Source: Minisyncoccota bacterium (GTDB lineage: Bacteria > Patescibacteriota > Minisyncoccia > Phycocordibacterales > CAJBRS01). Taken from it: a DNA stretch of 60,641 nt. Below the pieces are notes generated by a model. The model worked only from the letters and a program-made list of their open reading frames with translations. It had not been told where the DNA came from and did not search any database. The position numbers and the translations under genes are program-made. The stretch lies in contig DASRDX010000009.1 of the NCBI GenBank assembly GCA_035652395.1, positions 1-60,641 on the forward strand, written 5' to 3'. Shown piece by piece: positions 1 through 60,641 of the stretch. The number at the start of each line of letters is the position of its first letter. Within the stretch, counting starts at the first letter, position 1.

Positions 1-3000
1 GGTTCACCCTCACAGGCGGATGTCCAGAATCTCCAAGGACAGATCACTAATATCCAAAACAATGTTACAAACATCCAGAACAACTTCTCCACTAACGTCA
101 ACAGCCTCAATCCAATTGTGGTGGGGTTTGGAAACTCTGCTACAGGTCTCAATGCCTCAGCTTTGGGTTTTAGAAATACATCTTCAGGAAACTATTCTAC
201 GGCAGTCGGGTATTGTAATACTTCTAGCGCTAGCTGTGCTAACACTTTTGGTTTTTGTAATCTCGCGAACAGTCTCTGCAGTACTGCCATTGGTTTCCGA
301 AATAATGTCTGTGTAGTGGGCGGTTACACTGCCGGTATAAATAGTGTTGCAATTGGAAATAGAAATGCTGCTACGGGGGGATCAGCGGTTGCTATTGGTG
401 TAAATAATTTTGCGCCCGGAGCTCAGAGCGTTGCCATGGGAATGGGTAATAAAGCCTGTGCCCTTGCTGGCTATGGGGCTACTGCGTCCGGGTATTACAA
501 CACCACCTGTGCCTGTAAAGCTACGGCAATGGGATTAGGCAACCTTGCTTCCGGGGGATTATCAATCGCTTTGGGTAATTGCAACATCGCCTCTGGTGAT
601 TGTTCTTCTGCCTCGGGCTATACCAACATCGCTTCCGGCCTCTCATCAGTGGCGGTAGGGTTTTGCAATACAGCTGCCGGAGGAGCAGATTCGGTGGGAG
701 GTTATAAAAATGCAGTCTGCCTAAGTAGCTTCAGTTCTGCATTTGGAGCCTGCAACACAGTTTCTAGTCAGCGATCTTCCGCTTTTGGTTACTTAAACAA
801 CGCTACCGGAGGTGCTGGCAACATTTCTATTGGAAATCTAAACTCTGTCACTTCTGCTGGATTTAATGGAGATTCATATTCTTCAGCTCTTGGCTCATGC
901 AATAGCATTGGAGGTTATCGATCTACTGCATTAGGTCTATGTAATAGTTTACCCTCTTATGATTCCGTTGCTGTTGGAGGATCTAACACTAGCTCTATCG
1001 GCGCAAACCTGGCTACTTTAGTTGGATACCATAATACTGGTTGTGGTAGTTTTTCTACTGCTGTCGGCTACTCGAATGTCTCCTGTAGTGATTCTGTCGC
1101 GGTTGGTGTACAAAATATAGCTTGTGGAATTGACTCTTCTGCTTTTGGTTCTGGTAATACAGCCTCCGGCTGCTGTTCTTCTACCTCCGGCTTTCGTAAT
1201 ACTGCATCCATCTACAACTCCTCAGCTTTCGGTCTTTGCAATGTCGCCTGCAACAACCACTCTTCGTCCTTTGGTGCTCTTAATACTGCCTCCGGTGCTG
1301 GAAGTTCGGCTTTGGGTTTTGCTAATATGGCTTCTGGCCAGAATAGCGCTGCCTTCGGCGCCAACTCACTGGCTTCTGCTGACGGATCTTTGGCCATCGG
1401 CTCAGGAAGCGCTTCGGGATATTCCTTTCAGGATCTCCGAACTACTGCTTCAGGAATAAATTCAGTCTCAGTGGGAACGAATTCGGGGTATTATGGGGTC
1501 GCAAACACCGCTAGTGGATGTGAATCAGTGGCTATAGGAGTTGCTAATACAGCGTCAAGTTACTATAGCGTTAGTGTTGGAAAGTCTAATTCCGTTTCGG
1601 GTCTCTATGCAGGTATTTCTTCAGCTTTTGGTGTTTGTAATACTGTTTCTGATTACGCCACTCGAAGTTCCGCTTCAGGTTACCGTAACTTTGTTGGTGC
1701 TAGTCGTTCTACTGCCTCTGGTTATCTCAATACCGCTATGGGATTTTCAAGTTCTGCAATAGGTGTTAGTAATTGTGTATGTGGAACTGGCTTAAACTCA
1801 TCCGCTTTTGGTAATTGCAATATCGCCTCTGGCTGCTCCTCATCCGCCTTCGGCTTCAGCAACACCGCCTCGGGTTATTTCTCCTCCGCCTTTGGTTATC
1901 ACAGCACCGCCTGTGGCACTCAATCCAGCGCGTTAGGTTATCTAAACACCACATCAGGCAACTATTCTGTTAGTGTAGGAACTTGTAACACAGCATCAGG
2001 TTCTTTTGCTTCAGCCTTGGGATCTCGACAAAACGCTGCCTCAGGAGATTTTTCAATAGCGGCAGGTTACCACAATACCTCGAGTGGAGGTAATTCCTCA
2101 GCCGTAGGATTTTTCAATACTGCGTCTGGCGGCTGCTCCTCCGCCTCCGGCTTCTTAAATGCCGCCTCCGCCTGTCTCTCTTCCGCCTTCGGCGCCTGCC
2201 TCTCAAACGCCACTTCTTCTACCTCCCTCATCGGAGTCTGTAACGGCTGGCTCTCCATTAATGGTAACAAAAGTGTCCTCGCCTCAAACGGAGCTTGTCT
2301 CTCAACCGGAGGTACTTGGACTAACGCTTCAGATCGAAACCTCAAGGAGAACTTCACCACATTGGATGGAGAAGATATCTTAAACAAAATTAATTCTCTC
2401 CCTGTCACAGAATGGAACTACAAGAGTGAAGACTCCACAGTTAAACACATTGGTCCGGTAGCTCAAGACTTCTATGAGACCTTTCACGTTGGAAACTCTG
2501 ACAAATCTATCTCCACCATTGATCCTGCAGGCATTGCTCTAGTAGGCATACAGGCTCTCTCAAAGAAAGTAGACAATCAGAATGCCTCCACCACAGCAGC
2601 CCTAGCCTCCCTCGATATCAGAGTCTCTTCCATTGAATCTCTGACTAATCTCGCGAATGCTCACACCTCACTCGGAGGAGAGATACTCGGCGCCCTTCAG
2701 AGTTTTGGCGCCGAGGTAGTGGATGGTATTGCGTACTTGAAGAATGTGTTTGTGGAAAATCTCACGGCGAAGAAGGCTGACATTCAAAAATTAAATGTTA
2801 ATAAAGGATTCCAGATCATCGATAGCGATACAGGCGAAGTGTATTGTGTCACACTTCATAGCGGAGAATTCCAAAAAGATAAGGGTGATTGTCCGGATCC
2901 TGCTGCAAATTCAACTTCCACCCCCTCTACTTCTTCCGGCACCATCATCACTGTCGATTCAAATAACAATACAGTAATAGTGCCGGATGCCGCCGGAGGC

Positions 3001-3162
3001 GGCACTGGGGAAAGCGCGAGCTCGACTAGTGACAATGGTGCGAGCGCTTCTTCCACAGAAACAGTTTCTTCAGAAAGTGGTACCTCTACGGGAAATACTA
3101 TTGAGCCTGCGCCCCCTACAACTGAGAGTGGTAGTTCTAGCGATTTGGGATCAGGAAACTAG
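1..3162 (+). CDS. Giant Cys-rich YadA/Hep_Hag-like repeat fibre protein with peptidase S74 (intramolecular chaperone) domain; 5' end lies outside the window
   Basis: Frame +1 is open from base 1 (GSPSQADVQNLQGQITNI.., homologous to the paralog at 41430). About 14-aa repeats of type SSAFGxCNxASG; S74 signature ASDRNLKEN..W.YK..HIGPVAQD; Ser/Thr-rich tail. Confidence 0.85.
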   Translation, partial: GSPSQADVQNLQGQITNIQNNVTNIQNNFSTNVNSLNPIVVGFGNSATGLNASALGFRNTSSGNYSTAVGYCNTSSASCANTFGFCNLANSLCSTAIGFRNNVCVVGGYTAGINSVAIGNRNAATGGSAVAIGVNNFAPGAQSVAMGMGNKACALAGYGATASGYYNTTCACKATAMGLGNLASGGLSIALGNCNIASGDCSSASGYTNIASGLSSVAVGFCNTAAGGADSVGGYKNAVCLSSFSSAFGACNTVSSQRSSAFGYLNNATGGAGNISIGNLNSVTSAGFNGDSYSSALGSCNSIGGYRSTALGLCNSLPSYDSVAVGGSNTSSIGANLATLVGYHNTGCGSFSTAVGYSNVSCSDSVAVGVQNIACGIDSSAFGSGNTASGCCSSTSGFRNTASIYNSSAFGLCNVACNNHSSSFGALNTASGAGSSALGFANMASGQNSAAFGANSLASADGSLAIGSGSASGYSFQDLRTTASGINSVSVGTNSGYYGVANTASGCESVAIGVANTASSYYSVSVGKSNSVSGLYAGISSAFGVCNTVSDYATRSSASGYRNFVGASRSTASGYLNTAMGFSSSAIGVSNCVCGTGLNSSAFGNCNIASGCSSSAFGFSNTASGYFSSAFGYHSTACGTQSSALGYLNTTSGNYSVSVGTCNTASGSFASALGSRQNAASGDFSIAAGYHNTSSGGNSSAVGFFNTASGGCSSASGFLNAASACLSSAFGACLSNATSSTSLIGVCNGWLSINGNKSVLASNGACLSTGGTWTNASDRNLKENFTTLDGEDILNKINSLPVTEWNYKSEDSTVKHIGPVAQDFYETFHVGNSDKSISTIDPAGIALVGIQALSKKVDNQNASTTAALASLDIRVSSIESLTNLANAHTSLGGEILGALQSFGAEVVDGIAYLKNVFVENLTAKKADIQKLNVNKGFQIIDSDTGEVYCVTLHSGEFQKDKGDCPDPAANSTSTPSTSSGTIITVDSNNNTVIVPDAAGGGTGESASSTSDNGASASSTETVSSESGTSTGNTIEPAPPTTESGSSSDLGSGN

Positions 3163-3163
3163 A

Positions 3164-3200
3164 AATCAAAAAGCCCCGCCGACGGCGGGGCTTTTTGATT
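3164..3200. terminator. Bidirectional intrinsic terminator between convergent genes
   Basis: Perfect 17-bp inverted repeat aatcaaaaagccccgcc-gac-ggcggggctttttgatt with A/T tracts on both sides. Confidence 0.9.
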
Positions 3201-3546
3201 AGGAAACTTTTTCCAGAATTCTTTTAAAAGTATTCGGAGACTCGAGCGCCAAAGTGGCCAAAGTCTTGCGGTCATAACCCAATTTATTTTTCTTTAAAGC
3301 GCCGATAAACTTGCTGTAAGATGGGCCACCGTGTTCTTTCAGAGCGGCATTGATTCGAACATTCCACATTCGGCGAAAATCACCTTTCTTATCACGACGA
3401 TGAGCAAAAGCGTAAGTGCCGGCATGAGAAATAGCTTCAATAGCCTGCCTTTCTTTTTTTGAGCGGCCAAATCGGTAACCTTTAACTTGTTTTAAAACAT
3501 TGCGACGACTTTTTAGGGCGTGCACCCCCTTTTTCACTCTAGTCAT
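3199..3546 (-). CDS. rplT: 50S ribosomal protein L20 (bL20)
   Basis: MTRVKKG..KGYRFGRSK..AYAFAHRRDKKGDFRRMWNVRINAA; follows rpmI and infC. Confidence 0.98.
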   Translation of the reverse strand: MTRVKKGVHALKSRRNVLKQVKGYRFGRSKKERQAIEAISHAGTYAFAHRRDKKGDFRRMWNVRINAALKEHGGPSYSKFIGALKKNKLGYDRKTLATLALESPNTFKRILEKVS

Positions 3547-3547
3547 A

Positions 3548-3733
3548 TTAGTTACTTACGATAAAACGTGATCGGCTTTTATTACTAATAGCAAAAGGAA
3601 CCAAACGGTTTCTAGCCATCTGTTTTGAACTCGACTCTTTGGCATTAAAATGGTTTTGTCCCGGCTTTCGAGCCACCAGTTTGCCGTTTTTAGTTACTCT
3701 TATTCGTTTGGAATAGGATTTATTAGTCTTCAT
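3548..3733 (-). CDS. rpmI: 50S ribosomal protein L35 (bL35)
   Basis: MKTNKSYSKRIRVTKNGK..GQNHFNAK; canonical infC-rpmI-rplT order. Confidence 0.95.
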   Translation of the reverse strand: MKTNKSYSKRIRVTKNGKLVARKPGQNHFNAKESSSKQMARNRLVPFAISNKSRSRFIVSN

Positions 3734-3812
3734 GGAAGTTATAAGTTTAAAGTTCTTAAGTTTACAAGTTTTTCACTTATGAACTTAAGCGAAGCGTAAC
3801 TTATCAACTAAT

Positions 3813-4325
3813 TTATGCTTTTTCTATAATAATGCTTAATCCTTTCGGACTCTTTTTGGCCGAGTCAGCTATCTTATATTCTTCGGTTAGGAGCTTTAAA
3901 ATTCGCTCCATTCTCTCTTTGAGGAAGTTCTGGTCGAGATATTTGGCTCGGCCCGGAAGAAATAAATCAATTTTAATGCGATGGCCTTCTTTTAGCCATT
4001 CTGATGCCTTCTTGGCTTTCAATTCGAGATCATGTTCGCCGGTGCCCAGTTTAACCTGAAGGCCTTTCATCTCAACTGAGTGAGTTCGGGCCTTGGAGTG
4101 CTTCAGCTTCTTGTTCTCGTCGTACTGAAACTTACCATAATCCATTATTTTTGCAACCGGCGGATTGGATTTGGCCGAGATTTCAATCAGATCCGAATTA
4201 ACTTCTCCGGCTCTTCGCAGAGCCTCCTCTAAACTAATCACTCCTAGGTTTTGGCCGTCAATATCAATAACCCGTAGCTCCGGCGCCTTGATTTGGTGGT
4301 TAATCCTGTTTTGAGTGGTAGCCAA
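3813..4325 (-). CDS. infC: Translation initiation factor IF-3
   Basis: RINHQIKAPELRVID..PPVAKIMDYGKFQY; non-ATG (TTG) start as expected for infC. Confidence 0.97.
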   Translation of the reverse strand: MATTQNRINHQIKAPELRVIDIDGQNLGVISLEEALRRAGEVNSDLIEISAKSNPPVAKIMDYGKFQYDENKKLKHSKARTHSVEMKGLQVKLGTGEHDLELKAKKASEWLKEGHRIKIDLFLPGRAKYLDQNFLKERMERILKLLTEEYKIADSAKKSPKGLSIIIEKA

Positions 4326-4367
4326 GTGAAATTATTATAGCAAAAACTTCCTAAAAACCAACTATTC

Positions 4368-5531
4368 CTAATTTCTATCCACTAACTTTTTCTCGAGAGC
4401 ATTCTTCTCGTAAAAAGGCAGTTTCATCTGTTTGATGACCTTTCGGAAGAAGGTAATTGTTTCATCATAGGTTGGTCTGTCTACCGGGTAAGGAATTTTA
4501 TCCTTACCGCCGTGAGCAAAACTGTATCTGGCCGGATCTTCATACGAAGGTTTGGCGCCATAAATTACTTCCGAGACCAGACTCAAGGCTCGAACGGTCT
4601 TTGGCCCCACTCCTTCAAGCGAAACCAATTTTTCATAATTCTCCGGCTTTTGTTCGTTCACTTTGTAAAGTATTCGCTCCAGATATTTGCTGCGGCTGAA
4701 ATCTTCAAAGATTACTGAATGAACATACGGCTCCTTCTTGCCAAGCCAGATTAAATCCAGCGGCTCGGTCTGGTTTTTAATTTGCAGTTTCAAATAGCGT
4801 GAGAAGGGCGTGCTGTGACGACGAAGGAGTTCTACATCTTTGAGGAGACTCTGATAATTGCCGTTAGCTAACTCAATACTTAAATCCTGCGTCGGCTTAC
4901 TCTTTTCGGCTGATAAATTTAAAATTGGTGATGTAGAAAGAGGACTTGAAATACCGGAATGTGGTTCAACCACCAAATCTTTAATATTTTTTGAATACCA
5001 GTGATAGCGGCGAGCCATCCGAGTATCCTGATTCATACCTTGCTGGACTACGCTCCAATGGCCGTTTCGGGAAAAGAAAAAGGCGTGATGATAAAGCTGA
5101 TAGCCGTCCTGCACCAAACTGGAATCAACCTTGGCCGACATTTTGGAATTGTAGACAAGATTTTGGACGGCAGGCGAAGGCAGAGTTAAGACGGCGCCCC
5201 AATTCTCAATTTCCTGAGGAGTTTTTCTGGAAGTCTTGCCTTTGCCGCCGCAAATAAATATTCCAAGTTCCTTTTCCAGCCCGCTCAAAGCCTCCTTCAG
5301 GGCGGCTGTCAAGATAGTTGTCAAGCCAGAAGCGTTCCAGTCGAAGGCCAATACTGTACCAAGCGACTGAAACCAGCCGGGTTCCGAAACTCGACGAATA
5401 AATTCGTCGGGGCCATAGAGCTCAACCATGATCTGAATCATTTCGCGCGAGAGTTTCACCATTCGCTCAAAGAGCCATGGCGGACAGACTCCGGTGTCCA
5501 GTCCGAATGTTGCGATACCACGTTTCACCAT
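4368..5531 (-). CDS. DUF763 domain-containing protein (C-terminal HhH-like GVGPKT)
   Basis: PPWLFERM, WFQSLG..FDWNASGLTT, GGKG, VVQQGM, FAHGGKD motifs. Start moved to ATG 5531, which has TATAAT 6 nt upstream. Confidence 0.85.
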   Translation of the reverse strand: MVKRGIATFGLDTGVCPPWLFERMVKLSREMIQIMVELYGPDEFIRRVSEPGWFQSLGTVLAFDWNASGLTTILTAALKEALSGLEKELGIFICGGKGKTSRKTPQEIENWGAVLTLPSPAVQNLVYNSKMSAKVDSSLVQDGYQLYHHAFFFSRNGHWSVVQQGMNQDTRMARRYHWYSKNIKDLVVEPHSGISSPLSTSPILNLSAEKSKPTQDLSIELANGNYQSLLKDVELLRRHSTPFSRYLKLQIKNQTEPLDLIWLGKKEPYVHSVIFEDFSRSKYLERILYKVNEQKPENYEKLVSLEGVGPKTVRALSLVSEVIYGAKPSYEDPARYSFAHGGKDKIPYPVDRPTYDETITFFRKVIKQMKLPFYEKNALEKKLVDRN

Positions 5532-5547
5532 GCGGTCATTATACAAC

Positions 5548-5576
5548 AGGGGCGGCCGGCGAAGCCGGCCGCCCCT
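5548..5576. repeat. Perfect GC-rich palindrome with GCGAAGC core between divergent genes
   Basis: 13-bp stem aggggcggccggc-gaa-gccggccgcccct; lies between two divergent promoters, not at a gene end. Confidence 0.9.
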
Positions 5577-5616
5577 TCCCCTTAAGAAAAATTTAAGTAA
5601 TATTGCTATAATTAAA

Positions 5617-6192
5617 ATGATGGCAGTAACGGATCAAATGAATGTCAGACAGAAACTCGGACGAAAAACCTTCTGGATTTTTCTGCTCGGCAAATCTATC
5701 GGGGCCATCATCTTTTTTTGCATTCTAATTGTCTTTTTAGTCCTGGCTTCACTTGGTCCGACCACTTTCTATTCAGGTATTAGCGATCAGGCAGGACAAA
5801 CCGTGGAAGCCTTTCTAATTTTAGGCTTAATGGGATCGGCTCTTCTCTTTCTTGTTCTGCTAATCATCGCTCTTGTTATCACTTGGTTAGAATATCGAAA
5901 TTACAATTTTACTTTAGGTGACCATGCTCTGGAAGTTCATCGCGGCATTCTAACGAAGGAGACAATTTCCATCCCGTATCACCATATTGAAGATATTAAT
6001 ATTGAGCAGAGTATTTTTTATCAGATGATGGGAGTCTGTCGAGTCGCTATTTTAACGGCCGGTCATGGAGATGATGAAGATAAATCGGAGGGGATCTTAC
6101 CAACTATTGATTTAAAAACCGGACAAGAGATACAGCACTTCGTGATGGCCCGCTCTAATACGCAAGAAGTAATAAATAAGACCGTCTCATAA
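5617..6192 (+). CDS. Membrane protein with bacterial PH (bPH_2, YdbS-like) domain
   Basis: Two TM helices then YRNYNFTL..HRGIL..ISIPYHHIEDINIEQSIFYQMMGV. Start ATG 5617/5620 lies just after TGnTATAAT (5604-5612). Confidence 0.75.
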   Translation: MMAVTDQMNVRQKLGRKTFWIFLLGKSIGAIIFFCILIVFLVLASLGPTTFYSGISDQAGQTVEAFLILGLMGSALLFLVLLIIALVITWLEYRNYNFTLGDHALEVHRGILTKETISIPYHHIEDINIEQSIFYQMMGVCRVAILTAGHGDDEDKSEGILPTIDLKTGQEIQHFVMARSNTQEVINKTVS

Positions 6193-6195
6193 TAA

Positions 6196-7251
6196 ATGAA
6201 AAAATTAGATTTATATTTTTTAATTCTCTTAATTTTTATTCCCGTTACTTTGGTGGCCGATTGGGTCGGGGTTTCGCCCGTTTATTTATTTTTCGTCTCG
6301 GCTCTGGCTATTATTCCACTGGCAAAATACATAGGAGAAGCTACCGAGGAATTAGCCACGCACAGCAATCCGGCTATGGGGGGCTTTCTCAACGCCACTT
6401 TTGGTAATGCCACCGAATTAATTATCGGAATCTTTTCTTTGAGAGCCGGTTTAATTGAAGTGGTGAAGGCTTCCATTACGGGTTCTATTTTAGGCAATCT
6501 TTTGCTGGTGCTTGGCATGGCCATGTTTTTTGGTGGGCGACGTCACAAAAAACAGGAGTTCAATAAAACGGCGGCCAGTGCCAGCGCTTCAACCTTAATT
6601 CTTACCATGATTGCCTTTGTCATTCCGGCCATTTTTTTAACCACCGACCCCGGCATTTCGGATATCGTGGTAGAGAAGTTAAGTATTTCGGTGTCGATCT
6701 TAATGATCATTATTTATTTCTCCAGTCTGCTTTTTTCTCTTTACTCCCACAAACATCTTTACACTGAAGAAGTGGGCAAGTATGAACCGAAATGGAGTAT
6801 TTCCAAAAGCACCATTATTTTAATTCTAGCTACTCTTGGTGTAGCCACTATGAGCGAAATTTTAGTTTCATCCATTAATCCGATTGTTACTAGTCTCGGT
6901 TGGTCGCCGCTTTTCATCGGAGTGATTTTTGTCGCTTTGATTGGAAACGTGGCGGAACACGTCTCGGCCATTACCGTGGCGATGAAAAACCGGATGGATC
7001 TTGCTATTCAAATTACCATTGGTTCGGCTACCCAAATTGCCATGCTGGTAGCGCCTCTTTTAGTTATTTTTAGTCTATTTTTTCCGACGCCAATGACTTT
7101 AGTTTTTGAAACTTTTCAATTGATCACTATTATTCTTTCGGTGATTGTAGTAAGTGGAGTTGTGCAGGATGGCGAAAGCAATTGGTTTGAAGGACTGCAG
7201 CTAATGGTGGCCTATGCCATTATGGCCGTGGCCTTCTTTTTTCATCCGTAA
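6196..7251 (+). CDS. cax: Calcium/proton exchanger (CaCA family)
   Basis: Alpha-repeat motifs GGFLNATFGNATE, GSILGNLLL, GNVAEH, GSATQIA; about 11 TM segments. Confidence 0.93.
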   Translation: MKKLDLYFLILLIFIPVTLVADWVGVSPVYLFFVSALAIIPLAKYIGEATEELATHSNPAMGGFLNATFGNATELIIGIFSLRAGLIEVVKASITGSILGNLLLVLGMAMFFGGRRHKKQEFNKTAASASASTLILTMIAFVIPAIFLTTDPGISDIVVEKLSISVSILMIIIYFSSLLFSLYSHKHLYTEEVGKYEPKWSISKSTIILILATLGVATMSEILVSSINPIVTSLGWSPLFIGVIFVALIGNVAEHVSAITVAMKNRMDLAIQITIGSATQIAMLVAPLLVIFSLFFPTPMTLVFETFQLITIILSVIVVSGVVQDGESNWFEGLQLMVAYAIMAVAFFFHP

Positions 7252-7308
7252 TTGCTGGGGACAGCCAAGTAGTAAGAGAGAGGGTGGGTGTTATAATTAG
7301 TATCCAGA

Positions 7309-7422
7309 ATGGTACATCAACATGTCGGTTCACTGGTCTTCAGCTCGCTGAAGAAAAACAAAAAATTTCTGCAAGCGCACCGTCCTCCGCCTTATCGCTG
7401 GCGACGGCGAAGCCGGGAATAA
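7309..7422 (+). CDS. Candidate 37-aa small ORF / leader peptide MVHQHVGSLVFSSLKKNKKFLQAHRPPPYRWRRRSRE
   Basis: Own extended -10 (TGtTATAAT 7289-7297) and a terminator at 7440; no homology evidence. Confidence 0.3.
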   Translation: MVHQHVGSLVFSSLKKNKKFLQAHRPPPYRWRRRSRE

Positions 7423-7439
7423 CTAAAGTTCAAATTTTC

Positions 7440-7477
7440 AGCCGGGTCGAGCAAGCTCGACCCGGCTTTTGTTTTTT
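7440..7477 (+). terminator. Intrinsic terminator
   Basis: agccgggtcgagc-aa-gctcgacccggct followed by ttttgtttttt. Confidence 0.85.
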
Positions 7478-7551
7478 GTTGACAAAAGGGGATCTTATGA
7501 TAATTTTGGCCGCAGAGTCGGTAATTCTGCCACTCAGAACTGGAGATACAA

Positions 7552-8118
7552 ATGAAATTAACATTGGCAATTCTTTTGCTGATATCCCTTGCAATTAACG
7601 CGACCGTGATTTTTGGCCCGACCTACATAAGTCGTAAGATTGGAGCCCCGATTCCCGACAAGGGTAGTTTCGGGTACATCTCAACTGATCCAGACTTCTT
7701 CGCCGCCCGGCGTCGAGCTCTCGGTCTCGTGAATATTTGGCCAATAGGGACTATACCCTCGTCTACTAACTCTCACTTGAAGCGGGATCTCTATGCAAAC
7801 GGGGCACTCTTCAATTTGGACGACGATCTGTCGTTCATTGAGGAGCTCGGAGACGCCAAAGCCTTTCCGGCTTTTGTCTCGGACAACCCGGAACGAGACG
7901 CCAAGATTGCCGCAGACTCTTTCAATCAGTCGGGGTTTGCGGCCAAGGCTCTGCCTCATCGAGAGAACAACATGCAGCAAGCAATGTGGTTTGTCTCGTT
8001 TAAGGACTCGCGCTACAATCCGGGCTGGCCTATGGCGTTCAGGTGGGAAGGTCGGAAACAGCCAGATCAGCCTAAGCCATTTTCGCTGCCAGAAAAAATT
8101 TCTGGTCGGAGAATGTAA
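7552..8118 (+). CDS. Hypothetical exported/membrane-anchored protein
   Basis: 188-aa ORF with N-terminal hydrophobic segment, GGAG upstream and its own terminator at 8136. Confidence 0.7.
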   Translation: MKLTLAILLLISLAINATVIFGPTYISRKIGAPIPDKGSFGYISTDPDFFAARRRALGLVNIWPIGTIPSSTNSHLKRDLYANGALFNLDDDLSFIEELGDAKAFPAFVSDNPERDAKIAADSFNQSGFAAKALPHRENNMQQAMWFVSFKDSRYNPGWPMAFRWEGRKQPDQPKPFSLPEKISGRRM

Positions 8119-8135
8119 TTGAGGATTAATGGGTT

Positions 8136-8170
8136 AAGGTCGTCGCATCAGTGCGACGACCTTTTCGTTT
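8136..8170 (+). terminator. Intrinsic terminator
   Basis: aaggtcgtcgca-tcag-tgcgacgacctt followed by a T-rich tail. Confidence 0.85.
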
Positions 8171-8203
8171 TTATATTTCCTCTCTCTGTAATATCATTCA
8201 GGT

Positions 8204-8650
8204 ATGTCAGTCTTAATTTCCAACAAAAAAGTCCATTTTAATTATGAAATTCTGGAGAAATTTGAAGCCGGAATTGAGCTTTTTGGTTTTGAGGTGAAGG
8301 CCCTAAGAAGCGGTCAGGGAAATCTGGAAGGGGGTCATGTCAGTATTCGAGGAGGAGAAGCCTTTTTAATCGGGGTCCAAATCCCTCCGTATCAGAGCGC
8401 TAACACTCCAAAAAATTATGAACCCGAGAGAGTAAGAAAATTGCTTCTAACTAAGGCAGAGATTGGCAAATTAGCCGAGAACGAATCGAAGAAGGGATTG
8501 ACAATAGTGCCTATTTCGGTGTATAATAAAGGACGTAAGATAAAGCTTGAAATTGCCGTCGTAAGAGGCAAGAAGAGATTCGACAAAAGAGAAACTATTA
8601 AGAGGCGAGATACTGAAAGAGAAATTCGCCGCACTTTGAAAAATCAGTAG
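8204..8650 (+). CDS. smpB: SsrA-binding protein
   Basis: NKKVHFNYEILEKFEAGIELFGFEVKALR, RKLLL, GKKRFDKRETIK; adjacent to tmRNA. Confidence 0.98.
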   Translation: MSVLISNKKVHFNYEILEKFEAGIELFGFEVKALRSGQGNLEGGHVSIRGGEAFLIGVQIPPYQSANTPKNYEPERVRKLLLTKAEIGKLAENESKKGLTIVPISVYNKGRKIKLEIAVVRGKKRFDKRETIKRRDTEREIRRTLKNQ

Positions 8651-8706
8651 AAATACAAATTAGAGGTTCCCCGAAAAAATTCGAGCCGATTAATCGAATT
8701 TTTTCG

Positions 8707-9103
8707 GGGGATGCCAGGCATCGACAGCTGGTCAACTCTAATATGTGCAAAGTGGAGCACTCTGAACTCCTAAATCTCGGAGAAAGCCTAAGTGCAAAAA
8801 ACTTAGCATCGAGGATCTCACCGTATTTTACGGCTAAAGATTTTCAATTCGCCTACGCTTTAGCGTAAGTGACACCCGCGAAGAGGCCTTCCGTAACTCT
8901 TCCAGTGGTGTTATATCTTCGGAATAGGATCGCGCGAAGCCGAGCGCGCGAGCCCGAATAATTAACGGCTCGAGGAAAGAAGGTTTTGTTTGTTTCCGAC
9001 TTCTTTCGTCTAAATTGTCGCAAGACAAAGAAATAAACTAAACTTTGTAGATTCATTTTAGAAAATCAGTTGCACGCGCGTTCAATTCGCGCCATCTCCA
9101 CCA
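8707..9103 (+). ncRNA. ssrA: tmRNA
   Basis: 5' GGGGATG pairs with 3' CATCTCC-ACCA, including the G3:U Ala identity pair. TCGAC after the 5' stem; T-arm gcgcg-ttcaatt-cgcgc; internal tag ORF ending ..AYALA-stop; directly after smpB. Confidence 0.95.
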
Positions 9104-9111
9104 CTTAAAGA

Positions 9112-9141
9112 TTTAAAAGCCGCCGTAAGGCGGTTTTTAAA
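9112..9141 (+). terminator. tmRNA terminator
   Basis: tttaaaagccgcc-gtaa-ggcggtttttaaa (GNRA loop). Confidence 0.85.
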
Positions 9142-9177
9142 TTGGCGTCATTAACTTGTGATATAATCACCTTTTAA

Positions 9178-11130
9178 ATGCCTCCATACAACAATCAAAA
9201 ATCCAAAAAACCTCTAAAACCTTCGCGAAAGCGGGGTCCGTTGGGACGTTTACCGGGCGGACGCAGCCCTTTCTTCAATAATGTTCTGACTACCATCATT
9301 ATTTTTATTATTCTGATTACTGCTTACGCCTTTATTGCCGACAACAGCTCCGGTACCCCACCGGTAAGTATTTCTCAACTAGTTCAAGACATTAACGCTG
9401 GCAAAGTCAGTACCATTACCGTCAAGGGTGATAATTTGGAAATTGCTTACGTTGATAAGACTACCAAAGATGCTAAGAAGGAACCTGAAAGCTCTCTTTC
9501 GCAAACTCTAGTTAATTATGGAGTGGACAAAGCGGCTTTGGCCAACGTAGATATTCAGGAAAAAGAAGCCGGTGGCGTAACTTATTGGATTATAAATCTG
9601 GCTCCCTTCATTATTCCGGCTTTGTTTGTCATTTTCTTCTTGTGGCTTCTGTCGCGACAAGTAAAGGGCGCCGGCATGCAGGCTTTTACCTTCGGTCAAT
9701 CAAAAGCTCGACTTACTTCACCGACGGACAAAAAACAGCGGGTAACTTTTAAAGATGTGGCCGGGGCCAAAGAAGCCAAGGAAGAACTGGCAGAAATCGT
9801 AGACTTTTTGAAAAATCCCAAGAAATTTCTGGAAATTGGAGCCCGTATTCCTAAAGGTATTCTATTAATGGGTGCACCGGGTACTGGAAAGACTCTCTTG
9901 GCGCGAGCGGTGGCCGGCGAAGCCGGCGTAGCCTTTTTCTCTATTTCCGGCTCTGAATTCGTGGAAATGTTCGTTGGAGTCGGCGCTTCTCGTGTACGGG
10001 ATCTTTTCGGTTTAGCCAAGCAGGCTGCCCCCGCCATTATTTTCATGGATGAAATTGATGCGGTTGGACGGGTGCGAGGAACTGGAGTGGGTGGCGGCAA
10101 TGACGAGCGCGAGCAAACTCTTAATCAGATTTTGGTGGAGATGGACGGGTTTGAACCAAATGAAAAAGTTATTGTGATGGCAGCCACTAATCGTCCCGAT
10201 GTTTTGGATCCGGCCCTGCTTCGACCGGGCCGTTTTGATCGTCGAGTAACCATCGATTTGCCGGATAGGGAAGATCGAGAAGCCATTCTCAAAATTCATT
10301 CCAAAGAAAAACCTTTCGCCGAAGATGTAAATCTGAAAGTCATCGCCGAAAGAACCCCCGGTTTTTCCGGTGCTGATCTTTACTCACTAATGAATGAAGG
10401 AGCCATTTTGGCTGCGCGCGAAAATCGCACCAAAGTGTCCCAATATGATTTAATTCGTTCCATTGAAAAAGTGATGCTCGGTCCGGAGCGCCGCTCTCAC
10501 GTCCTAAATCAGAAAGAAAAAGAAATTACGGCCTATCATGAAGCCGGTCACGCTCTAGTTGCGTCAGTTTTGCCGTATGCGGATCCGGTTCATAAAGTTT
10601 CCATTATTTCTCGCGGTCGAGCTGCCGGTTACACTTTGAAACTACCGCTTGAGGAAAGAAAATTGCAGTCGAAAAATGAATTTTTGGATGATATTGCCGT
10701 TTCTCTTGGAGGTTATGTCGTAGAGAAAAATATTTTTGGCGATGTTACGACCGGTTCGTCAAACGATTTGCAAGTTTCAACTGCTTTGGCCCGAGAGATG
10801 GTAACTAAATATGGTATGTCAGAGAAGATTGGGGCCATGGCGCTTGAAGGAGCGGGAGGGCGCGCTATGTTTGGTCGGGGTTTGGATGAGAAAGAATATT
10901 CGGAGGCGGTAGGGGAGCAGATTGACGCGGAAGTTTCCCGCATTATGAAGGAGGCCTATGCGAAAACTGAAAAGATTATCAATGAAAAACGAGAAGCTCT
11001 AAATGCCATTGCTGAAGTTTTAATTGAGAAAGAAACTATTGAACGCGACGATTTTGAAAAGATCATCATCGCTCACGGCATTATTCCAAAAAAGAAGAAG
11101 GATATTGAACATCAGGACGCTATAATCTAG
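9178..11130 (+). CDS. ftsH: ATP-dependent zinc metalloprotease FtsH
   Basis: Two TM helices, Walker [24 protein letters not shown] zinc motif. Confidence 0.99.
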
Positions 11131-11226
11131 ATTTGTAAGATTTTTTAAGGTAGCTCGTCTCATATTACTGAAGGATTTTGTTTCAATAATATTTATATTG
11201 CGCGGGCAAAATCTTTCAATAAGCCT

Positions 11227-11262
11227 ACCGAAAAATCCCCAGGAAACTGGGGATTTTTCGGT
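11227..11262. repeat. Perfect 16-bp hairpin with GAAA loop (terminator-like)
   Basis: accgaaaaatccccag-gaaa-ctggggatttttcggt, about 100 nt after ftsH. Confidence 0.75.
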
Positions 11263-11294
11263 GGTTGATTTTAATTTTTTCAGGGCTAATATAT

Positions 11295-11693
11295 ATGCCA
11301 GATATGAAATCTTTGGTCAGAGGACTCCAACGTCTTTACCAGTTATCTCACTCCTCCGATGAAGCCCAAAAACTTTCCACGACGGTAACCCTGGTTGATC
11401 AGCTTTTGGAAACAGAAGAGATTCCCTGGCAGTTAGAATCTTTAAAAAAGCCACAAGATTTTTCGGCGGAGTTCAAATTTTCGAAGCACAAAATTGATTA
11501 CTCGATTAAAATCAGTTTTTTCTTAATTGATCATCTCCCGAAAGGTCAATATGAGATCGAATTTCGTCGAAATAATCATCTCCTGTACCGAAAAAGCTTT
11601 ATCGCTGAAAATGCGAAAACTCTTTCTGAGAATCAGCTTATTCACAAACTGTGGCGGCTAAGTCAAAATGCTGCATTGGTTGCGTATGCCTGA
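11295..11693 (+). CDS. Hypothetical protein
   Basis: ORF filling the gap between ftsH and tRNA-Ile; first ATG at 11295; no recognisable motif. Confidence 0.5.
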   Translation: MPDMKSLVRGLQRLYQLSHSSDEAQKLSTTVTLVDQLLETEEIPWQLESLKKPQDFSAEFKFSKHKIDYSIKISFFLIDHLPKGQYEIEFRRNNHLLYRKSFIAENAKTLSENQLIHKLWRLSQNAALVAYA

Positions 11694-11761
11694 TTCACTC
11701 TGTTGCCAAACAGAGTTTTTATTTACCCCTCCCTCGGTGTGTATGTTTCATGAATTCTTTG

Positions 11762-11834
11762 TGCGAGTGCTAGGATTCGAACCTAGGACCGGGCGTGTAT
11801 AAGACGCCTGCTCTACCAGCTGAGCTACACTCGC
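11762..11834 (-). tRNA. tRNA-Ile with UAU anticodon
   Basis: Reverse complement folds into a full cloverleaf: GCGAGTG/CACTCGC acceptor, GGCGT-CTTATAC-ACGCC anticodon arm, TTCGAAT T-loop, discriminator A73. Confidence 0.92.
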
Positions 11835-11879
11835 ATCAAAATAGTATATATCACTCCCGTGGAAAACTATCCAAAATCT

Positions 11880-14054
11880 TTATTCAAAATGGATTTCCTT
11901 GGCTGCTTCAAGATGAGGATGAAGCAGCGGGTAATTTCTTAGCTCGGGGTCCTCTTCGATTAGGCGGCGCGCTTCGGTTCGCGCCGCTTCCACCATTTTA
12001 ATATTCTTAATGGCTTCCATAGCGATATCGGAAAGGCCCCATTGTTTTCTGCCGTAGAGTTCTCCGGCTCCGCGAAGCTGAAGATCCAATTCCGCCAATT
12101 CAAATCCGCTCTTGGCGCTTTTTAATGCTCGCAATCTTTCCAAAGTTTTCTGACTTCTACTTTCAGCGAAAACGAAACAGTATGCTTGGTGATTGCTGCG
12201 AATAATGCGGCCACGCAATTGATGCAGTTGTGCCAGCCCGAAACGCTCACCTCCCTCAATAATCATGACGGTGGCATTCGGCACATTTACTCCGACTTCC
12301 ACGACGGAGGTGGAGACTAAGATTTTTGTTTCGCCCGTTTCAAACTTCTTCATCACTTCATCTTTAGCCTTCGGAGTCATCTTGCTATGAAGCACGTCAA
12401 TACTAAATTCCGGAAAGACTTCTTTTTTCAGTCGGGTCGCTTCTGCTTTGGCCGATTTGGCAATTAAAGCCTGTTCTTTTTCCGGATCGGGCTCATTAAT
12501 GCGCGGACAAATGACATAACATTGACGGCCGCTTTCGAGCTCATTGCGGACCTTCTCGTAAACATTTTCCCGTTTATTCGGTAAGACAATTTCCGTCATA
12601 ACCGGCTTTCGTCCTGCCGGCATTTCATCCAGAAGTGAAAGATCCAGATCCCCGTAAATGGTCAAAGCTAAAGTGCGGGGAATGGGAGTAGCCGTCATTG
12701 ATAAAAGATGTGGAACGATTTGGTCAACCGAGCCCTCTCGCTGACGCAACTTTCGTCGCTGGGCCGTCCCAAAACGATGTTGTTCGTCAATAATGACATA
12801 AGCCAGATTTTTAAATTTCACTGACTTTTGAATGAGTGCGTGAGTGCCGACCAAAATTGGAATTTCGCCGTTTGCCACCCATTTTAAAAGCTGGGCGCGG
12901 GAAATGTTAGTGTAGCCGCTCGGATTTACTTTTGACGGAAACTTAAAACAGCCGCTGCCAGTAATTAAACCAATATTTATTCCAAGATGGGCAAAATATT
13001 TAATGAAAGATTCAAAGTGCTGCTTGGCTAAGATCTCCGTTGGTACCATGTAAGCGGTCTGGAGATTACCGAAATCACCAGAGCGGCCTTCGGCCGGTCT
13101 GGTAACCGTCACCGCGTAGACACTGGTAGCGGCTACGGCAGTTTTGCCAGAGCCGACATCACCTTCAAGAAGTCGCGACATCGGTTGCCCACTCTGAAAA
13201 TCTTTTAAAATATCGGCAATCACCCGCTTTTGAGCGGCAGTTTCCTTGAAAGGGAAGCGGGAAGTGAAGCTTTCAATACTCTTCACACTTTCACTAATGA
13301 CAAAAGCCTGTGATTTCTCCTGTTCTTTTCTTTCTTTTTGTTTACCAAGCTGAATGTAGAAGACTTCTTCAAAAGAAAAAAGTTTGCGAGCGGCCAGAGC
13401 ATCAGAGGCGCGCTGCGGAGTATGGATGAAAATGAAGGATGATTTTAATTTCGGCAGATTGTACCTTTCCAGAATTTCATTTGGAATCGGATCTTCCAGT
13501 GAATCCAGAATTCCAGTCTTAAAAACTTTCTGAAGTGCATGATAGAACCAATTAGAACTGATGCCGCGACTCTCTGGATAGACTGGATAAAGAGTATGAA
13601 TTTCTCCACCCTCACCAAAAAGAGAATCACCGACGGCTGTTGGCAATTTGGAAACCGTCTCAATCTTGGGATTGCTAAGATATAACTCACCTTTGCGCTC
13701 GGTAACTTTGCCCTCTACTCGAACCAACGCTCCTTCGGCAATCATCTTGGCTAAATATGGCTGATAAAACCAGACAATTTTTATTCGACCGGTTTCGTCG
13801 GCCACATATGCTTCGGCCATCGGAATTTTTTTCCGGAAGGCCTTGCTGGTTTTAAGAGAGCTGATCTGGCCAAAGACAACAGCTTGCTCACCTTTTTCCA
13901 GATCGCTGACATTTTTCATCTCGCTGGTGTCTCCGTACCGAGCGGGGAAATGATAGAGCAAATCCATAATGGTTTTGAGACCAAGTTTTTTCAGAGCAGA
14001 TTTTTGAACTGGAGTGAGGCGAAAGGTTTCCTCAATCAGAGATTCGGGCTGCAT
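11880..14054 (-). CDS. recG: ATP-dependent DNA helicase RecG
   Basis: OB wedge domain, GDVGSGKT, DEQHRFG, MTATPIPRTL, QLRGR, RGAGEL. Confidence 0.98.
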   Translation of the reverse strand: MQPESLIEETFRLTPVQKSALKKLGLKTIMDLLYHFPARYGDTSEMKNVSDLEKGEQAVVFGQISSLKTSKAFRKKIPMAEAYVADETGRIKIVWFYQPYLAKMIAEGALVRVEGKVTERKGELYLSNPKIETVSKLPTAVGDSLFGEGGEIHTLYPVYPESRGISSNWFYHALQKVFKTGILDSLEDPIPNEILERYNLPKLKSSFIFIHTPQRASDALAARKLFSFEEVFYIQLGKQKERKEQEKSQAFVISESVKSIESFTSRFPFKETAAQKRVIADILKDFQSGQPMSRLLEGDVGSGKTAVAATSVYAVTVTRPAEGRSGDFGNLQTAYMVPTEILAKQHFESFIKYFAHLGINIGLITGSGCFKFPSKVNPSGYTNISRAQLLKWVANGEIPILVGTHALIQKSVKFKNLAYVIIDEQHRFGTAQRRKLRQREGSVDQIVPHLLSMTATPIPRTLALTIYGDLDLSLLDEMPAGRKPVMTEIVLPNKRENVYEKVRNELESGRQCYVICPRINEPDPEKEQALIAKSAKAEATRLKKEVFPEFSIDVLHSKMTPKAKDEVMKKFETGETKILVSTSVVEVGVNVPNATVMIIEGGERFGLAQLHQLRGRIIRSNHQAYCFVFAESRSQKTLERLRALKSAKSGFELAELDLQLRGAGELYGRKQWGLSDIAMEAIKNIKMVEAARTEARRLIEEDPELRNYPLLHPHLEAAKEIHFE

Positions 14055-14058
14055 CTCC

Positions 14059-14451
14059 TCATTCTAACCGATTTTTATGAATGAAGCGGGGGTAACTTAA
14101 GACACACAGAGACAGAGAGATTCCCAAGATCGGTACGTTTCTGAAGAGAACGTCAAATTGATGGAAATTAAAAATGAGGCTGCCGAAAAGATAGAGCGAG
14201 GCCACCACACTAGGAATGAAAAGCTTGCGCCCCCAGAGAAACCAAGCGGCAATGATTAATTCTGAAAGACCGAATAGATTTAAGACAACTGAGTCAGAGA
14301 AATGTTCGCGAATAAAATTCGGGAAGTAGCCGATCCAGTCAAACGGGTGAAGATAGCCAAGCAGAGCAGCATAAACAAAAGCAAAGGCTAAAGAAATCCT
14401 TAAAATTAAATCGGTGAGATGCTGGCGGGCAGGGGTAAAGTGTCTTTTCAT
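14059..14451 (-). CDS. DoxX-like small membrane protein
   Basis: Four TM segments, LILRISLAF.. start, FRNVPILG. The supplied longer ORF reads through the palindrome at 14460, so I prefer ATG 14451. Confidence 0.65.
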   Translation of the reverse strand: MKRHFTPARQHLTDLILRISLAFAFVYAALLGYLHPFDWIGYFPNFIREHFSDSVVLNLFGLSELIIAAWFLWGRKLFIPSVVASLYLFGSLIFNFHQFDVLFRNVPILGISLSLCVLSYPRFIHKNRLE

Positions 14452-14459
14452 AGGGAAAG

Positions 14460-14494
14460 GAAAGGCCGGTCCCGCGAAGCGGGACCGGCCTTTC
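14460..14494. repeat. Perfect 16-bp palindrome with GCGAAGC core
   Basis: gaaaggccggtcccgc-gaa-gcgggaccggcctttc between two co-oriented genes. Confidence 0.9.
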
Positions 14495-14499
14495 ATCAA

Positions 14500-14727
14500 T
14501 TAATGAGTAGTGGTGGCGTTAGAACCACTTGATGTGGCGGCCGTTAATGTAGTAGTGGAAGTAGTTGTGCTGTTAGTAATAACCAGCGGAAATGGGTTTT
14601 GCTCGGAAGTATCGGTATTTGAGTTTTCAATGACGGTATAGTTATTTTTATTGCTGACAGCAAAGAAAATTCCCAAACCAGCAATAATAATGACGGCCAC
14701 AATTAAAACATATTGTCTGGAAGTCAT
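14500..14727 (-). CDS. Small single-TM protein with Thr/Ser-rich tail
   Basis: N-terminal TM helix; TGcTAGGAT -10 box 6 nt upstream of the ATG. Confidence 0.65.
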   Translation of the reverse strand: MTSRQYVLIVAVIIIAGLGIFFAVSNKNNYTVIENSNTDTSEQNPFPLVITNSTTTSTTTLTAATSSGSNATTTH

Positions 14728-14787
14728 AAATAAATCCTAGCAGGAAGATGAAGAGAAGGCAATCACAATACATTCACTATCAATGGA

Positions 14788-15663
14788 TCATTTTGGGACA
14801 TTGGTTTTTAGCTCCCAGATATTCCAAGATAACTGTTTTTGAACACTTTCCTCATTTAAGCCGATCTTAGCCGATTGAATATCTCCCGCCGTTTCCTTAA
14901 GGGTTTGAATATTAAATTCAAATCCAAGATCTGTAAAAAATTTTTTTGCATCATCTAGATCAATAAAAGCGTTACTTGCGTAATCTCTGCCTGTACGTTT
15001 TTTGATTTCTTCCAATGCTTCTTTACGTTTCCCGCCGGTATTCAGTTTTTCCATATCACTTAATGTAAAAATGTCTGGAGTTATCCAAATACCGCCTCGA
15101 TCAATCAAGACTTCTCGAATAATAGTTGCCATTTTTTCTTTTTCTTCTCGATTAAAATAAGCAACTAATCCCTCGTGCCCAATAACAATTGGGCCTGAGG
15201 GAAACTGTTCAATCACTTTCTTAAAAGAATTCTTATCTAAAACGTTTAATTCTGCAAAATGTAAATTGGGTGGGATCTTTATTCCCTTACCTTTCACCAA
15301 CTCGGCCAAGACCGCTTTCTTCTGCCGAAGCATGTCAGGTAAGTCTGTTTCTATGTAATTGACCAAAGAATCTTGAGTGAGTAACAAATCTCTAGGGCTA
15401 ACTCCAGAAGCAAGTTCGAGAATATTTTTAATACCACTTTTTTTGATAAGATTGCTCAGGGCTTTAAAACGTCCTTCGAAATATGGGGACATTCTTTCGT
15501 GAATTTCAGCATTCTCTGGAGTTAAATTGCTAGCATCACAAATTTTAGAAATTTCCGCTGAGTAAGGAATATCCGAGAAGGTGCGTGCATAAGCTACTCC
15601 GATAGCGGTGTAGCTTATTTTCTCATGCTGGCCAGCTATCTCAGACTCCGGAGGTTTTTCCAT
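14788..15663 (-). CDS. SAM-dependent methyltransferase (leucine-carboxyl-methyltransferase-like)
   Basis: ISYTAIGVAYAR, ILELASGVSPR (motif I), YIETDLP, HEGLVAYF; AT-rich; directly downstream of tRNA-Ser. Confidence 0.75.
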   Translation of the reverse strand: MEKPPESEIAGQHEKISYTAIGVAYARTFSDIPYSAEISKICDASNLTPENAEIHERMSPYFEGRFKALSNLIKKSGIKNILELASGVSPRDLLLTQDSLVNYIETDLPDMLRQKKAVLAELVKGKGIKIPPNLHFAELNVLDKNSFKKVIEQFPSGPIVIGHEGLVAYFNREEKEKMATIIREVLIDRGGIWITPDIFTLSDMEKLNTGGKRKEALEEIKKRTGRDYASNAFIDLDDAKKFFTDLGFEFNIQTLKETAGDIQSAKIGLNEESVQKQLSWNIWELKTNVPK

Positions 15664-15705
15664 ATTTAAGTTTTATAAACTGAATTTATAATATATCTTT
15701 CTGAG

Positions 15706-15792
15706 CGGAGACGGTGGGATTCGAACCCACGAGAGCTTTTAGACCCTACCTCGTTAGCAGTGAGGCGCTTTCGACCACTCAGCCACGTCTCC
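15706..15792 (-). tRNA. tRNA-Ser(GCU)
   Basis: GGAGACG/CGTCTCC acceptor, CCTCA-CTGCTAA-CGAGG anticodon arm, long variable arm, G73. Confidence 0.95.
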
Positions 15793-15821
15793 AATAGGCG
15801 ATACTCTAACATATTATAAGT

Positions 15822-16490
15822 TTAATGTGCCACTGATATTGCAATAATATTTCGCGCTTCCACTTTTTCCAGAGTCTTCTGAGCTTCCGTGAAAGTGGCG
15901 CCTGTTGTAGTCACATCATCTAATAGAATGATGTTGCGGTGGCGGATTCTTTCTGGGGTGGTTACGTGCAAGCAACCTTTTAAGTTTTGGAGCCGCAAAG
16001 TTCGCGGGAGCGAACTTTGCGGCTTCGTTTCTTTGATTTTTGTCAAGACATTTGTCAAGAGTTCAAAGTTCTGACCACCATCAATGCGAGTTAATTCTTG
16101 GGCTAGATTTTCCGTTTGATTGTAGCCGCGCGAGCGAAGGCGCTCGGCTGAAAGAGGAATGGGAATGAGAAGCGGTTTTTGAAAGTCTTCAAAAACCGCC
16201 CGATCCATTAATTCTTCCAATAAACCCGAATAAATTACTTCTGCCAGCAGCCTACTAATTTTTGAATGATTTCGGTATTTAATCTGCCAGATAGCCGTTC
16301 TGACTAAAGGATCTCGATAACTAAAGAATGGCCGAATATTTATTGGCAGATTGGAGCAGTCGGCCCGACTCAACTTCCGGGCCGACTGACAAAACTCCAC
16401 CGCACTCATCTCTTCCAGCTTTTTCAAATCCGAGGTGCGCGGGAGACAAAAATCAAGAAGATTTCGCCAGAGGATAAGGGCTTTTTCCAC
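15822..16490 (-). CDS. comF: ComF family competence protein (PRTase fold)
   Basis: IPIPLS..RGYNQ, R..NLKG, IILLDDVTTTGAT. Confidence 0.92.
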   Translation of the reverse strand: MEKALILWRNLLDFCLPRTSDLKKLEEMSAVEFCQSARKLSRADCSNLPINIRPFFSYRDPLVRTAIWQIKYRNHSKISRLLAEVIYSGLLEELMDRAVFEDFQKPLLIPIPLSAERLRSRGYNQTENLAQELTRIDGGQNFELLTNVLTKIKETKPQSSLPRTLRLQNLKGCLHVTTPERIRHRNIILLDDVTTTGATFTEAQKTLEKVEARNIIAISVAH

Positions 16491-16561
16491 CAGCTTATTT
16501 TGGCTAAAAAGGCCTAAAATTCTGTCTAAAAACAGATAAAATGATATAATAAACTATTCTG

Positions 16562-17674
16562 ATGGATAATCCGTTTAAAAACCTACTCAAAAAAACTGAA
16601 GAGAGTGTTCTTGGCATTGATATCGGCACTTCCGCCATTAAAGTGGTGCAATTGCGTAACAAAAAAGGCCGAGCCGTTCTCGAAACTTACGGAGAGCTTT
16701 CTCTCGGTCCTTACGCCGGACTTTCTATCGGCCAAGTAACCAACTTGCCGCCGGAGAAGCTCAGCGAAGCTATTACCGACGTTTTAAAAGAGGCCAACAC
16801 TTCTACCACTAACGCCGGCATTTCCATTCCATTTCGATCAAGCCTTGTCACCTTGATGGAACTTCCTCCGGTCTCTTCCAAAAAACTGGATGAGATGATT
16901 CCTCTTGAGGCCAGAAAATATATTCCGGTGCCAATTTCCGAAGTGACCCTGGACTGGTGGGTGATTCCGAAAGAATCCAACATTGAGATTGATGATGAAT
17001 CTAAACCGGAAGAAGAAAAACATAAAACCGATGTGCTAGTAGTTTCAATTCATAATGAAGTGTTGAATTCCTACAACAGCATCGTTAAGTCCGCCAACTT
17101 AAATGCCAGCTTCTTTGAAATTGAAATGTTCAGCGCCGCTCGCTCGCTTCTTGATCAGGAACCGACAGCAAGCATGATTTTTGACATGGGAGCTTCTTCC
17201 ACCAAAGTTTATCTTGTCGACCATGGAGTGATCAAAAATTCTCACATCATTAATAAAGGCTCGCAGGACATCACCCAGAGTATTTCCAAAGGAATGAATT
17301 TGCCGGTGGCCCGGGCAGAGCATATAAAACGAAACTTGGGAGACAATACTTTAAAACCGGAGGATCAAAAGGGTATTACCGAAATGATCTCGCTTACCTT
17401 GGACTACATTTTTTCCGAGGCTAATAGTGTTCTTTTAAGTTTTCAAAAAAAATATCAGAAAACAGTCGGCAAAGTTATTTTGACTGGCGGTGGAGTGGCC
17501 ATGCAGGGATTTTATGAGCTGGCCAAAGCAAACTTTCAAACTGAAGTTGTGGTGGGAGAGCCGTTCGCCAAAGTGGAAGCGCCGGCCTTTCTTGAAGAAG
17601 TTTTGAAGGCGACCGGATTGGAATTTGCGGTAGCAGTAGGGATTGCTTTGCGAAAATTGCAGGAAATAGAGTAG
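16562..17674 (+). CDS. pilM: Type IV pilus assembly protein PilM
   Basis: Actin-like LGIDIGTSAIKVV, DMGASST, ILTGGG, FAVAVGIALR. Confidence 0.93.
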   Translation: MDNPFKNLLKKTEESVLGIDIGTSAIKVVQLRNKKGRAVLETYGELSLGPYAGLSIGQVTNLPPEKLSEAITDVLKEANTSTTNAGISIPFRSSLVTLMELPPVSSKKLDEMIPLEARKYIPVPISEVTLDWWVIPKESNIEIDDESKPEEEKHKTDVLVVSIHNEVLNSYNSIVKSANLNASFFEIEMFSAARSLLDQEPTASMIFDMGASSTKVYLVDHGVIKNSHIINKGSQDITQSISKGMNLPVARAEHIKRNLGDNTLKPEDQKGITEMISLTLDYIFSEANSVLLSFQKKYQKTVGKVILTGGGVAMQGFYELAKANFQTEVVVGEPFAKVEAPAFLEEVLKATGLEFAVAVGIALRKLQEIE

Positions 17675-17797
17675 ATTTCAAAACCACACAGCTCTGTCAT
17701 TGGGGCCGAATTGGTTTAAAACCCCGCCTTTTTTCAGGCGCTTAGACTTTAAGACTGAAAGTTGATACAATTAATATGAATTTTAGCATCAACTTCG

Positions 17798-18451
17798 ATG
17801 GTCGAAAGTAAATTTCAAACATCTTTCATACCAAAAAAACCGATTGATACCGGTCCGCGCAATAGTTCCCGCGGAGGACCGAGCCTCCTTCGGTTGATTG
17901 CCATTTTAATTTTGTTAATAAGCTTGGTGGCTTGGGGAGGCGTCTTTCTTTACAAGGTTTACCTGAACAATAAAATCCAGAATGACACCGAAAGCCTTCA
18001 GAACAGCCAGAAGGAATTCGACTTGAAAACCGTTACTACTCTTACCCGCCTGAGTGATCGCCTGACAAACGCTCAAAATCTTTTAAATAATCACATTGCC
18101 ACTTCTAAGATCTTTGATGAATTGGAAGCCAATACTTTAAAGAATGTCCGCTTTACCGATTTTAATTTAAGCGCTTCAAATGCCAATGCCGGCGAACTGA
18201 CACTCACTCTAAAGGGTCAGGCCACCGCTTATGCCGATGTAGCTAGTCAGTCGGATGTCTTCGATCAGAACCCCGACTTCAAAAATCCCATCTTTTCCAA
18301 TCTGGATTTGGATGGCAGCGGTCGAGTAGTTTTCAGCGTTACCACCAATCTGGATCGAAAGAGCTTTCTTTATACAAATGGAGCAAATCTCGGTACTGAA
18401 AGCAGTGCGCCGGCCGCAGCGGCAAATACTAATAGTCCATTTAATCAATAA
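17798..18451 (+). CDS. pilN: PilN-like pilus alignment protein
   Basis: FQTSFIPKK N-terminal motif, single TM, coiled coil; position after pilM. Confidence 0.7.
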   Translation: MVESKFQTSFIPKKPIDTGPRNSSRGGPSLLRLIAILILLISLVAWGGVFLYKVYLNNKIQNDTESLQNSQKEFDLKTVTTLTRLSDRLTNAQNLLNNHIATSKIFDELEANTLKNVRFTDFNLSASNANAGELTLTLKGQATAYADVASQSDVFDQNPDFKNPIFSNLDLDGSGRVVFSVTTNLDRKSFLYTNGANLGTESSAPAAAANTNSPFNQ

Positions 18452-18453
18452 TC

Positions 18454-18990
18454 ATGCGCGGATTTATTTCAATCATTCTCATATTGGCAGCTGGCGCAGT
18501 CTTTTACTTTGGAGTTGACCCACTCTATCAGAGCGCCAAACTGCTCAAAGCTGAATCAACTCAATATAGTGAAGCCCTTAATAATTCTTCGGCTCTTCGA
18601 CAGGTTCGTAACAATCTAGTAGCCAAATACAATGCTTTTGATAAGGCTTCAATTGATCGCCTGCAGAAACTGTTGCCGGACTCCGTCGATAACATCCGCC
18701 TGATTTTGGATATGAACGGCATTGCCGCTAAATATGGCATGAGTTTGAAGAATATTAAGATTTCCCAACTCCAAACCATTAATAGCACTCCGGGAACCGG
18801 GGCCAATCCAGTCGGCTCAATCCAGCTCTCATTTTCCGTCATTAGTCCTTACGAAAACCTCCAGCCATTTTTGAAAGATCTGGAAAGCAGTTTGAGATTA
18901 GTGGATGTAACCAATCTTTCTTTTACTCCGAACGATCAGACGGGCACCTACGCTTATAACGTTACCCTTCAAACGTACTGGTTAAAATAA
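18454..18990 (+). CDS. pilO: PilO-like pilus alignment protein
   Basis: TM helix, coiled coil, LLPD..DNIRL, FLKDLESSLRLVDV. Confidence 0.75.
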   Translation: MRGFISIILILAAGAVFYFGVDPLYQSAKLLKAESTQYSEALNNSSALRQVRNNLVAKYNAFDKASIDRLQKLLPDSVDNIRLILDMNGIAAKYGMSLKNIKISQLQTINSTPGTGANPVGSIQLSFSVISPYENLQPFLKDLESSLRLVDVTNLSFTPNDQTGTYAYNVTLQTYWLK

Positions 18991-18991
18991 C

Positions 18992-19399
18992 ATGCAAACT
19001 ATCCGAAAATATAAAATGCCCCTCATCATCATCGGAGTTTTAATCCTAGCTTTTGTTATTTATAGTTTCTGGCACGGCGGCTCTTCCAACAATGGCGCCG
19101 TTCTAACCGCTTCCAGTCCGGCAGCCAACAATCCTCAAGTCGGGCAGGCTTTTGTTAATCAGCTCCTTACTCTGCAGGGTGTCCGGCTAAATAGCGAAAT
19201 CTTTTCCAATCCAAGCTTCAACACTCTTCAGGATTTCAGTCAGCCCGTTCCGACCGAGCCGCAAGGCCGACCAAATCCATTCGCTCCAATCGGAGTGGAT
19301 ACGGAAAACGGCCCGACTATCAATCAGCCTAGCGGTCCTAATTATTCCAATCTTAATTTCTCTACTACGCCAGCCGCCACTTCTAGTCGCGGTCGTTAA
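18992..19399 (+). CDS. Pilus-cluster membrane protein (PilP-position, GRPNPFAP motif)
   Basis: Single TM, FNTLQDFS..GRPNPFAP; sits between pilO and pilB. Confidence 0.6.
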   Translation: MQTIRKYKMPLIIIGVLILAFVIYSFWHGGSSNNGAVLTASSPAANNPQVGQAFVNQLLTLQGVRLNSEIFSNPSFNTLQDFSQPVPTEPQGRPNPFAPIGVDTENGPTINQPSGPNYSNLNFSTTPAATSSRGR

Positions 19400-19412
19400 T
19401 CGATCTATTTAA

Positions 19413-21137
19413 ATGAGTTTTTTAGACGTATTGGCCGATAAGAATATCATCTCTCCGGATGAGGTTTTGGCTATTAAGGAAGAGGCTCAAGGCCAGGACA
19501 AAAGTATTGATGAGGTTCTGCAGGAAAAAGGTGTAACGCCGGAGCAGATCCTGCAAGCTAAGAGCGAATACATGCAGATTCCGGTTCGAAACTTGGGCGG
19601 ACAGGAAATTCCATTTGAAATTCTAAAATATATTCCGGAAGAATCGGCTCTTCATTACAAAATCATTCCACTGGCGGTCAAAGATGGGGTGTTGGAGGTC
19701 GGCTTGGTAGAGCCGGACAACATTGAAGCTCGCGATGCCCTAAATTTCATTTCCTCCAAAAATAATCTGCCGTTCAAAATCTTCGTAGTCAGCGAGGAAG
19801 ATTTTGAACGCGTTCTTAATTCCTACAAAGGACTTTCCGGAGAAGTGACGAAAGCCTTAACCGAGTTGGAAGGGGAGCTTTCGGCCGAAGAAATTGAAAT
19901 TGAGAAAATAGAGAAGCGAGAAAAAGGGGGCACCAAACAAGCCAACATTATTGAAGACGCGCCGGTAACGAAAATCGTAGCCACCATTTTACGCTACGCT
20001 CTGGATGGAGAAGCTTCGGACGTTCACATTGAAGCCATGCGCGAGAAAGTCAGAGTGCGCTTTCGAGTGGATGGCGTCTTAAATACATCACTCCTTTTGC
20101 CGATGAACGTTCACTCGGCCGTGGTAGCTCGTATTAAAATTCTCTCCGATATGAAATTGGATGAAAAGCGTAAACCGCAGGACGGTCGTTTTAGCGCTCG
20201 CATTGAGGGTAGAAAGATTGATTTCCGTGTCTCTACTTTTCCAGCATATTATGGCGAGAAGATCGTGATGAGAATTTTGGATCAGGAAAAAGGAGTGAAA
20301 AAACTCGGAAGTGAGGATATGGGTCTAACGCCGAAAAATCTGGAACTGATTCGCCAAGCCATCACTCGACCTTATGGTTTGATTTTAATTACCGGTCCAA
20401 CTGGTTCCGGTAAAAGTACTACTCTTTATTCCATGTTGAATGAAATCGATAAGGAAGAATCAAATGTTCTTTCGCTTGAAGATCCGGTGGAATACAACAT
20501 TGAGGGTGTCAGCCAGTCTCAAGTACGACCGGAAATCGGCTACACTTTTGCCAATGGTTTGCGTACAACCTTGCGACAGGACCCTGATGTCATCATGGTG
20601 GGAGAGATTCGCGACAAGGAAACGGCTGCACTGGCAATTCAAGCAGCCCTAACCGGTCACTTAGTGCTCTCTACTCTTCACACCAACACCGCTGTCGGCG
20701 CCATTCCGCGTTTGATTGACATGGGAGTAGATCCGTACCTGATTGCTCCAACTCTTATCTTGACCATGGCTCAACGATTGGTGGCCAAGATTTGTCCGGG
20801 AGGGGGCAAGGAAATCCCCGTTGAAGGCAGTATTAAAGTGATGATAGATCGACAGTTTGAAGATCTGCCGGAGAAATATAAAAAGGATGTCCCAATGAGT
20901 AAAACTGTCCTAGAAGCCGTGCCCACCGAGGACTGTCCGCGCGGCACCCGCGGGCGAGTAGCCGTTTTTGAAGCCTTTAAAATGGACAAGGAGCTGGAAG
21001 ACGCCATTCTGAAAGATCCCACCGAATTAAATCTGACCAAACTTCTGCGGGAGAAAGGCATGCTAACGATGAAAGAAGATGCCATGATCAAGGCTTTTAA
21101 CAAGACCATTCCTTTTGAGGAAGTGAATACACTTTAA
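19413..21137 (+). CDS. pilB: Type IV pilus extension ATPase PilB/GspE
   Basis: ASDVHIE, PQDGR, GPTGSGKSTT, EDPVE, LRQDPDVIMVGEIRD, TGHLVLSTLHTN. Confidence 0.95.
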   Translation: MSFLDVLADKNIISPDEVLAIKEEAQGQDKSIDEVLQEKGVTPEQILQAKSEYMQIPVRNLGGQEIPFEILKYIPEESALHYKIIPLAVKDGVLEVGLVEPDNIEARDALNFISSKNNLPFKIFVVSEEDFERVLNSYKGLSGEVTKALTELEGELSAEEIEIEKIEKREKGGTKQANIIEDAPVTKIVATILRYALDGEASDVHIEAMREKVRVRFRVDGVLNTSLLLPMNVHSAVVARIKILSDMKLDEKRKPQDGRFSARIEGRKIDFRVSTFPAYYGEKIVMRILDQEKGVKKLGSEDMGLTPKNLELIRQAITRPYGLILITGPTGSGKSTTLYSMLNEIDKEESNVLSLEDPVEYNIEGVSQSQVRPEIGYTFANGLRTTLRQDPDVIMVGEIRDKETAALAIQAALTGHLVLSTLHTNTAVGAIPRLIDMGVDPYLIAPTLILTMAQRLVAKICPGGGKEIPVEGSIKVMIDRQFEDLPEKYKKDVPMSKTVLEAVPTEDCPRGTRGRVAVFEAFKMDKELEDAILKDPTELNLTKLLREKGMLTMKEDAMIKAFNKTIPFEEVNTL

Positions 21138-21155
21138 TTGTGATAGAATTATTTT

Positions 21156-21545
21156 ATGCCAGATAAAAGAAAAATTCTGATTGTAGATGACGACAATTTC
21201 CTCCTGAACATGTACGCCATGAAGTTTCAGAAGGAGAATTTTGAAGTCTTTACCGCTAATGATGGATCAAGCGCTCTTCAAAAAGTAGAAGAGGGTCTTG
21301 CTCCCGATGCCGTTCTTCTCGATATCATCATGCCAACCATGGACGGTTTGAAATTTCTGGAAACAGTTCGAGCCAAAAAATTAATTCCGCAAGCTATTGT
21401 GGTTATTTTAACCAATCAGACTGAATCAGCCGATATTGATAGAGCCAAAGAACTTGGCATTGATGGATACATTGTCAAAGCCACTACCATTCCTTCGGAA
21501 GTTCTAAATGAAGTAATGAAAATTTTAAAAGTGCGTAAAGGATAA
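21156..21545 (+). CDS. Single-domain response regulator (receiver)
   Basis: ILIVDDD, LLDIIMP.MDG, ILTN, YIVK. Confidence 0.9.
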   Translation: MPDKRKILIVDDDNFLLNMYAMKFQKENFEVFTANDGSSALQKVEEGLAPDAVLLDIIMPTMDGLKFLETVRAKKLIPQAIVVILTNQTESADIDRAKELGIDGYIVKATTIPSEVLNEVMKILKVRKG

Positions 21546-21554
21546 TTTTAGGTC

Positions 21555-22616
21555 ATGGATTACAAAAAGGAACTTGACGATTTAATAAAGACTCTGATCA
21601 CCCAAGGCGGCTCCGACCTTCATCTCTCGGAAGGCCGACATCCGACTATTCGCGTGGCCCGGGAATTAATTCCGTTGGTGAAGAAAAATGCCTTAACGGA
21701 AAAGGATACCAGCGCTTTTTTGGATATTCTTTTAAGCCCAGGCAATAAGGCACACTTCCAACTCAATAAAGAGATTGATTTCTCTTACAATTTCAATGAT
21801 CAGGCCCGCTTCCGAGGCAATGGTTTCTATCAGCAAGGGAAAGTTAGTATTGCTCTGCGCCTTATTCCAAAAAGTATTGCCTCCGTTAAGGATTTACATC
21901 TTCCTGAAGTATTGGAAACCTTCGCGCGCAAGCAACAGGGATTCTTTCTGGTAGTGGGACCGGTGGGGCAGGGAAAAACTACAACCTTGGCCGCTTTAAT
22001 CGAATTGATTAATCAGGAAAGAGCCGAGCACATCATCACTATTGAAGATCCAATTGAGTACATTTACGAACAGAAAAAGGCCATTATCGATCAGCGGGAA
22101 GTTAGGGTTGACACGGCTGATTTTAAGACAGCTTTAGTCAGTGTTTTGAGAGAGGATGTGAATGTAATCCTTCTCGGAGAAATGCGAGATCCGGAGACGA
22201 TGGCCGCGGCTGTCACGGCGGCAGAAACGGGTCACTTAGTTTTCTCCACTTTACATACAAACAATGCCTCCCAGACTATTGACCGAATCATTGACTCTTT
22301 TCCGGCCGAGCAGCAAAACCAGATTCGGGTGCAACTTGCCGGCGCTTTGACCGGAGTTTTCTCTCAGCGATTAGTTCCTCGTATTTCCGGAGGCTTAATT
22401 CCAATCTACGAACTTCTGATTGCCAACAATGCCGTGGCCAACCTTATTCGAGAAAAACGTACTCACGAGATTAACACGGTTATTGAGACCAGTTCCGATG
22501 AAGGCATGATCGATATGAATCGCTCCATTGTGGAATTGATCCGAGCCGGGGAAATTACCATTGAGAATGGTTACAAACATTCCTTTGATCCGAAAGTGCT
22601 TGAGAAAATGCTGTAG
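21555..22616 (+). CDS. pilT: Type IV pilus retraction ATPase PilT
   Basis: GSDLHL, GPVGQGKTTT, EDPIE, LREDVNVILLGEMRD, ETGHLVFSTLHT. Confidence 0.95.
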   Translation: MDYKKELDDLIKTLITQGGSDLHLSEGRHPTIRVARELIPLVKKNALTEKDTSAFLDILLSPGNKAHFQLNKEIDFSYNFNDQARFRGNGFYQQGKVSIALRLIPKSIASVKDLHLPEVLETFARKQQGFFLVVGPVGQGKTTTLAALIELINQERAEHIITIEDPIEYIYEQKKAIIDQREVRVDTADFKTALVSVLREDVNVILLGEMRDPETMAAAVTAAETGHLVFSTLHTNNASQTIDRIIDSFPAEQQNQIRVQLAGALTGVFSQRLVPRISGGLIPIYELLIANNAVANLIREKRTHEINTVIETSSDEGMIDMNRSIVELIRAGEITIENGYKHSFDPKVLEKML

Positions 22617-22680
22617 GAAAAAGCTGCTGCATTTTTCCTCACTAACAGACATTTTCTTCCAGATAAAGTAAAATAAAAAA

Positions 22681-23889
22681 ATGCTCTTCAACTACAAAGC
22701 CATAGACTCCGCTGGCTCCGAGAAAAACGGTTCAATTGAAGCTATTAATATTGATGTCGCCATTAACGGTCTGCAGCGTCGCGGCTTAATTATCTCTGAA
22801 ATCAAGCCTGCCGAAGATGCCGGTGGCCTCTTCGGCCGCAAAATCAATCTCTTTCAGCACGTCTCAAACAAAGAGATTGTTATTCTCTCGCGCCAGATGT
22901 CCACTCTTTTCAGTGCTCAAGTATCGGCGCTCCGAATTTTCCGATTGCTTTCCACGGAAGTTCAAAATGAAACTCTCCGAAATGTTCTGACGGAAGTAGC
23001 TGACGATCTTCAAGGGGGGAGCACCATTTCCAAAGCTTTAGCTAAGCATCCGAAAGTCTTTTCCATCTTTTATGTCAACATGGTTAAGGCCGGTGAAGAG
23101 TCCGGCAAACTTGATGAAACTTTTATTTATTTAGCCGATTATCTTGATCGAAATTACGCCGTTACCTCAAAGGCGCGCAATGCTCTGATTTACCCCGCTT
23201 TCGTTATCTTCACCTTCGTGGCCGTGATGGTCTTGATGCTTACCTTAGTTATTCCAAAAATCGGCAGTATTTTAACCGGTGCCGGACAACAGATCCCAAT
23301 TTATACTCGAATCATTATCGCCATGAGCAGTTTTATGGTCAATTACGGATTATTTCTGTTAATTGCTCTAATCATTCTAGGATTTTTCGCTTATTACTAC
23401 ACTCGCGGGGCGGCTGGCAAGGAAGCTTTGGGGCGAGTAAAACTGGACTTTCCATATGTCGGCACTCTCTATCGCAAGCTTTATCTCTCTCGTATCGCCG
23501 ACAATATGAATACGCTGCTCGTCAGTGGAATTCCGATGATTAAAGTTATTGAACTGACATCGAGCGTGGTAGACAATATCATTTATGAAAATATTCTGAA
23601 CAATATTATGGAAGCAGTGAAAGGAGGAAGTGCCCTATCAGATGCCATGGGAAGATATCCAGAGATTCCTAGTATTATGGTTCAGATGGTAAAAATTGGG
23701 GAAGAGACAGGGGAACTCGGGCATATTTTGGATACCTTGGCCAAGTTTTATCAAAGAGAAGTGGTAAATGCCGTGGATACCCTGGTTGATTTAATTGAAC
23801 CGGTGATGATTGTGCTTCTCGGTCTCGGCGTAGCCTTTCTTCTGGCTTCCGTTCTTATTCCGATTTATAACATTAGCTCGGCTATTTAA
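22681..23889 (+). CDS. pilC: Type IV pilus platform protein PilC (GspF family)
   Basis: Duplicated GspF domains: MVKAGEESGKLD and MVKIGEETGELG, IEPVMI. Confidence 0.95.
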   Translation: MLFNYKAIDSAGSEKNGSIEAINIDVAINGLQRRGLIISEIKPAEDAGGLFGRKINLFQHVSNKEIVILSRQMSTLFSAQVSALRIFRLLSTEVQNETLRNVLTEVADDLQGGSTISKALAKHPKVFSIFYVNMVKAGEESGKLDETFIYLADYLDRNYAVTSKARNALIYPAFVIFTFVAVMVLMLTLVIPKIGSILTGAGQQIPIYTRIIIAMSSFMVNYGLFLLIALIILGFFAYYYTRGAAGKEALGRVKLDFPYVGTLYRKLYLSRIADNMNTLLVSGIPMIKVIELTSSVVDNIIYENILNNIMEAVKGGSALSDAMGRYPEIPSIMVQMVKIGEETGELGHILDTLAKFYQREVVNAVDTLVDLIEPVMIVLLGLGVAFLLASVLIPIYNISSAI

Positions 23890-23913
23890 TCCGTTCAGTT
23901 GTCCACAGCTCCT

Positions 23914-23942
23914 TTGTATAGAGAGCTTATTTAACATATAAT
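23914..23942 (+). promoter_or_regulatory. Sigma70-type promoter of the major pilin gene
   Basis: TTGTAT-17 nt-TATAAT. Confidence 0.65.
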
Positions 23943-24021
23943 ATAGACATTAGTCGAAAACGACCCTTTGTAAAAAAAGGGATAGAAGGGTCGAATTATT
24001 ATTAGAAAATTAAAAGTTTAA

Positions 24022-24471
24022 ATGAAAAAATTCACTAAAGGATTCACCCTGATCGAACTCTTGGTGGTTATCGCCATTATTGGTATCTTAGCTTCCGTAG
24101 TACTCGCTTCTTTGAACACTGCTCGAAGCAAAGGAACGGATGCAGCTATCAAATCAAACCTTGCTAATGGTAGAGCTCAAGCAGCTATTTATTACGATGG
24201 TTCAGGTAATAGCTATGTCGGAGTCTGTACTGCCGCTACCGGTACTCAACCGATGGTTCTGGCCGCCGCTAAAGCCGCTGGAATTGCTTCTGTAGGAACG
24301 GGTGCTTACACCTCAACTACGGCAGTCTGTCATGACTCAGCCAGTGGATGGGCCGCGATGGTGCCATTGAAAAATCCTACAACTGCAGGAAACGGATGGT
24401 GCGTTGACGCAAGTGGTGCTTCCGCAGAGACCGGTGTTCTAGGTGCCGCTTCCGTTACGTGTGGATCATAA
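24022..24471 (+). CDS. pilA: Type IV pilin, probable major pilin
   Basis: G|FTLIELLVVIAIIGILA; four Cys in the globular domain; own promoter and terminator. Confidence 0.85.
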   Translation: MKKFTKGFTLIELLVVIAIIGILASVVLASLNTARSKGTDAAIKSNLANGRAQAAIYYDGSGNSYVGVCTAATGTQPMVLAAAKAAGIASVGTGAYTSTTAVCHDSASGWAAMVPLKNPTTAGNGWCVDASGASAETGVLGAASVTCGS

Positions 24472-24490
24472 TTAGTTCTGATTGATTGTG

Positions 24491-24525
24491 AAAAGAAAAG
24501 CCGCCCGTTGGGCGGCTTTTCTTTT
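24491..24525. terminator. Intrinsic terminator after the major pilin
   Basis: aaaagaaaagccgccc-gtt-gggcggcttttctttt. Confidence 0.9.
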
Positions 24526-24542
24526 TCTGTTATAATTTAAAG

Positions 24543-24962
24543 ATGAAAAGAAGCAGAGGTTTCACTCTCATTGAGCTCATCGTGGTAATCGGTATTATTG
24601 GTCTTCTGACTGCCATTGTTATAGCTAATCTCGGTACAGCTAGAGCCAAAGGACGCGATTCCAAGCGAGCGTCTGATATCAAACAGCTTCAGTTAGCTCT
24701 GGAAAATTATTTCACCAACAACCAAACTTATCCTGTTTGTAATGACACAAGCTGTTTGCCCGGCGCTTTAGCTCCAACTTATTTACCAAGTATGCCGACT
24801 GACCCAACCAATAGTGGAAATTATGTTTACGGCTACATCGGCAACGCCTCTACCTATTGTCTAGGCATCACTTTGGAAGTTCTAAATCCAAATACTCTAG
24901 GCACCAGCGCTTCCTGCAGTACCAATATCTCCGGCAATAGTTTCAAAGTTTCCAACCAGTAA
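24543..24962 (+). CDS. Type IV pilin (GspG-like)
   Basis: G|FTLIELIVV, RDSKRASDIKQLQLALE, PTDP. Confidence 0.9.
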   Translation: MKRSRGFTLIELIVVIGIIGLLTAIVIANLGTARAKGRDSKRASDIKQLQLALENYFTNNQTYPVCNDTSCLPGALAPTYLPSMPTDPTNSGNYVYGYIGNASTYCLGITLEVLNPNTLGTSASCSTNISGNSFKVSNQ

Positions 24963-25747
24963 TGTCTTTGCTCTTTCTTTTTTTATTTTTTCTTTTCGGC
25001 ACCATTGTCGGCAGTTTCTTAAATGTAGTTATTCTTCGATATAACACTGGCCGCACCGTGGTCCGCGGCCGCTCCTCGTGCCCGCACTGCGGGCACGTCC
25101 TCGGCTTCGCCGAGCTCATCCCAATTTTAAGCTTTCTCTTTCTGCGCGGCCGCTGCCTAAAATGCCGCTCTAAAATATCGTGGCAGTATCCTTTAGTTGA
25201 ACTTTTAGCAGGCCTGATTTTTGCTGCTGCCTACTTTCACTCGGCCGTGACGGGCTGGGCGATTTTAGGAATTGATTTGATAATTTTCAGCTTATTAATT
25301 GTAATTCTTGTCTACGATCTGAAGCATAAAATCATTCCGGATGGCTTAGTCTATGCCTTTATTATTATTAGTTTAATCAAACTACTGATTTTATATTTTT
25401 TTCCATTATTTATTCTGCGCCCGACCGCCCTCGATTTTCTAGCTGGACCAATTTTCTTCCTCCCGTTCTTTTTGCTCTGGTATTTCTCCGGCGGCCGCGC
25501 CATGGGTTTTGGCGACGCCAAACTGGCGGCGGGCATTGGTTGGTTCCTCGGATTTTTTGGCGGCCTCTCGGCAATCGTTCTCGGTTTCTGGAGTGGCGCG
25601 GCGCTCGGCATCATTCTTTTGATTGTTCAATCAAGACGAGTTACAATGAAGACTGAAATACCTTTTGCCCCCTTTCTCATTCTCGGTCTTCTCCTCGTTT
25701 ATTTTCTGGGATGGGACGTAACAGGACTCTCATATTTTCTTCACTAA
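24962..25747 (+). CDS. pilD: Prepilin peptidase (A24)
   Basis: GSFLNVV, CPHC, GRCLKC, YDLKHKIIPD, MGFGDAKL, IPFAPFL. Confidence 0.95.
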   Translation: MSLLFLFLFFLFGTIVGSFLNVVILRYNTGRTVVRGRSSCPHCGHVLGFAELIPILSFLFLRGRCLKCRSKISWQYPLVELLAGLIFAAAYFHSAVTGWAILGIDLIIFSLLIVILVYDLKHKIIPDGLVYAFIIISLIKLLILYFFPLFILRPTALDFLAGPIFFLPFFLLWYFSGGRAMGFGDAKLAAGIGWFLGFFGGLSAIVLGFWSGAALGIILLIVQSRRVTMKTEIPFAPFLILGLLLVYFLGWDVTGLSYFLH

Positions 25748-26391
25748 TGGAAAAGAGAACAACGAAAAAAGAAAAATCCGGACTTTTAACTTCTAAGGCC
25801 GGTTTTACTCTCGTTGAACTTCTAGTGGTCTGTGCCATCTTTGTAATTATTACGGCCGTTGTTCTGGCGCGTCAGAATCGTTTTTCCAGTGACATCCAAC
25901 TGACCAATCTGGCTTATCAAGTGGCTATCTCTATTCGCCAAGCTCAAGTTTATGGTCTTGGCGTAAAAGGCGCCAGCACCAACTTCAACACAGGATACGG
26001 TATTGATTTCACTGCCGCCTCTCCCAATACTTACCAACTGATTGCCGACAACAATCAGGATAAATTATATGATCAGGCGCCGAGTCCTGCCGATTCCCTG
26101 GTTAGCAGCTACCAACTCCAACAAGGGGCCAAGATTGATAATCTTTGTGTCACCGATGCTTACAACAGCAAGACTTGCTCGAAAGGAGGAAATCTAACCT
26201 CGCTGGATATTTTCTACCTTCGTCCGGATCCTTCTTCCAATATTAGCGCCAACGGTCAGTTTAGTGGCGGGGTCTCTTACAACAGCGCCTCCATTACTCT
26301 CGTTTCATCAATCGGTGATCGATACAAATGCGTCACCATTTATCAGACTGGCCAAGTCTCGGTCAATCCCGGTGTGGGTGCCTGTCCATGA
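25747..26391 (+). CDS. Minor pilin
   Basis: AG|FTLVELLVV; ATG 25747 overlaps the pilD stop. Confidence 0.85.
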   Translation: MEKRTTKKEKSGLLTSKAGFTLVELLVVCAIFVIITAVVLARQNRFSSDIQLTNLAYQVAISIRQAQVYGLGVKGASTNFNTGYGIDFTAASPNTYQLIADNNQDKLYDQAPSPADSLVSSYQLQQGAKIDNLCVTDAYNSKTCSKGGNLTSLDIFYLRPDPSSNISANGQFSGGVSYNSASITLVSSIGDRYKCVTIYQTGQVSVNPGVGACP

Positions 26392-26978
26392 ACAAGTTAA
26401 AAGTAAAAAATAAAAAGCTGAAAGTCCGTGGTTTTACCCTGATTGAATTAATGGTGGCTTCTACTATTTTCATTATTGTGATGGTAATCGCTATTTCTTC
26501 TGTTTTAAATATCATCAACGTTAACCGGAAGGCCCAATCACTCAATTCCATCATGACTAATTTAAGCTTTGCTCTGGAGAGCATGGTCAGAGATGTACGC
26601 GAGGGAAGCGGTTATTGCGCCACTGGCTCGTATGGTTGTCCGTCTGCCGTCAATACTTCCTCTATCAGTTTTACTAACTATCTTAGTCAGCAGGTTATTT
26701 ATAGTTATTGTGGACCAAATACCAGTAGTGTGTATTGTCCGCAAAGTCAGGCAAACGGTTATATCAGCAAAAGCATTAATGGCGCCGCCGCTTCAGTTAT
26801 TACGGCTCCTGAAGTTAATATCACCAACATGCTTTTCTCTATTAGAGGCAACGGTAGTAGTGACGGGCAGCAACCAATTATTCTTCTTATTATTCAAGGA
26901 AAGACCGGTGCCAGTCTCAAAACTCAATCCACTTTTCAGGTTGAAACTTTGATTACTCAGAGATTATTGGATTCATAA
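26388..26978 (+). CDS. Minor pilin (PilW-like)
   Basis: MNKLKVKNKKLKVRG|FTLIELMVA; ATG 26388 overlaps the upstream TGA. Confidence 0.85.
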   Translation: MNKLKVKNKKLKVRGFTLIELMVASTIFIIVMVIAISSVLNIINVNRKAQSLNSIMTNLSFALESMVRDVREGSGYCATGSYGCPSAVNTSSISFTNYLSQQVIYSYCGPNTSSVYCPQSQANGYISKSINGAAASVITAPEVNITNMLFSIRGNGSSDGQQPIILLIIQGKTGASLKTQSTFQVETLITQRLLDS

Positions 26979-26983
26979 AAAAT

Positions 26984-28159
26984 ATGTTCATAAAGTTCAT
27001 AATGTTCATAAAGTTCATAAAGTCTCAAACCAGGAGGCCTTTAAAAACCTTACAAACTTTACAACTTTATAAACTTCAATTCGGTTTTACTTTAATTGAA
27101 ACTCTGGTAGCTATCGCTATTCTAATTCTAGCCATTGTTGGGCCGCTTACCATTGCCTCAAACAGTCTAAATTCCGCTTATTATGCCAACGACCAGGTAA
27201 CCGCTTTTTATTTGGCTCAAGAAGGTATCGAATACCTGCGATATTTACGCGATGCCAATTTCATCAATCAATTATCTTCCAATGGCGCCACTTGGGATAC
27301 CGGCATGACCGGTTGTACCAGTTCATCTTTGTGTGGACTTGACTCATCTAATGTCTTTACCGGCGGTAAGATCCTGGTCACCTGTGGTAACAATATTGCT
27401 TCGTGCCCAGTGCAATACGATTCTTCAACTGGCCTATACCATCAAGGATCAGCTTATGGTACTTCACCTTTTTATAGGACTATTCAAGTCCAACAAATTA
27501 ATAGCAATGAAGATAAAGTGACAGTTACGGTCTACTGGTCAGTGGGTAATCTGAAGGCACCGGCCAGTTTTCAAATTACCGAAAATCTATTTAACTGGGA
27601 TAATCTTTATTCTGGAGCCTCTGGCGGAACACCAATGGCTAACGTTACCATTAACATAACTACTGTCAGCAACGGAACGGTTATTAGTAATCCAACTGGC
27701 ATCAATTGTCCCTCAACATGTTCAACCTCTGTAGTTACCAATAACAATATTGTGCTTACTGGAACGCCGAACAGCAGTTATGTATTTACTTGGGGGGCCG
27801 GTCAGGCTTGTTCAGGACACAGCAGTTGTTCCTTTAATCCTAATTCAAATATCACTCTGAATGCAGGATTTTATACAGGTTCTGGAACATTGTCAGTTTC
27901 GGGAGGGAGAGCTCTACAGGTCAGTGCGGATGGGGTCACTAAGTGTTCCGGTGGAAACTCATGTTCTACTTCCATTGTCAATGGGTCAGTAACAAGCGTT
28001 ACCACTTCTGCGGGTTATACCACTGGTAGCGGAGAGTTCATAACAAACTGGTCATTTGATCATTGGAATGGTGGTCCTTGCAACTCTAATTCGAACAATG
28101 TTTGCAATTTCATTATGAATGGCAATACAAATATGACCGCGGTCTATGTAGCAGACTGA
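26984..28159 (+). CDS. Minor pilin (PilV-like) with two C-terminal Cys-containing Ig-like (divergent InlB B-repeat-like) domains
   Basis: FG|FTLIETLVA; C-terminal GTVISNPTGINCPSTC..W..AC and second repeat ..WSFDHWNGGPC..CNF.MNGNTNMTAVY. Start may be 27002. Confidence 0.8.
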   Translation: MFIKFIMFIKFIKSQTRRPLKTLQTLQLYKLQFGFTLIETLVAIAILILAIVGPLTIASNSLNSAYYANDQVTAFYLAQEGIEYLRYLRDANFINQLSSNGATWDTGMTGCTSSSLCGLDSSNVFTGGKILVTCGNNIASCPVQYDSSTGLYHQGSAYGTSPFYRTIQVQQINSNEDKVTVTVYWSVGNLKAPASFQITENLFNWDNLYSGASGGTPMANVTINITTVSNGTVISNPTGINCPSTCSTSVVTNNNIVLTGTPNSSYVFTWGAGQACSGHSSCSFNPNSNITLNAGFYTGSGTLSVSGGRALQVSADGVTKCSGGNSCSTSIVNGSVTSVTTSAGYTTGSGEFITNWSFDHWNGGPCNSNSNNVCNFIMNGNTNMTAVYVAD

Positions 28160-28689
28160 TGAATAAATTATTTAAAAATAAAAATGGCTTCACGTTACTC
28201 TTCGCTTCGCTAGTGGTAAGCCTGCTCCTTTCGATTGGTTTAGCAATTCTAAACATTACTTTGCAGCAAGTGTTGCTTTCGTCCGCCGCCAAAGAATCGC
28301 AGTTTGCTTTTTATAATGCCGATACCGGCATTGAATGCGCTCTCTATTGGGATAAAAACGGACCGAGCGGCCGTATTTTTGCCACTTCTTCGCAATCAAA
28401 TTCACTCGTTGCTTCTGATATTAATTGTAACGGGGTGACGGCGAGCGCATGGTCCTCTGCTCTAAGTAATTCCGGTGACGGTTCATGGGACACTAGTTTT
28501 GACTTAATTTACCCAACCGGTGAATGTGATGTGGTGAAAAACCCAACTACTCCAATTGTTCATATTGTGGTCAATAAAAGCTTTCCTGACAATATAAATA
28601 CTTATACTGATATTAAATCTCGAGGCTATAACACCTGCGACGCCAATAATCCGCGGCGAGTAGAAAGAGGACTTGAGGTTCAGTACTAA
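28159..28689 (+). CDS. PilX/GspK-like minor pilin lacking Glu5
   Basis: NG|FTLLFASLVV, AFYNADTGIECALYWD, SRGYNTC..RVERGLEV. Confidence 0.75.
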   Translation: MNKLFKNKNGFTLLFASLVVSLLLSIGLAILNITLQQVLLSSAAKESQFAFYNADTGIECALYWDKNGPSGRIFATSSQSNSLVASDINCNGVTASAWSSALSNSGDGSWDTSFDLIYPTGECDVVKNPTTPIVHIVVNKSFPDNINTYTDIKSRGYNTCDANNPRRVERGLEVQY

Positions 28690-30751
<2,062 letters not shown>

Positions 30752-30753
<2 letters not shown>

Positions 30754-30780
30754 AGTCCGGCCTTCGGCCGGACTTTTTCT
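30752..30780 (+). terminator. Terminator after ligA
   Basis: aaagtccggcc-ttc-ggccggacttt followed by ttct. Confidence 0.85.
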
Positions 30781-30810
30781 AATAAGCCCAAAGTAAGCTA
30801 TAATTTTCTT

Positions 30811-31098
30811 ATGGAAATTAAAGATATTGGAAAGCTGGCCGCTCTCTCACGTATTAATTTGCCGGATTCGGAGAAAGAAAGTTTGCTCAAGGAAATGGAT
30901 GCCATTTTAGCATACGTGGATCAGGTCAAGGAGGCTACCGCGGCGCAAAGCGCCGCGGTAGCTCTCCATAAACCTTTCTCTCGAAATATCTTTAGAGAGG
31001 ATGCAGAGCCTCATCCCGCCGGTGCTTTTAACGAAGCTCTTCTGGAAAGTTCTCCAGACCGGCAAGGACAATATATTAAAGTGAAAAAGATACTTTAG
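30811..31098 (+). CDS. gatC: Asp/Glu-tRNA amidotransferase subunit C
   Basis: KLAALSRI, ILAYVDQV, NIFRED, YIKVKKIL; precedes gatA. Confidence 0.92.
   Translation: MEIKDIGKLAALSRINLPDSEKESLLKEMDAILAYVDQVKEATAAQSAAVALHKPFSRNIFREDAEPHPAGAFNEALLESSPDRQGQYIKVKKIL
30934..30962. repeat. Perfect 13-bp palindrome inside the gatC CDS
   Basis: gctaccgcggcgc-aaa-gcgccgcggtagc, encoding ATAAQSAAVA. Confidence 0.9.
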
Positions 31099-31111
31099 TT
31101 GTAAGTTTAAA

Positions 31112-32521
31112 GTGATTAATTTAAAAGATCTGACAATTAAAAAAGCTCATGAGCACCTCAAAAAAGGTGATTTTTCGCCACAAGAATTAACGGCAGCTTA
31201 CTTAAAAAATATTGAATCAAAAAATAAGGATCTGCACATTTATCTGGAAGTTTTTGAAGACGCTCTAGAGAAATCAAAGACTATTTCTAAATTTGACAGT
31301 CCGATGTCCGGAATACCGGTTGCCCTGAAAGACAATATGCTAATTAAGGGAAAAATTTCTTCCTCTGGTTCAAAGATTTTGGAAAATTACATAGCCACTT
31401 ACGATTCTTTTGTGGCCAGCAAACTTCAGGAAACAGGAGCCATAATCTTGGGGCGAACCAATATGGACGAATTCGCCATGGGCTCTTCCACCGAAAATTC
31501 CGCTTACGGAGTCACTAAAAATCCATATGATCCAGAAAGAGTTCCGGGTGGTTCAAGCGGCGGCTCCGCCGCCGCCATAGCCGCCGATCTGGCTCTGGCA
31601 TCTCTCGGATCGGACACCGGCGGTTCAATCCGCCAACCAGCCGCTTTTTGCGGAGTAGTCGGTCTTAAACCAACTTACGGACGCGTCTCGCGCCGAGGTT
31701 TAATGGCCTTGGCCTCATCGCTCGACCAAATCGGTCCCTTTACTAAGACAGTTGAAGATGCCGAGATTTTTTACAACCTTATTCAAGGGAAGGATTCATT
31801 GGATAGCACCTCTCTGAAAATTGGAGAAGGAAATTCTAAAGCAGCGCCCAAGAAAATGAAAATCGGAGTGCCGTACCATTTTATGGAAGACGTTAATGAG
31901 GAAGTAATGAAGAATTTTAAAGAAGCTGTCAGCAAACTGGAAAGTCTCGGACACGAAGTCAAAGAAATTAAATTACCGAATGTTAAATATTCCTTGGCAG
32001 TCTATTACATCATTATGCCGGCCGAGGCCTCTTCCAACTTGGCCCGTTACGACGGAGTGAAATTCGGCTATCATCAAGAAGGCGGCAATTTATTGGAAGA
32101 CTATCTCTTAACGCGCGGTTCCGGGTTTGGCAAAGAGCCTCGCCGCCGCATCATGCTTGGCACCTACGTTCTCTCAAGCGGCTATTACGATGCTTATTAT
32201 GGTAGGGCCAATGAGGTAGCCAATCTGATTAAAGCCGATTTTGAAAGAGCTTTTGAGGAAGTTGATGTCGTTTTGACCCCAACCACCGCTTCGCCAGCCT
32301 TTAAGATTGGGGAAAAAGCGGCTGATCCGGTGGCCATGTATCTTTCGGATGTCTTCACAGTACCGGCCAACATTACGGGGTTGCCTTCTATTTCCATTCC
32401 TTCCGGCTTTACGGAAGTGGATGGTAAGAAATTGCCACTCGGTATTCAATTCACGGCACCTTTTTTGGCCGAAAATTTCTTGTTTGAAATCGGTAAACAA
32501 TTTGAAGGGAGTAACAAGTAA
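31112..32521 (+). CDS. gatA: Asp/Glu-tRNA amidotransferase subunit A
   Basis: Amidase signature GGSSGGSAAA, GSDTGGSIRQPA, SSNLARYDG, RRIMLGT; GTG start. Confidence 0.98.
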   Translation: MINLKDLTIKKAHEHLKKGDFSPQELTAAYLKNIESKNKDLHIYLEVFEDALEKSKTISKFDSPMSGIPVALKDNMLIKGKISSSGSKILENYIATYDSFVASKLQETGAIILGRTNMDEFAMGSSTENSAYGVTKNPYDPERVPGGSSGGSAAAIAADLALASLGSDTGGSIRQPAAFCGVVGLKPTYGRVSRRGLMALASSLDQIGPFTKTVEDAEIFYNLIQGKDSLDSTSLKIGEGNSKAAPKKMKIGVPYHFMEDVNEEVMKNFKEAVSKLESLGHEVKEIKLPNVKYSLAVYYIIMPAEASSNLARYDGVKFGYHQEGGNLLEDYLLTRGSGFGKEPRRRIMLGTYVLSSGYYDAYYGRANEVANLIKADFERAFEEVDVVLTPTTASPAFKIGEKAADPVAMYLSDVFTVPANITGLPSISIPSGFTEVDGKKLPLGIQFTAPFLAENFLFEIGKQFEGSNK

Positions 32522-32541
32522 CAATAAATATTTAATTTAAA

Positions 32542-33249
32542 ATGGCCGATGATGATAATAAAAAAGAGTCTGGGTCCGAGCTCGCCACCACTATTTTTGA
32601 AATAGTTTTCATTCTTATTATTTTTATTTATTTTCTAAATCAGGTCGGTGTTTTTATTTCCAGACACTTCTATTCGATTAATCAGAACGGAGCAACCAGC
32701 ACGGCTGCCACTTCCTCGGGCATTTCGTTGTTGTTTTCCTCCATTGGGCATGGCTTTAGCAGCGGTTTTGCCCGAATTTTTCCGACTATTGAACTTCTGG
32801 CCATTTTTATTTCCGTCTTATTTTTAATGGGAGTGATTTATATTTTATTCAGACTCCATTATCTGGAGAGATTTCAGCGCGCGCGGGAGAAACGAGAGAG
32901 AACCATTAGAAGCGGATCAGTGGAAGTACCAAAGGGAAATATAAAATGGCAGAGAGTTCTGGATCATGTTAACAGTGAGAACCCGAATGATTGGCGTCTG
33001 GCCATTTTGGAAGGGGACATTTTATTAGGGGATTTGCTGGAGAAAATGGGTTATCACGGAGAGGGAATTGGCGAGATGTTGAAATCAGTAGAAAAGAGCG
33101 ATTTTAATACCATTGATAACGCTTGGGAGGCTCACAAAATTCGAAATGCCATTGCTCATGAGGGCGCCGACTTCATTTTGTCACAGCGTGAAGCACGTCG
33201 GGTGATCGCTCTCTACGAGAGCGTCTTTCAGGAATTTCATTTTATTTAA
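32542..33249 (+). CDS. Hypothetical membrane protein
   Basis: Two TM helices, then W..V..H..S.NPNDWRLAILEGDILL..AWEAHKIRNAIAHEG (helical domain with a RxxxxH, HEPN-like motif). Confidence 0.7.
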   Translation: MADDDNKKESGSELATTIFEIVFILIIFIYFLNQVGVFISRHFYSINQNGATSTAATSSGISLLFSSIGHGFSSGFARIFPTIELLAIFISVLFLMGVIYILFRLHYLERFQRAREKRERTIRSGSVEVPKGNIKWQRVLDHVNSENPNDWRLAILEGDILLGDLLEKMGYHGEGIGEMLKSVEKSDFNTIDNAWEAHKIRNAIAHEGADFILSQREARRVIALYESVFQEFHFI

Positions 33250-33250
33250 T

Positions 33251-33285
33251 TAACAAAAAATCCACCAAAGGTGGATTTTTTGTTA
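33251..33285. terminator. Bidirectional terminator
   Basis: taacaaaaaatccacc-aaa-ggtggattttttgtta, between a convergent CDS and tRNA. Confidence 0.9.
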
Positions 33286-33292
33286 TATCTTG

Positions 33293-33363
33293 TTGCGGGG
33301 CCCGGATTTGCACCGGGGCCTGGAGGTTATGAGCCTCCCGAGCTACTGTTACTCCACCCCGCT
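33293..33363 (-). tRNA. Initiator tRNA-fMet(CAU), non-canonical
   Basis: AGCGGGG/CCCCGCA with an unpaired 1:72, A11:U24, GGAGG-CTCATAA-CCTCC anticodon arm; only 71 nt. Confidence 0.88.
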
Positions 33364-33438
33364 AAAAATTGTGGAGATTTTCAAATATACTCTAACTTTA
33401 TTTTAATTGCAATTAAGGTTATATTAGTTGAACTTAAT

Positions 33439-33511
33439 GTCGGGGTAGCTCAGTTGGTAGAGCACGGGACTCATAAGCCCGGGGTCGTGGGTTCGATCCC
33501 CACCTCCGACA
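33439..33511 (+). tRNA. tRNA-Met(CAU), probably elongator
   Basis: GTCGGGG/CTCCGAC acceptor, loop CTCATAA, TTCGATC T-loop; Ile2 not fully excluded. Confidence 0.85.
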
Positions 33512-33537
33512 CTCGTATTTTGTAAAATACGAAAGTT

Positions 33538-33611
33538 GCGGCCATAGCTCAACTGGTTAGAGCACTCGCCTGTCACGCGAGAGGTTGGCGGTTCAAGTCC
33601 GCTTGGCCGCG
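33538..33611 (+). tRNA. tRNA-Asp(GUC)
   Basis: GCGGCCA/TGGCCGC acceptor, CTCGC-CTGTCAC-GCGAG anticodon arm, G73. Confidence 0.95.
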
Positions 33612-33785
33612 CAATTAAAAAATCCGGCAAGTCTGTCCGGATTTTTTAATTGCGCGGCCAAAGCAAGCAAACTGCTTTGCTTGCGTGCGGACTTGAAAGG
33701 CGCAGCTATGTTTTCTCAGTAGAGAAAACAAGCGAGCCGGGGTCGCGACCGAGCTCTGCAGAGCGAGAGTTGTGACCAAGTCCGC
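33592..33785. repeat. tRNA-Asp-linked nested inverted-repeat element
   Basis: 33603-33627 is the exact reverse complement of 33637-33661; 33592-33602 of 33687-33697; 33687-33694 of 33778-33785; three internal hairpins. Confidence 0.85.
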
Positions 33786-33854
33786 AAGACATATTTTCCG
33801 CTTGTCTTTCTATTTCATGCTAGAATAAAAATCTTATCAACTATTCTCAAAAAT

Positions 33855-34616
33855 ATGTTTTACATTATCGGAGTCATCGTTCTTATATTAGTTCTTCTAT
33901 CTTTGCGGGTAGTAAAAGAATACGAAAGGGGAGTGATCTTCTTTCTCGGCAAGTACACCAGCGTGCGCGGGCCCGGTCTGATTTTTCTCATTCCTGTTTT
34001 TGAGCAGATGACGCGCGTCACCTTGCGGACGATCACCATGAACATTCCTTCACAGAAGATTATCACTAAGGACAATGTCTCAATTGATATCGCCGCCGTC
34101 GCCTACTATCACATTGTTGATTCATCCAAGTCTGTTATCTCAATTGAGAATGTCTACAGCGCCGTCAATCAAATTAGCCAGACCACTGTACGAAATGTTG
34201 TGGGCCAATTTCAACTCGATCAGCTTCTTTCGCAGACTGTCGATATCAATACTCAAATTAAAAATGTTATTGACACTCACACCGAGCCTTGGGGCGTGCA
34301 GGTAACGGCGGTGGAAATCAAAGATATCACTTTGCCCGACAACATGCAGCGAGCCATGGCCAAGGAAGCCGAAGCCGAACGAGAAAGACGGGCCAAAATT
34401 GTGGCAGCTGAAGGAGAATTTCAGGCAGCGGTAAAACTGGGAGAAGCGGCTGACATTATCAGCGCTCATCCGGTGGCTCTGCAGCTTCGCACTCTTCAGA
34501 CCATGTCGGAAATCAGCACTGAAAAAAATTCCACTATTATTTTCCCGGCTCAATTTATGACGAGCGTGCAGGAGGCGTTTAAGACTCTAGCCGCTGACAA
34601 TAAAAAGACCGGTTAA
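33855..34616 (+). CDS. SPFH/band-7 (stomatin-like) protein
   Basis: [60 protein letters not shown]. Confidence 0.93.
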
Positions 34617-34637
34617 TTATTATTAATTTTTAAACCT

Positions 34638-35006
34638 ATGAAAATTAAAGAAATTGCTTTCACAGCTTACGCCGTAAATGATATAGCTAAATCCAGAGAA
34701 TTTTATGAAGGAGTTTTGGGATTAGTGCCAAATAATGAATTTGATGGCAGCAAAAATCCCGATTACGTCGAATACAACATCGGCTCCGGCACCTTAGCTA
34801 TTGGTCATGCGCCGGATATGTGGAAACCATCAGAAGACGGTGCCTCAGTAGCTCTTGAAGTGGAGGATTTTGATGCCGCTATGGCTTTGATAAAGGAGAA
34901 AAATGTGCCGATTAAGATGGGTCCGCACGATTTCCCGACCTGTCAGATGATCGTCATTCAGGATCCGGATAAGAACAAACTGACTCTTCACAAGAGAAAG
35001 AAGTAA
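34638..35006 (+). CDS. VOC/glyoxalase family protein
   Basis: AYAVNDIAKSREFYEGVLGL, VALEVEDFD, IQDPDKNKL. Confidence 0.88.
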   Translation: MKIKEIAFTAYAVNDIAKSREFYEGVLGLVPNNEFDGSKNPDYVEYNIGSGTLAIGHAPDMWKPSEDGASVALEVEDFDAAMALIKEKNVPIKMGPHDFPTCQMIVIQDPDKNKLTLHKRKK

Positions 35007-35024
35007 TTGACAAAAGTATTGACA

Positions 35025-35055
35025 GAAAAGGTCGGCGCTTCGCGCCGACCTTTTC
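35025..35055. terminator. Bidirectional terminator with GCTTCGC (GCGAAGC) core
   Basis: gaaaaggtcggcgc-ttc-gcgccgaccttttc between convergent genes. Confidence 0.9.
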
Positions 35056-35725
35056 ATTTCTTCAGATCCAATTTATATCCTCTGCCTGGCACCGTATGAA
35101 TGAGTTTCTTCTTTCCGTCATCGACCTTGCGCCGCAGGTTTAAGATATGCGCCTCAATGGTATTAGAGAAGGGATCTCCATCAATGCTCCAGACGTGTTC
35201 CATGATCAAGCCACGGGAGAGAACTCGGCCGGCATTCTTCATAAAATATTCAAGAAGTAGAAATTCTTTGCGAGTTAAATAAATTTCTTTCTTACCCTTC
35301 CAGACCATTTGTCGTTCGCTATCCAGAACTAAATCGGCAAATTTTAGAGGATTATTTTGTACCAATCTTGGTCTCCGAAGAATAGCTCGAATTCTGGCCA
35401 GAAGCTCATGAAAAGAGAAAGGTTTGGCTACATAATCATCCACCCCGACATTAAGGAGCTTCACCCTATCCGGAATTTCCGCTTTTACCGAAAGCATTAG
35501 GATAGGCACTGTCTTATTAAGAGCTCGCAGTTCCTGACAAACCGCCAGGCCATCTTTCTTTGGCATGACATAATCCAAGATGATTAAATCGTAATCATTG
35601 GTTCGGGCTAGATACGAGCCCTTCTCGCCGTCTTCTGCCGTATCAGCCACAAAATTCTCCGCCTCAAGGCTGCTTTTCAGAAAAGCCGAAATGTTTTTGT
35701 CATCTTCAACAATTAATATTCGCAC
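35054..35725 (-). CDS. OmpR/PhoB family DNA-binding response regulator
   Basis: ILIVEDD, LDYVMP.KDG, DDYVAKPF, winged helix with LTRKEF, NTIEAHI..LRRK, TVPGRGY. Confidence 0.93.
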   Translation of the reverse strand: MRILIVEDDKNISAFLKSSLEAENFVADTAEDGEKGSYLARTNDYDLIILDYVMPKKDGLAVCQELRALNKTVPILMLSVKAEIPDRVKLLNVGVDDYVAKPFSFHELLARIRAILRRPRLVQNNPLKFADLVLDSERQMVWKGKKEIYLTRKEFLLLEYFMKNAGRVLSRGLIMEHVWSIDGDPFSNTIEAHILNLRRKVDDGKKKLIHTVPGRGYKLDLKK

Positions 35726-35827
35726 AATTCCTTAATTATATTTTAGGAAGTATTAAGAAGGCTAGCGGATATGGGGAAGACTCATAAAGATGATTTTAAT
35801 CTTTCTTTATATATTTTTTAACTTAAA

Positions 35828-35856
35828 TTGAAAATAACTTTAAAATCCTTTAGTAT
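35828..35856 (+). promoter_or_regulatory. Sigma70-type promoter upstream of the ncRNA candidate and tRNA-Thr unit
   Basis: TTGAAA-17 nt-TAGTAT. Confidence 0.6.
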
Positions 35857-35860
35857 ATGA

Positions 35861-35977
35861 AAACTCCTTGTGTGCACGCCCGATGATATATCCTCATGTC
35901 GTGAGACAGTAAATCGATCAGCCCTGCAGTGGAATAACGGCCAGGGGTCAGACGGTCTCTACACACAAGGATCGTTT
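35861..35977 (+). ncRNA. Candidate structured ncRNA (about 117 nt) abutting tRNA-Thr
   Basis: Perfect 10-bp closing stem tccttgtgtg (35865-74) / cacacaagga (35962-71), internal hairpins, promoter just upstream; family unknown. Confidence 0.45.
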
Positions 35978-36050
35978 GCCGTTGTAGCTCAGCTGGTAGA
36001 GCATCTCCATGGTAAGGAGAAGGTCCCCGGTTCAATCCCGGGCAACGGCT
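35978..36050 (+). tRNA. tRNA-Thr(GGU)
   Basis: GCCGTTG/CAACGGC acceptor, TCTCC-ATGGTAA-GGAGA anticodon arm. Confidence 0.95.
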
Positions 36051-36057
36051 CCCAAAT

Positions 36058-36282
36058 ATGAAGCAGAAGAATGTATTTTTGCTGATTGGTACAATCGTAA
36101 TTCTCATTTTGTTGGGATGGTTTATAGGGAGACCCGCAATAGCTGCTCATCAATGTGATAAAAAATCCTATCAGCGTGTACAGGAAATCAAAGGTGATAG
36201 AATCGATTATGAATATTTTTATCGTAGATGCCTGCGTAGTTATGGTATTCAGATACCAATAACTGATAAATTATTAGGCTAA
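36058..36282 (+). CDS. Small single-TM hypothetical protein between two tRNA-Thr genes
   Basis: N-terminal TM helix, two Cys; fills the gap between the tRNAs exactly. Confidence 0.6.
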   Translation: MKQKNVFLLIGTIVILILLGWFIGRPAIAAHQCDKKSYQRVQEIKGDRIDYEYFYRRCLRSYGIQIPITDKLLG

Positions 36283-36355
36283 GCCACCCTAGCTCAGTTG
36301 GTAGAGCACCGCTTTCGTAAAGCGGGGGTCCGCAGTTCGATCCTGCGGGGTGGCT
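36283..36355 (+). tRNA. tRNA-Thr(CGU)
   Basis: GCCACCC/GGGTGGC acceptor, CCGCT-TTCGTAA-AGCGG anticodon arm. Confidence 0.95.
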
Positions 36356-36360
36356 CAATA

Positions 36361-37239
36361 ATGAAAGACGATATCCAAAAAAAGATTGCGGAAATAGAAG
36401 CGCGCATGAGCGCGGCGGATTTCTGGCAGGATAAGGAGAAAGCCCAGGCTACTATTAAAGAGTTGCGGGAACTAAAGGCCGCGGCCGAAAACCCAGGCCG
36501 CGGCCCCTACGATTCCGGATCCGCCATCATCACCATCTTCAGTGGTGCCGGAGGCGACGACTCGGAGGACTTCTCCCGCATTCTTTTTGAAATGTATCGG
36601 AAATTTATTGAGCGAAAAGGCTGGCAGGCCATCATCCTGCATCAGAATCAAAATGATCATGGCGGTTTTCGCAATCTGACTTTTGAAATAAACGGCCGCA
36701 ATGTTTATGGCACTCTAAAAAATGAATCCGGTGTGCATCGATTGGTTCGTCTCTCGCCATTCAACGCTAAAAAACTTCGCCACACTTCATTCTCAATGGT
36801 GGAAGTCATTCCAAAATTTGAAAAGCAGGCAGAATTTAAAATTCCGGAAGATGAGATTGAAGTAACCACTCAACGATCAAGCGGTCCCGGTGGTCAGAAC
36901 GTTAATAAGCGGGAGACTTCCGTCCGCATTGTTCACAAACCAACTAAACTTTCCGTTCACGTGGACTCTGAACGCTCACAAGCTCAAAACAAGGAAAAAG
37001 CCTTGGCGTTGCTCGCTGGAAAGATCTACAACCTACAGGAGCAGGAGCGATTAGCCAAAGAAAAGGGCATGTATATTTCCAAAACCACTGACGCTGAATG
37101 GGGGAATCAAATCCGCTCTTACGTCATGCATCCGTATAAGATGGTCAAGGATCACCGCACCGACGTTGAAACCAGCCAGATTGACAAGGTCCTTGACGGA
37201 GACCTTGACGAGTTTATAGAAGCGGAGAAGAATCTATAG
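36361..37239 (+). CDS. prfB: Peptide chain release factor 2 (short form, 292 aa)
   Basis: SPF anticodon-mimic motif (LVRLSPF), GPGGQNVNK, WGNQIRSYV. The ORF-track start at 36298 overlaps the tRNA, so I use ATG 36361. Confidence 0.92.
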   Translation: MKDDIQKKIAEIEARMSAADFWQDKEKAQATIKELRELKAAAENPGRGPYDSGSAIITIFSGAGGDDSEDFSRILFEMYRKFIERKGWQAIILHQNQNDHGGFRNLTFEINGRNVYGTLKNESGVHRLVRLSPFNAKKLRHTSFSMVEVIPKFEKQAEFKIPEDEIEVTTQRSSGPGGQNVNKRETSVRIVHKPTKLSVHVDSERSQAQNKEKALALLAGKIYNLQEQERLAKEKGMYISKTTDAEWGNQIRSYVMHPYKMVKDHRTDVETSQIDKVLDGDLDEFIEAEKNL

Positions 37240-37243
37240 CAAT

Positions 37244-38107
37244 ATGGAACAAATACCATCAGCCGAAAAAGAAACTGAGAAGATAGAAAAATTCAATTTT
37301 CCTGAGATCGAAAATTTGGCAGAACCAATGATTGAATTATGTTCAAAACTAAAAAACAATTTTGATACGGGAAAGTATAGAACACTTCTTAGTGATGATA
37401 TAGGTGGTCGTATCCCAACATTGGTCATAGCCAATGTATTAAAAAAGCTCCGTCACGACATCTCTGTAAGTTTTGTCGCTGCTGGTCATTCTACGCCCGG
37501 ATCTGTTACGGGAAAGGAATGGAAAGGCCTTGTCAGGCATTTAAAAGAAAAAATCTCTCCCGAAGGGAGTGTCCTGCTTATCACCCAGTTCATTCATCAC
37601 GGAGATACAATCGGCAAGTTATTACTAGCTCTACAACAAGCTGGTTTCAATAATATTGATGTTGCTTCTGCGAGAAGTTTATACCCCGAAGAGGTGCTAA
37701 ATGTTGAATTTAATAATCAAACCTATATTGGAGACAGAAGTTCTACTATGGACATAGATTCTAAACACAATTTCTATACAGGGTTGGCTAAATCAGGAAA
37801 GACTTACAACCCTAGTCCGCAACTGTTAACCAAAGTCATTGAGGAAGAAGGAAGGGAGAGATTCATGCACCAAGAGATCGATCAAATATTTGATTTAAAA
37901 CCAGACGATAGAGTAGATGTAATTAATGAAAAATTTAAAGATCCACACAAAAAGGCGATTTTTGAAGCCCGGATAAAGGAACCTCTTTCCGAAGAAGAAA
38001 AGATTCAGCTAAGAGAGAACATACTAAAAACCCGTGAAGATGTGAAAACTATGGCTGATTTAATCTTACAAAGAGTCTGGAATATAAAAGCGGAAAAAGG
38101 CCTTTAA
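37244..38107 (+). CDS. Hypothetical protein, possibly degenerate PRTase fold
   Basis: LLSDDIGGRIPTL and VLLITQFIHHGDTI resemble a degenerate PRPP-binding loop; AT-rich. Confidence 0.55.
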   Translation: MEQIPSAEKETEKIEKFNFPEIENLAEPMIELCSKLKNNFDTGKYRTLLSDDIGGRIPTLVIANVLKKLRHDISVSFVAAGHSTPGSVTGKEWKGLVRHLKEKISPEGSVLLITQFIHHGDTIGKLLLALQQAGFNNIDVASARSLYPEEVLNVEFNNQTYIGDRSSTMDIDSKHNFYTGLAKSGKTYNPSPQLLTKVIEEEGRERFMHQEIDQIFDLKPDDRVDVINEKFKDPHKKAIFEARIKEPLSEEEKIQLRENILKTREDVKTMADLILQRVWNIKAEKGL

Positions 38108-38125
38108 ATCTGGCCTTTTTCCGCT
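38089..38125 (+). terminator. Terminator-like hairpin overlapping the stop codon
   Basis: agcggaaaaaggcc-9 nt-ggcctttttccgct. Confidence 0.75.
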
Positions 38126-38153
38126 CTTGGATAATCTGCTATAATGGCAAGGC

Positions 38154-38834
38154 ATGATTTATTTTGACAAGGTGACGAAAATTTATGCCGATAATTCCGT
38201 AGCGCTAGAGGATGTCAGCTTCAATATCGAACCAAACGAATTTGTCTCCGTAGTCGGCCAATCCGGGGCCGGCAAAACCACTCTAATAAAAATGATTCTG
38301 GCCGAGGAGTATCCGACTTCAGGCTCGGTCTTTTTCGAATCCACTAACGTTCACACACTGGCCAAAAACCAGATCAATAAATATCGGCGCCGTATCGGTA
38401 CCGTCTTTCAGGATTTTCGCCTGCTACCCAACAAAACTGCTTACGAGAACATCGCCTTCGCTATGGAAGCGGCCGGCCGCACCGAAGAGGAGATTGCGGC
38501 GGATGTGCCGCACGTTCTGGAGCTAGTAGACCTTGGCCGAAAAATCTGGAACTTTCCACACCAACTCTCTGGTGGAGAAAAGCAGCGAGTGGCTATTGCC
38601 CGAGCAATCGTCAATCAGCCGGATCTCATCATTGCCGATGAGCCAACCGGCAACCTTGATCCGGTCAATACTTATGATGTCGTGCAAATCCTGAAGAAGA
38701 TTAACGACCTTGGCACCACCGTCATTCTGACTACTCATAACAAAGGGGTAATTGATTCATTAGGGAAGAGAGTGATCACCCTCGAGCATGGTAAAATTCT
38801 TCGTGACGACAAGACGGGCAAATACATCCTATAA
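38154..38834 (+). CDS. ftsE: Cell division ATP-binding protein FtsE
   Basis: [43 protein letters not shown]; precedes ftsX. Confidence 0.93.
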   Translation: MIYFDKVTKIYADNSVALEDVSFNIEPNEFVSVVGQSGAGKTTLIKMILAEEYPTSGSVFFESTNVHTLAKNQINKYRRRIGTVFQDFRLLPNKTAYENIAFAMEAAGRTEEEIAADVPHVLELVDLGRKIWNFPHQLSGGEKQRVAIARAIVNQPDLIIADEPTGNLDPVNTYDVVQILKKINDLGTTVILTTHNKGVIDSLGKRVITLEHGKILRDDKTGKYIL

Positions 38835-38876
38835 TTAATCCTAAACCTACACTCTAACTTCTAACTTCTAATTTCT

Positions 38877-39800
38877 ATGTGGACTAAAGTAAAAAGAGTA
38901 ATCAGATCGGGTTTCATCAGCTTCTGGCGAAACGGTTACGTTTCGCTGGCTTCCGTTCTGGTCATGACTGTTACTCTTTCCGTGGTAGCGGCTCTAATCT
39001 TTGTCGGAGCGATGCTTCAGTCAACACTGCAAGGGATTAAAGACAAAGTGGATGTGAACGTTTACTTTCTGACCACCGCGCCGGAAGATCAGATTTTCAG
39101 CTTGGAGAATTCCATTAAAGCCCAGCCAGAAGTTCTAAACGTCACTTACACTTCTCGTGAGCAGGCTCTGAACAACTTTCGAGCCAAACACGCTACCGAT
39201 CAGCTCACTCTTCAAGCCCTCGATGAATTAAATGACAATCCGCTCGGCGCCAGTCTAAACATTAAGGCCAAAGACCCGTCGCAATACGAGAGCATCGCCC
39301 AATTCGTGGAAACTAAAGCGGCCGCCATCTCACCGAGCTCGTCCATCATCGACAAGATCAATTACTCGGAAAACAAGGCGGCTATTGACGCCCTGAATCG
39401 CATCATCGATTCGGCCAATCGCATCGGCCTTATCCTGATGGTCTTCTTTATCCTCATTTCCATTTTAATCACCTTTAATACTATCCGGCTGGCAATTTAT
39501 ATTTCTCGCGAAGAAATCGCCGTTATGCGACTGGTAGGGGCTTCCAACATGTTTATTCGCGGGCCGTTTGTGACAGTCGGGCTTATGTACGGCTTCGTCT
39601 CGGCCGTTATAACTCTCGTGCTGCTTTACCCAATTACTTTCGGATTTGGGCCGCTCACGGCCAAGCTTGGCACCGGTTTAAATCTATTTGATTACTACAT
39701 CCATCACCTCTGGCAAATCTCCCTCGTCATTTTAGGCGCCGGCTTAATCCTCGGCGCTATCTCCAGCTTCTTGGCCGTGAAGAAGTATTTGAAGATTTAA
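38877..39800 (+). CDS. ftsX: Cell division permease FtsX
   Basis: FWRNG.VSLAS, YTSREQAL, NPLGASL, NTIRLAI..REEI.VMRLVGA..FIRGPF. Confidence 0.93.
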   Translation: MWTKVKRVIRSGFISFWRNGYVSLASVLVMTVTLSVVAALIFVGAMLQSTLQGIKDKVDVNVYFLTTAPEDQIFSLENSIKAQPEVLNVTYTSREQALNNFRAKHATDQLTLQALDELNDNPLGASLNIKAKDPSQYESIAQFVETKAAAISPSSSIIDKINYSENKAAIDALNRIIDSANRIGLILMVFFILISILITFNTIRLAIYISREEIAVMRLVGASNMFIRGPFVTVGLMYGFVSAVITLVLLYPITFGFGPLTAKLGTGLNLFDYYIHHLWQISLVILGAGLILGAISSFLAVKKYLKI

Positions 39801-39872
39801 GTTACGGCCTGTGTATTGCTCTCTATAGAAAATGCTATAATAATCCCATTAATAGAATAAACATTTAAAACA

Positions 39873-40127
39873 ATGGCAAAAGCAAATTCAGCCTTCATGA
39901 AACCGATGAATCTTAGTCCGGAATTGGAGGCCGTGGTGGGAAAGGGTCCAATGCCTCGCTCGGAAGTGGTGAAAGGCCTTTGGGTTTACATTAAGAAGAA
40001 TAATCTTCAGGATGCCACCAATAAGCGAAATATTAATGCCGACGACAAGCTCACGAAAGTTTTTGGCGGCAAGAAAACAGTCAATATGTTTGAAATGACG
40101 AAGCTCGTCAGCGCTCATTTGAAATAA
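39873..40127 (+). CDS. Stand-alone SWIB/MDM2 domain protein
   Basis: AFMKPMNLSPEL..VVG..PMPRSEVVKGLWVYIKKNNLQD..NKRNINADDKL. Confidence 0.92.
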   Translation: MAKANSAFMKPMNLSPELEAVVGKGPMPRSEVVKGLWVYIKKNNLQDATNKRNINADDKLTKVFGGKKTVNMFEMTKLVSAHLK

Positions 40128-40143
40128 ATTTTGGGGAAGGGAA

Positions 40144-40182
40144 GAAAAAGCCGGCGCCGGAGTTGAAAGCGCCGGCTTTTTC
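40144..40182 (+). terminator. Intrinsic terminator
   Basis: gaaaaagccggcgc-11 nt-gcgccggctttttc. Confidence 0.85.
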
Positions 40183-40241
40183 ATTTCGTGATAAAATAAC
40201 ATTATTAATATGCCGAGAAATTTGTTGGTGATTAGGAAAAA

Positions 40242-41366
40242 ATGAAGAAAAAGAGAAGTTCAAAATTTCCGGCCATTTTTCTAACATTTCTTTTGGTAAT
40301 TGCCGTCCTGAATTTCTTGGGAACGGTTTTTCCTTTCAGTCCGGTCAAATATCAGATCGGAGATGAGACGAATAAAATTGCTACGACGGTTGCCAAAGTA
40401 AAAGACGCTCTAATTGGCATTGAAGCAGCACCCGTTGATAAGGTCCTCTATGATCAAAAAATGCTGGCGCTGGCCAATAATCCGCCGGTGCCGGCCTCCA
40501 CTTCAACGGCAAGCAGCACTCACTCCACTTCCACGCCCAAATACCTCTGGCCTCCTAAAAGTGCCGTTTACCCTCTAACGGGAGCCATCCTGCCTTTTAA
40601 CCGAATTGTGGCTTACTACGGCAACTTCTACTCCAAAGGCATGGGCGTCTTGGGCCAGTATCCGCCAGAAGAAATGCTCTCGCGTTTGAAGGCCGAAGTA
40701 GAAAAATGGCAGCAGGCGGATCCGGCCACACCCGTGGTTCCAGCAATTCACTACATTACCGTCACTGCTCAAGGGCTACCAGGGGCTGATGGTAAATATC
40801 GTTTACGTATGCCGGACGATCAAATAGACAAGGCTCTCCAGCTTGCTTCAGAAGTTAACGGATTGGTTTTTCTAGATATTCAAGTTGGACAGAGTGATTT
40901 ACCGGCAGAGATTCCGCATCTGGATAAATACTTGCGGCTGCCAAACGTTCATCTGGCCATTGATCCCGAATTTTCCATGAAGCACGGCGAGAAGCCGGGT
41001 ACTGTCATCGGCATCATGGATGCGACGGATGTAAACTATGCCGCTGATTATCTGGCTCGGTTGGTAAGAGAAGGGAATTTGCCTCCAAAAATTTTAATTG
41101 TTCACCGCTTCACTGAAGGAATGGTGACTAATTATCAAAATATTCGATTGCAGCCGGAAGTGCAGATTGTCATGGATATGGATGGCTGGGGACCGCAGGC
41201 TAAAAAGATCGGCACTTACAAGCAGGTAATCTATCCGTACCCGATTCAATTTACCGGCTTTAAACTCTTTTATCGAAACGATACCGTCTATTCTTCCAGC
41301 ACCATGCTTGCCCCAAAAGATCTTTTGAAATTGCGACCGATTCCGAGTTATATCCAATACCAATAG
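40242..41366 (+). CDS. Membrane-anchored extracytoplasmic protein of a conserved uncharacterised family
   Basis: N-terminal TM; RIVAYYGN..MGVLG, LDIQVG, HLAIDPEF, ILIVHRF, MDGWG, GFKLFY. Confidence 0.7.
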   Translation: MKKKRSSKFPAIFLTFLLVIAVLNFLGTVFPFSPVKYQIGDETNKIATTVAKVKDALIGIEAAPVDKVLYDQKMLALANNPPVPASTSTASSTHSTSTPKYLWPPKSAVYPLTGAILPFNRIVAYYGNFYSKGMGVLGQYPPEEMLSRLKAEVEKWQQADPATPVVPAIHYITVTAQGLPGADGKYRLRMPDDQIDKALQLASEVNGLVFLDIQVGQSDLPAEIPHLDKYLRLPNVHLAIDPEFSMKHGEKPGTVIGIMDATDVNYAADYLARLVREGNLPPKILIVHRFTEGMVTNYQNIRLQPEVQIVMDMDGWGPQAKKIGTYKQVIYPYPIQFTGFKLFYRNDTVYSSSTMLAPKDLLKLRPIPSYIQYQ

Positions 41367-41429
41367 CCTCCAATTCTTGACACCCTTACCCCTGTGATAT
41401 AATCAGCTCACAAAAGGCTCCAAATTGTA

Positions 41430-44400
41430 ATGAAGCACCTCTTTTCTAAAATAGCTCTCTTCTCTTTAGCCCTCCTTCTTCTATTCCGCTCCTCTTCCAT
41501 CACTCTTCTTGCCAAAGAAGAGACCACTGCTGCCCCAATTAGAAGATCTGCAAACTCCTCCCTCCTCCTCAAACCCTATCTCTCTCTTCTCTTAAAACAC
41601 TCTCCCTTCTCCTCTCTCTTAATCACCCCAGCCTACGCTGCTGAAGGAAGCTCCTCTCCCTCTCTTCTCTCCTCCCTCCTTAACTTCTTCAAAAATCTCT
41701 TCGCAAAGCCTACGACTGTAGAGATTATCAATACTACCCCCACCGCTCCAAAGACTCCTACTCCAGCTCCCATCTTCAACCCTCCCGTTTCCACTCCTCC
41801 AACCTCTACCTCAAACCTCATCCACAACACCACCATCATTAATGGAGTGACAGAAGCAGAACTAGATTCCAAACTCTCAAAACTCGACCAAGAGCTGCGC
41901 TCTCTCATCTCCGGCATTTCCACAAGTGGAAATGCCTCCACCACCGTCAACAACTACATCACCTACTCTGGTGGAGGAGGCAGCATCACTCTTCAAGGCT
42001 CACCCTCTCAAGCTGACATTAAAAATATCCAGAACCAGATTACAAACATCACCACCACTCCTGGAAATCCTTTCAACCAATCACTGAATACCACTGACTC
42101 ACCGACATTTAATCACCTGACTCTCACCGGAGCAGCCACCTCAACCTTTGCCGGACCACTCTGCGCCACCACATATTATGGAGATGGATCACACTTAACC
42201 GGACTCTCTTCTTTCTCTACTACCACATTAAACAATTTGAATCCTATTCAAGTGGGGTTCCAGAACTCTGCCACAGGGGCCAACGCTAGTGCGGTGGGGT
42301 TTTGTAATGTAGCGGGCAGTCTTCGCGGTTCTGCATTCGGTTTTTGTAATACTGCGAGTGGGAATTATTCCTCCTCTATTGGATTTAAAAATTGCGGAAG
42401 CGGGCAGTCTTCGGTATCTATTGGTGGGTACAATGTTGCTTCGGGTTTTATTAGTACTGCGATTGGTGCGGGCTCTGCAGCACTGGGATTTAATACGGCC
42501 AGTGGCTATAGAAGCATAGCTATTGGGCAAAATAACACATCTTCAGGCTGCTGTACTACCGCCTTGGGCTTTCAAAATATTGCAGGATACCTTCGTACAT
42601 CTGCAGTTGGAATATCGAATACCGCTAGTTGCGTAAACAGCGTCGCCGTAGGATATAGCAATAATTCGACTAGTAGAGATAGTGTCGCACTTGGCGTCTG
42701 TAATACATCAAGCAGCTATTATGGGACAGCTATTGGATCAAGAAATTGCGTTTGCGCGGGTGCAACTCATGGATCTGCTATTGGTTATCATAATATTGCT
42801 TCCGGCGGTCATAGTACCGCCTCGGGGTACTGCAATGTTGCAGACGGGTTTAAAAGTTCGGCTCTGGGACAATTTAATACCGCTTCAGGCTACGGGAGCA
42901 GTGCATCGGGTTATAGCAATTCGGCCTCCGGCTGCTACAGCTCCGCGTTGGGCTACAGTAATCTGGGGTGTGGTAGAAGAAGCACCGCTGTAGGTTTTGA
43001 AAACCATGCTTATGGATGTGACAGCACCGCCTCAGGTTTTTATAACCATGCTCTGGGTTATTTAAGTGTTGCTTTCGGAGCTAATACCGAAGCATGTGGG
43101 GGTGGAGCCCTCGCCATCGGTTCAGGAAGCGCTTCTGGATATAACGGACCTTTAAATACCGTTGCTTCAGGAATAAATTCAGTCTCGGTTGGAACTAATT
43201 CGGGATATTATGGAAAAGCCAATACTGCTTCGAGTAACTACTCATCAGCATTTGGAGTAGGGAATACTGCTTCAGGTCAATATAACACTGCTTTAGGTAC
43301 CTCCAATAGTGCTTATGGTTCTTATACCGCTTCAGTAGGAACGTTTAATTGCATTGCATCTGGTATTTTATACGGTTCTGCTTTTGGTTATTCTAATAGT
43401 ATTTGTGCTCAGGTTAATGGGGGCGCATTCGGTAATCAAAACACTGTCTCTGCTAGCTATTCTTCTGCTTTTGGTATTGAAAATACTGCTTCATGTATTC
43501 GTTCCTCCGCATTTGGTTTAGGTAACACCGCCTCCGGCTGTAAAAGTTCCGCCTTCGGCTACTTCAACACCGCCGCAGGAGTTGACGGTCTAAGTTCCGC
43601 ATCTGGGTATGCCAACGTCGCTTGCGGTTATAAAAGTTCTGCTTTTGGCTCCCAAAATCTCGCTTTAGGAAATAGAAGTACTGCTTCCGGATATTATAAT
43701 CAGGCGTGTGGTAATGACAGCTTTGCGGCGGGGGAAGGAAATTCATCTACGGGTCTTCAATCTATATCTGTGGGTTTCGCTAACGTAGCATCAAACTTCA
43801 GAGCTAATGCAGTTGGAGCATTTAATACTGCTTCTGGGTATAGGAGTTCAGCTTCGGGGTATTGTAATACCTCGAGTGGTTGTTTAAGTTCCACTTTTGG
43901 ATATATAAACACCGCCTCAGGCACTTCTTCAAGCGCCTCCGGCTTCTACAACACAGCCTCGGGAATTTACTCCTCAGCTATCGGTTATTTGAACATTGCG
44001 TCTGGTCCAACTTCTAGTGCATTAGGTCACAGAAATGCGGCTTGCGGCTCCTACTCAACAGCTATGGGTAACCAGAGTACTGCTTCTGGTTATCATTCCA
44101 CTGCTTCGGGTTACAGAACCTGTGTTTCTGCATCAGGAGCGTCGGTATTTGGTGGAGGGGGAAATAGTTTTAACTTACTCACCAACTCCGTCGCCTCCTC
44201 CACCCTCATCGGCCCTCGTCAAAGTGCCGCCATCCACATCTGCACCTCAGGCGGCGGTGCCTCCATCCAATTTTGCGGCTACGGAGCGGGAACTCTAACC
44301 ACCAATGCCTCTGGTGTAATCACCGCAGCCTCAGATGAGAGACTAAAGAATATCAGCGGCTCCTTCAATAGAGGACTAGCAGATCTAGAAAACATCAATC

Positions 44401-45104
44401 CAATCATCTACTCCTGGAAGGAAGGTACAGGCCTCGAAGACGGAGGAACTTACGCAGGCTTCTCTGCTCAGAATATCCAAAGCGCTATCCCTGAAGCAGT
44501 CACCACAGGACCTAACGGCTTCCTTAACCTCCAAGACCGACCAATCATGGCTACTCTGGTAAATGCGGTGAAAGAACTAGACCAGAGAGATGCCTCCACC
44601 ACAGAAGCACTCTCTAACCTCGAGATCCGAGTCTCTTCCATTGAGTCACTCTCCACCCTAGGAGGAGGCGTCTCCGTAGGAGACGCCATCATCGGCGCCC
44701 TTCAAAGCTTTGGCGCCGAGGTAGTAGACGGCATTGCTTACTTGAAGAATGTGTTTGTGGAGCATCTGACTGTCGGATCACCAGAGAAGCCGACGGGGAT
44801 TACGGTTTATAGTAAAAACGGCACAGCATTTTGCTTAACAGTAAATGATGATGGAACTCCAATTAGTGCCCCCGGAAAATGTGAAGACGCTACCTCTACA
44901 CCCTTGACTTCAGGCAACATCATTACAGTGGATTCAAATAACAATACGGTTGTAGTGCCCGATAACAGTGCCGCCGGAGGCGGCACTGTTGAAAGCGCGA
45001 GCTCCACTACGGACAATAGTGCGAGCGCTTCTTCCACAGAAACAGTTTCTTCAGAAAGTGGCACCTCTACAGGAAATACTATTGAGCCTGCTCCAGAAAA
45101 TTAA
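41430..45104 (+). CDS. Giant Cys-rich YadA/Hep_Hag-like fibre protein with S74 chaperone domain (paralog of 1..3162)
   Basis: Signal/TM N-terminus, about 14-aa SAxGxxNxASG repeats, ASDERLKN..AGFSAQ; C-terminal tail shared with the first ORF. Confidence 0.88.
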   Translation: MKHLFSKIALFSLALLLLFRSSSITLLAKEETTAAPIRRSANSSLLLKPYLSLLLKHSPFSSLLITPAYAAEGSSSPSLLSSLLNFFKNLFAKPTTVEIINTTPTAPKTPTPAPIFNPPVSTPPTSTSNLIHNTTIINGVTEAELDSKLSKLDQELRSLISGISTSGNASTTVNNYITYSGGGGSITLQGSPSQADIKNIQNQITNITTTPGNPFNQSLNTTDSPTFNHLTLTGAATSTFAGPLCATTYYGDGSHLTGLSSFSTTTLNNLNPIQVGFQNSATGANASAVGFCNVAGSLRGSAFGFCNTASGNYSSSIGFKNCGSGQSSVSIGGYNVASGFISTAIGAGSAALGFNTASGYRSIAIGQNNTSSGCCTTALGFQNIAGYLRTSAVGISNTASCVNSVAVGYSNNSTSRDSVALGVCNTSSSYYGTAIGSRNCVCAGATHGSAIGYHNIASGGHSTASGYCNVADGFKSSALGQFNTASGYGSSASGYSNSASGCYSSALGYSNLGCGRRSTAVGFENHAYGCDSTASGFYNHALGYLSVAFGANTEACGGGALAIGSGSASGYNGPLNTVASGINSVSVGTNSGYYGKANTASSNYSSAFGVGNTASGQYNTALGTSNSAYGSYTASVGTFNCIASGILYGSAFGYSNSICAQVNGGAFGNQNTVSASYSSAFGIENTASCIRSSAFGLGNTASGCKSSAFGYFNTAAGVDGLSSASGYANVACGYKSSAFGSQNLALGNRSTASGYYNQACGNDSFAAGEGNSSTGLQSISVGFANVASNFRANAVGAFNTASGYRSSASGYCNTSSGCLSSTFGYINTASGTSSSASGFYNTASGIYSSAIGYLNIASGPTSSALGHRNAACGSYSTAMGNQSTASGYHSTASGYRTCVSASGASVFGGGGNSFNLLTNSVASSTLIGPRQSAAIHICTSGGGASIQFCGYGAGTLTTNASGVITAASDERLKNISGSFNRGLADLENINPIIYSWKEGTGLEDGGTYAGFSAQNIQSAIPEAVTTGPNGFLNLQDRPIMATLVNAVKELDQRDASTTEALSNLEIRVSSIESLSTLGGGVSVGDAIIGALQSFGAEVVDGIAYLKNVFVEHLTVGSPEKPTGITVYSKNGTAFCLTVNDDGTPISAPGKCEDATSTPLTSGNIITVDSNNNTVVVPDNSAAGGGTVESASSTTDNSASASSTETVSSESGTSTGNTIEPAPEN

Positions 45105-45184
45105 TATAGAGCGTTAAAGGCCAAAAGATCAGTACATAAGAGAATTTTTATCTCTTCTTTATTTCTCTGTGATAACATTCTGGC

Positions 45185-46843
45185 ATGACGCAGGCCGAAG
45201 CTCTGACTATTTTAAAAATGGGGAAGAATGTATATCTCTCCGGCCCGGCCGGCAGTGGCAAGACTCATACTCTGCGCGCCTACATTGCTTATTTAAGAGA
45301 AAAGAATATTGAAGTGGCCGTGACCGCTTCTACCGGTATTGCCGCTACGCATCTTGGTGGGATGACTATTCATTCCTGGAGCGGTCTCGGGGTAAAAGAT
45401 AGTTTGTCAGAGTGGGATATTGATATGCTGGAGTCAAAGCAGAATCTCTGGAAAAGATATCAGGCCACGAAAGTGCTAATTATTGACGAGATCTCAATGC
45501 TGCATCATTTTCGGTTTGATCTGTTGGATCGGCTTTGCCGATCCTTTAAGAGAAATGAGGCCGCCTTCGGCGGCCTACAAGTTGTCTTATGTGGTGACTT
45601 TTTCCAGCTCCCGCCTGTCTCTCGAGCCGGCGAGAGAGCGCCAGAATTTGCCTACAAATCAAAGATCTGGAAAGAGATGGATTTGACCGTTTGTTATCTC
45701 TCCGAGCAGCATCGCCAAAGCGATAGCGCCTATTTTTCGCTACTCAGCGCCATTCGAGAAAATAATGTAGATGAAGAAGTTTTGGAACATTTGCGCAGCC
45801 GCTTTAAGAAAAGATCGAGCTCGACTCTGCCGCCGACTAAGCTTTTCAGCCACAATGTTGATATTGATGTCATTAATAATAATGAGCTCGAAAAACTCTC
45901 GGGAGAAGCTCGGACTTTTCAGATGGTTTTTCGTGGGCGCAAACCTCTGACTGACCTTTTGGCCAGAAGTTGCCTAGCGCCGGAGAAATTGACTTTGAAA
46001 ATCGGCGCTCGAGTGATGTTCGTCAAAAATAATTATGAGAAAGGCTTCATCAACGGCACTTTGGGGGAAATAGTCGGCTACGACGAAGCTAACAATCCTT
46101 TGGTCAAAATCTCTTCAGGCAAAATTCTGACCGCCTCTCTCGAAAGCTGGCGAATCGAAGAAGAGGGCAAGGTTCTGGCGGAAATCATTCAAGTACCACT
46201 TCGATTGGCCTGGGCCATCACCATTCATAAAAGTCAGGGCATGAGTCTCGAAGCGGCTGAGATTGATCTTTCAAAATCATTTGTGGCCGGCATGGGGTAT
46301 GTGGCCCTGTCACGAGTAAGGAATCTTGAGGGACTGACTCTCCTTGGCCTTAATCAGACGGCTCTCTTGGTGAACGGCGAAGTTTTTGAAGTGGACCAAA
46401 AACTTCGTCAGCAATCCGAAGAAGCTAGAGCCGAACTTTCGGAAATGGATCCGGAAACCATCGAGCGCCTTCAGGAAGAATTTGTGCGCCGAAACGCTTC
46501 AACCAAAACAAAAAATAATGAAAATCTCTCCACTCATCACAAGACTAAACTGTTAGTACTAGAGAAAATGTCACTGGAGAAAATTGCCAAGGAGCGCGAA
46601 CTAAAAGAGGGAACCATCATCGATCATCTAGAAACTTTAATTGAAGATAATGAGCAGATTGATATTAGTTACATTAAATCGGCCAAGTTTAGCGACTCTC
46701 GTTTCAAAAAAATTGAGAAGGCCTTCAAAAAATCCTTTGAAAAACATGGCGACACTCGTCTGACGCCAGTCAAAATAATGCTTGGGCCCGGCTTTTCCTA
46801 CGAAGAGTTAAGATTAGCCAGACTTTTTATTGATTTGGAGTGA
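45185..46843 (+). CDS. PIF1-like SF1B DNA helicase with C-terminal helix-turn-helix
   Basis: GPAGSGKT, TASTGIAA, IIDEISM, FGGLQ..GDFFQLPPV, QVPLRLAWAITIHKSQGMS, YVALSRV. Confidence 0.92.
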   Translation: MTQAEALTILKMGKNVYLSGPAGSGKTHTLRAYIAYLREKNIEVAVTASTGIAATHLGGMTIHSWSGLGVKDSLSEWDIDMLESKQNLWKRYQATKVLIIDEISMLHHFRFDLLDRLCRSFKRNEAAFGGLQVVLCGDFFQLPPVSRAGERAPEFAYKSKIWKEMDLTVCYLSEQHRQSDSAYFSLLSAIRENNVDEEVLEHLRSRFKKRSSSTLPPTKLFSHNVDIDVINNNELEKLSGEARTFQMVFRGRKPLTDLLARSCLAPEKLTLKIGARVMFVKNNYEKGFINGTLGEIVGYDEANNPLVKISSGKILTASLESWRIEEEGKVLAEIIQVPLRLAWAITIHKSQGMSLEAAEIDLSKSFVAGMGYVALSRVRNLEGLTLLGLNQTALLVNGEVFEVDQKLRQQSEEARAELSEMDPETIERLQEEFVRRNASTKTKNNENLSTHHKTKLLVLEKMSLEKIAKERELKEGTIIDHLETLIEDNEQIDISYIKSAKFSDSRFKKIEKAFKKSFEKHGDTRLTPVKIMLGPGFSYEELRLARLFIDLE

Positions 46844-46846
46844 TTG

Positions 46847-46877
46847 ATCGGCTCCGAAGCTTCGCTTCGGAGCCGAT
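46847..46877. repeat. Perfect 14-bp palindrome with GCTTCGC core
   Basis: atcggctccgaagc-ttc-gcttcggagccgat; no U-tract. Confidence 0.88.
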
Positions 46878-46935
46878 TGACAAAAAGGGGAAGTGGCAGT
46901 TATATAAAAGGCATTAATCGTTAATTTAGCCGCGC

Positions 46936-48153
46936 ATGAAAACCCTGAAATTTAGTGCCATATCTCTAGTCATTTTAGGAGGTTTTTTACTCCTCCCACT
47001 CTCTACTTTTGCCGCCGTTCCGAGTCTTAGTCTAACTACTTTTAGCAATAGCCAAGTCCAGATTGCCGTCAACGGTGATCCTAACTCTTCCGTTAATCTC
47101 TACTACTATTCGCCGGGCACCTCTTTTCTCAATAGTGTCGGAAACATTGGCAGCACTAACGGTAGCGGCTATTTCTCTACCATCATCAGTAACGGTACTT
47201 ACAATATTCCGTCAGGCGCCAACACTTATGTCAGCGTTAACGGTCAGCAATCAAACCAAGTCAGCTGGCCCTACACTAACGGCAACAATAATGGTTCAAT
47301 TTCTTTCAGTCAGAACAATATTAATTTAAGTTACGGTCAGAGTACGACCGTCACTGTTTACGGAGGTTCCGGCTCTTACTACATCTCTTCCAATTCCAAT
47401 CCGAATTTCGTTAACGCTTACGTCAGTGGCAATCAGGTGTATGTTTCGGCTCCAAACAATCAATATACCGGCGGCTCAGCCACTATCGTTGTCTGTTCGA
47501 ACGGCAACGGAGCCTGCGGCTCTCTTTACGTTAATCAGGGCGGAGGCTCTTACAATCAGGTAACTTTCAGTCAAAATAATCTTTCGGTAAACGTTGGCCA
47601 AGGCGTACAGGTTAGCATCTACGGTTCAGGTAGTTATTACATCTCAAATAATTCCAATCCAAACGCTGTCTCTACTAACATTAACGGCAGCGTTTTAAAT
47701 GTTTACGGCAACAATTCTGGCTCAGCCACTATCACTGTCTGCACCAATGGGGGAGTATCCGGTTGCGGCACTCTCTACGTCAATGTAGTTAATAACGGAT
47801 ACTATGGCGGCGGCACAAACGGCTGCTACTACAGTAACGGTTATTACAATTGTCCAAACAATAATTACAACTACAACAATAACGGCTGTTACATCAGCAA
47901 TGGTTACAACATTTGTCCAAATAATTACAACAACAATGGAGTGGTTTACACACAACCAACAACTTCCGGAATATACGGCACCCCATCAGCCGGAGTCTTC
48001 CTTAATCAGGTTCCAGCCACGGGCGCTCATCTCGATTTAAAAGTGATTCTCTTCTTTAGCGGTCTCTTTATGTGGAGCGCTTTTCTGGCCTACCTTTACT
48101 TCACTCATCGAAAGTTCAAAGCGGCTTTAGCTCGCGAAGAGATCGGTTACTAG
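46936..48153 (+). CDS. Secreted surface protein with tandem Ig-like repeats, Asn/Tyr/Gly-rich segment and VPATG sorting signal
   Basis: Signal peptide; two FSQNN..GSYYIS.NSNPN..SATI.VC..CG.LYVN repeats; VPATG + TM + RK tail. Confidence 0.85.
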   Translation: MKTLKFSAISLVILGGFLLLPLSTFAAVPSLSLTTFSNSQVQIAVNGDPNSSVNLYYYSPGTSFLNSVGNIGSTNGSGYFSTIISNGTYNIPSGANTYVSVNGQQSNQVSWPYTNGNNNGSISFSQNNINLSYGQSTTVTVYGGSGSYYISSNSNPNFVNAYVSGNQVYVSAPNNQYTGGSATIVVCSNGNGACGSLYVNQGGGSYNQVTFSQNNLSVNVGQGVQVSIYGSGSYYISNNSNPNAVSTNINGSVLNVYGNNSGSATITVCTNGGVSGCGTLYVNVVNNGYYGGGTNGCYYSNGYYNCPNNNYNYNNNGCYISNGYNICPNNYNNNGVVYTQPTTSGIYGTPSAGVFLNQVPATGAHLDLKVILFFSGLFMWSAFLAYLYFTHRKFKAALAREEIGY

Positions 48154-48275
48154 TCCCTCTCTATTGACCTTCCTTAATATTTGTTGTTAAAACTTCGTAT
48201 GTAACGAAGGGCTTTCTAATTCGTTATCTAATATAGGTCGGTTTCTATTAGCAATTAAAGCTTAGCTTAAAAATT

Positions 48276-48653
48276 ATGAAGAAAATTACTTCAATTATGT
48301 TTGCTATGGTGCTTTTGGCCGCTTTTGCTTCCTTTACTCTTAGCGCTCATGCTCAGGTAACCAGCACTACCACCTCGACCACTACTGTTGTTACTACTAG
48401 CGGCAGCACTACCAGCCCAGGAACTACCGGTACAACCGGAAGCACTGGTACCACCGTTTCTCCTCCATATGGACCGTTTTACGGTCAAGCTGTGGCCGGA
48501 GAGACTGGCGCCGTTAACACTGTCTCACCTGGTTTCCCAACCACTGGTCTTAGCGGCTTGATGACGACTAACGTTACGTTCTTAGCTCTCGGAGCTTTGA
48601 TGGTAGCTCTTAGTCTCATTTATTCTTACCGACGCTGGGGCAAGTTGATCTAA
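48276..48653 (+). CDS. Small Thr/Gly-rich surface protein with FPTTG sorting signal
   Basis: Signal peptide (AHA|Q), FPTTG + TM + RRWGK tail. Confidence 0.8.
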   Translation: MKKITSIMFAMVLLAAFASFTLSAHAQVTSTTTSTTTVVTTSGSTTSPGTTGTTGSTGTTVSPPYGPFYGQAVAGETGAVNTVSPGFPTTGLSGLMTTNVTFLALGALMVALSLIYSYRRWGKLI

Positions 48654-48671
48654 AGCATCTAAAATCGCAAG

Positions 48672-48710
48672 AAAAAGAAAGACGGCCGCTTCGCGGCCGT
48701 CTTTCTTTTT
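48672..48710. terminator. Terminator with GCTTCGC core
   Basis: aaaaagaaagacggccgc-ttc-gcggccgtctttcttttt (18-bp stem). Confidence 0.9.
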
Positions 48711-48723
48711 GTATAATCAAAAG

Positions 48724-49311
48724 ATGAAAAAGCGAATCATTCTTCCAATTATTTTAATTGTTTTGGGACTTGTCGTTATCGGTTACGTTTTAACCAGAGC
48801 GCTCTTTTACGCCCCTGATTCCGAAATAAATTTGCCTTCAAGTGTTGCCAGCTCTCCCGATGTACCAGCTGAACACCCGAAAGAATTACAAATTCCTTCA
48901 ATTAACGTTGATGCCAAAGTACAAGAAGTGGGTATTACTAAAGCGGGCAACATGGGCGTGCCAAATAACTACACCGACGTGGGCTGGTACAAGTATGGAA
49001 CTTTACCAGGACAAGACGGTAGCGCCGTCATTGCCGGCCATGTTGATAATGGATTGTCCCTTCCCGGTGTTTTTAAAAATCTAAATCAAGTTCAAAAAGG
49101 AGATAGTGTTTACGTCATCTCTCAAGATGGAACCAAACTCCGTTTTGTAGTTACGGACATTTCCGTTTATGGTTATAAAGATGATACCTACGATGTTTTC
49201 AACCGCGCTGGCGCCTCATGGTTACGTCTTATTACTTGCACCGGCGAGTGGTTGCCGGCCGCGAAAACAGACGATCATCGGCTTGTGGTGACTGCTCGGC
49301 TGGCTTCCTGA
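48724..49311 (+). CDS. Class F sortase
   Basis: TM anchor, LQIPSINVDA, VGWY, AVIAGHVD, LRLITCTG, HRLVV (His/Cys/Arg triad). ATG 48724 lies 6 nt after TATAAT. Confidence 0.9.
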   Translation: MKKRIILPIILIVLGLVVIGYVLTRALFYAPDSEINLPSSVASSPDVPAEHPKELQIPSINVDAKVQEVGITKAGNMGVPNNYTDVGWYKYGTLPGQDGSAVIAGHVDNGLSLPGVFKNLNQVQKGDSVYVISQDGTKLRFVVTDISVYGYKDDTYDVFNRAGASWLRLITCTGEWLPAAKTDDHRLVVTARLAS

Positions 49312-49366
49312 TGTCAAGACTTCTGTCAATAGGTTCTTGGCAATTGGCCCATGTTACAATTGAGAA

Positions 49367-50110
49367 ATGCAAAGGTGGCATATTTTTCTAAGCAGTCTTT
49401 TCTTTGTCCTCGGTTTCTCAATTATTTTTTCTCTGGTCGGAGTCTTACTTCAGACCGTTTTGGCACATGCCTCAATTGAAGTAGAGAAGTGGCTCGGCTG
49501 GATTGGCGGAGCAATTATCATTCTCTTCGGACTGTTTCTATTAAAACTTTTTACTCCAGCTTTTTTGGAGCGCACTCACACCATTGCTGTTAAGAAAAGA
49601 TTCGGCTCATATTATCTAACCTCCTTTGTCTTTGGTGCCGCCTTCGCCGTTGGCTGGACCCCTTGCGTTAGCGCTGCTCTTGGAGCGATTTTGGCGCTGG
49701 CCGCCACCAAATCGGCCAGCGCCTTTCTCCTGCTTTTCTCTTACACTCTAGGACTAGGTATTCCATTTTTATTGGTCGGTCTTTTCACCAGCCAGGCCCA
49801 GAATTTAATTGATCGAGCCGGCAAATGGTTTCAGTATTTTCAATATTTTTTTGGAGTGATTTTAATTGTGATTGGCGTCTTTGTTTTTACCGGTGAATTG
49901 AGCACCATTGCCAACCTTTCCGCTCTTTCAAATATTCTTGACTCTCTTCAACTAACCGCCACCTTCGGTGGCGAAATTTCTTCGCTGACCTTCATCAATC
50001 TGGCCGTGGCCTTTCTGGCCGGTCTTGGCTCTTTCTTAAGTCCGTGCATCCTGCCGATTATTCCCGGTTTCCTTTCGTATCTCGCTTCCACAGCAGTTAA
50101 ATCAAATTAA
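49367..50110 (+). CDS. ccdA: CcdA/DsbD-type transmembrane electron transporter, circularly permuted
   Basis: FVLGFS, GWTPC, YTLGLGIPF; the normally N-terminal AFLAGLGSFLSPCILP..GFLSYL helix is at the C-terminus. Confidence 0.88.
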   Translation: MQRWHIFLSSLFFVLGFSIIFSLVGVLLQTVLAHASIEVEKWLGWIGGAIIILFGLFLLKLFTPAFLERTHTIAVKKRFGSYYLTSFVFGAAFAVGWTPCVSAALGAILALAATKSASAFLLLFSYTLGLGIPFLLVGLFTSQAQNLIDRAGKWFQYFQYFFGVILIVIGVFVFTGELSTIANLSALSNILDSLQLTATFGGEISSLTFINLAVAFLAGLGSFLSPCILPIIPGFLSYLASTAVKSN

Positions 50111-51264
50111 TGAAGAAGAAAAATATTTTATTAATCATAGCAGTGGCGCTAATTGTAGTAGCTATTGGGTATCTCGAAGCAAAAAAACCGGCCTCCATTA
50201 ATTCCCCGGCGGAAGACATTGTGGTTTCAGGCAATTTAAATGCTTCGAGTAGTAGCTCGAGCAGCACTGTAGCTGATCGGTCTTCCATTCAGGCGGCCAA
50301 AGCTCGAGAATTCTCCCGGGCCAAGGAATTCGTCGACCCAACTGGATTTATAAATACCAACTCTTTCAAACTCTCGGACTTAGTCGGTCACAAAGTTGTC
50401 CTTCTCGATATTTGGACTTACAGCTGCATTAATTGCCTGCGTACCATTCCGTATCTCAACGCTTGGTATCAGAAATACAAAGATGATGGATTAGTGATTG
50501 TCGGAATTCACTCGCCGGAATTTAATTTTGAGAAGGACTACAATAATGTCTCGGCAGCCGTTAAAAAATTAGGGATTCAATATCCCGTAGTACTCGACAG
50601 CAATCATGGCATCTGGAATGCTTACCAGAATCTTTACTGGCCTCGCGAGTATTTAATCGACATTGATGGATTCATTGTTCATGACAAGATTGGGGAAGGT
50701 GATTATGACGGAACAGAGAGGGCTATTCAGACGGCTCTGAGGGAGCGCAGTGATGCTTTGGGGCTTAATTTAAATATTCCAAGCACCATCGTCTCGCCCG
50801 CAGACGTCATTTCAATGGATGAAAATAAAATTGGCAGCAAGGAAACTTATTTCGGATCGGCGCGCAATGTTTTTCTGGGAAACGGTGAGCAAAATTACAG
50901 CGGCAACCAAAAACTAACTTTGCCTGCCGAGATCAATCCAAACACGCTTTATCTTGATGGAACATGGAACTTCACAAATGAGTATGCGGAAAATACGGAA
51001 GCTGGAGCCAAGATCGTCTATAAATACAGCGCCAAGAATGTTTATCTGGTGGCAAGTTCTAAGAGCGGAGTGAAACTAAAAATTTTAATTGACGGCGCGC
51101 CAATTGACGGGCGCGCCGGCTCCGATGTCGGTGCCGACGGCACCGTTACCGTCAAAGACAATCGTCTCTACGACATTGTTCATGGCGCCGATTACGGCAC
51201 TCATACTCTAGAGATAGATATTGAGAACTCCGGTCTCGATGCTTTTACATTTACCTTCGGTTAG
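50110..51264 (+). CDS. Membrane-anchored thioredoxin-like protein (DipZ C-terminal-like)
   Basis: WTYSCINC (CxxC), GIHSPEF, YWPREYLID, C-terminal beta domain ending AFTFTFG. Confidence 0.9.
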   Translation: MKKKNILLIIAVALIVVAIGYLEAKKPASINSPAEDIVVSGNLNASSSSSSSTVADRSSIQAAKAREFSRAKEFVDPTGFINTNSFKLSDLVGHKVVLLDIWTYSCINCLRTIPYLNAWYQKYKDDGLVIVGIHSPEFNFEKDYNNVSAAVKKLGIQYPVVLDSNHGIWNAYQNLYWPREYLIDIDGFIVHDKIGEGDYDGTERAIQTALRERSDALGLNLNIPSTIVSPADVISMDENKIGSKETYFGSARNVFLGNGEQNYSGNQKLTLPAEINPNTLYLDGTWNFTNEYAENTEAGAKIVYKYSAKNVYLVASSKSGVKLKILIDGAPIDGRAGSDVGADGTVTVKDNRLYDIVHGADYGTHTLEIDIENSGLDAFTFTFG

Positions 51265-51384
51265 CTCCAGAGAGAGTGTATAAAAGTTCGCTTCGAATCG
51301 GCTTGGAAATATGGCGGTAAGGAGTAGAATAGGTTTAACGTCCTAATAGATGACAGGACGCCATTATTAATTTAAATTAAATTT

Positions 51385-51912
51385 ATGAGTAGAAATGCTT
51401 GGATAACGATTATCGTTATCATAGTACTAGTAATCATTGTTTGGGCCGCATATGCAGCTATGCATAATTCAAGTTCAAACACGCAGACTGCTTCCACTAC
51501 CTCTGATCTTACGACGGGAGAAAATGGAGCAAATGGTCAGACTAATTCGGGAACCGCTGGAACGGGCGGCGCGGGTCCAGTAGTAGTTAGCACCACTAAC
51601 TCCACTACGACCGTTATCACCGGAACGAACACTAAAAGTTTTACCATTCACGGGCAGGACTTTTCTTTTAGCCCGAACCAGATCAGTGTTAACAAAGGAG
51701 ATACCGTTAAAATCACCTTCGTTAGCGACAACGGCAGCCATGACTTGGTAGTAGACGGTTATAATGCCCGCACCAACGTTCTAACTACCGGCAAAAGCCA
51801 GACTATCACTTTCTTAGCTGACAAGGCTGGCAGCTTCCAGTTCTACTGCTCAGTCGGCAATCACCGACAGATGGGCATGACGGGTACCTTGGTAGTCAAA
51901 GGATCCAATTAG
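51385..51912 (+). CDS. Membrane-anchored cupredoxin (type-1 copper) protein
   Basis: FSFSPNQI.V.KGDTV, HD, FYCSVGNHRQMGM (His/Cys/His/Met ligands). Confidence 0.88.
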   Translation: MSRNAWITIIVIIVLVIIVWAAYAAMHNSSSNTQTASTTSDLTTGENGANGQTNSGTAGTGGAGPVVVSTTNSTTTVITGTNTKSFTIHGQDFSFSPNQISVNKGDTVKITFVSDNGSHDLVVDGYNARTNVLTTGKSQTITFLADKAGSFQFYCSVGNHRQMGMTGTLVVKGSN

Positions 51913-51924
51913 TTGAAAGACTTC

Positions 51925-51965
51925 AGCCAAGCCCTTTGGACTAAAACAAAGGGCTTGGCTTTTAT
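51925..51965 (+). terminator. Intrinsic terminator
   Basis: agccaagccctttg-8 nt-caaagggcttggct followed by tttat. Confidence 0.85.
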
Positions 51966-51978
51966 TTAACTCTTCCCT

Positions 51979-53484
51979 ATGAAATTCATAGACAATTTTC
52001 TGGACAATATCACCATGTATGGCCTCCTGCTCTACGGCCTTTTAATTCTGGCGGTGATTTCCATTGTCTTAAGTCTTTTTGGTCTTGTGGTCTTTAGTCC
52101 GCTCTCTCTAATCGGTGCCCTGCTTACCTTGATTCTGGTCGCTGGTCTGGTTAATTATCTTCTCGGCTGGGTTTTTAAAGTGCCTCTGAATCAAGAATCC
52201 TCCCATATCAGCGCTCTGATTCTTTTCTTTGCTCTGACTCCGCTACTGGATCTCCACAGCTTCTATCTTTTAGTTTTGGCGGCGACGCTCGCCATGGTTT
52301 CCAAATATCTTCTCAACACGGGCGGTCGGCATCTCTTCAACCCAGCCGCTATTAGTCTAGTCATTTTAGACATTAGCGGTCTGGGCGGTACCGCCTGGTG
52401 GATTTCAGTGCCAGTGCTGGTGATTCCGGTAATTATTCTAGGTTTCTTAGTAGTCAAGAAAATCCGGAAGTTTCATCTTTTCAACGCTTTTGCCCTAACT
52501 AGTTTGATTGTTTTTCTCATAACCCGCTGGTCAGGAGGTAGTCTACTTTCCAATTTAGAGCAAGCCATTCTTTACAGTCCCTTGATTTTCTTCGGATCGA
52601 TAATGGTAACCGAACCTTTGACCATGCCGCCTACAAAGATTAGCCGAATCATTTACGGAATTATTATCGGTCTACTTTTTTCTTTATCGTATCGACTGGG
52701 ACCGATTTATTCCACGCCGGAATTAGCCCTGATTATCGGCAACGTTTTTTCCTATTTTGTCAGTTTTAAGTCGCGGGTTCGTCTGGCATTTGTAGAGAGC
52801 CAAACTATCTCCAGTCATACCTTTAATATCACTCTGGAGCCGGAAAGGCCCTTTCAGTACAAAGCCGGTCAGTATATGGAATGGACACTACCTGACGTGT
52901 CCTTCAATAAAAAAGGCAATCGCCGCTACTTCACCATCGCTTCTTCGCCAACCGAGTCTAAAATTCATCTCGGTATCAGTTATGATCCGGCTTGGCCAAG
53001 CCGGTTCAAGGAGAAATTACTAAAGCTCGGAAAAGGGGACAGCCTGTTCGCTCACGGGGTGGCGGGTGATTTCGTTCTGCCGGATAATTCGGATCAGAAA
53101 ATGGTTTTCATTGCCGGCGGCATCGGAATAACGCCATTTAGAAGCATGATTAAATATCTTTCCGACAAAGGCGAAAAACGGCCGATCACCCTTTTTTATT
53201 CGGTTCACACGAGCTCGGAGTTGGCTTATGAGGATGTCTTCGGCCCGGCCGAGCAAGCGGTCGGTCTGAAAAGAATAAATGTAATCACTGACAAAACGAA
53301 TAATTCCGGCGAGCCATCGCGAATCACTCCGGATCTGATTAGAAAAGAAGTGCCGGATTATCGGGAGAGACTTTTTTATCTCTCCGGTCCGCCGAAGATG
53401 GTAGAAGCTTTCAAGAAAATCTTGACCGAGATGGGAGTTTCAAGATCACAAATTAAGACGGACTTCTTCATCGGTTACGCTTAA
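51979..53484 (+). CDS. RnfD/NqrB-like membrane domain fused to a ferredoxin-NADP reductase-like FAD/NAD-binding domain
   Basis: HLFNPAA, MVTEPLTMP; YKAGQY, RYFTIASSP, IAGGIGITPFRS, YLSGPPKM. Confidence 0.8.
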   Translation: MKFIDNFLDNITMYGLLLYGLLILAVISIVLSLFGLVVFSPLSLIGALLTLILVAGLVNYLLGWVFKVPLNQESSHISALILFFALTPLLDLHSFYLLVLAATLAMVSKYLLNTGGRHLFNPAAISLVILDISGLGGTAWWISVPVLVIPVIILGFLVVKKIRKFHLFNAFALTSLIVFLITRWSGGSLLSNLEQAILYSPLIFFGSIMVTEPLTMPPTKISRIIYGIIIGLLFSLSYRLGPIYSTPELALIIGNVFSYFVSFKSRVRLAFVESQTISSHTFNITLEPERPFQYKAGQYMEWTLPDVSFNKKGNRRYFTIASSPTESKIHLGISYDPAWPSRFKEKLLKLGKGDSLFAHGVAGDFVLPDNSDQKMVFIAGGIGITPFRSMIKYLSDKGEKRPITLFYSVHTSSELAYEDVFGPAEQAVGLKRINVITDKTNNSGEPSRITPDLIRKEVPDYRERLFYLSGPPKMVEAFKKILTEMGVSRSQIKTDFFIGYA

Positions 53485-53528
53485 CTTGCCATTATTAATT
53501 TTCCGCTGTAAGGTTAATAAACATTTTC

Positions 53529-55223
53529 ATGAAAATCTGGACATATATTAAAGCTCACAAGATTATTACTGCCATTGTAGTCGTAGTTGTTTTGGTTGGC
53601 GGCTATATTGCTTACAAAAAAATTGCGGCCGCCAATGCGCCGACCCAATATATTATGGGCGCTGTTACCACTGACACCTTGGTCGCTTCAGTAGAGGGGA
53701 CTGGACAGGTTTCGGCTAAAAATCAGCTCGATATCGTCCCTCAAGGCTCTGGCCAAATTGTCAGTATTCCGGCCAAACAAGGGGCGATTTTAAAGGTAGG
53801 ACAGACCATTGCCGTTATTGATGAAAGGAGTGCCAATGTCTCTTTAGCTCAAGCCAAGGCCAGTCTGGATAGTGCTCAAGCTAATTACAATAAAGTTATA
53901 AACGGCGCTACTACGGCCACGGTTAATCAGAGCCAGGTGGGGGTTCAGACTGCCCAAACCAACCTCCAAAACAGTATTCAAAGCGCTTACACCCAGACTG
54001 ATAATTTAATTAGGACTGATCTGGATAAATTTTTTAACGCCGCCACTTCTTATTCGCCGCAATTCCAAGTTTCTTTTTACGATAGTTCCAGCGGATCCAC
54101 TATTGTTCTAAAACCCAATGATCAAAATCAAATTCTGACTCTAAATGCCGAGCGAGTGGATATCGGCAAGACCTTAATTAACTGGAGAGCCGATATCAGC
54201 GCCACTTCCTCTTTTGATGTTGACGCTCAAGCCGCTCACACCATTCAGTATTTAAATCAAATTCAGAAATTCATTAATGATATCGCCGATGCCGTAAATT
54301 CCATTTCTCTTTCCCAGACTAAATATCAAAGTAACATTGATACCTTTAAAACCGATGTCGCTTCCGCCCGCTCGACTGTGACCAATTTAATTTCCAATAT
54401 TCAAAGCAATCAGCAGGCACTCTCAAGCGCCAGAGCCAGTCTATCTGTCACCACCGCCCCGGCCCGCGCCGAAGATGTAGCTAGTGCCAGAGCCAGTTTG
54501 GAGAGCGCCCAAGCTTCCTATCAGGCGGCTTTGAACACTTACAACAACAACATCATTAAGGCTCCTTTTGAAGGCACTTTAGCCGTTCTCAATATCAAGG
54601 TAGGAGATGTGGTAGGTGGTTCAACCGTGGTGGGCACTCTGACCACTTCTCAGAAGCTCGCCGAGATTACCTTAAATGAAGTGGATGTGGCCAAAATCGC
54701 CTTGGGTGAAAAAGTCACCTTAACTTTTGACGCCCTCCCCGATCTTACTATCGAGGGCACGGTAGCCGAGATTGATACGGTTGGAGCTGTGACGCAGGGA
54801 GTGGTGGATTACACCGTTAAGATTGGCTTTGATACGCAGGACACTAGAGTGCTGCCAGGCATGAGCGTTTCCGCTTCCATTGTTACTTTAACCAAACCGA
54901 ATGTTCTATTAGTGCCGACAGCTGCGGTGAAAACCAGTCCTTCTGGTAAAAGTTATGTTCAGAAAATTCCAGGCATCACTACAGCAGGACCTATCTCAAC
55001 TAAAACTAAACCGGTCAATGTTCCGGTAGAGATTGGGGAATCAAACAACACCCAAACTGAAATCGTTTCCGGTCTGAATGCCGGAGATGTGATCGTTGTC
55101 CGTACACTCACAAGTGGTAGCAGTGTCACAGCTGGAAGTGCCAATTCAGCCAGTGCCGGTAACCGAACCTTCTTTGGCGGAGGGGCTGCCGCTGGAGGCG
55201 GCAGCCGAACTATCAGTCGGTAG
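53529..55223 (+). CDS. Efflux periplasmic adaptor (MacA/HlyD family) with long helical insertion
   Basis: TM, biotinyl-lipoyl segment, IKAPFEG, VLPGMSV, VLLVPTAAV, EIVSGL..GD. Confidence 0.85.
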   Translation: MKIWTYIKAHKIITAIVVVVVLVGGYIAYKKIAAANAPTQYIMGAVTTDTLVASVEGTGQVSAKNQLDIVPQGSGQIVSIPAKQGAILKVGQTIAVIDERSANVSLAQAKASLDSAQANYNKVINGATTATVNQSQVGVQTAQTNLQNSIQSAYTQTDNLIRTDLDKFFNAATSYSPQFQVSFYDSSSGSTIVLKPNDQNQILTLNAERVDIGKTLINWRADISATSSFDVDAQAAHTIQYLNQIQKFINDIADAVNSISLSQTKYQSNIDTFKTDVASARSTVTNLISNIQSNQQALSSARASLSVTTAPARAEDVASARASLESAQASYQAALNTYNNNIIKAPFEGTLAVLNIKVGDVVGGSTVVGTLTTSQKLAEITLNEVDVAKIALGEKVTLTFDALPDLTIEGTVAEIDTVGAVTQGVVDYTVKIGFDTQDTRVLPGMSVSASIVTLTKPNVLLVPTAAVKTSPSGKSYVQKIPGITTAGPISTKTKPVNVPVEIGESNNTQTEIVSGLNAGDVIVVRTLTSGSSVTAGSANSASAGNRTFFGGGAAAGGGSRTISR

Positions 55224-55272
55224 ACGAAGCCTACCAACAAGTCGTTCTCGCGGTCTTAATTAGCACAATCTA

Positions 55273-55986
55273 ATGATTGAATGCCAGCACATCACTAAAA
55301 TCTATAAAAATGGGGACAATGAAACCTTTGCTTTAAAAGATGTCAGTTTGAAAATTGAAGATGGCGAATTCGTAGCTATCATGGGTCCTTCCGGTTCCGG
55401 CAAATCAACTCTGATGCACATTTTAGGGGCTCTCGATACTCCCACTTCCGGCACTTATATTTTAGACGGGGAAGATGTTTCCAAACTTTCCGACGATGAA
55501 CTTGCCGCCATTCGGGCCAAGAAAATTGGCTTCGTCTTCCAAGCTTTTAATTTATTATCGCGCACTACTGCTATCAGAAATGTGATGCTGCCACTGGTTT
55601 ACTCGGGCGTAAAAACGACCGAGAGAGAAGAATTAAGTGCGGCAGCCCTGCGGGCCGCCGGCCTCTCCGAAGATCGCTGGCATCACCGATCCAACCAGCT
55701 CTCCGGCGGACAAATTCAGCGAGTGGCCATTGCCCGAGCCTTAGTCAATGATCCTTCGGTTATTATGGCGGATGAGCCAACCGGCAATCTCGATTCCAAG
55801 ACGGGTGAAATCGTTCTCGGAACTTTTGAGAGATTAAATAAAAATCACGGTCGAACCATCGTTCTGATCACCCATGAAGTGGAAGTGGCCGAACATGCTG
55901 ATCGTATTATTCATTTAAGAGACGGAGAGATTGTCAGTGACAGTAAAAGTCATCAAAAAAGATTGGCTGACGCTAATAAAGTATGA
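55273..55986 (+). CDS. ABC transporter ATP-binding protein (MacB/LolD-like)
   Basis: [33 protein letters not shown]. Confidence 0.92.
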
Positions 55987-57194
55987 ACGTAAAAGATTTA
56001 TTTCAAGAAACCCGAAGCTCTCTGCTTAGTAACAAGGTCAGATCTTCCCTGACTGTGCTGGGTATTGTTATAGGTATTGCCTCCGTTATTGCCATGTTAG
56101 CTATTGGCAACGGCGCTAAAGCTCAGATTCAGTCGAGCATTGAAGGGCTGGGTTCAAATCTTCTGACTATCCTCCCTGGAGTAGTTCAACCCGGCCGAGG
56201 TATAGTCTCAAGCGGCCGAGGAGCGGCCCAGAACCTGAAAATTACTGACTTGCCCGTTATCGAGTCAATTCAGGGAATTGGAGCTATCTCACCTGAAGAT
56301 TCTAAAAGATTTCAGATCGTCTCCTCACTGGGGAACAATACTAACACCACAGTTACAGGTGGTTTGCCTGTTTATTTTGATATTCATAATTTAACTCTGG
56401 GTGAAGGAAATTTTTTCAATGATGAGAGCGAAAGAAGCCTGCGACGGCAAGCCGTCTTAGGAGCTACCGTTGCTACCGATCTTTTTGGAGACACTGACCC
56501 AGTCGGCAAAGAAATTAAAATCAACAATTCACTCTTTACTGTCGTCGGCGTTCTGACTAAAAAGGGCGGAGTCGGTTTTTCCGGACCGGACGATATGGTA
56601 GTGGTTCCGTTAAGTGTCATGCAGAGAATCTTAACCGGTGATGATTTTTACTCCACCATTACGGTGAGCGTCACTGATAAAAACGATACTAATTTAATCA
56701 AGGACGAAATCACGGCGGCTTTGGTGGACAAGCACGATGTTACCGAAGCAGATTTCTCCATTATTTCTCAAGAAGATATTTTAGGGACACTTTCTCAAGT
56801 TATTAATACTTTCACTTTATTTCTGGCTTCCATTGCCGGCATCTCTCTGATTGTCGGCGGTATCGGGATTATGAATATGATGTTGACAACGGTAACCGAA
56901 AGAACTAAAGAGATCGGTCTGCGCAAAGCTATTGGAGCCAAGAAAAATGATATCAGTCAGCAATTTTTGGCCGAAGCTATTGTTTTGACTTTTATCGGAG
57001 GTTTAATCGGCACTATTTTAGGCTGGTTGATTGCTGTGGGTGCTTCGGCCACCGGCTTGGTTCAAGCCCGAGTTAGTCTTAGTTCAGTTATCCTGGCCTT
57101 CGGCGTCTCCGCTGCTATCGGGACTATCTTCGGCTATTATCCGGCCAAACGGGCGGCTGATATGAATCCGATTGAAGCTCTGCGGTATGAGTAA
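55983..57194 (+). CDS. ABC transporter permease (MacB family)
   Basis: RSSLTVLGIVIG, GGIGIMNMM..VTERTKEIGLRKAIGA, PIEALRYE. Confidence 0.92.
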   Translation: MNVKDLFQETRSSLLSNKVRSSLTVLGIVIGIASVIAMLAIGNGAKAQIQSSIEGLGSNLLTILPGVVQPGRGIVSSGRGAAQNLKITDLPVIESIQGIGAISPEDSKRFQIVSSLGNNTNTTVTGGLPVYFDIHNLTLGEGNFFNDESERSLRRQAVLGATVATDLFGDTDPVGKEIKINNSLFTVVGVLTKKGGVGFSGPDDMVVVPLSVMQRILTGDDFYSTITVSVTDKNDTNLIKDEITAALVDKHDVTEADFSIISQEDILGTLSQVINTFTLFLASIAGISLIVGGIGIMNMMLTTVTERTKEIGLRKAIGAKKNDISQQFLAEAIVLTFIGGLIGTILGWLIAVGASATGLVQARVSLSSVILAFGVSAAIGTIFGYYPAKRAADMNPIEALRYE

Positions 57195-57264
57195 CGAGGG
57201 CCGCAGCCGCTGACTACGGCCTCTTCAGGTTGTCTTCTACATTTTGTAACTGCTAGAATACGAT

Positions 57265-57789
57265 ATGGCAAAGATTACTCTATTTGGTTTGGCCGGCACC
57301 GGCACTAGTTCCGTCGGACGAGCCTTAGCCCGGAAATTAAAATATCAATTCTATTCAACCGGAAATTTTATGCGCGATCAGGCAGACCAACTTGGCCTGA
57401 CCATCTATGAATTTGATGAAATGTGCCGCAAAGACCCAAACTATGATTTAAATCGCGACAAGATGATTGAGGAATTTGGCAAGAAAAATGACAATTTTAT
57501 TTTAGATGCGCGTCTCGGCTGGAGATTTGTGCCGGACTCATTAAAGGTGAAGCTTGAATGCGACTTTGAGGAAAGAGTCAAAAGAGTGGCTTTTCGAGAC
57601 AAAATGGATGTAGAAGAAGTTAAGGCCTTAACTATCAAAAGGGAAGAATCAATCGGCGATCGTTTCTGGCGCTATTATCAGATTAAGGATTCCGGAGACA
57701 GTTCTCATTTTGATTTGATTATCGACACGACCAAGATTAGCGCGACCGAAACAATGGATCAAATCTGCCAGCATTTTAATCTCTCTTAA
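57265..57789 (+). CDS. cmk: Cytidylate kinase (short, archaeal-type)
   Basis: GLAGTGTSSVG P-loop variant, STGNFMR, LDARLG, RFWRYY, DLIIDT. Confidence 0.75.
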   Translation: MAKITLFGLAGTGTSSVGRALARKLKYQFYSTGNFMRDQADQLGLTIYEFDEMCRKDPNYDLNRDKMIEEFGKKNDNFILDARLGWRFVPDSLKVKLECDFEERVKRVAFRDKMDVEEVKALTIKREESIGDRFWRYYQIKDSGDSSHFDLIIDTTKISATETMDQICQHFNLS

Positions 57790-57798
57790 ATAGACGGC

Positions 57799-58869
57799 AT
57801 GCGCATTATCGCTCACATTGATATGGACGCTTTTTTTGCCGCCATTGAAGAGCGTGACAGACCATATCTTCAAGGGCTGCCGTTAGTTATCGGTGCCGAT
57901 CCGGAAGGCGGAAAGGGAAGAGGAGTGGTTTCCACGGCCAATTATCTCGCCAGAGAGTACGGCATTCAATCAGCCTTGTCCATTCAAAAGGCCTGGCATT
58001 TTTCCGAAACAGCCAAAAAAGCGGGAAAACCAGGAGCCATTTTTCTCTCGGGAAATTATCATTATTACAGCCAGATCTCTTCAACGATTATGAATATCTT
58101 GGCCAAATACGGCCCAATAGAAGTGGCCAGCGTAGATGAAGCATATCTAGATTTAAGCTCCTTAAACTCATACAAAGCAGCCGAGAAAACAGCAAAGGAG
58201 ATTAAAAGGGAAATTAAAAAGCTGGAGAATCTCACAACTTCTATTGGTTTAGGGCCGAACAAGATGATAGCCAAAATCGCTTCAGGTTTTAAGAAGCCGG
58301 ACGGGCTAACTGTCATCTCGGAAGAGAAAGTTTCCTCCTTTCTTTCTCCACTCTCTATCAGAACCATTCCCGGTATCGGTCCGAAAACGGAAATAATTTT
58401 AAATAAATTAAGAATTCAGACTATCGGTGATCTTCAACGACTAGGAAAAACTGAATTAAAGGATCTTTTGGGGAAATGGGGAGAGGAATTATTTTCCAAA
58501 GTCAGGGGCATTGATGAATCGCCGGTATTAGAAGAATATCCGACTAAATCGATTGGCGAACAGATCACTTTCGATAAAGACATAAAAGATTATCGGAAAC
58601 TTTTTCCTATTTTGGAAGAAATGGTCTCACGAATTTGGAAATCTTTTTTAAAAGAGGGATTTAAAGAAGCAGCGCGAGTGGTAATTATCGTTCGATACGC
58701 TGACTTTGAAACTAAAACCCATTCTCGAACTTTGAAAACGCCGCTTCAATCATCTAAAGCTTTTTACCTTCAGGCTCTTTCGCTTTTGATGCCATTCTTA
58801 GATAAGCGGCGGAACACAGAAGCTAAAAGATTCAGGTTAATCGGTCTGCGTCTGGAAAGGTTATCCTAG
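57799..58869 (+). CDS. dinB: DNA polymerase IV (Y family)
   Basis: HIDMDAFFAAIE, STANYLAR.YGI.S, SVDEAYLD, AKIAS.FKKPDG, IPGIG. Confidence 0.95.
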   Translation: MRIIAHIDMDAFFAAIEERDRPYLQGLPLVIGADPEGGKGRGVVSTANYLAREYGIQSALSIQKAWHFSETAKKAGKPGAIFLSGNYHYYSQISSTIMNILAKYGPIEVASVDEAYLDLSSLNSYKAAEKTAKEIKREIKKLENLTTSIGLGPNKMIAKIASGFKKPDGLTVISEEKVSSFLSPLSIRTIPGIGPKTEIILNKLRIQTIGDLQRLGKTELKDLLGKWGEELFSKVRGIDESPVLEEYPTKSIGEQITFDKDIKDYRKLFPILEEMVSRIWKSFLKEGFKEAARVVIIVRYADFETKTHSRTLKTPLQSSKAFYLQALSLLMPFLDKRRNTEAKRFRLIGLRLERLS

Positions 58870-58964
58870 AAAATTAATATCCCCATACCTCCTTCAAAAT
58901 ATGGCTATTTTGTGGTATATTTAATTAGTTAAGAACGAAAGGTCGATCTATTAAAAGGCTTAAG

Positions 58965-59354
58965 ATGACAAAAAATATGGCAAAAACTTGGGCAATTATT
59001 TTTGGAGTTGTCTTTGTGATTGTTGGTCTTCTAGGATTTATCGGTGGAGCAGGTATTGTTGGACCAACTGGAATTTTCCAGACTAACGCTCTACACGACT
59101 GGGTCCACTTTCTTTCTGGCTTAATCTTTCTGATTGTGGCTTTTGCTTCCGCTCGATCTTCGGCTGCTGTTCTGAAAGTTTTCGGAATTGTCTACCTTCT
59201 GGTGGCTATCCTCGGATTTGTAGCGCCTTCATTCATGAGTCAACTACTCTTGGGTAATATGGCCGATAACTGGCTGCACGTTGTGCTTGGCATAGTTATC
59301 ACTTGGGTTGGTTTTGCTGCCGGTAAAGGCAGTGAAATGCCAATGGCTGCTTAA
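58965..59354 (+). CDS. DUF4383-like membrane protein
   Basis: GLLGFI, N.LHDWVH..SG, NMADNWLHVVLG; four TM helices. Confidence 0.8.
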   Translation: MTKNMAKTWAIIFGVVFVIVGLLGFIGGAGIVGPTGIFQTNALHDWVHFLSGLIFLIVAFASARSSAAVLKVFGIVYLLVAILGFVAPSFMSQLLLGNMADNWLHVVLGIVITWVGFAAGKGSEMPMAA

Positions 59355-59373
59355 ATTTCGATTTGTTTTTTGG

Positions 59374-59419
59374 AAGCGGCCGTCAAGCATTTTGCTAGCA
59401 AAATGCTTGACGGCCGCTT
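59374..59419. repeat. Perfect 46-bp loopless palindrome
   Basis: aagcggccgtcaagcattttgct|agcaaaatgcttgacggccgctt. Confidence 0.92.
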
Positions 59420-59452
59420 TCCCTTTTGGGGAATATTGCGTATTATTAAAAT

Positions 59453-60058
59453 ATGAATAGAAACACTCTTATTATTCTGATTATTGTGCTCCTAATCGTT
59501 GTTGTCGGGGCTTTTTTGTTGGTTAAAAATCAGAAGTCCAATTCGGATTTGGTCGGCTCTAATGCCACTTCCACCAACGGTGTTTCTAATTTTTATGAAT
59601 GCGCGGCCGCCGGTTTTCCTACCACGGAGAGTTATCCTCGCGAATGTCAGGTACCAAACGGTCCCGCCTATATTGAAGACCTCATTCCAAATGGGCCAAC
59701 CGCCTCATCCAGTCCCTCGGCCATGAGCTACAAGGACGTAGTGAAAGTGACGAATCTCAAAGAGAACGACACTATTAAGAGCCCACTCACTTTAAAAGGA
59801 GAAGCTCGAGGCAGCTGGTTTTTTGAAGGCACTTTTCCGGTTCAGATTCTAGACAGCAACAAGGATGTCATCGGCCAAGGGGTGGCTCAAGCTATCGGAG
59901 AGTGGGCTAGTCCGGATTATGTACCTTTTAGTGTCACTTTAACTTTTAAAAATAATTCGCCGATTCGATCCGGCACGCTGGTTTTGAAAAAGGACAATCC
60001 GTCGGGGGATCCAAGCCGCGATGACTCCTGGAGTATTCCGGTGCGCTTTGCCGAATAA
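59453..60058 (+). CDS. Membrane-anchored protein with Gmad2-like Ig domain
   Basis: TM; F.ECAAAG.P..ESYPRECQ module; GEARGSWFFEGTFPV..A.GEW..VPF..KDNPSG. Confidence 0.75.
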   Translation: MNRNTLIILIIVLLIVVVGAFLLVKNQKSNSDLVGSNATSTNGVSNFYECAAAGFPTTESYPRECQVPNGPAYIEDLIPNGPTASSSPSAMSYKDVVKVTNLKENDTIKSPLTLKGEARGSWFFEGTFPVQILDSNKDVIGQGVAQAIGEWASPDYVPFSVTLTFKNNSPIRSGTLVLKKDNPSGDPSRDDSWSIPVRFAE

Positions 60059-60067
60059 ATTATCAAC

Positions 60068-60349
60068 ATGGAATCACTAATTCACGCCGACATTTTTTTC
60101 TTGATCTCTACCATTGCGCTGGTCATCATCGCCGTGGTTTTGATTGTGGCTTTAATATACGTCGTTCGGATTTTAAATGATTTAAAAAGCATCAGTCGCA
60201 AAGTTAAAGATGAAGGAGAAGAGATCATTTCCGATATTCATGATTTTCGCGAGCACGTCAAGGCTGAAGGCTTCAATAAGCTTTACTTTTTCGGTTTTTT
60301 CCGGAAACTTTTTGGCCGAGGAAAATCTTCCCATCGCTCCGGTAAGTAG
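60068..60349 (+). CDS. Small single-TM hypothetical protein
   Basis: ADIFFLISTIA.. TM followed by a coiled coil. Confidence 0.7.
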   Translation: MESLIHADIFFLISTIALVIIAVVLIVALIYVVRILNDLKSISRKVKDEGEEIISDIHDFREHVKAEGFNKLYFFGFFRKLFGRGKSSHRSGK

Positions 60350-60408
60350 AAGCGGAAACATTCGTCTTAAATAGTAAGTAACTATATTAGTAGCTAATTA
60401 TTAAATTC

Positions 60409-60641
60409 ATGACCACAAAAAATACAAAGAAAGTAATGACCGGCGTTGGTATCACTGCCGCGGTCGCAGCGGCCGCCGCAGGTGCTTATTATTTTTACGG
60501 AACGGCCGACGGTAAGAAAAAGAGAAAGAAGATGGAGGCTTGGGCTATCAAGGCTCGCAAAGAAGTCATCAGTCAGATTGAAAAATTGAAAGATGTTAAT
60601 GAAGATGCCTATCACCAAATCGTTGATACGGTGACGGAAAA
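60409..60641 (+). CDS. YtxH-like hypothetical protein, truncated by the window end
   Basis: MTTKNTKKV..AAAAAGAYYFYG..GKKKRKK; not in the ORF track because there is no stop in the window. Confidence 0.7.
   Translation, partial: MTTKNTKKVMTGVGITAAVAAAAAGAYYFYGTADGKKKRKKMEAWAIKARKEVISQIEKLKDVNEDAYHQIVDTVTE

Follow-up and report, generated by a model that had tools for sequence, protein, structure and literature searches.

What is the structure that follows the tRNA-Asp gene in the 60,641-nt stretch of DNA analysed here (the window), in which the 3' end of the gene is repeated in antisense orientation, broken by one hairpin and continued by others? A preliminary description, whose listed elements are all present at this locus, offered a tRNA-templated non-autonomous element or a cis-antisense structure controlling tRNA 3' maturation as solutions. 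We put the probability at roughly 50% that it is a non-autonomous mobile module which resides at the 3' end of a tRNA gene, encodes a structured RNA and carries arms and a repeat derived from its target. The window contains one type-A copy of a widespread group of small structured non-coding modules behind Patescibacteria tRNA and tmRNA genes, and the chances are about even, too, that these are insertion modules.

The tRNA-Asp gene and its downstream module

The gene for tRNA-Asp(GTC) occupies positions 33538-33611/12 of the + strand (ARAGORN; Rfam RF00005 at 70.8 bits) and does not encode CCA, as previously noted. Its 3' part (tRNA positions 54-73, 33592-33611), here termed X, is the template of the copied segments that follow on the same strand. 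They begin within a perfect 25-nt inverted repeat (33603-33627/33637-33661, 9-nt loop); none longer exists within the 60.6-kb window. The inner 16 nt of this repeat form an A/T-tract palindrome of the terminator type, LH (33612-33652; arms 33612-33627 and 33637-33652, loop 33628-33636), which matches the other terminator palindromes of the window (16-18 nt) in style and length and was missed by the terminator scan because its loop comprises 9 nt. The remaining 9 nt reach into the acceptor strand and give rise to arm5 (CGCGGCCAA, 33653-33661), the reverse complement of 33603-33611 (T65, acceptor 3' strand and discriminator), which prolongs the LH palindrome in register. Between arm5 and the second antisense arm lies a segment (33662-33686) made up of an A, the hairpin H1 and GT. 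H1 (GCAAGCAAA-ctgc-TTTGCTTGC, 33663-33684), retrieved by an inverted-repeat search, has a stem of 33663-33671 paired with 33676-33684 and a CTGC loop. The second arm, armT (GCGGACTTGAA, 33687-33697), is the exact complement of 33592-33602, i.e., of the T-loop and the T-stem 3' strand (positions 54-64).

The conserved type-A core (33698-33776), delineated by MFE folding and by RNAalifold on type-A relatives, consists of P3 (33699-33701/33736-33738 plus 33705-33707/33731-33733), the hairpin H2 (33709-33730) and the stem H3 (33741-33749/33769-33777, overall 33741-33777), which includes two G.U pairs and, in the MFE fold, a tip hairpin (gctctgcagagc, 33753-33764). A direct repeat, DR (CAAGTCCGC, 33777-33785), is identical to tRNA positions 56-64 (33594-33602) and pairs with armT, the helix closing the multibranch structure being 33686-33694/33778-33786. 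This repeat had not been mentioned in the preliminary description. The acceptor half of the repeat is gone in the window, where 9 nt are left; 33786-33810 comprise its degenerate rest and flanking DNA. Within this region AAGACA...TGTCTT form a small hairpin, TCCGCTTG (33797-33804) duplicates 33598-33605, and AAGAC.. is similar to the trailers of tRNA-Asp at two related loci (L202 and L203). We tentatively take 33786-33810 for the degraded remainder of the direct repeat, a reading that is tentative because the similarity to these trailers is short.

Both 33538-33800 (z = -10.8) and 33654-33800 (z = -5.6) fold much more stably than their shuffled versions. The view that this is not a plain terminator is borne out, as the repeat exceeds the 16-18-nt native palindromes, extends 9 nt into the tRNA, resumes with 11 nt past H1 and is followed by the conserved core; an intrinsic terminator alone was rejected on these grounds. 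A self-cleaving ribozyme with a hammerhead-like order of arm, hairpin and arm also appears to be out, given that only A and GT flank H1 and that no Rfam ribozyme was matched. Chimeric reads can produce perfect 25-nt inverted repeats, but the likelihood of a fold-back chimera or an assembly artefact is negligible: a Logan contig assembled independently with different software contains 33430-33870 at 100% identity, and the same architecture is found with diverged sequence in more than 100 unrelated MAGs.

Within the window, no further copies of the core motifs were found, and no antisense arm is present behind the other six tRNAs or the tmRNA, so that one of seven tRNAs has one. Rfam 15 reported only tRNAs and tmRNA over the window at the gathering threshold, only tRNA plus chance hairpin matches on 33200-34000 at E<=10, and nothing across the elements at eight loci with other core types (B, C and D) at E<=1. 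A match to a described Rfam family, which would have spoken against a novel element, was therefore not obtained. Exact-match scans of genomes with the 5' end of the core and of metagenomes with the tRNA-Asp 3' half gave no matches, nor did viral contigs contain the H1 pattern. A literature search that included the H1 sequence itself did not reveal a described family either, and the modules have apparently not been described so far.

A family of modules with inherited and tRNA-derived parts

The preliminary description had proposed to look for tRNA-matched arms around a common scaffold at other tRNAs, and this search was positive. A genome scan with the H1 pattern uncovered the same layout at at least 120 loci of other genomes, nearly all of them Patescibacteria, with a few copies in Elusimicrobia. 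From 5' to 3', the tRNA or tmRNA gene is succeeded by a terminator-type palindrome, an arm antisense to the acceptor 3' strand, H1, an arm antisense to positions 54-65, a conserved two-hairpin core and, in direct orientation, the tRNA sequence once more, beginning at C56 (e.g., tRNA-His and its module in L006). For 74 of the H1 matches listed, ARAGORN placed a tRNA whose T-loop is recognisable and whose end lies 6-61 nt upstream; the partners of these 74 span about 20 identities. At four listed loci the partner is tmRNA, and in L086 it is an intron-containing tRNA-Asp. H1 and the core are shared behind tRNAs of essentially every identity, with arms fitted to each. About four core types (A, B, C and D) can be distinguished among the loci listed, the window belonging to type A. 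Units with a placeable direct repeat mostly measure about 150-250 nt and are devoid of any ORF, and no longer, gene-carrying version was seen among the more than 120 loci. Most copies lie downstream of a terminator-type hairpin; at loci without a terminator, the module begins 6-17 nt past the tRNA. Although Patescibacteria genomes are tiny and streamlined, such a module of about 150-250 nt follows roughly one in four tRNA genes at element-bearing loci.

On the tRNA strand, the core has a conserved secondary structure. Compensatory changes occur at 21 of 34 pairs (RNAalifold, 24 type-A elements), and one G.U pair adjoining an A-G mismatch within H3 is conserved on the tRNA strand in 22 of these 24 elements. 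G.U pairs outnumber A.C pairs by 46 to 7, and the + strand folds more stably in 47 of 51 elements (p = 1e-9), strand tests that are somewhat biased because the structure used was predicted on the + strand. The H1 of relatives is the same or a compensatorily altered hairpin with a 9-bp stem and a 4-nt loop, which is kept via compensatory changes (22 of 34 non-canonical elements with a detected 9-10-bp hairpin), and its position is where the D/anticodon domain departs from the acceptor-T stack. Compensatory changes and strand asymmetry, the generic marks of a structured RNA, are thus both present; the folded molecule may be RNA or single-stranded DNA.

The arms and the direct repeat differ from core and H1 in being locus-specific: what the loci have inherited in common is the core with H1, and what fits the local tRNA is the arms and the repeat. 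Of 231 scanned tRNAs, 93 are followed within 140 nt by antisense of positions 54-65, compared with 1 of 231 in the reversed control. In the listed elements, armT agrees with the reverse-complemented positions 54-65 at 10.4 of 12 nt on average (at least 10 of 12 in 58 of the 74), and the break by H1 always falls at 64/65 or 65/66 in all 74. The last two nucleotides of armT covary with the two nucleotides left of the junction (AA for T54T55, CG for ..CG|CAG..). Nested copies have an armT complementary to whichever 11 nt precede the palindrome, the arm target being a trailer or the end of another element and not a tRNA; in nested or ectopic copies the closing helix or right-flank match covers 3-7 bp only. 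Arm5 of the relatives is the reverse complement of the 3' strand and not a copy of the 5' strand. This is evident for tRNA-Ala, where arm5 reads GGACC.. instead of GGGCC.. and places A opposite U70. The alanine identity pair of tRNA-Ala, G3:U70, is therefore absent and arm5 is not an aminoacylation mimic. A tandem tRNA paralogue or an aminoacylatable minihelix was rejected for the same reason, the arm being the complement of the 3' strand where the acceptor stem is non-Watson-Crick.

In relatives, the direct repeat runs from C56 to the discriminator or further, up to 24 nt; its length varies from 3 to 24 nt among elements, and it is 18/18 identical in 16 of the 74 listed. Arm5 and the acceptor part of the repeat have decayed to the same extent in the listed elements (78% and 77% identity) and independently of each other (crosstab 17/16/25/16). 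Where X and the direct repeat disagree, the arms agree with X at 82 positions and with the repeat at 7. An arm-repeat minihelix is consequently out as the main selected structure, considering the independent decay and the fact that the arms track the tRNA and not the repeat. Arms in register with the local palindrome form a perfect run of at least 20 nt in 10 of the 74 listed elements, and the gap amounts to only 2-8 nt at some loci. On the whole, arms and direct repeat appear to behave like relics.

Module copies turn over, stack and decay. Cores that are 84-90% identical are found behind unlike tRNAs (Gly/Asp, Tyr/Phe and Tyr/Ser) with arms re-matched, and the terminator palindromes are unrelated between elements with 85% identical cores. 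At the orthologous tRNA-Asp, the window has a type-A core, L203 a type-D core with a different H1, and L202 an apparent decayed remnant of a module; a clean empty site was sought in relatives and not found. Arrays are nested in L092, L130, L186 and L199 and tandem units occur in L118, L146 and L194. One copy (L199 E1) has continuous arms and no H1. Vertically related copies (L145, L173 and L198) retain the structure with compensatory changes.

The genetic environment did not point to a helper. No protein cluster was enriched within 3.5 kb of the elements (590 ORFs clustered), Xer-like integrases made up 2 of 146 nearest neighbours in a Pfam scan, and the 25 most frequent of 198 neighbour families included neither a transposase or reverse transcriptase nor, specifically, a Y1 transposase or TnpB. 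The earlier term 'non-autonomous element' is in line with this result. The statement that no integrase is nearby holds for the parts of the window covered by Pfam gene annotation (about 1-21, 30.8-37.6 and 45-60 kb), outside of which lie about 21-30.8 and 37.6-45 kb.

How the module may have arisen

On the basis of these comparative patterns we infer that the module is mobile; an excised form or a helper enzyme was not found. A complete unit would read tRNA to T55, X (here positions 56-73), trailer and terminator-type palindrome, reverse complement of X split by H1 about 12 nt before its end, core and a second copy from C56 onward. The tRNA or tmRNA gene would be entered either in its T-loop (between 55 and 56) or at its very 3' terminus, and insertion would keep the gene intact while leaving a displaced-looking 3' fragment. 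The antisense arm would constitute a 12-bp 'foot' helix spanning the left junction (2 flanking nt plus about 10 nt) and the right junction would be situated within the base of H3, so that both junctions would reside in helices beside the conserved core. The core may be needed, as RNA or as folded single strand, for mobilisation by a factor encoded elsewhere, and the acceptor-side arm and the outer repeat may be by-products of installation that decay afterwards. As the terminators do not travel with the cores, insertion past the native terminator would fit better than T-loop integration that includes the terminator; owing to the direct repeats, the two are circular permutations and thus equivalent descriptions.

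There are difficulties with a mobile module. A unit holding its own copy of a tRNA 3' end would hardly be expected to move to a different tRNA, and yet different tRNAs are followed by near-identical cores. We know of no mechanism for the local re-templating of two arms parted by a conserved hairpin. Simple fold-back copying fits the register of the arms and fails on H1, since alone it predicts arms without H1 as in L199 E1. It is possible, with the odds clearly against it, that the modules constitute a novel class of elements that are programmed by nucleic acid and confined to tRNA and tmRNA genes, in which a conserved scaffold of RNA or folded single strand bears two antisense segments around H1 and one sense segment, all three rewritten from the target upon each move. 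The same tentative reading may be phrased as copying the target into the guide, or as a dual-strand guide for a Patescibacteria recombinase, nuclease or reverse transcriptase, and the module would then differ from both a passive relic and an ordinary integrase micro-island.

High prevalence and retention in vertical copies would equally fit a host function, and the modules could be a family of host ncRNA genes, each a structured RNA of about 100-150 nt that is co-transcribed with the tRNA and whose core has a cellular function; arms and direct repeat would form a minihelix resembling acceptor and T-stem from which RNase P, RNase Z and the CCA-adding enzyme excise the RNA. We consider this improbable, even though the core structure covaries and lies on the tRNA strand, orthologous copies are maintained with compensatory changes, the start of the module 6-17 nt after the tRNA at terminator-less loci makes co-transcription likely, and H1 occupies the point at which the D/anticodon domain branches off the acceptor-T stack. 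There is no joint conservation of the acceptor-like helix, as arm5 and repeat decay independently and the repeat of the window is without its acceptor half; the sequence of the arms tracks the live tRNA and not the repeat, which would have to be their pairing partner; the closing helix of nested copies is short; a terminator-type hairpin precedes most copies; arm5 of tRNA-Ala does not mimic an aminoacylation substrate; and a fixed host gene would hardly be expected to show unlike core types at one orthologous tRNA. Somewhat less plausible still is a guided system aimed at tRNA genes, with antisense arms and sense repeat as guides for both strands, the core as protein-binding scaffold and the agreement between segments and flanks as a reflection of guide-directed insertion or homing, in analogy to IS110 bridge RNAs, TnpB right-end RNAs and the EBS/IBS pairs of group II introns. 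Guide-directed elements are recognised by just such a combination of a conserved scaffold with variable, flank-covarying segments, the pairing of armT spans the junction and includes two flank-covarying nucleotides outside the repeat, the conserved G.U next to the A-G mismatch in H3 resembles a putative protein site, and the order of core and then 18-24 nt of flank recalls a scaffold followed by its guide. The neighbours, on the other hand, do not include a candidate effector and no Rfam guide RNA was matched. Arms in exact register with the palindrome and with long perfect runs look copied at the locus and not brought in, the right flank of ectopic copies fits the arm for 3-7 nt only, guide and target would share one genome because the tRNA stays intact, and retargeting by mutation of 20 nt at three places is implausible.

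Fold-back or quasi-palindrome template switching is able to lengthen hairpins, and a copy with unbroken arms and no H1 exists, which is what passive, functionless products of template switching at terminator palindromes could look like. Functionless remnants of integrase-bearing islands or prophages (attL plus attR with the interior lost) would likewise explain that the direct repeat begins in the T-loop and that tmRNA is also targeted, both of which are typical of integrase islands (PMC4383910). Either origin is very doubtful: most placeable units are about 150-250 nt in length and all share one of about four covariation-supported cores, a longer gene-bearing version is lacking at the more than 120 loci, and the alternation of arm5, H1, armT, core and repeat would require four precise template switches on hundreds of independent occasions. 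Cis-antisense control of tRNA 3' maturation, in which arms transcribed by read-through pair with T-arm and acceptor 3' strand in competition with the downstream repeat, is hardly more convincing, and the earlier proposal of such control is weakened by the family data. It is true that the MFE fold of 33538-33800 locks and hides the 3' half of the tRNA in a 36-bp branched hairpin, that the arms follow the live tRNA sequence and that they could pair either with X or with the repeat, each pairing excluding the other. The arms, though, are located past a terminator-type hairpin, arm5 (about 78% conserved) decays at the neutral-looking rate of the repeat, an arm cannot fold back onto the adjoining acceptor strand at loci with a gap of 2-8 nt, the 'target' of nested copies is a trailer or the end of another element, and only part of the tRNAs of a genome are affected.

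In the modules, inherited parts (H1 and core) are interleaved with parts copied from the tRNA (two antisense arms and one sense repeat). Either some templating mechanism replaces about 40 nt, distributed over three places, or a guide-based machinery picks tRNA genes, and either answer would amount to a new use of tRNA genes by mobile DNA or RNA and possibly to a programmable targeting principle. In practical terms, the modules give rise to tRNA-fragment annotations and long palindromes in assemblies that can be mistaken for artefacts or pseudogenes, and they are a ready covariance-model target for surveys.

Relation to known systems

Work by Williams (2002) is reported to have assigned integration by tyrosine integrases a sublocation in the T-loop of tRNA genes. 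Integrating elements classically use genes for tRNA and tmRNA as their targets; the gene is restored upon integration and a displaced fragment of it remains (PMC4383910). Islands and prophages in the sense of Islander (PMC4383910) resemble the module in their targets, the intact gene, the 3' copy that starts in the T-loop and is found at the far end, and the serial or tandem occupancy of one tRNA gene. A regenerated tRNA or tmRNA gene with a displaced 3' direct repeat, the target feature of Islander, is found here too, with 9 nt of the repeat kept in the window, and the earlier verdict 'not an att site' was too strong, because the module ends in a direct repeat from the T-loop onward that looks like a displaced integration fragment (PMC4383910). 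Unlike the islands, the module is about 150-250 nt in size and gene-free, the integrase that Islander expects within the element is missing from units without ORF and is not enriched nearby, and the module contains a hairpin-split inverted copy of the tRNA segment and a structured core common to many tRNAs.

MITEs, CIMEs and the PATEs of IS200/IS605 are, like the module, small, non-coding, multi-copy, hairpin-rich, presumably trans-mobilised and decaying in place. In contrast to MITEs, the module has neither fixed terminal inverted repeats nor a short fixed target duplication; its repeats are 18-24 nt of the local tRNA that are different at each locus, and no cognate transposase was identified. 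Assignment as a MITE was rejected since the ends are locus-specific tRNA sequence with a repeat length of 3 to 24 nt. In IS608, TnpA recognises its cleavage sites through base pairs that these form with internal guide bases located at the base of subterminal hairpins. The module shares with IS200/IS605 ends the location of junctions in helices with internal sequence and the strand-specific structure, and the pairing and covariation between the 3' end of armT and the two nucleotides on the left side of the junction is similar in kind. It differs in pairing over 12-25 nt instead of 4 nt and in its long direct repeat; neither Y1 transposase nor TnpB adjoins it and Rfam IS605-type RNAs are unmatched. 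A PATE or a TnpB right-end RNA was rejected, as neither of these proteins is among the 25 most frequent neighbour families and no Rfam match was obtained.

The combination of a conserved scaffold with variable segments complementary or identical to the flanks is shared with IS110 bridge RNA, the guide RNAs of TnpB and IscB and EBS-IBS of group II introns. The module differs from all of these in that recombinase, nuclease, reverse transcriptase and ribozyme domains are absent, the arms are contiguous on one strand and in register with a palindrome, and size and fold are unrelated. An IS110 bridge-RNA element was rejected because there is no adjacent ORF and both arms pair contiguously with a single strand. 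The CTX phage attP(+) hairpin and integron attC invite a comparison that is one of analogy: integration of an att site folded into a hairpin would be expected to result in the topology X - loop - X' - cargo - X, structure is likewise kept as the sequence varies, and H1 is an extrahelical feature. The target of the module, however, is a tRNA gene and not dif or attI, IntI and a link to Xer are missing, and the cargo is a non-coding core.

To our knowledge, H/ACA proteins are absent from bacteria. The module also differs from H/ACA RNAs by lacking a closing lower stem and an ACA box, and selection is not visible on its acceptor-side arm. Nevertheless, the H/ACA pocket and RNase P external guide sequences share with the module the bipartite antisense placed around a hairpin and directed at a contiguous target, and the likeness extends to the way in which the arms, together with the target strand, imitate the stack of acceptor and T-stem.

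The structure behind tRNA-Asp

The tRNA-Asp(GTC) gene was located by ARAGORN and Rfam at positions 33538-33611 and does not encode CCA. With a repeat finder, a perfect 25-nt inverted repeat was detected at its 3' end (33603-33627 / 33637-33661), the longest in the window, followed by hairpin H1 (GCAAGCAAA-ctgc-TTTGCTTGC, 33663-33684) and the antisense arm armT (GCGGACTTGAA, 33687-33697), an exact complement of 33592-33602, that is, of the T-loop and the 3' strand of the T-stem. A multibranch structure is closed by a helix of 33686-33694 with 33778-33786 (repeat finder) and, in the predicted fold, contains hairpin H2 (33709-33730) and a long stem, H3 (33741-33777), capped by a gctctgcagagc hairpin. 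Repeat finder, ARAGORN, Rfam and fold thus recovered every structural item of the preliminary description, whose list lacked a direct repeat, CAAGTCCGC (33777-33785; repeat finder), a copy of tRNA positions 56-64 that serves as the 3' closing strand. Folding energies of two stretches at tRNA-Asp lie far from those of shuffled sequence (z = -10.8 and -5.6). Since ordinary terminators of this genome are A/T-tract palindromes of 16-18 nt, we read the 25-nt repeat as a terminator-type palindrome that reaches 9 nt further, into the acceptor strand. The region 33430-33870 is 100% identical to an independent Logan contig; an assembly artefact is excluded.

Two other palindromes of the window are worth recording. 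The second-longest inverted repeat is a perfect 23+23-nt palindrome without loop at 59374-59419 (AAGCGGCCGTCAAGCATTTTGCT / AGCAAAATGCTTGACGGCCGCTT). At 8669-8709, the right arm of a 16-nt terminator-type palindrome ends in the GGGG that starts the tmRNA gene at 8707, so that the tmRNA 5' end overlaps the terminator of smpB upstream.

A family of elements at tRNA and tmRNA genes

A blastn search with the post-tRNA region against loci fetched via the neighbouring SPFH gene yielded a first relative, L006, in which tRNA-His is followed by a terminator, acceptor-strand antisense, a near-identical H1, T-loop/T-stem antisense, a two-hairpin core and a direct repeat of 14 nt of the tRNA's own 3' end. 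When one genome per species was scanned with the pattern GCAAGCAAA-N4-TTTGCTTGC, at least 120 loci were found, nearly all in Patescibacteria and a few in Elusimicrobia. Contigs titled Campylobacterales, Leptospira, Gammaproteobacteria or Bdellovibrionales (L084, L093, L104, L152) also carry elements and may be mis-binned Patescibacteria contigs or reflect true spread beyond the phylum. Among the matches listed, 74 oriented ones lie 6-61 nt downstream of a tRNA called by ARAGORN in which the T-loop is recognisable, the partners comprising about 20 identities; four seemingly tRNA-less elements sit behind tmRNA (Rfam). Two partners are tRNA-Asp genes split in the anticodon loop by a group I intron (L086, 2360-2602, minus strand, Rfam; L199, ~1810-2040, read from sequence).

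An unbiased test was applied to 231 of 242 ARAGORN tRNAs, namely those whose T-loop could be recognised and which had at least 80 nt of sequence downstream. The reverse complement of positions 54-65, with at most two mismatches and within 140 nt downstream, was present at 93/231 tRNAs compared with 1/231 in the reversed control; outside the loci chosen by H1 the rate was 5/41. The preliminary description had suggested searching other tRNAs for matched arms with a common scaffold, and both this test and the H1 loci gave a positive answer. H1 has another sequence in 34 of the 93 cases. A hairpin of 9-10 bp, with compensatory changes in the stem and a loop of 3-4 nt, was detected in 22 of these (e.g., GAAAGCAAA/TTTGCTTTC, GCACACCAA/TTGGTGTGC, GAACAGTGC/GCACTGTTC) and no hairpin in eight.

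On the tRNA strand, the parts are ordered as tRNA, trailer with terminator-type palindrome (a step absent in 12/74 elements), arm5, A-H1-GT, armT, core and a direct repeat from C56. Arm5 is the reverse complement of positions 66-73 plus trailer, and armT that of positions 54-65 (identity at least 10/12 in 58/74); H1 always breaks the antisense at 64/65 or 65/66. Because arm5 complements the tRNA 3' strand rather than copying the 5' strand, even at G3:U70 of tRNA-Ala, a duplicated tRNA or chargeable mimic is ruled out. A sub-variant of armT, ..GA(T/C)GAGAA instead of ..GATTCGAA, occurs in L126, L152, L158, L162, L174, L187, L190, L193, L194 and L200; as it has two fixed mismatches, which face G57/A58 in the T-loop, this variant does not simply copy the target. 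At the 3' end of the elements in L114, L117, L127, L136, L156 and L174, a 13-nt insert, A(A/G)TGTACTCA(T/C)G(G/T), separates the T-loop-derived and T-stem parts of the direct repeat.

Some loci showed further features. On the minus strand of L178, an element-bearing 'tRNA-Stop' (ARAGORN, anticodon TTA) ends ~48 nt before H1 at 7057-7078; its T-arm and acceptor 3' strand closely resemble tRNA-Lys(TTT) of L136 and L188, and the tRNA may be a mutated form of tRNA-Lys or resemble an ochre suppressor. LOOT RNA (RF03000) matches of 71-73 bits lie at L117 564-680 (plus strand) and L137 2057-2175 (minus strand), the latter ~100 nt past a tmRNA-associated element. L203 has a group I intron ~1 kb from its tRNA cluster (3060-3272, minus strand, Rfam); lineages with these introns also bear 3' elements.

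Folding, turnover and decay

There are at least four core types, none with an Rfam match, and the window copy is type A. RNAalifold on 24 type-A elements recovered H1, the closing helix, P3 with H2, and H3, with double compensatory changes at 21/34 pairs and one G.U pair kept in 22/24. G.U pairs outnumber A.C pairs by 46 to 7, and the tRNA strand is more stable than its complement in 47/51 elements (p = 1e-9), counts that are somewhat biased as structure was predicted on the tRNA strand. Both points place the folded molecule, whether RNA or single-stranded DNA, on the tRNA strand. Both junctions abut the conserved core, as a 12-bp foot helix made by armT crosses the left one and the right one (..GAC|C) falls within the basal part of H3 (G118-C180 and G119-C179 of the consensus).

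Cores 84-90% identical follow tRNAs of different identity; the arms fit the respective tRNA, and the palindromes are unrelated (L171 Gly and L196 Asp; L143 Tyr and L144 Phe; L143 Tyr and L173 Ser). Two relatives with orthologous tRNA-Asp were identified by synteny, via the upstream gene. In L203, this tRNA is followed by a type-D element that has a different H1 and a repeat that is perfect over 20 nt. L202 has only the terminator and an apparent remnant, in which an arm-like match spans 7 nt and CTTTAGTAACTC corresponds to the 3' end of a type-A core. At L202 3467-3640, part of the 5' half of a minus-strand tRNA-Met is present a second time after the gene (..CGAGCTACTGTTACTCCACCCC), a duplication that differs in kind from the elements. 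Arrays are nested in L092, L130, L186 and L199, and tandem in L118, L146 and L194, the repeated unit taking in palindrome, arm5 and H1. In nested type-A copies, armT complements the 11 nt before their palindrome, which consist of trailer preceded by the final 2-5 nt of the tRNA or displaced fragment (e.g., CGCAGTTAGGT). The final two bases of armT covary with the two left of the junction. The arms of L199 E1 are continuous, without H1.

Arm5 and the acceptor half of the repeat have decayed equally (78% and 77% identity) and independently (crosstab 17/16/25/16). Where tRNA and repeat differ, the arms agree with the tRNA at 82 positions and with the repeat at 7. From position 66 to the loop, the palindrome runs without a mismatch for 20 nt or more in 10/74 elements (25 nt in the window). 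Given independent decay, the 82:7 ratio and in-register palindromes, the acceptor-side arm and outer repeat look like installation products that drift afterwards; H1, armT and core are the maintained parts.

Origin and relation to known elements

The best-supported reading, to which we assign a probability of about 0.5, sees in each element a mobile but non-autonomous module residing where a tRNA or tmRNA gene has its 3' end, in which the conserved part would be a structured RNA or folded strand and the arms and direct repeat would derive from the target. Re-templating is the key problem and the reason for this limit: a unit that brings along the 3' end of one tRNA cannot settle at another. 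Fold-back copying accounts for the in-register arms but not for H1, and in its simple form cannot give the alternation of local and inherited parts (arm5, H1, armT, core, repeat). A host RNA processed like tRNA would be an unlikely explanation, and a guide-type system a slightly less likely one still. Cis-antisense control, proposed in the preliminary description, appears improbable, and passive remnants more so.

Clustering of 590 ORFs within 3.5 kb of elements gave only scattered housekeeping genes. Among the 146 nearest proteins, Pfam identified two Xer-like integrases; the 25 most frequent families included no transposase or reverse transcriptase. The window contains no integrase, transposase or reverse transcriptase in its annotated parts (~1-21, 30.8-37.6 and 45-60 kb); for these the earlier statement that no integrase is nearby holds.

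Rfam 15 has no model for the element, and literature searches, the H1 sequence included, found no description of the family. We file it among small non-autonomous elements at tRNA genes; there is a substantial, though minority, chance that it is a categorically new, target-programmed element. The inverted, hairpin-split copy is absent from every known class. The elements lack the integrase that defines tRNA-gene-integrating islands, but they resemble these islands in target choice, tmRNA included, in having the T-loop as the starting point of the repeat, and in an intact gene beside a displaced-looking fragment (PMC4383910).
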